DNA of 20,000 nucleotides from Trichomonas gallinae (Eukaryota): the NCBI GenBank assembly GCA_008369845.1, contig MRSU01010726.1, forward strand, positions 47,583 through 67,582. Reading direction: 5' to 3'. A program made the translations under genes and the position numbers. Below the pieces are notes generated by a model. The model made no database searches, was not told where the DNA came from, and was given only the letters and a program-made list of their open reading frames with translations. Shown here one piece after another: positions 1 to 20,000 of the stretch; the stretch's first letter is position 1, and each line of letters opens with the position of its first letter.

Positions 1-82
1 TTCAATATGTGAACCATTACAAAGCACTTTTATATATGGTGAATATGAAAAAATATAAAAAGTGACAAAAAATTTAAAGGAA

Positions 83-1480
83 ATGAATGAAAGTGAAAAT
101 CATTATTCGGAGCAAGATGATTATGAAGAAGATGATTTTGAGGAAGAAGTAGTTGAGAAAAAGCCAACAAAAAGACAAATTCGGAAAATACCGAAATTTA
201 AGATTTCGATTTTCTTAATAATAATCATTGGTGCTCTGATAAAAACATATATTCATCGCGTTGAAATTAAAAATATTAAATTAGCAATCAAAAATAATCA
301 ATACAAATATTACATACAAAATCTAGAACTGATGCGCGAAAGACACTCACTTGCAGTCAAGCAAGATTGGGTTACTGTCATTGTAGAAATACTATTACTA
401 CAATTTTCATGGACAATTTATCAATACACGCAAACAGACATGCTTAATATCATTATTTTAATAATTGCGAGATATATGTTAACGGTTTTCCCATTTACAC
501 ACTATAATATACACACATTATGGAAGAAATACCCAGATATATATTATTTACCTGAATTCGAATCTTCATTTCCTCCAAAACAGATTTTATTGCACTTAGT
601 TTTCAATATTATCATTTACTTCTACGAAACATTACTGTTTACGTTTACAAAATTACTAACTAGGCGAAATTCAAGAAAAAATAATGATGATTTATTAAAT
701 TCTTCAACAGAGTCATTAAAAATTAGCTACACATCATCAAAGTTCTTTTGGTTGATACATTGGCTGATAATTACAATATTATTAATTATTATTGCAATTT
801 TCTATCCAATGATTGCTTCTGACCTTAGTAAGAGAATGTATCTAGAAAAATATCAGGAAAAATCAGCTCTAAAAACGATTAGAAGGGTTTCTCGCTCAGT
901 AAAATTTCCATATGGCCAAATAAATGTTGCATTTGAGCGGAAATTAGCGGATAACATCACAATATTCGGATACAAGTCCAAAAACATTGTTATTACTGAA
1001 TCAATGGCGAAAAATTATTCCCCCGAAATTATTTCAGCTTTAATCGCAAAAGAAATCGGTCATTGGTATAACAACGACGATATTTACAAAGCTATATTAC
1101 TTTCAATCCCTATTTTATTCATTTCACTCATTATTCAAGTTTTAGTTCAATTCGGATTATCAGATTTTGGATTTGGCAACGAATTTCCTGATTCCGTGAT
1201 TATCTTCATAATTATAATAGTTTCTGAAGTTGTTTTCGTGTTTTGGACACCTGTTTCGTCCTCTGCAAACAGATCTTTTATTTGCAAGGCAGATTGCTTC
1301 GCAAGCAGCTTCAATGTTCCAATTGCATCAGCCATTCAGCAGTTTTATGATATGCCACGCTATATTCCTTCTAATTTATATCGATGGTTTTATTTCCGCC
1401 TTCCTTTGCCAAATGAAAGGCTTGATTATATCCCACACTGTAAGAAAGTCCTTTGGCCTAAGATTATTGTTAATATTTAA
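83..1480 (+). CDS. Peptidase M48 (Ste24/CAAX prenyl protease 1)-like multi-pass membrane protein, probably catalytically dead
   Basis: Long ORF, first in-frame ATG at 83 (the ORF track starts at GTG 62). It has an acidic N-terminus and several hydrophobic segments. The C-terminal motifs mirror Ste24: IFGYKSKNIVITESM, EIISALIAKEIGHW (cf. E..AVLAHELGHW), RSFICKADCFA (cf. R.FE..AD.FA) and LPLPNERL (cf. HP...ERL). Confidence 0.8.
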   Translation: MNESENHYSEQDDYEEDDFEEEVVEKKPTKRQIRKIPKFKISIFLIIIIGALIKTYIHRVEIKNIKLAIKNNQYKYYIQNLELMRERHSLAVKQDWVTVIVEILLLQFSWTIYQYTQTDMLNIIILIIARYMLTVFPFTHYNIHTLWKKYPDIYYLPEFESSFPPKQILLHLVFNIIIYFYETLLFTFTKLLTRRNSRKNNDDLLNSSTESLKISYTSSKFFWLIHWLIITILLIIIAIFYPMIASDLSKRMYLEKYQEKSALKTIRRVSRSVKFPYGQINVAFERKLADNITIFGYKSKNIVITESMAKNYSPEIISALIAKEIGHWYNNDDIYKAILLSIPILFISLIIQVLVQFGLSDFGFGNEFPDSVIIFIIIIVSEVVFVFWTPVSSSANRSFICKADCFASSFNVPIASAIQQFYDMPRYIPSNLYRWFYFRLPLPNERLDYIPHCKKVLWPKIIVNI

Positions 1481-2296
1481 ATACATTTTCCTTGTTTTGT
1501 TTTTTATTATCCGAAAAATTATACATTTTTATTCATATATAATACAAAATTTACTTATATTGCTCCTATAACATCCAAATTCTTAATTACTACTTTCCTA
1601 ACAAAAAAAAAACATCAAATCTTATTAATTAGCAGTCATTATATTGTATATTTACCTCAATATATTCATTACTAGCTTCTATTATTATATAATATACACT
1701 AATCATGATGACTAAAGTGTTTTTATATTAATTATAGAATTTTAATGCTAAAATTTTATTATTTAGTGGAGTAATTTTGCTACGGTTGAGTATTTAATAC
1801 ATGATGTTTATAATTTGTTATTTTTCATAATTTAGTCGCTTTCTGGGATCTGCAGAAATATATTTAGCAGCCACTAGATTACAATAAACAAAGTTCAATC
1901 AAAAATAATGATGTATCCAAAAACAATTATATTTTCCAAAAAAATCAACGGCTCTTTGTTATCACACAGTATGTTGCTAGTATTAAACAAGCAAACATGA
2001 TGATTGTAGTTCCATTATGTTGTGATCGTGAGTTTTCAATAAGGATTTAATTATTTTTTTTCTCCGAAGCTATTTATATGATGCATCATCCGCAAAACCA
2101 TGATAAAATCGTCCCAAATGACATCAATCAACGTACGAATCAGAATAATACGGTCATATTTTTTGATCACTAAACTCTTGACAAAATCATCAACCAATCA
2201 TTCCATGTTCTTCCTAGCAATGCCTGGTGCCAAGTTTTTCTGTTAAAAATTGTGTTGCCCTTAAAATTACCGGTCAGAATTGATCAAAAATCATAA

Positions 2297-3280
2297 ATGG
2301 ATACATTCAGAGGCTACGACTACTCCTTTTCAGGATTTATAGACTACACGAAGTGCTACAAAGAGGTTAATGTGCTTTGGTTGGTAGTTGGCCTTTGCAT
2401 TTTCTTAGGAACTGTTATATCAGTAATTCCTCAACTATACAACTACGTAAAACTACGATCAAACTTCGGTATAAACTCGCTAGCGGTGTTTATGATAAGT
2501 TTTAGCCAATGGGTACAAACTATGAATTATTTTTGTTTACATAATGCAGACTTTGCCGGTATTACAAGGGCGCAATTCAAAAGATGGTTCCCTAGACTTG
2601 TGTCTTTTTTGAACATTTTCATTCTCTGGTATATATATCTCGGAAATACATTCTTAAACTTGATTTTCTTTGACAAAGAACCAAGAAAACTACGTCCACA
2701 AGAAACTATCAAGCGCAATCGCATCGTTAACGTTACTTTCATGCTTCTTTTACACATTCTCTCGTTTATTGTCATCTTAGTTTTCTATATTATTGGTCCT
2801 CCAATTGGTTTCGCCTCAAATGCGATGTTCTACTACGGCTCTGTGCTCGGAACAATGGGTGGCGTCATCACTGTCATACAATATATACCACAAATGATCA
2901 CAACTTGCAAAGTTCAAGGTCCGGGGTCACTTTCTTTGATATTACTCTGCATACAAGCACCCGGTGGACTTACGAACTCTGCATTCATGATATTCGGAAC
3001 AGGTGAAAACTGGTCCACGTGGTTTCCAACGCTTATGGGCGCTCTTCAGCAATGCGTCTTGATCATTATTATTGTATTTTTCATGTGCAAGAATTGCGGC
3101 AAGAAAGTACAACAGGATGCATCAGACCAAACTGATAGAGACCTTTCAAGGCCTGACGCGGAATTAGATCATCTTTCATCAAATAATGAGGATAATAAAG
3201 CTCAAGATGATGCAAAAGCAGAAGAAAAAGCTGAAGAAAGTTCATCTTCAAAGTCTGTTCCTATCAATAGAGATGATTAA
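2297..3280 (+). CDS. PQ-loop repeat membrane transporter (PQLC/cystinosin-like superfamily)
   Basis: 327-aa ORF with about 7 TM segments and two PQ motifs (VISVIPQL...NFGINSL; IQYIPQM...GPGSLSL), plus an acidic low-complexity C-terminal tail. Confidence 0.9.
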   Translation: MDTFRGYDYSFSGFIDYTKCYKEVNVLWLVVGLCIFLGTVISVIPQLYNYVKLRSNFGINSLAVFMISFSQWVQTMNYFCLHNADFAGITRAQFKRWFPRLVSFLNIFILWYIYLGNTFLNLIFFDKEPRKLRPQETIKRNRIVNVTFMLLLHILSFIVILVFYIIGPPIGFASNAMFYYGSVLGTMGGVITVIQYIPQMITTCKVQGPGSLSLILLCIQAPGGLTNSAFMIFGTGENWSTWFPTLMGALQQCVLIIIIVFFMCKNCGKKVQQDASDQTDRDLSRPDAELDHLSSNNEDNKAQDDAKAEEKAEESSSSKSVPINRDD

Positions 3281-3893
3281 TTTTATAATATATTATTTTT
3301 GTTTATATGCCTTATTAATTCCTTTTAATTTGTAAAATATTATTGATTTTCTTTCAATTCGTTTCATTAATTTTGTTTATAATCTACTTTAACAAGATTT
3401 TTTAATTTTTTGGTAATAAAGCCTAATTTAATAAACAAAAATCATACATAATAGAATCTATGTATGTTTAGCTCTTCTATAGATATTGTGTCATTATTAA
3501 ATAAATTGTCGCATATCCTCAAAAAAGTTCGTCATTTTCAAATTTATATAAAATGATGCAAGAAAAATATAATACTGTTAAATTTAACGATATTGTGTAT
3601 TTTAGCATAGTAATACCTGCAGACAGCCTTCTTTATTTAATTCTTTTTGACAAAATCGAAGAGCTTGCTGCTGAAATTGGAAAGGAGAATTTTGACATCA
3701 ATAAGGTAATAATGCAAATATGGCTCAGAAAAATGCTTCTTGTTATTAAAACTCAAAGATGCTTCCATTTCAGAGCAAACACCTATTTATGCCGTCGAAG
3801 GAGGAAATAAAAACATTCTCATTGAATTGTTCAATCGCAATGGATTCGAAATTACAGATAAGCATTTTACTGCTGCATTGAAATATAATCACA

Positions 3894-4070
3894 ATCATTA
3901 CGATAATTAATTCGTCATTTTCAATTGTATTTCATCAAACATATTTGTTTATCATTATATAAGAAATTCATGGATCATATTTGTTATTCATTAAAATAAA
4001 AAACTCATCAACTCCATTTGTTTGTCACTATTAAAATATATTTATCGATCCCATTTGTTCTTATATTTAT
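3894..4070. repeat. 37-bp minisatellite array 1 (~4-5 degenerate units)
   Basis: TTTGTT cores at 3944, 3980, 4017 and 4054 (36-37 bp spacing). Consensus approx. CATTTGTTTATCATTATTATAAGGAATTCATCAATCA. Confidence 0.8.
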
Positions 4071-4121
4071 TATATGACTCCTCTCACAACTGCAATTAAG
4101 ATGAATTCACTGGAAATTGTT

Positions 4122-4459
4122 CATATATTTGTCATTATTATAGCAAATTCATTTACTGCATATGTCTATCTTTGTTATAAAGTATTCTCCAATCAAATTT
4201 GTTTATCATTATTATATAAATATCAACATTATTGCAAACAATCCTTCAATAACATTTCATTATCATTATTAGAATACATTAATCAATCGCATTTGTTCAT
4301 CATTATTATAACATGTTCCTCGACTGTATTTGTTTATCACTCTTATAACTAATTCATCTGTCCCCTTTGTTTATCATTATTAGAAAACATTCATTATTTA
4401 CATTCGTTTAGCTTGACTAGATGAATTTTATCACTGATATTTGTTCTTCATATTATTAT
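4122..4459. repeat. 37-bp minisatellite array 2 (~9 units)
   Basis: Successive 37-nt units, e.g. catatatttgtcattattatagcaaattcatttactg / catatgtctatctttgttataaagtattctccaatca / catttgttcatcattattataacatgttcctcgactg. Confidence 0.85.
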
Positions 4460-4558
4460 ATGACTCCTCTCTCAATATCTATTGAGATGAACTCACTTGA
4501 AATTGTTCAATATCTTGTCGAACATGGTACAGATGTAAACATGATAGAAATTTATCAT

Positions 4559-4908
4559 ATGCACCTGTTTATCATTTTGATCACGAATTCTTCAATCACA
4601 CTTATTTATCATACTTATATGGAACTCATCAATCACATTTGTTTATCTGTTTTATAAGGAATTTATCATTCACATTTGTTTATCAATATTATAAGGAATT
4701 CATCAATCACATTCTTTTCTCATTATTTTTGCCAATTCATCGATTTCATTTGTTTATCATTATTAAACACAATTTATTAAACATATCTGTTTATCATTAT
4801 TATACACAACTAATCAATCACTAATGTACATCATTATAATAACGAAATCATTAATCATCTCCGTTTATCATTATTATATTGGATTCATCAATCAGATTTG
4901 TTTATTAT
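4559..4908. repeat. 37-bp minisatellite array 3 (~9.5 units)
   Basis: Best-conserved array, e.g. catttgtttatctgttttataaggaatttatcattca / catttgtttatcaatattataaggaattcatcaatca; exact 37-nt period through nine units. Confidence 0.9.
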
Positions 4909-5007
4909 TCATATCCACTCTTTAATGCTGTCCCAAAAGCATCTCTTGAAATTATTCAATTCCTTGTTGAATATGATGCAGATGTCAACGCTGAAAATGC
5001 TCATCAA

Positions 5008-5402
5008 TCATATTTATCTATCATTGTTTTAAGGAATTCATCAGTTGCTTATGCTTATCATTATGATAAGAAATTCATTAAGTGCGAATATTTTTCTTTA
5101 TTATAAAAGATTTATCGCTATTAAATAATATATATCAATCACATTTGTTTATCTATATTATTTCCAATTTATCATTATAATAACATATTCGCCAGTCACA
5201 TTTGTTTATCAATAAATTATGGAATTTGTCAAAAATATTTGTTCATCATTATTATAAAAATTCGTCAATTGCAACTGTTAATCAATGCTATAATTGATTT
5301 ATCAATATCATATGTTTATTATCATTATAAGTAATCCACCAATCATATGTTATTCATTATGTTAAAAATATCATCAATCACATTTGTTCATCATTATATT
5401 AA
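5008..5402. repeat. 37-bp minisatellite array 4 (~11 units, some with internal deletions)
   Basis: Same consensus, e.g. tatttatctatcattgttttaaggaattcatcagttg and catttgtttatcaataaattatggaatttgtcaaaaa. Confidence 0.85.
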
Positions 5403-5504
5403 ACTACTCCTCTTTCATTTGCTATTGAAATAGGAAGACCGATGGAAATTGTTCAATTCCTTGTTGAGCATGGTGCCAACGTCAATATGCAAGTATTTCA
5501 TCAA

Positions 5505-5653
5505 TAACAATTGTTTATCAATAATATAAATAATTCACCATTCACCATCGTGTATCAATATTAAAAGCAATTTATCCATCACATTTGTTTATCCTTATTA
5601 TAAGGAATTCATTAACTTCATATGCTTATCATTATTATAAGAAATCACTAAAT
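5505..5653. repeat. 37-bp minisatellite array 5 (~4 units)
   Basis: Same consensus, e.g. catttgtttatccttattataaggaattcattaactt / catatgcttatcattattataagaaatc. Confidence 0.85.
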
Positions 5654-6779
5654 TATTCAATTTTAGATTTAGCTAAGCGCATTGCTCCGGTACAATTTTC
5701 ATATATACAATCAAAAATAAATTGAATGTCATATTACAAGTGATTTCTGGGAAATGGCAATTAAAATTTCCCTATTATTCAGACTAATAAACTTAAGTTT
5801 AAACTCTTATTATTTCAATGAGATATGTTTAACAATTATATTTTCCTTTTGCATTGAACAATTTCCCTCAAACCTTTGGCATATAATTAGACACCATATT
5901 ATTCATCTATACTATAACAAAGTCATAAAGATATTCATTAGCTTAAGAGTTAATGAGACAGTTCTGTTTTTTGACAAAAAAATTATCGAAACAATTCATT
6001 AACAAGTGTAGCTTATTATAGATATCAATCATTTATTTTAATTTAATAGACAGCATGATGACCCATCATTCTATATTAAAGACTCACTAATAGTTCTGGA
6101 AAACATCATTTTAATGGTATATATATTATTTAATTTCTTCATGCATAGAATTGGTGCAGCATGTTGTTGTAAACATGGAGGAATTAATCTTATGTCTATA
6201 CATCCAAGTAACAACAAGATCAAATCTGAGAAACTTTCCGTGAAAATAAGGTTCACCATATTGGTCTTAATAAATGATCGCGAATCTATAGGTTGAATAA
6301 CAATCATAAATTGCTATTTATAGTGGTTACTGATTCTAACTTTCAATCACTGCATCAATTTAATTGATTCCAAAATATGATCTGAAATCAAAATCGTGAA
6401 TAAATGATTTGTGATCGAAAATTGTAAAACTAGTGTAAAATGATATGCAATGGAAAAGTCGACACGATCAAACACACAACGAAAAAAATTTTCGTGAAAT
6501 ATTTCTCGATTAATACATATTAAAAAGCTCAAAAAATGAAATATATGATTTTGAAGACGTCCAATGATCAAATTAAAAAAAAATTATAAAAACATAAATA
6601 AAAGGTTAATCACTCATGGAATAGATAGCTGTGGCTGTATAAAGAGAAATGAAACAGTTGTTGCGATCAGATTCACAAGTTTTGAAAAATATTTTAAACA
6701 TCGAAAATTTTCGATGTATCTCGGGTTAATAATGGTAGATCTGTTGTTTTATTAAAAAAATGAAATATGGTCGGAGACT

Positions 6780-6789
6780 TCACTTCACT
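6780..6789 (+). promoter_or_regulatory. Tandem trichomonad-type initiator (Inr) elements TCACT-TCACT
   Basis: TCACTTCACT ending 11 nt upstream of the ATG at 6801; matches the TCA(T/C)(T/A) Inr typical of trichomonad genes. Confidence 0.7.
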
Positions 6790-6800
6790 TTAGAAAAGGA

Positions 6801-7451
6801 ATGTCTGACGCAATCCCACAGGAATACTTAGATCTCCACGAGAAGCGCCTCCAGGAGGTCCTCCAGTACTATGAAAAGGGAGAATGGAAATTATCAAAGG
6901 AAGAACCAACAATCAAATTCTACACAGCTACATACCCAGGCAGCTCATTCTCAATGGTAAAGTCTGTCGTTTCCATTGCAGGAAAGCACGATGAAACAGT
7001 CAAGATCCTAAACACCGTTGGGAAGATCGATGAAAAGACACCAAAGGAAGTTGCTGATGGCACAAAGCTCAGAGAGATCTTCGGCGGTGAAGAGGGTGGT
7101 GCCCGCTACATTTACATGGTCCTCGATTCTGGCTCTCGTCTTGTTTCTAACAGAGAATTCCTTGTTGTCAGAAAGCGCTACGATATTGACACAAAGATCA
7201 TCTGGCTTTGCGTTTCTGTCGACAACACAACAATCAGACCAGTCGGAAAGGGCAATGTTCGTGGCAACATGACATTCCAGGCCTACATCCTTGAAAAGGA
7301 TCCAGATAATGAGGGTGCTGATCGCCTTACATTCATCGTTCATGCTGACCCATGCGGCTCAATCCCAGCTATGGTTTACAACTCTGTTGCTGTTAACCAA
7401 GGAAACGGTGCTCGTAAGATCCGTGATGAAGTTCTTGGCGAGAAGAAATAA
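6801..7451 (+). CDS. START-domain (StAR-related lipid transfer) protein
   Basis: 216-aa ORF with strongly biased codon usage. Motifs: W-K-L..E..IKFY, LVSNREFLVVRKR (cf. VS.RDFV..R), SV....P..KGNVRG and LTFIVHADPCGSIPAMVYN (cf. D.KG.IP...VN). Confidence 0.9.
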   Translation: MSDAIPQEYLDLHEKRLQEVLQYYEKGEWKLSKEEPTIKFYTATYPGSSFSMVKSVVSIAGKHDETVKILNTVGKIDEKTPKEVADGTKLREIFGGEEGGARYIYMVLDSGSRLVSNREFLVVRKRYDIDTKIIWLCVSVDNTTIRPVGKGNVRGNMTFQAYILEKDPDNEGADRLTFIVHADPCGSIPAMVYNSVAVNQGNGARKIRDEVLGEKK

Positions 7452-7726
7452 ATCTTTTTCCCTTTTTGAATGAATTCTTCGCATATTTATAATTTTCGAA
7501 AAAAATAATCAGAAATATGTCTATTTCCAAACTATGATATGAATATATATGTTGTATGGTAATAAAATTTATATGTTAAAGTGTTGAAATCGCAAAATAA
7601 AATTATTTGATAATTAAAAACTAGGAATTTAACAATGTTAATGCGACAAATTAAATATATATTAGCGTCTTAATGCAAATATATGATTAAAAGTTGTTTT
7701 GTTTTAAAAAAGTGAATAACCTCAAA

Positions 7727-7754
7727 AAAGTGACTGTTAAATACTGACTTCATT
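7727..7754 (+). promoter_or_regulatory. AAAGTGAC motif plus Inr (TCATT) upstream of hypothetical gene
   Basis: AAAGTGAC at 7727-7734 and TCATT at 7750-7754, with the ATG at 7758. Confidence 0.55.
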
Positions 7755-7757
7755 CCA

Positions 7758-8438
7758 ATGACTGAAGAAATTCTCAAATCTTTACAACTTCAGCAGCAAT
7801 GTAACGCATTCAGCGCTGATATGACTTTATTTACGAAATTTCGTAATTATATACAAGGAGGAAATACTTTTGTTAAAGAATGGCCTAGATTTAAACAAAG
7901 TAAGGGTAATACTAATTTTGAATGCCAAGATCTAAATCTATTAATCGATGTGTTATCTAAATTATATGAAAAAACTTTAGATGTTCCAATTACAGTAGAT
8001 TTGTTAAAGAAATACATTAAAATATCAGAAGTACCTGCAAAACCAAATCAAAGTTCAAATGCAGCTCCAGCACAGACAAAAGATGCAGCTAAACAAACAC
8101 AAAATCGAGCTCAAACAAATATAAAAACTAATGGAATCGGAAATATCAACCAACAGATACAACAACCAAAGAGAGAGCAAGTAGAACAACAGCCTGCTGA
8201 ACCAGTACAACAACCTGCTCCACCAAAAAGAGTTAGAAAAATTCAAAAAGCGCCAGAGCCTATTGTCTTAGACCAAGCTCAATCAACGGTACCAGATATT
8301 CCATATGTAATAGAGAATGGTGTTCTTAAATTGTTGAATAAAGAGATTTCTGACCAACTCAAGGTTCAGATATCCAAGGTTCTTGGTGTATCACCTTCCA
8401 TGGGCTTCTGTTCGGTTCGTTTTGATCTGAAACAATAA
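7758..8438 (+). CDS. Hypothetical protein: N-terminal helical domain, Q/P/A-rich linker, short C-terminal domain
   Basis: 226-aa ORF with Inr immediately upstream and coding-like composition; no family recognised. Confidence 0.8.
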   Translation: MTEEILKSLQLQQQCNAFSADMTLFTKFRNYIQGGNTFVKEWPRFKQSKGNTNFECQDLNLLIDVLSKLYEKTLDVPITVDLLKKYIKISEVPAKPNQSSNAAPAQTKDAAKQTQNRAQTNIKTNGIGNINQQIQQPKREQVEQQPAEPVQQPAPPKRVRKIQKAPEPIVLDQAQSTVPDIPYVIENGVLKLLNKEISDQLKVQISKVLGVSPSMGFCSVRFDLKQ

Positions 8439-8823
8439 AAAAATATTATTAACACTAGAGTGAAAATCAAATAATTAGCAAAATGATCATTTTACTCATT
8501 TATTCGATTATATAATATCAGATTTATATTATTACATTAAATTAAAAGAATATTTTAATACTTGAAAATAATTTTTTTTCGTTTTTAGACAAGATATGAT
8601 TGTTGCAAGCATTAAAATGTCAATGAAATTGTTGATAATGATCATTGGATTAGATTTCTAAATTATTATAATTTTAGGAAATTACAATCTTTTTAAAGAA
8701 AAATCAATGACAACAATGATCAATTTCTTTATGGTTTTACATGCATTTGATGAAAACTTTAGAATTGAAAAATTCAATATATTGGGGTTTATAGTCATCA
8801 CCGTTTTTATTGGAATCACCATG

Positions 8824-8901
8824 ACTTTATTCGAATAAGTTCATTATTCCAAATTCGACTTAATTCCAAATTATAGCACTATTCCAAATTCACTTTATTC
8901 G
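8824..8901. repeat. Short degenerate ~17-18-bp tandem repeat (ATTCCAAATT x3, flanked by ACTTTATTCG x2)
   Basis: ATTCCAAATT at 8846, 8863 and 8881; ACTTTATTCG at 8824 and 8892. Confidence 0.65.
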
Positions 8902-9079
8902 CGTTTTTATTTTTAGGCGAGTTCTGAGGTACGTAAAATAAAAATAATAATTGTTTGAAAACGTTGACCAATTAATTAAGCTACTATGCTATAATTTGTT
9001 TTTGTATTGAATTGCTCAAATAAATGTATTGTTATGATGAATCGAATTGAAACAGGTAAATCATGTCTACAATCTATGC

Positions 9080-9739
9080 TCATTTTGTGTTTTTCTTTTT
9101 GCGTTTAAGATCTTTAATATAGTTGGAAATTGCATCAATTGCTGGATCTGGAAGCTGTGTGAGATCAAGACTCAAATCATCCTTTTGTGTATCGACTTGA
9201 ACACCACTCTGTGCAAGAATTTGTAAAACATGAAGAATTTCAGCACTTGAATTAAATTGTCCGTTATCAACAATATCTTTGAGATCGACAGAAGGATTTT
9301 TCTTGGTAAAGTCGTATTTCGAGTAATATCTCATTAAGACATCCGGTGAGTTTATTAAGTGTTTGGTAATTGATTCGTAATATTTTGTAATTGCTTGACT
9401 CCATTCAGCAGAATTTGCATACCCTAAGGCAAGAAGCTGCTTTACAAATATTTTTGATAGAAATCTCGCGATATCAGCAATAAACGATAATTCTCCATTA
9501 TATTCAATTGAATTGGACCAAACAAGCCGTATATCTGCTATCCAATCCTCAATTCTATTATATTCTTGATTGATTAGCCTCTCTCTTATTGTTCCTAAAT
9601 CTTGTGGATTCTTAATCACTTGAAAATAGTCTGGAGCACCATCACGGGCGGGATCAATGGGCCGTGAGAACATTTTGCTTAACGGATGGCTCATCAGTAA
9701 GTCAGTTATTCGTAAGCATTCTCTAAATTTATCATTCAT
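9080..9739 (-). CDS. Bromodomain protein with C-terminal ET-like motif
   Basis: First ATG at 9739 (MNDKFRE). Bromodomain motifs FSRPIDP..GAPDYFQVIKNPQDLGTIRERL...Y....WIADIRLVWSNSIEYN, with the acetyl-lysine-binding Asn retained. C-terminal LSLDLTQLPDPAIDAISNYI resembles the ET-domain end. Confidence 0.92.
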   Translation of the reverse strand: MNDKFRECLRITDLLMSHPLSKMFSRPIDPARDGAPDYFQVIKNPQDLGTIRERLINQEYNRIEDWIADIRLVWSNSIEYNGELSFIADIARFLSKIFVKQLLALGYANSAEWSQAITKYYESITKHLINSPDVLMRYYSKYDFTKKNPSVDLKDIVDNGQFNSSAEILHVLQILAQSGVQVDTQKDDLSLDLTQLPDPAIDAISNYIKDLKRKKKNTK

Positions 9740-10076
9740 TACCAAAGATTTTAGGAACCAAAAGTGTCGTGACAGATTTTTTAGAAAAGTGTAAAAAATT
9801 ATTTTACATGTCAAAAAAATTACAATTGTTTAATCCATAGTATTACATTGCATTATGATAATTCTGCATTTAATAAATGCATCATTACAACAATTTTGGC
9901 ATTCTACTGCAACTACACTTGATGAATTAATTAAAATTTCTAAAATGAAAATTATTCTGATATTTTGTATGTGTTTTCTAATTGTTATTTGTTTTATCCC
10001 TTAAAATGAATAAATAACTTATATTCAGGTGGATTCTTCTATAATTAATTCAAAATTAAAATATTATATTCTGTTC

Positions 10077-10634
10077 TTATCTGAGAGCATTGTACACAAT
10101 GTAGTATATCCACAAAATGAATATTGAAGGATGCTCACGTAAAAATATGTTGACATATCCAGCAATAGGCAAAACACCAATTATTTCAGAATCAATGTTA
10201 GATGTGTTCCAAAAATCTTGTGAGTATAGCCAAATGTCAGTCTTATTGTTGTTATCACCCTTTGATAAAAAAATTGAAATAGTTTCATTTTGGTGGAATT
10301 CTATTTTGCGATGCACGATTTGTGGGACTGAGTCATTCAAAAAATAGATAACTATGTTGCCATTATCAGTCAGCATTGATGATTTTCCTTTTGCTAAAAT
10401 AAAATCTCCTCTTTGAAAAACAGGCATCATTGATCCAGAAAGAACAGCTGATATTGGGTTGTTGCAATTCATTATAAGACACATTATATTGAAATATAAC
10501 AATGGTCGCACAATTAAATCAGCTAAATGAGCAAACCTGAAAAAGATACCCACCATTCCTATATCAGATCTACCGAAAAACATCTTCTTCAGCATAGCGT
10601 CCATTTCAGGATCATAATATCCTCTCTGCAGCAT
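10077..10634 (-). CDS. SEC11: Signal peptidase complex catalytic subunit, SEC11/S26B family
   Basis: ATG at 10634 preceded on the minus strand by Inr TCACT (10646-10642). Motifs PISAVLSGSMMPVFQRGD (catalytic Ser), IVHR (catalytic His), FLSKGDNN and G.LP..GYV.I. Confidence 0.85.
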   Translation of the reverse strand: MLQRGYYDPEMDAMLKKMFFGRSDIGMVGIFFRFAHLADLIVRPLLYFNIMCLIMNCNNPISAVLSGSMMPVFQRGDFILAKGKSSMLTDNGNIVIYFLNDSVPQIVHRKIEFHQNETISIFLSKGDNNNKTDIWLYSQDFWNTSNIDSEIIGVLPIAGYVNIFLREHPSIFILWIYYIVYNALR

Positions 10635-10638
10635 TTTG

Positions 10639-10811
10639 AAAAGTGACAAAAATTCAAAAAGTGTCAAAGATTTGAAATCTAAAAGTTTAAATGTTCAAAA
10701 GTACCAAAGAGCTGAAATCAAAAAGTGACAGAATTCGAAAAGTGTCAAAGCATTGGAATTGAAAAGTGATATATTAAAAAGTGTCAATGTTTGAAAATTC
10801 TAAAAGTGACA
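10639..10811. repeat. ~41-bp tandem repeat (4 units + partial) carrying AAAAGTGAC/AAAAGTGTC motifs in a divergent promoter
   Basis: Units begin at ~10639, 10681, 10721, 10762 and 10802: aaaagtgacaaaaattcaaaaagtgtcaaagatttgaaatct / aaaagtttaaatgttcaaaagtaccaaagagctgaaatca / aaaagtgacagaattcgaaaagtgtcaaagcattggaattg / aaaagtgatatattaaaaagtgtcaatgtttgaaaattct / aaaagtgac. Confidence 0.8.
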
Positions 10812-10925
10812 ATGTTGGCACTTTTAGAAGACGTTTATTATTTCCAAAACTATTTTTTATTTAAGATACAAATACATCTGCTTATAATGAGTTTATTTTT
10901 AATGAAATTATCATTTTTCGAAGTG

Positions 10926-12599
10926 ATGACAGATGATCCGCATCTTGCAGGCATCCAAGCATCGCTTTTGGAAAAAGATAAAAAGCTCAGATCATTAAAA
11001 GAACAATTAGCATCACTTACTGAAGAGTTCGAAGCAAATTGGAATCAAATTGCGGAGAAAGATAATCAAATTGCACAATTACAAAACCAAATTGCCACAG
11101 CTAAGGCTGAATTTGAAGCTCAACAGTCTGCTGTAGAATCCTCAAACTATCTTCTTCAACAAGCAAGCCAAAGATTAACGAATTTAACTTCAAAAGTTAC
11201 ATCGATACAAGAAAACATCCACAACCTTCAAATCGAGATCAACAAATACGATTTTCAGATCAAAAAACTAAATGAAACTCCCCTTCCCGTTCCAACAATT
11301 CCAATACAAGATGATGAACTCACAGAGCTGCAAGAACAGGTTAAAGACGCAGAACAAAGATTTTATCAGGTGAAATCTTTAGTGCAACAAGTTGGACAAG
11401 AATGTAAAAATCAAATTTTACGATTAAATGAAGAAATCAGAACAGAAACAGATGAGCTGAACCGTGAATATGCGCAACTACAACAGAAGAATGTTCAACT
11501 TACAGAATCGATTAGAGAAGTTGAAAATCAAAGAAAAATGGAATTAGCACGAATTGATGAAGAAAGGAAACAATTAGAGAAGTCTAAAGTTCCAACAGAA
11601 CAATATGAAAAACAAATTTCCCAGTTAAAGAAAGAAATTCATGAATTGGATTTGCAAATCATTCAATTAGAAGCAAATATCGAAAACGAAGAGAAAGCAG
11701 AGAAAATGAGACAAGAGACAGCAGAAAAACTGCAACAGCAAATTGACGAAAAAAGAGCAGCATCAGCAGAATCAATCAAACAATCAAAGGCAATTCTTGC
11801 GACTCAAAGCAAAGAATTACACAAGCTGAAATCGTTGATCGAGAAGCAGAATGAGACAAACGAAAGGCTTAAAGCAGAATTAGACGCGTTACAAAGAGGT
11901 GAAGCGCAAAAACCTGATTTCGAATTAATTTTCGCTCAAGACAAAGCAGAAATTCAGCGCCGCTTTGAAGCAGCAATGCGCAAAGAGCAGAAAGCACAGG
12001 AGAAGATTGCAGCTCAGCAGAGAGAAGTGGAGGCGCAGATAAACAAGAAGAAGCAAGTCATTTCACAGTACAACCAAATGATCAACGAATGTTTGCAGGA
12101 AGCACGCAAAAAAGCTCAGCTTGCTCACGAAAGAAAGCAGAAATGCAAATTGCTGACACTGCAACTTAAACAGCTCCAAGGTGAGTATGAAGCCATGCAA
12201 AGTAAAGCCGCGCAAGAAGTTGTTAGACAGAAAACTCCGCCAGTTTCTCCAGTCGCTGAAAAGAAAATTTCGAAAATTGCTTCAAGAAAACCGGCAAAAG
12301 AGCAGAGGCCACCGAAGAAGCCAGTAGATCTCAGCGAAGTGGAGCAGTTATCCAATGAATTAGATAAATATGAAAAAGAATTAACATCATCACAAGCAGA
12401 AATGGAAGCATTAAAGAAAGAAGAGGAATCCATTTATAAAGATATGGCTCGTCTTCGTGCTGAGAATGCTAAACTTGAAGAAGGACTCAAGAGTTACGAT
12501 GAAGTTTTCCAATATCACAAATTATTAAAGCAAGAATCTCTTGCTTTTTCAGTTAGTAACGATAAGCCGCAGAAATCTCAGTCTGGTAAGAAGAAATAA
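10926..12599 (+). CDS. Long coiled-coil protein (E/K/Q-rich), function unknown
   Basis: Heptad-rich ORF. Likely start is ATG 10926 (MTDDPHL), 11 nt after an Inr-like TCATT at 10911-10915; the upstream in-frame extension is AT-rich and overlaps the promoter repeat. Confidence 0.85.
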   Translation: MTDDPHLAGIQASLLEKDKKLRSLKEQLASLTEEFEANWNQIAEKDNQIAQLQNQIATAKAEFEAQQSAVESSNYLLQQASQRLTNLTSKVTSIQENIHNLQIEINKYDFQIKKLNETPLPVPTIPIQDDELTELQEQVKDAEQRFYQVKSLVQQVGQECKNQILRLNEEIRTETDELNREYAQLQQKNVQLTESIREVENQRKMELARIDEERKQLEKSKVPTEQYEKQISQLKKEIHELDLQIIQLEANIENEEKAEKMRQETAEKLQQQIDEKRAASAESIKQSKAILATQSKELHKLKSLIEKQNETNERLKAELDALQRGEAQKPDFELIFAQDKAEIQRRFEAAMRKEQKAQEKIAAQQREVEAQINKKKQVISQYNQMINECLQEARKKAQLAHERKQKCKLLTLQLKQLQGEYEAMQSKAAQEVVRQKTPPVSPVAEKKISKIASRKPAKEQRPPKKPVDLSEVEQLSNELDKYEKELTSSQAEMEALKKEEESIYKDMARLRAENAKLEEGLKSYDEVFQYHKLLKQESLAFSVSNDKPQKSQSGKKK

Positions 12600-12990
12600 T
12601 CTAAATGTATTGTTTGTATTATAAAAATGGAAATCAATTTTTCACAATGAGTAGCAAAATTAAGTAATAGGATTTCATTATAGATCAGAAAATATATTTA
12701 ATTCTGCTGTGAATATGATCGCAGATTCAAGATATTTTGGCAAAACACGCGACTGTTAATTAAAACTCAAACATCATTTGACAGCACATTAAATCAAAAC
12801 ATATCATTATATGTTTAAGACAATGGCTCTAAATTCCAATATTTGATAAATATATTAGACAAATTTACTACTTAATGAATAAAATGATATGAGCTCTGTG
12901 TATTAATAATTTGATGAGATTTCATGACCTATACTACATTGTATATATCAAAATAAAGTGTGAAAATAATAAATTTAAAATTTTTTAGAG

Positions 12991-13380
12991 AAAATGAGAT
13001 ATTTGTGCTTTATGTTCTATATATGTGCAGTATTACAGGATTTGCAAGGATAATTATACCGATGTCAAATGAATTTTACCGAAGATACACATTTTTCCGA
13101 AAATTTTCCCTATCTTCTTATTATTTTCCGAAACAAGAGTCGGATACCAAAATTGTTTTACTTTTGGCAAGTTGTCTATATATTGAATTAGAAAATGAAC
13201 AAATTCAAATATTCGTGCTTTATTTTCTATATATCTGCAGCATAAGGGGTGTTCACAGATTATTATACTTAAAATTATTTAGAATGAGAAAATTCAAAAT
13301 ATTTTTTAGTAAAAATAAGATATTTGTGCTTTATTTTCCATATATGGGCAGTACAAAGCGATTCACAGAGATTATTCGCA
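12991..13380. repeat. Three dispersed copies of a ~65-70-bp intergenic repeat
   Basis: Core ATATT(T/C)GTGCTTTAT(G/T)TTC(T/C)ATATAT(G/C)(T/G)GCAG at 12999, 13209 and 13320, with similarity extending ~30 nt downstream. Confidence 0.75.
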
Positions 13381-13754
13381 TCGACAAATAATGTTTTCCA
13401 ATTCGATGAGAAAAAAAAATTCACATTGAAATGGTTTAATTCAAAATCTATCTTTATGAAATAACAGTGAAAATCAACTATAGTAAAGATATATAACGCA
13501 ATGAACTTAAAATTAGTAAGATTAGATGATGAATTAAAAAATTGATTAAAATTTTGCTGTTTCTCGTCTTATTTCTTTTGCAAAGCTCCAACTTTGTCAT
13601 ATTTATATAGTATTGCGGGGCTATTTATGGGTAATGACTAATTTTTGGTGAAATATTGAATTCTAATTTTTGATTTTGTGGAAATTTATAGATAATATAC
13701 ATATAATATTATAGATTAGTTTGTGTAGGTTGTGTATTCATCATCATGTGTGGA

Positions 13755-14258
13755 TTATAATGGGTATTCACTGGGGTAGAAAAAAAAGTTTTGTGAATCG
13801 AAGAGAAACTGCTGAGGATTGTAGTCAAACTGAGGTTCAGCTGGAGCAATATACTGTGGCATCTGAATTTGCTTGTCATTCTCAAGTTTCCTTTTGATCA
13901 CGTTCCATCTGTTCTTAATCTGGGTATCAGTCCTTCCTGCAAAGTGCTTTGCAATCTTTACCCATCTTTGTCCATACTTCTGTTGAAGCTGAATCAATTT
14001 ATTGTCTTCTTCCTCGGTGAATGGACCATGATTCAACTTTGGTGAGAGATAATAGAACCATCTATCATGGCATTGGCGGGAGTTCTTTGTTCTTAACATC
14101 TTGGCAATGGTTACCCAGTCACTATCGCCATATCTTTTGACGAGATTTTGTAAAGCCGCGTCTTCGCTCATAGAGAACTTGTTCTTAACTCTACGCATTG
14201 GTGGAATGACCATCTGCTTCTGTGTGATAGTCTGCTGCTCTGTTTGTTGCTGCTGCAT
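13755..14258 (-). CDS. R2R3-type Myb DNA-binding protein
   Basis: Two Myb repeats: KFSMSEDAALQNLVKRYGDSDWVTIA...RQCHDRWFYYLSP and PFTEEEDNKLIQLQQKYGQRWVKIAKHFAGRTDTQIKNRWN. Inr TCATT on the minus strand at 14271-14267. Confidence 0.95.
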   Translation of the reverse strand: MQQQQTEQQTITQKQMVIPPMRRVKNKFSMSEDAALQNLVKRYGDSDWVTIAKMLRTKNSRQCHDRWFYYLSPKLNHGPFTEEEDNKLIQLQQKYGQRWVKIAKHFAGRTDTQIKNRWNVIKRKLENDKQIQMPQYIAPAEPQFDYNPQQFLFDSQNFFFYPSEYPL

Positions 14259-15859
14259 TATTCTAAAATGAAATTTTTCTGATTACACATAATTCTTAGC
14301 TTAAAAAATTCAATAAGTTTGAAATTAAACCGCAATAATTTGAAAAATATGATCTGCAAAGACAACACAGAGTTTTCGTTCGCTGATAATGGAAAGATGT
14401 TCTCAATTCTCAGAAAATTCATTTTAATAATGAAAATTTAACTTCGAAATATGACTCATTTAGTGCATATAAGCAAGATAGCAGCAAAAAGGGATTTAAT
14501 TGAATTTTCTCAAAGATTTATTTTTTGAAAGATATCGAGTTATTTGATAACAATTGAAAATTTTACTAGAAAATCACATCTACTGTACATATCTAAGCAT
14601 CTTTTCATCGATTTCTTTGAAAATATTTGAGAGAAATTTTTTTTATGTTGAACATTCTAAATTTAGGGGATATGCACTCTTCATACTCTAAAATGTCTAA
14701 ATTCCGCAAAGGAAATGCTTTTTGGTGAGTATTTGTTGAATGTGAAAGTTTTGTTTTTTAAAACTCCCAATTTTATTTTAGAATTCATATCTATACATTA
14801 AATTGTTGCGTTATCATATAATTTTAGGTATTAAAATTTATTATTTGAGACAAAATAATGAACATTAATTTTATAAATTGAAATGTATATTATACTTTGA
14901 TCATAGAATGATATTAGAAATGCAGTATAAATTGAGATTATTTTTTCTGAGAATATAATTATGTTTTTGAGAGAGATAACAGAAAACTATGAAATCAAAA
15001 ATTGGCCAAACACATTATTCTAGAAATCATCCTTTAGGTGTCTTTATTATTTTTAAAAGTTGAATTTCTTTAAAAAGTAAAATTTCAACATAGGGTTAAA
15101 TTTGTTTATATCTGAAATTTTTAATGCATCTTGTGTTGATTGTTATGTGTATTGGCGGCTATTTAAACTAAAATTTTTGATATTTCTATATGCATTATTG
15201 AAAATCAATTTTATGTTTTAAAACTTCTCAAAAGTGAGAAAGGATTAGTAGGATATTCATTTCCCTTCATATATGTATATGATTCATTTCTGTACGACCA
15301 TTTGATTCTAATCAAAACTGGGTAATAATACTCAAAATTGAATTGAGATTAATTAATAGACTTTATTCTCATAATTTGATTTATCTTACCCTATCTAATT
15401 CGGAAAATCTATAATTAAGCGTTTCAATAAACGAATAATTGTAAGAATCTATTCAAAAGCACAAAATAATCAATTATAATGTATAATTCCTTTTAGATTT
15501 CATACATTAATCATGATATGCGATGATTATGGCGGGAGAATCAAGGTTTACTATAAAAAATAGCGAATTTACCTGTAAACGATTTATTCTGATGGAATTA
15601 ATATTACCATTCGAATATGAACAAATTGTTTTATCGCATATTGTAATTAAACATGATTATCTACAAGATATCAAAATGCGTAATCAAAATTTTTCATAAC
15701 CACGCTTATTGAATGTCAATAAATATAATTATACAAGTGTAGAATGATCATATGTACAATCATTTCTTTGGATTTGATGGATTTTACGAAATTGATTAAT
15801 AAAGTAAGGAATACGTTCCCGTGATGATGCAAAGTTGAAAAATTAGGTTAAAGATGATA

Positions 15860-16048
15860 TTATGGATCGCTTTCATTTATTATTTTCTGATATCTTTGCC
15901 TAGAAATTAATCTCTTGATTTTATTGGCCAATGATTGATAGTAAAACGTATAAAAAGTATAAAGCGTAACATAAGCAAGACAAATGAAAACTACATATTC
16001 AATGTACTGGGATATAAGTGGAATAGATTCATCAATCTCGGATTCCAT
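15860..16048 (-). CDS. Putative small single-pass membrane protein (62 aa)
   Basis: ATG at 16048 (MESEIDES...). Acidic N-terminus, a hydrophobic stretch (YVVFICLAYVTLYTFYTFYY) and a basic juxtamembrane tail (KIKRLISRQR). No homology recognised. Confidence 0.45.
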   Translation of the reverse strand: MESEIDESIPLISQYIEYVVFICLAYVTLYTFYTFYYQSLANKIKRLISRQRYQKIINESDP

Positions 16049-16324
16049 TATTTTAAACAATTTTACATGTCAAAATTATTATTTATTTGTCATAAATAAG
16101 AAATAAACTAATTCGCTTGAGAATATACCAAAAATCTCTTGTATTCATCGTGTTTATGATGATTACGTTTAAAACAATGAATAATAACGAAAAATAATTG
16201 TATACGTTTTCTTTTTGGAAAATTAAGTTTTTATTCGCAGCATGATATGCATAAGAATATCACCGTATAGTATAGTAGATATTTATTACAAAATGCTTGT
16301 TTTGTCGAAATGTAAAATAACAGT

Positions 16325-16570
16325 TTAGGCTGATTGCATGAGATCAATCTGGTTTCTAAGCTGGATTACTCTTGCATGCAAATCCTGGTTCTTGCGGATA
16401 AGGGCATCGACGTTTTCAGCTGGTGGAGCACCGATAACCTCTCTGATGAAAGCGAGAGGATCCTCTGGGAGAGGCGACTGCTCATGAAGGTTAATCATTG
16501 CGCGGTTCAATGTCTCTATGACGTTGCCGGCCTCTAAATACTTGCGAAACTGCTCCCTCTTCGATGACAT
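16325..16570 (-). CDS. MYCBP: c-Myc-binding protein (MYCBP/AMY-1, FAP174) homologue; RIIa/DPY-30-like docking domain plus coiled coil
   Basis: SKREQFRKYLE...V..TL.....L.E....P...L.FI....GA matches the MYCBP N-terminus (SKREQFRRYLE). Codon usage is GC-richer and biased. Confidence 0.88.
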   Translation of the reverse strand: MSSKREQFRKYLEAGNVIETLNRAMINLHEQSPLPEDPLAFIREVIGAPPAENVDALIRKNQDLHARVIQLRNQIDLMQSA

Positions 16571-16946
16571 TAAGTTTTATAATTAACAGGGACCAACACT
16601 TCACCCCTTAATTTTTTATTATTTTATCTTCTATTTTTCCATCAATATCTAAATCGAATTTTTTGCTCAAAATGGCAAAAAATTAAAATTAATATTTCGT
16701 TTTTCTCAAAACGTTGATTTATTGGCTAAGCACTCAAATATAGCATTATTAATAATTTAATGATTTATATCCGTAAATATATTTTCATAAACTCGATTAT
16801 TCTAAATTACAATAATATGGAAATCAATTTTGGAAAACAGCACAATTGGGAAGGTTATTTTTGGCTGTAATTTGTATGAAAGAACTTGATATTTAAATAT
16901 GATTTTGATGGTTAAAATAAAACTAAACATTTTAACAAAATAAAAC

Positions 16947-19568
16947 TTAAACATTGAATCGAACCCCAGCATAAGTTCTTCCTGTCTTAATCCTCCTGTC
17001 TGGAAGCTTAATTTGTTTGTATTGTCTTGCTGTTTCGACTATTTTGATTGTTTGGTTTCCGTCTGAATGGAAAAGTGGCAAACCAAGAGGATGTTTAGGC
17101 AACGAAGGCCTAACAATCCTTGGCCTAGTTGTCAGTGGCACTTTCTGATTTTTAGCTGAATTAGATAATCCGAAATCTTCATCGTCACTTTGGTCGATTT
17201 CATGTATCATGTTCATAACGGCTCCTATATTCAGCGGTGGAACATCTTCAATGTATCTAGGAGCGATATCACAATCTTCTCTCCTCATTGACGGCTCTCT
17301 GACAGTTAATTCCTCAACTTTTATGACGTTGTTCGATGCATCTTCGAACTGTGATATGTCGAACTGAGCAATAAAGTCACACTTTTTCCATGCTGATTGT
17401 CCTTCTGCATCCCACGTGTTATAGAAGCCCAGTTCTCCTATATACATTGGCGGGTTGAGAGCAAACATGCTCACGTGGCCTTCGGACGAAATCATGAGTT
17501 TGTCGTCTTTGACGAAACAAATCGAGTCAACAGTACGAGAATGAGCCCTAAAGAAGGCGACCTCTTCAATATCCTCGTTTATACTAAACACTTTAACGTA
17601 GCCTGAATCATTAGAAACAGCGTAGAGGCCGTTGCGAGAAGAAATGCATGTTATTGAGTTCTTTATCTTCATTTTGAAGCCACTGAACGAGAAAACTGGT
17701 GTGTTTTGGTTGACCGACATAACGTAAATGTTTCCATCTTCTCCACCGATCAAAAAATTATCTTCGCTTGAATTTATGTCGCAGAGACAAGTTGCTGTCG
17801 TAGGAATGGAGAATGTCAACTTCTGGAGCGTATCATTGAATTCCCACATGAAAATTTGATTGTCTTCGTGGAAAGAAATATAATTTCTCTCTTTGATGAC
17901 GAAAATCTTCTTGAATGGAGATTTTACGCGTTGATAGTTGCGTACATACATATATTGGCCGTTTGCTTGATCTTCGTAAAGCAGCATTTGAGAATTTTCA
18001 ACAATCAACAGTCTTGGCTTCCCATCGACTCTGCAATGTATTGCATGAGTTGTTGGGTTATCACTGAATCCAAGGGAGCAGTTAGAAATGTGGTGTCCGG
18101 TTACAGCATTTATTGTAATAAATCTATCATCTGCCATAGCTAGACATAGACGTGTGTGCGTTTCATCTATTGTCCAGCAGAGTACTTCTGAGCCATAAGT
18201 GATGTTCTGGCGATGATCTACGTTTCCAATGAAATAATTCCAGAAAATGCATTCAGCTTTGTTGCTGATTGTTAATAGATGGTTTGGAGAATGATGTCCT
18301 GCGTATGTTATTCCTACTAATGGCTCGTCAAATATCTTATCTGTGTGTACTGTTAAATTAATTCGCCATTTTGATAAGAAATTGCCAACTAAGTAGATGC
18401 ATGAAGACAGAACAATGCCTGATGATGTATTTTTGCACTGTTTTCCATATAACCAGTTTCCAATAGAAACAAATTCAGGAAGTTTCCAAGACATGTAGAA
18501 ATTCTCTGTATTTGTAGCAATGAGAAGGGATTTGCGCTTAGAAAGAGAAACAACAAACAAATTGACCAGTTTTGTTTGTTCGAGATCCTTAATTTTGAAA
18601 ACTGATGTTTGAGTTCTCCAATAGCCAAAATAATGATCATCTGTAGCAAAGAAAACATTTCTTGACACGCCATCATATACAATATTTGTAATTGAGTAGT
18701 TAACGTTAATTTTATATAAAATCGATTCATTTGTAAACATTACGAGATATTTATCATATGATGATGATAAATAGCAGTTTTCATCATCAATCCACAGGAT
18801 TTTGCTCACTTTTTGACCATGATGTGTAAAACTTGAATTTAATTTCGCTGTAACTGTGTTATTTTTCTTGTTTATTTTGATAGATTCGATATGACCATCT
18901 TCAAAGCCTATTAAAAGGTTTTCGTCACGATCTATATACGAAGAGCTTGGAATATTTGCCAACAAAATTTCATTTGGTAATATCACATTTGTAGTAAACT
19001 CATATGTATTTGCGTCAATAAAGCATATCTCTGGTGATGATTTTATCACTGCAAGTTGATTAAAACTCGGAATAAATTGCATTGCTAAAAAATTCTCGCC
19101 ATTTATGACTTGAATTACACTACAATCGTTCAAATCCCAGAAAACAATCTGATTTTTGGACATTGTAACTATTTCATTCTTTTTTTGAAGATAAATTGTC
19201 TGAAAAGGCGGATTTATGCCTTTTTCTAGTATAGGAGATGGATCTTCAGGAGCTTCATAATCGATACCTAAGTGTTTTGTCGTGTTTCCTGGGAATGAAT
19301 TAATTTTTGAATTCATGAAAAGGATCAACTCATCCCAAGTGATGAAACCATTGTTATTTTCGTCCATTTTCTCGTAAAACATGTTCATTTCTGTGTCAGT
19401 GACTTCACGTTGCTCAATGAGATAACGAAATCTTGATTTCATCCATTGCTCGTAGTTCATTTGGAGCTTCTCATTGCCACCAGATGCCTCCATGAACGCA
19501 AATCTGATCTGATCTATCCAGCGGCGACCTGAAACTTCCGTTCTTCCAAAGTTGCCGCCTTCTTCCAT
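16947..19568 (-). CDS. EF-hand + WD40-repeat protein (WDR49/EFCAB8/WDR64-like architecture)
   Basis: 873-aa ORF. N-terminal EF-hand loop DENNNGFITWDEL; beta-propeller/WD-like repeats (IVFWDL, YLSSSYDK, LIGGEDGNIYV, VSNDSGYVKVF, FFRAHSRTVDSI, YIGELG...W); disordered C-terminal tail. Confidence 0.8.
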   Translation of the reverse strand: MEEGGNFGRTEVSGRRWIDQIRFAFMEASGGNEKLQMNYEQWMKSRFRYLIEQREVTDTEMNMFYEKMDENNNGFITWDELILFMNSKINSFPGNTTKHLGIDYEAPEDPSPILEKGINPPFQTIYLQKKNEIVTMSKNQIVFWDLNDCSVIQVINGENFLAMQFIPSFNQLAVIKSSPEICFIDANTYEFTTNVILPNEILLANIPSSSYIDRDENLLIGFEDGHIESIKINKKNNTVTAKLNSSFTHHGQKVSKILWIDDENCYLSSSYDKYLVMFTNESILYKINVNYSITNIVYDGVSRNVFFATDDHYFGYWRTQTSVFKIKDLEQTKLVNLFVVSLSKRKSLLIATNTENFYMSWKLPEFVSIGNWLYGKQCKNTSSGIVLSSCIYLVGNFLSKWRINLTVHTDKIFDEPLVGITYAGHHSPNHLLTISNKAECIFWNYFIGNVDHRQNITYGSEVLCWTIDETHTRLCLAMADDRFITINAVTGHHISNCSLGFSDNPTTHAIHCRVDGKPRLLIVENSQMLLYEDQANGQYMYVRNYQRVKSPFKKIFVIKERNYISFHEDNQIFMWEFNDTLQKLTFSIPTTATCLCDINSSEDNFLIGGEDGNIYVMSVNQNTPVFSFSGFKMKIKNSITCISSRNGLYAVSNDSGYVKVFSINEDIEEVAFFRAHSRTVDSICFVKDDKLMISSEGHVSMFALNPPMYIGELGFYNTWDAEGQSAWKKCDFIAQFDISQFEDASNNVIKVEELTVREPSMRREDCDIAPRYIEDVPPLNIGAVMNMIHEIDQSDDEDFGLSNSAKNQKVPLTTRPRIVRPSLPKHPLGLPLFHSDGNQTIKIVETARQYKQIKLPDRRIKTGRTYAGVRFNV

Positions 19569-19662
19569 TTTTTTACAGAATTTTTAGCAACGAAAAAATT
19601 TTATTTGCGCAAATCTGCTGATAACACGCTAAATGATATAATTAACAAATATTTGTATTTTT

Positions 19663-19802
19663 AAGAAAATTTTGACATATGTCAGATTATAATGTAAACA
19701 TTAAAATGCCAAATTTCATTGAAATATTTCAGAATAAATTTGACAAATGTCAGATTGTCATGAATGAATATTGTAAACGTCAAAATGTCAAAATTTCGAA
19801 AT
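19663..19802. repeat. Degenerate ~70-bp duplication with TGACA-N2-TGTCA palindromes upstream of the EF-hand/WD40 gene
   Basis: TTTGACATATGTCAGATT at 19671 and TTTGACAAATGTCAGATT at 19739, each followed by TGTAAAC....AAAATG.CAAA. Confidence 0.65.
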
Positions 19803-20000
19803 CCATGTTATGATATCAGACTAATCATGTGCAAATTTCAGCATAAAATCGCGCAAATAGATAGAATTTATGTTGTAACTTCTTTATATTTGCGAATGGC
19901 TATGACATTATTATGATCCCAAAATTATTACTGTTGCTCATTTTTTCGATGTCAGACAGCTTTTTCGATACGTATTCAATTTTTTTGGTCGTTTTTATTT

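What the first reader, a model, noticed from the sequence alone, without database searches (positions are those of the whole stretch)
4460..5725. Ankyrin repeats split at one fixed codon position by 37-bp satellite arrays: candidate non-canonical introns/intervening sequences
Seen: three complete ankyrin cores (4460-4558, 4909-5007, 5403-5504) and a C-terminal cap (5654-5725) lie in different frames, separated by 350-, 395- and 149-nt blocks of a 37-bp tandem repeat. Each block starts in the same register after the ankyrin 'VN' (aac atg ata gaa att tat cat / aac gct gaa aat gct cat caa / aat atg caa gta ttt cat caa). Established: a 33-aa ankyrin repeat has 7 linker residues between N and T-P-L. 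Excising 4559-4908, 5008-5402 and 5505-5653, each after linker codon 6, gives a stop-free chain of 33, 33 and 34 aa: MTPLSISIEMNSLEIVQYLVEHGTDVNMIEIYH|SYPLFNAVPKASLEIIQFLVEYDADVNAENAHQ|TTPLSFAIEIGRPMEIVQFLVEHGANVNMQVFHQ|YSILDLAKRIAPVQFSYIQSKIN*. Two TAA codons (5400 and 5505) bracket this same junction window from opposite sides. The excised blocks lack GT-AG ends and the ACTAAC..AG branch/3' signal known from trichomonad spliceosomal introns. Inference: either an unrecognised class of repeat-built intervening sequence removed at the RNA or DNA level, or a decayed gene whose ankyrin+satellite unit was amplified.
Basis: partly seen in the sequence, partly recalled or inferred. Interest (0 to 1): 0.9.

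Follow-up and report, generated by a model that had tools for sequence, protein, structure and literature searches.

The report
Minisatellite-spaced ankyrin modules in Trichomonas
In a Trichomonas parasite, a 37-letter DNA repeat sits at the same spot between the ankyrin units of this broken gene and of many related copies; a close relative's probable RNA links ankyrin units without the repeat, so these are likely silent copies spread by recombination, though a new kind of intron is not excluded.

Summary
The structure is real and larger than reported. Five arrays of a degenerate 37-bp unit (about 38 units, 3896-5653) separate a broken N-terminal domain, a truncated repeat, three ankyrin cores and a cap in a Trichomonas gene. 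DNA contigs of a related lineage hold the orthologous arrays and many further core-array junctions in the same register (5' side 6 of 6, 3' side 5 of 7), so this is a genome-wide family. The intron reading is not supported. Trichomonad splice motifs and end-pairing are absent, the last 9-13 nt of each proposed exon are array sequence, and 35 of 171 cut pairs are equally stop-free. In a probable RNA run of a close relative all 11 ankyrin joints land in a core, and the 10 core exits lie 10 nt before to 6 nt after the N codon, never at the predicted +18. Those contigs are paralogues; this locus itself was not tested. Best reading: silent array-linked ankyrin copies spread by recombination, this one decaying (0.5). 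Unexplained: the cores show purifying selection and no stop in 235 codons beside arrays 20% from consensus, which keeps a donor archive (0.2) and non-canonical splicing (0.15) alive.

The parts
3553..3895 (+). Broken N-terminal domain of the kind that precedes ankyrin repeats in parabasalid proteins (DUF3447-like, label inferred); frameshift at about 3712 with an apparent internal deletion; cut off by the array at 3896
   Evidence: Two stop-free pieces of 53 and 61 codons in different frames; no Pfam hit; second piece matches P0121 residues 194-227, E 7e-7 pairwise; P0121 has about 30 more residues between the matching motifs and continues past the cut; an X2 contig leaves at 3895 and re-enters in an ankyrin core
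3896..4073 (+). 37-bp array Jn, about 4.8 units, 79% identical to consensus
4074..4133 (+). Truncated ankyrin repeat A0 (first helix and start of second; runs into the array)
   Evidence: 47 of 62 nt identical to the core at 4460
4134..4459 (+). 37-bp array J0, about 8.8 units, 76% to consensus; orthologous piece present in run X1
   Evidence: table 8 record 1
4460..4549 (+). Ankyrin core A1 plus about three linker codons
   Evidence: PF00023 23.9 bits, cut-off 21.1; boundary
4550..4908 (+). 37-bp array J1, about 9.7 units, 81% to consensus; 3' junction 8 nt short of the usual register
4909..4998 (+). Divergent ankyrin core A2 plus about three linker codons
   Evidence: PF00023 15 bits, below cut-off; aligns with A1 and A3
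4999..5402 (+). 37-bp array J2, about 10.9 units, 77% to consensus; the X1 orthologue is about 39 nt longer
   Evidence: table 8 record 3
5403..5495 (+). Ankyrin core A3 (one extra codon) plus about three linker codons
   Evidence: PF00023 26.5 bits; X1 orthologous piece 5378-5533 has 10 differences and no gap
5496..5653 (+). 37-bp array J3, about 4.3 units, 81% to consensus; 3' junction 13 nt beyond the usual register
5654..5725 (+). C-terminal cap-like segment, 23 codons and TGA
   Evidence: no Pfam hit; X1 orthologous piece 5644-5794 has 12 differences and no gap

Best explanation
A high-copy 37-bp minisatellite sits in a fixed register in the linkers between the ankyrin repeats of this Trichomonas gene and of many related copies, and these array-bearing copies are likely silent by-products that spread by recombination while array-free paralogues likely supply the transcripts. 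Shown: the arrays, their fixed register at both ends, their presence at the orthologous locus and at many other loci of a related lineage, three lesions in the 5' half of this copy, and array-free core-to-core contigs in a probable RNA run of a close relative. Inferred: one junction arose once, probably at the short shared word TAAG(A) that ends the repeat unit and occurs in the native linker, replacing about two linker codons. It was then copied by exchange between homologous cores (which carries an array with both its junctions into another linker) and between arrays of different loci (which shuffles modules and mixes units). The selection signal in the cores would then date from their life in intact genes or from later conversion by intact paralogues. 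Inferred also: this copy is dead or dying.
For: Register: 21 nt after the N codon in 6 of 6 measurable junctions, 25 nt from unit start to the T codon in 5 of 7. Family size in X1 DNA: 1373 contigs lay on 3300-6000; mean depth per contig against about 27 for single-copy pieces gives rough floors of about 500 copies for one array word, about 40 for a core word and about 20 for a core-tail word. Of the X1 joints shown that touch a core, 7 of 7 lead into or out of array (tables 5, 5c; 97 and 65 rows not shown). X2 is a close relative (7 of 8 listed pieces on neighbouring genes differ by 1.4-6.4%, one paralogous piece by 16%). Its joint table is complete: 11 of 13 joints concern this locus, all 11 land in a core, and the 10 core exits lie at -10 to +6 nt from the N codon, whereas stop-free linkers of 6 or more codons need 13 or more nt of the tail and X1 DNA contigs do run through that tail (depth 8300 at 5486, 8769 at 5506). 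The one X2 linker read in full (6 codons) shares its first three and last codon with X1 array-bearing junctions and has a purine-rich middle seen in none of them. X1 and X2 cores carry the same variant letters at 4478, 4492 and 4529, so the two classes are not long-separated lineages. Units are as unlike within arrays (0.654) as between them (0.650), with no block copying among the five arrays. No splice motif, no shared canonical ends, no end-pairing. Two of seven 3' junctions are off register. Trichomonas vaginalis is known to carry many pseudogenes (PMC4223856, abstract).
Against: The cores look selected for longer than a copy dead since its arrays began to diverge should: A1-A3 pS 0.60, pN 0.18; A0-A1 pS 0.35, pN 0.12, both below the 0.35 difference between array units (P 0.004 and 0.003; the other three pairs tested were not below it, and A0-A2, pN 0.40, was not tested). 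No stop in 235 codons: P 0.003 at full array divergence, 0.037 at half, 0.13 at 30%. So the arrays must have arrived already diverged, or the cores must have been refreshed, in all five positions; neither is shown. No long non-orthologous piece that could be a recent donor appears among the 8 X1 pieces listed of more than 1600. Silence is inferred from paralogues in one run whose RNA status is a guess; if array-bearing genes made a tenth of such joints, 0 of 10 has P 0.35. Linkers of 2-4 codons would need only 1-12 nt of tail and are not excluded by the exit positions.
Confidence: 0.5

Rival explanations
1. Silent donor archive: the array-spaced single ankyrin modules are a functional reservoir that exchanges cores with expressed array-free genes by gene conversion, diversifying them, with the arrays acting as recombination or silencing spacers, in the manner of the trypanosome VSG archive.
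For: One module per array in fixed register; cores stop-free and with dN/dS 0.17-0.69; shared variant letters between high-depth X1 DNA cores and X2 cores; 5' lesions would be tolerated in a donor.
Against: No conversion event was shown. The X2 core-to-core contigs contain no array between cores, so recipients would lack the repeat, unlike the 70-bp repeats present at both VSG donor and acceptor (PMC4858185, abstract). The N-terminal pieces and the cap with its stop are also stop-free, which a donor would not need.
Confidence: 0.2
2. Non-canonical introns: the arrays are removed from the pre-mRNA by an unrecognised route, one ankyrin repeat per exon, leaving 13-18 nt of array-like tail in each linker; the gene worked with its arrays in place until this copy was recently damaged.
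For: Explains without extra steps the fixed register, an array in every linker, purifying selection and no stop in 235 codons beside old arrays. The X1 orthologue keeps frame in the A3 and cap pieces (no gaps) with 6.4% and 7.9% differences against 11.2% in array J2 and 14.8% intergenic. The published Trichomonas pipeline discarded 99.7% of questionable junctions for lacking the known motifs (PMC12316389, results read), so such introns could have been missed. Exon junctions are enriched in repeat linkers generally (PMC1553488, passages).
Against: 0 of 10 X2 core exits reach the required tail. No branch or 3' motif; no GT/GC-AG option at J2, only 12- and 14-codon linkers at J1, one motif-less option at J3. 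Arrays fold no better than shuffles (z +2.33, +1.22, -0.80). Two of seven 3' junctions are shifted by -8 and +13 nt. The orthologue contrast is not robust: P 0.018 without, 0.17 with the J0 piece, 0.45 against arrays alone. Known Trichomonas introns are 23-196 nt and one per gene in T. vaginalis (PMC12316389).
Confidence: 0.15
3. DNA-level excision: recombination between the first and last partial units removes an array in register in some cells; a usual-register spacer of 37n+46 nt would leave 9 nt, in frame, and a 29-residue repeat.
For: Spacer arithmetic: the J2 spacer is 416 = 9 + 11 x 37 nt.
Against: J1 (371 nt) and J3 (170 nt) do not fit. The one X2 linker read in full has 18 nt. No core-to-core joint is among the X1 DNA rows shown (most rows hidden). 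I recall no programmed DNA elimination in trichomonads (from memory).
Confidence: 0.05
4. Assembly artefact: the arrays were mis-joined between ankyrin pieces.
For: Repeat-rich region; no reads of the source isolate were available.
Against: Independent single-copy contigs of run X1 bridge array and core at the orthologous place (4191-4525; 5001-5348 with 5378-5533 on one 678-nt record), and a 135-nt contig at about ten-fold depth spans array end, core and tail.
Confidence: 0.02

Closest known systems
Trichomonad spliceosomal introns, types A and B (PMC12316389; abstract, introduction, first results sections and passages read)
   Same: AT-rich intervening sequence in a Trichomonas gene; three T. 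vaginalis ankyrin-domain genes carry an intron; each array unit happens to hold a GTTTAT word that fits the loose type B 5' motif.
   Different: No branch or 3' motif, no usable GT-AG pairs at two of three junctions, 150-400 nt, tandem-repeat build, five per gene, no RNA support.
Amoebophrya non-canonical introns and introner elements (PMC7789003, passages); euglenid nonconventional introns (PMC11170887, search listing only)
   Same: Repeated intervening elements without GT-AG ends, with short direct repeats at the borders.
   Different: Those are RNA-supported and have terminal inverted repeats or hairpins; these arrays fold no better than shuffles, are tandem arrays and occupy one site in one protein family.
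Trypanosoma brucei 70-bp repeats beside silent VSG genes (PMC4858185, abstract)
   Same: Degenerate AT-rich repeat arrays next to coding modules of a large family in a parasite; a possible role in recombination.
   Different: The 70-bp repeats flank whole genes and occur at the expression site too; here arrays sit inside a gene between single repeats, the probable transcripts lack them, and no conversion is shown.
Trichomonas vaginalis pseudogenised multigene families (PMC4223856, abstract; PMC2914791, search listing)
   Same: Massive duplication with decayed copies beside intact ones.
   Different: Decay here goes with a site-fixed minisatellite in every linker rather than with stops; no such repeat turned up in the papers searched.
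Earlier scan note e1-682814 (Naegleria ankyrin exon array with introns built from a 41-base unit; AI note, unchecked)
   Same: One ankyrin repeat per coding unit separated by arrays of a short unit.
   Different: That note reports full splice signals in the unit; none are found here.

Membership tests
Trichomonad spliceosomal intron (type A or B) | GT-AG ends that restore the reading frame | tested here: not met
   none at J2; at J1 only with 12- or 14-codon linkers; one option at J3 (7 codons).
Trichomonad spliceosomal intron (type A or B) | Branch site fused to the 3' end (RCTAACACAYAG or TCTAACH1-2AACAG) | tested here: not met
   0 matches on the + strand of 3500-5800; RCTAAC occurs twice in the window, neither in the locus.
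Trichomonad spliceosomal intron (type A or B) | Length 23-196 nt | tested here: not met
   Arrays J0, J1, J2 are 326-404 nt; Jn and J3 are within range (range from PMC12316389).
Trichomonad spliceosomal intron (type A or B) | Removal shown in RNA | tested here: inconclusive
   Paralogous X2 contigs show no such junction (0 of 10 exits); no contig of this locus itself bridges a junction.
Introner-type or euglenid-type non-canonical intron | Terminal inverted repeats or a stem that brings the ends together | tested here: not met
   Folding z-scores +2.33, +1.22, -0.80.
Introner-type or euglenid-type non-canonical intron | Repeated family across the genome | tested here: met
   high-depth array contigs and repeated core-array junctions in X1.
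Introner-type or euglenid-type non-canonical intron | Splice junctions supported by RNA reads | tested here: inconclusive
   As above; only contigs of one probable RNA run of a relative held ankyrin cores.
Minisatellite / VNTR | Head-to-tail units of 10-100 bp | tested here: met
   37-bp period, about 38 units.
Minisatellite / VNTR | Length variation between lineages | tested here: met
   X1 orthologue of J2 has about 39 nt more between window 5348 and 5378 (record 3).
Minisatellite / VNTR | Non-coding | tested here: met
   37 is not a multiple of 3 and stops occur in all frames across the arrays; no protein relative among 1.84 billion representatives; no Rfam match.
Ankyrin repeat (PF00023) | Score above the curated cut-off | tested here: met
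   A1 and A3 pass; A2 does not but aligns with them.
DUF3447-type N-terminal domain (PF11929; name recalled) | Profile match | tested here: inconclusive
   No Pfam hit on either piece; pairwise match to the N-terminal region of P0121, which carries PF11929 among its precomputed domains.
VSG-type silent archive with flanking repeats | Same repeat at donor and expressed acceptor | tested here: inconclusive
   X2 core-to-core contigs have no array between cores; flanks of the expressed genes were not seen.
VSG-type silent archive with flanking repeats | Gene conversion from donor to expressed gene | not testable with these tools
   No assembly or paralogue sequences could be retrieved.

The most novel reading that the evidence does not exclude
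Trichomonas lineages carry an unrecognised class of motif-less, hairpin-less introns built from a 37-bp minisatellite, one in every linker of a large ankyrin gene family, removed by a route other than the known trichomonad spliceosomal signals and overlooked because published pipelines discard junctions without those signals.
Probability: 0.15. Interest if true: 0.9.

Novelty: new variant of a known kind. Interest (0 to 1): 0.56.

Why it matters
If the best reading holds, a minisatellite has colonised one exact site of a protein repeat across a whole gene family and has persisted across lineages, which is an unusual route of repeat spread and a trap for annotation of trichomonad ankyrin families. 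If the cores stayed under selection with arrays in place, the organism has either a silent archive of ankyrin modules or a new way to remove intervening sequence, in a genus thought to have under a hundred introns with rigid motifs. One assembly plus long-read RNA separates the three.

Tried and rejected
No whole genome was held, so the genome-wide census could not be run. No RNA holder on record was listed for the stretch; X2 is a guessed RNA run. X2 left the array-only bins and the cap without cover, but it also left two neighbouring genes uncovered, so the blank is not used as evidence. X3 laid nothing; X4 laid one 67-nt array contig at depth 3.5, which may be DNA carry-over. Exact-pattern scans for the unit found nothing in metagenome contigs, viral contigs or prokaryote genomes. 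A core with array-derived flanks found no longer homologue; a profile of the four cores returned 374 general ankyrins, none of this subfamily among the 120 listed; a translation of the array found nothing. The protein atlas did not answer on five tries. Rejected: array derived from the ankyrin coding sequence (local alignment no better than shuffles, P 0.24-0.60); arrays copied as blocks within the locus (10 of 10 pairs not significant); known RNA family; structured intron. The orthologue conservation test is inconclusive once the J0 piece is included. The frameshift expectation from array indels (2.0 events in A1-A3 plus cap, P(0) 0.14) is inflated because 4 of 9 array indels are one recurrent 17-nt deletion. 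Summed contig depth was not taken as copy number; only rough floors are given. Look-ups of earlier findings by sequence, place and two word sets found nothing on this locus.

Full report
Setting. The window encodes a START-domain protein, a bromodomain protein, a two-repeat Myb protein, a PQ-loop protein and a WD40 protein. The START protein is 72-74% identical to Trichomonas vaginalis paralogues and 95% identical (11 of 216 residues differ) to an unnamed Logan protein. The organism is therefore a Trichomonas; the species was not determined. No whole genome was held.

Observation. The three cores, the cap, the block lengths, the stop-free joined chain and the two TAA codons are in the sequence. 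Two cores pass the Pfam ankyrin cut-off and the middle one does not. The repeat has a 37-bp period; 39 of 42 forward consensus hits in the window lie in 3905-5655. The locus is larger than reported: five arrays of about 4.8, 8.8, 9.7, 10.9 and 4.3 units, 76-81% identical to consensus, a truncated repeat at 4074-4133, and an N-terminal domain at 3553-3895. That domain changes frame at about 3712, lacks roughly 30 residues there by comparison with P0121, and is cut off by the first array. This copy therefore has three lesions in its 5' half.

Register. From the end of the N codon to the next unit start there are 21 nt in 3 of 3 window junctions and 3 of 3 measurable X1 junctions. From the last unit start to the T codon there are 25 nt in 5 of 7 junctions; the junction into A2 has 17 and the one into the cap 38. 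Letters 10-18 of each proposed exon tail match the array consensus at 7, 7 and 8 of 9, and two X1 contigs pass from array straight into those tails at 5001 and 5497.

The stop-free join is weak evidence. Of 171 combinations of linker length (2-10 codons) and cut position, 35 are stop-free at all three junctions. Linkers of 6 or more codons need at least 13 nt of the tail. No cut gives shared canonical ends. There is no GT/GC-AG option at J2, only 12- and 14-codon options at J1, and one 7-codon option without a branch motif at J3; the published trichomonad 3' motifs have no match in 3500-5800 (motifs from PMC12316389). The arrays fold no better than shuffles and match no Rfam family.

DNA of a related lineage. 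Four runs were listed. Run X1 (guessed DNA, bird metagenome by its label) holds single-copy pieces at depth 22-28, among them pieces orthologous to 4191-4525 (20 differences, 17 gap letters), 5001-5348 (39 of 348), 5378-5533 (10 of 156), 5644-5794 (12 of 151) and 5838-5999 (24 of 162). The arrays thus predate the split of the two lineages and are not an assembly error; J2 is about one unit longer in X1. In all, 1373 X1 contigs lay on 3300-6000. Summed depth is no copy number, but mean depth per contig gives rough floors of about 500 copies for one array word, about 40 for a core word and about 20 for a core-tail word. A 135-nt contig at depth 262 spans array end, core and tail. Of the X1 joints shown that touch a core, 7 of 7 lead into or out of array; 97 joint rows and 65 rows of in-between letters were not shown.

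Probable RNA of a close relative. Run X2 is RNA by guess only; its contig depths on neighbouring genes range from 4 to 621, a hint of RNA. Seven of 8 listed pieces differ from the window by 1.4-6.4%, one paralogous piece by 16%. Its joint table shows all 13 joints: 11 concern this locus, one from the N-terminal domain at 3895 and ten from a core, and all 11 land in a core. The ten exits lie at -10 to +6 nt from the N codon, not at +13 to +18. X1 contigs do align through the tail (depth 8300 at 5486, 8769 at 5506), so the aligner would have followed such a tail. The single X2 linker read in full has six codons (M K V R D K); its first three codons match an X1 core-to-array junction, its last codon matches an X1 array-to-core junction, and the two purine-rich codons between them match no array-bearing junction seen. 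It reads like the allele without an insertion. Limits: these are paralogues of 80% identity or more, one run, contigs only, 31 loose-end rows hidden; P(0 of 10) is 0.001 if array-bearing genes made half of such joints but 0.35 if a tenth. If X2 is DNA of an organism without arrays, it still shows array-free genes of this family and gives no support to splicing.

What does not fit simple decay. Array units differ from each other by 35%, equally within and between arrays, and X1 shows that near-identical units exist, so these arrays are old. Yet the cores show dN/dS of 0.17-0.69 in 6 pairs; pN is 0.18 for A1-A3 and 0.12 for A0-A1, below 0.35 at P 0.004 and 0.003, while three other pairs are not below it. 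The 235 codons hold no stop; 5.6 are expected at the array's divergence from consensus (P 0.003), 3.2 at half, 2.0 at 30% (P 0.13). For A1-A3 and the cap alone the P values are 0.08, 0.24 and 0.41, and the window was picked for its clean cores. Conservation since the X1 split is inconclusive (P 0.018, 0.17 or 0.45 by the comparison set). So either the arrays came late and already diverged, or the cores were refreshed from intact genes, or the gene worked with arrays in place.

Mechanism. I commit to spread by recombination with silent copies (0.5). Shown: fixed register, high copy number, orthologous arrays, lesions, array-free core-to-core contigs, shared core variants between X1 and X2. Inferred: origin at a TAAG(A) word shared by the unit end and the native linker; copying of array plus both junctions by exchange between homologous cores; mixing of units by exchange between arrays; silence. 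Rivals: a functional donor archive (0.2), non-canonical splicing (0.15), DNA excision in register (0.05), artefact (0.02); the rest is unassigned.

Comparison with what is known. It fails the membership tests for trichomonad spliceosomal introns (PMC12316389: abstract, introduction, parts 1-2 of 7 and passages read) and for hairpin-type non-canonical introns (PMC7789003, passages). It is a minisatellite by every test made. It resembles the VSG 70-bp repeat arrangement only loosely (PMC4858185, abstract). A long-read study reports that predicted multi-intron candidates in T. vaginalis could not be confirmed by PCR (PMC13548475, passages). Stop-codon readthrough reported in Trichomonas (bioRxiv 10.64898/2026.08.31.748405, abstract) cannot bridge frame-shifting arrays. 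Searches for such a repeat in print: ankyrin + intron + trichomonad + tandem repeat, 0 papers; trichomonas + satellite DNA + ankyrin, 0; Trichomonas gallinae + genome + ankyrin + repeat, 4 listed, none on this by title or abstract start. The comparative genomics paper PMC12289875 has no mention of satellite or ankyrin in its main text and no mention of satellite or tandem repeat in 8 supplementary files, one of them cut. Supplements of the other papers were not read, those of preprints are closed, and subscription papers are not in the library, so novelty is not proven.

Verdict. A real, unusual and apparently undescribed arrangement, most likely a site-fixed minisatellite in a partly decayed ankyrin family: a new variant of a known kind, interest 0.56. 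The intron reading remains possible at about 0.15 and is directly testable.

Noticed in passing
window arrays Jn, J0, J2 (3896-5402): Four of nine indels in the arrays are the same 17-nt deletion, which fits slippage between two similar words inside the unit; both coding-to-array breaks (3896, 4134) also join at about unit position 12-13.
   Followed up: partly
window 10639-10807: A second degenerate minisatellite, period 40-41, about 4 copies, between two divergently oriented reading frames.
   Followed up: no
window 12977-13376: Three copies of a 79-nt or longer non-coding repeat at spacings of 210 and 111 nt.
   Followed up: no
window about 5920-5980: Four X1 contigs of raised depth end here with long loose ends, suggesting a piece of a dispersed repeat downstream of the ankyrin locus.
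   Followed up: no
window 8823-8901: A 35-bp tandem repeat (2.3 copies); an X2 contig changes strand between 8838 and 8894.
   Followed up: no
window 10080-10631, minus strand: Reading frame that looks by eye like a signal-peptidase subunit (impression from memory); no Pfam hit.
   Followed up: partly
window 6801-7451: START-domain gene, G+C-rich for this window, with the deepest X2 contig among the neighbouring genes listed (depth 621) and paralogous loose ends.
   Followed up: partly
window 19659-19796: Short direct and inverted repeats upstream of the WD40 gene.
   Followed up: no
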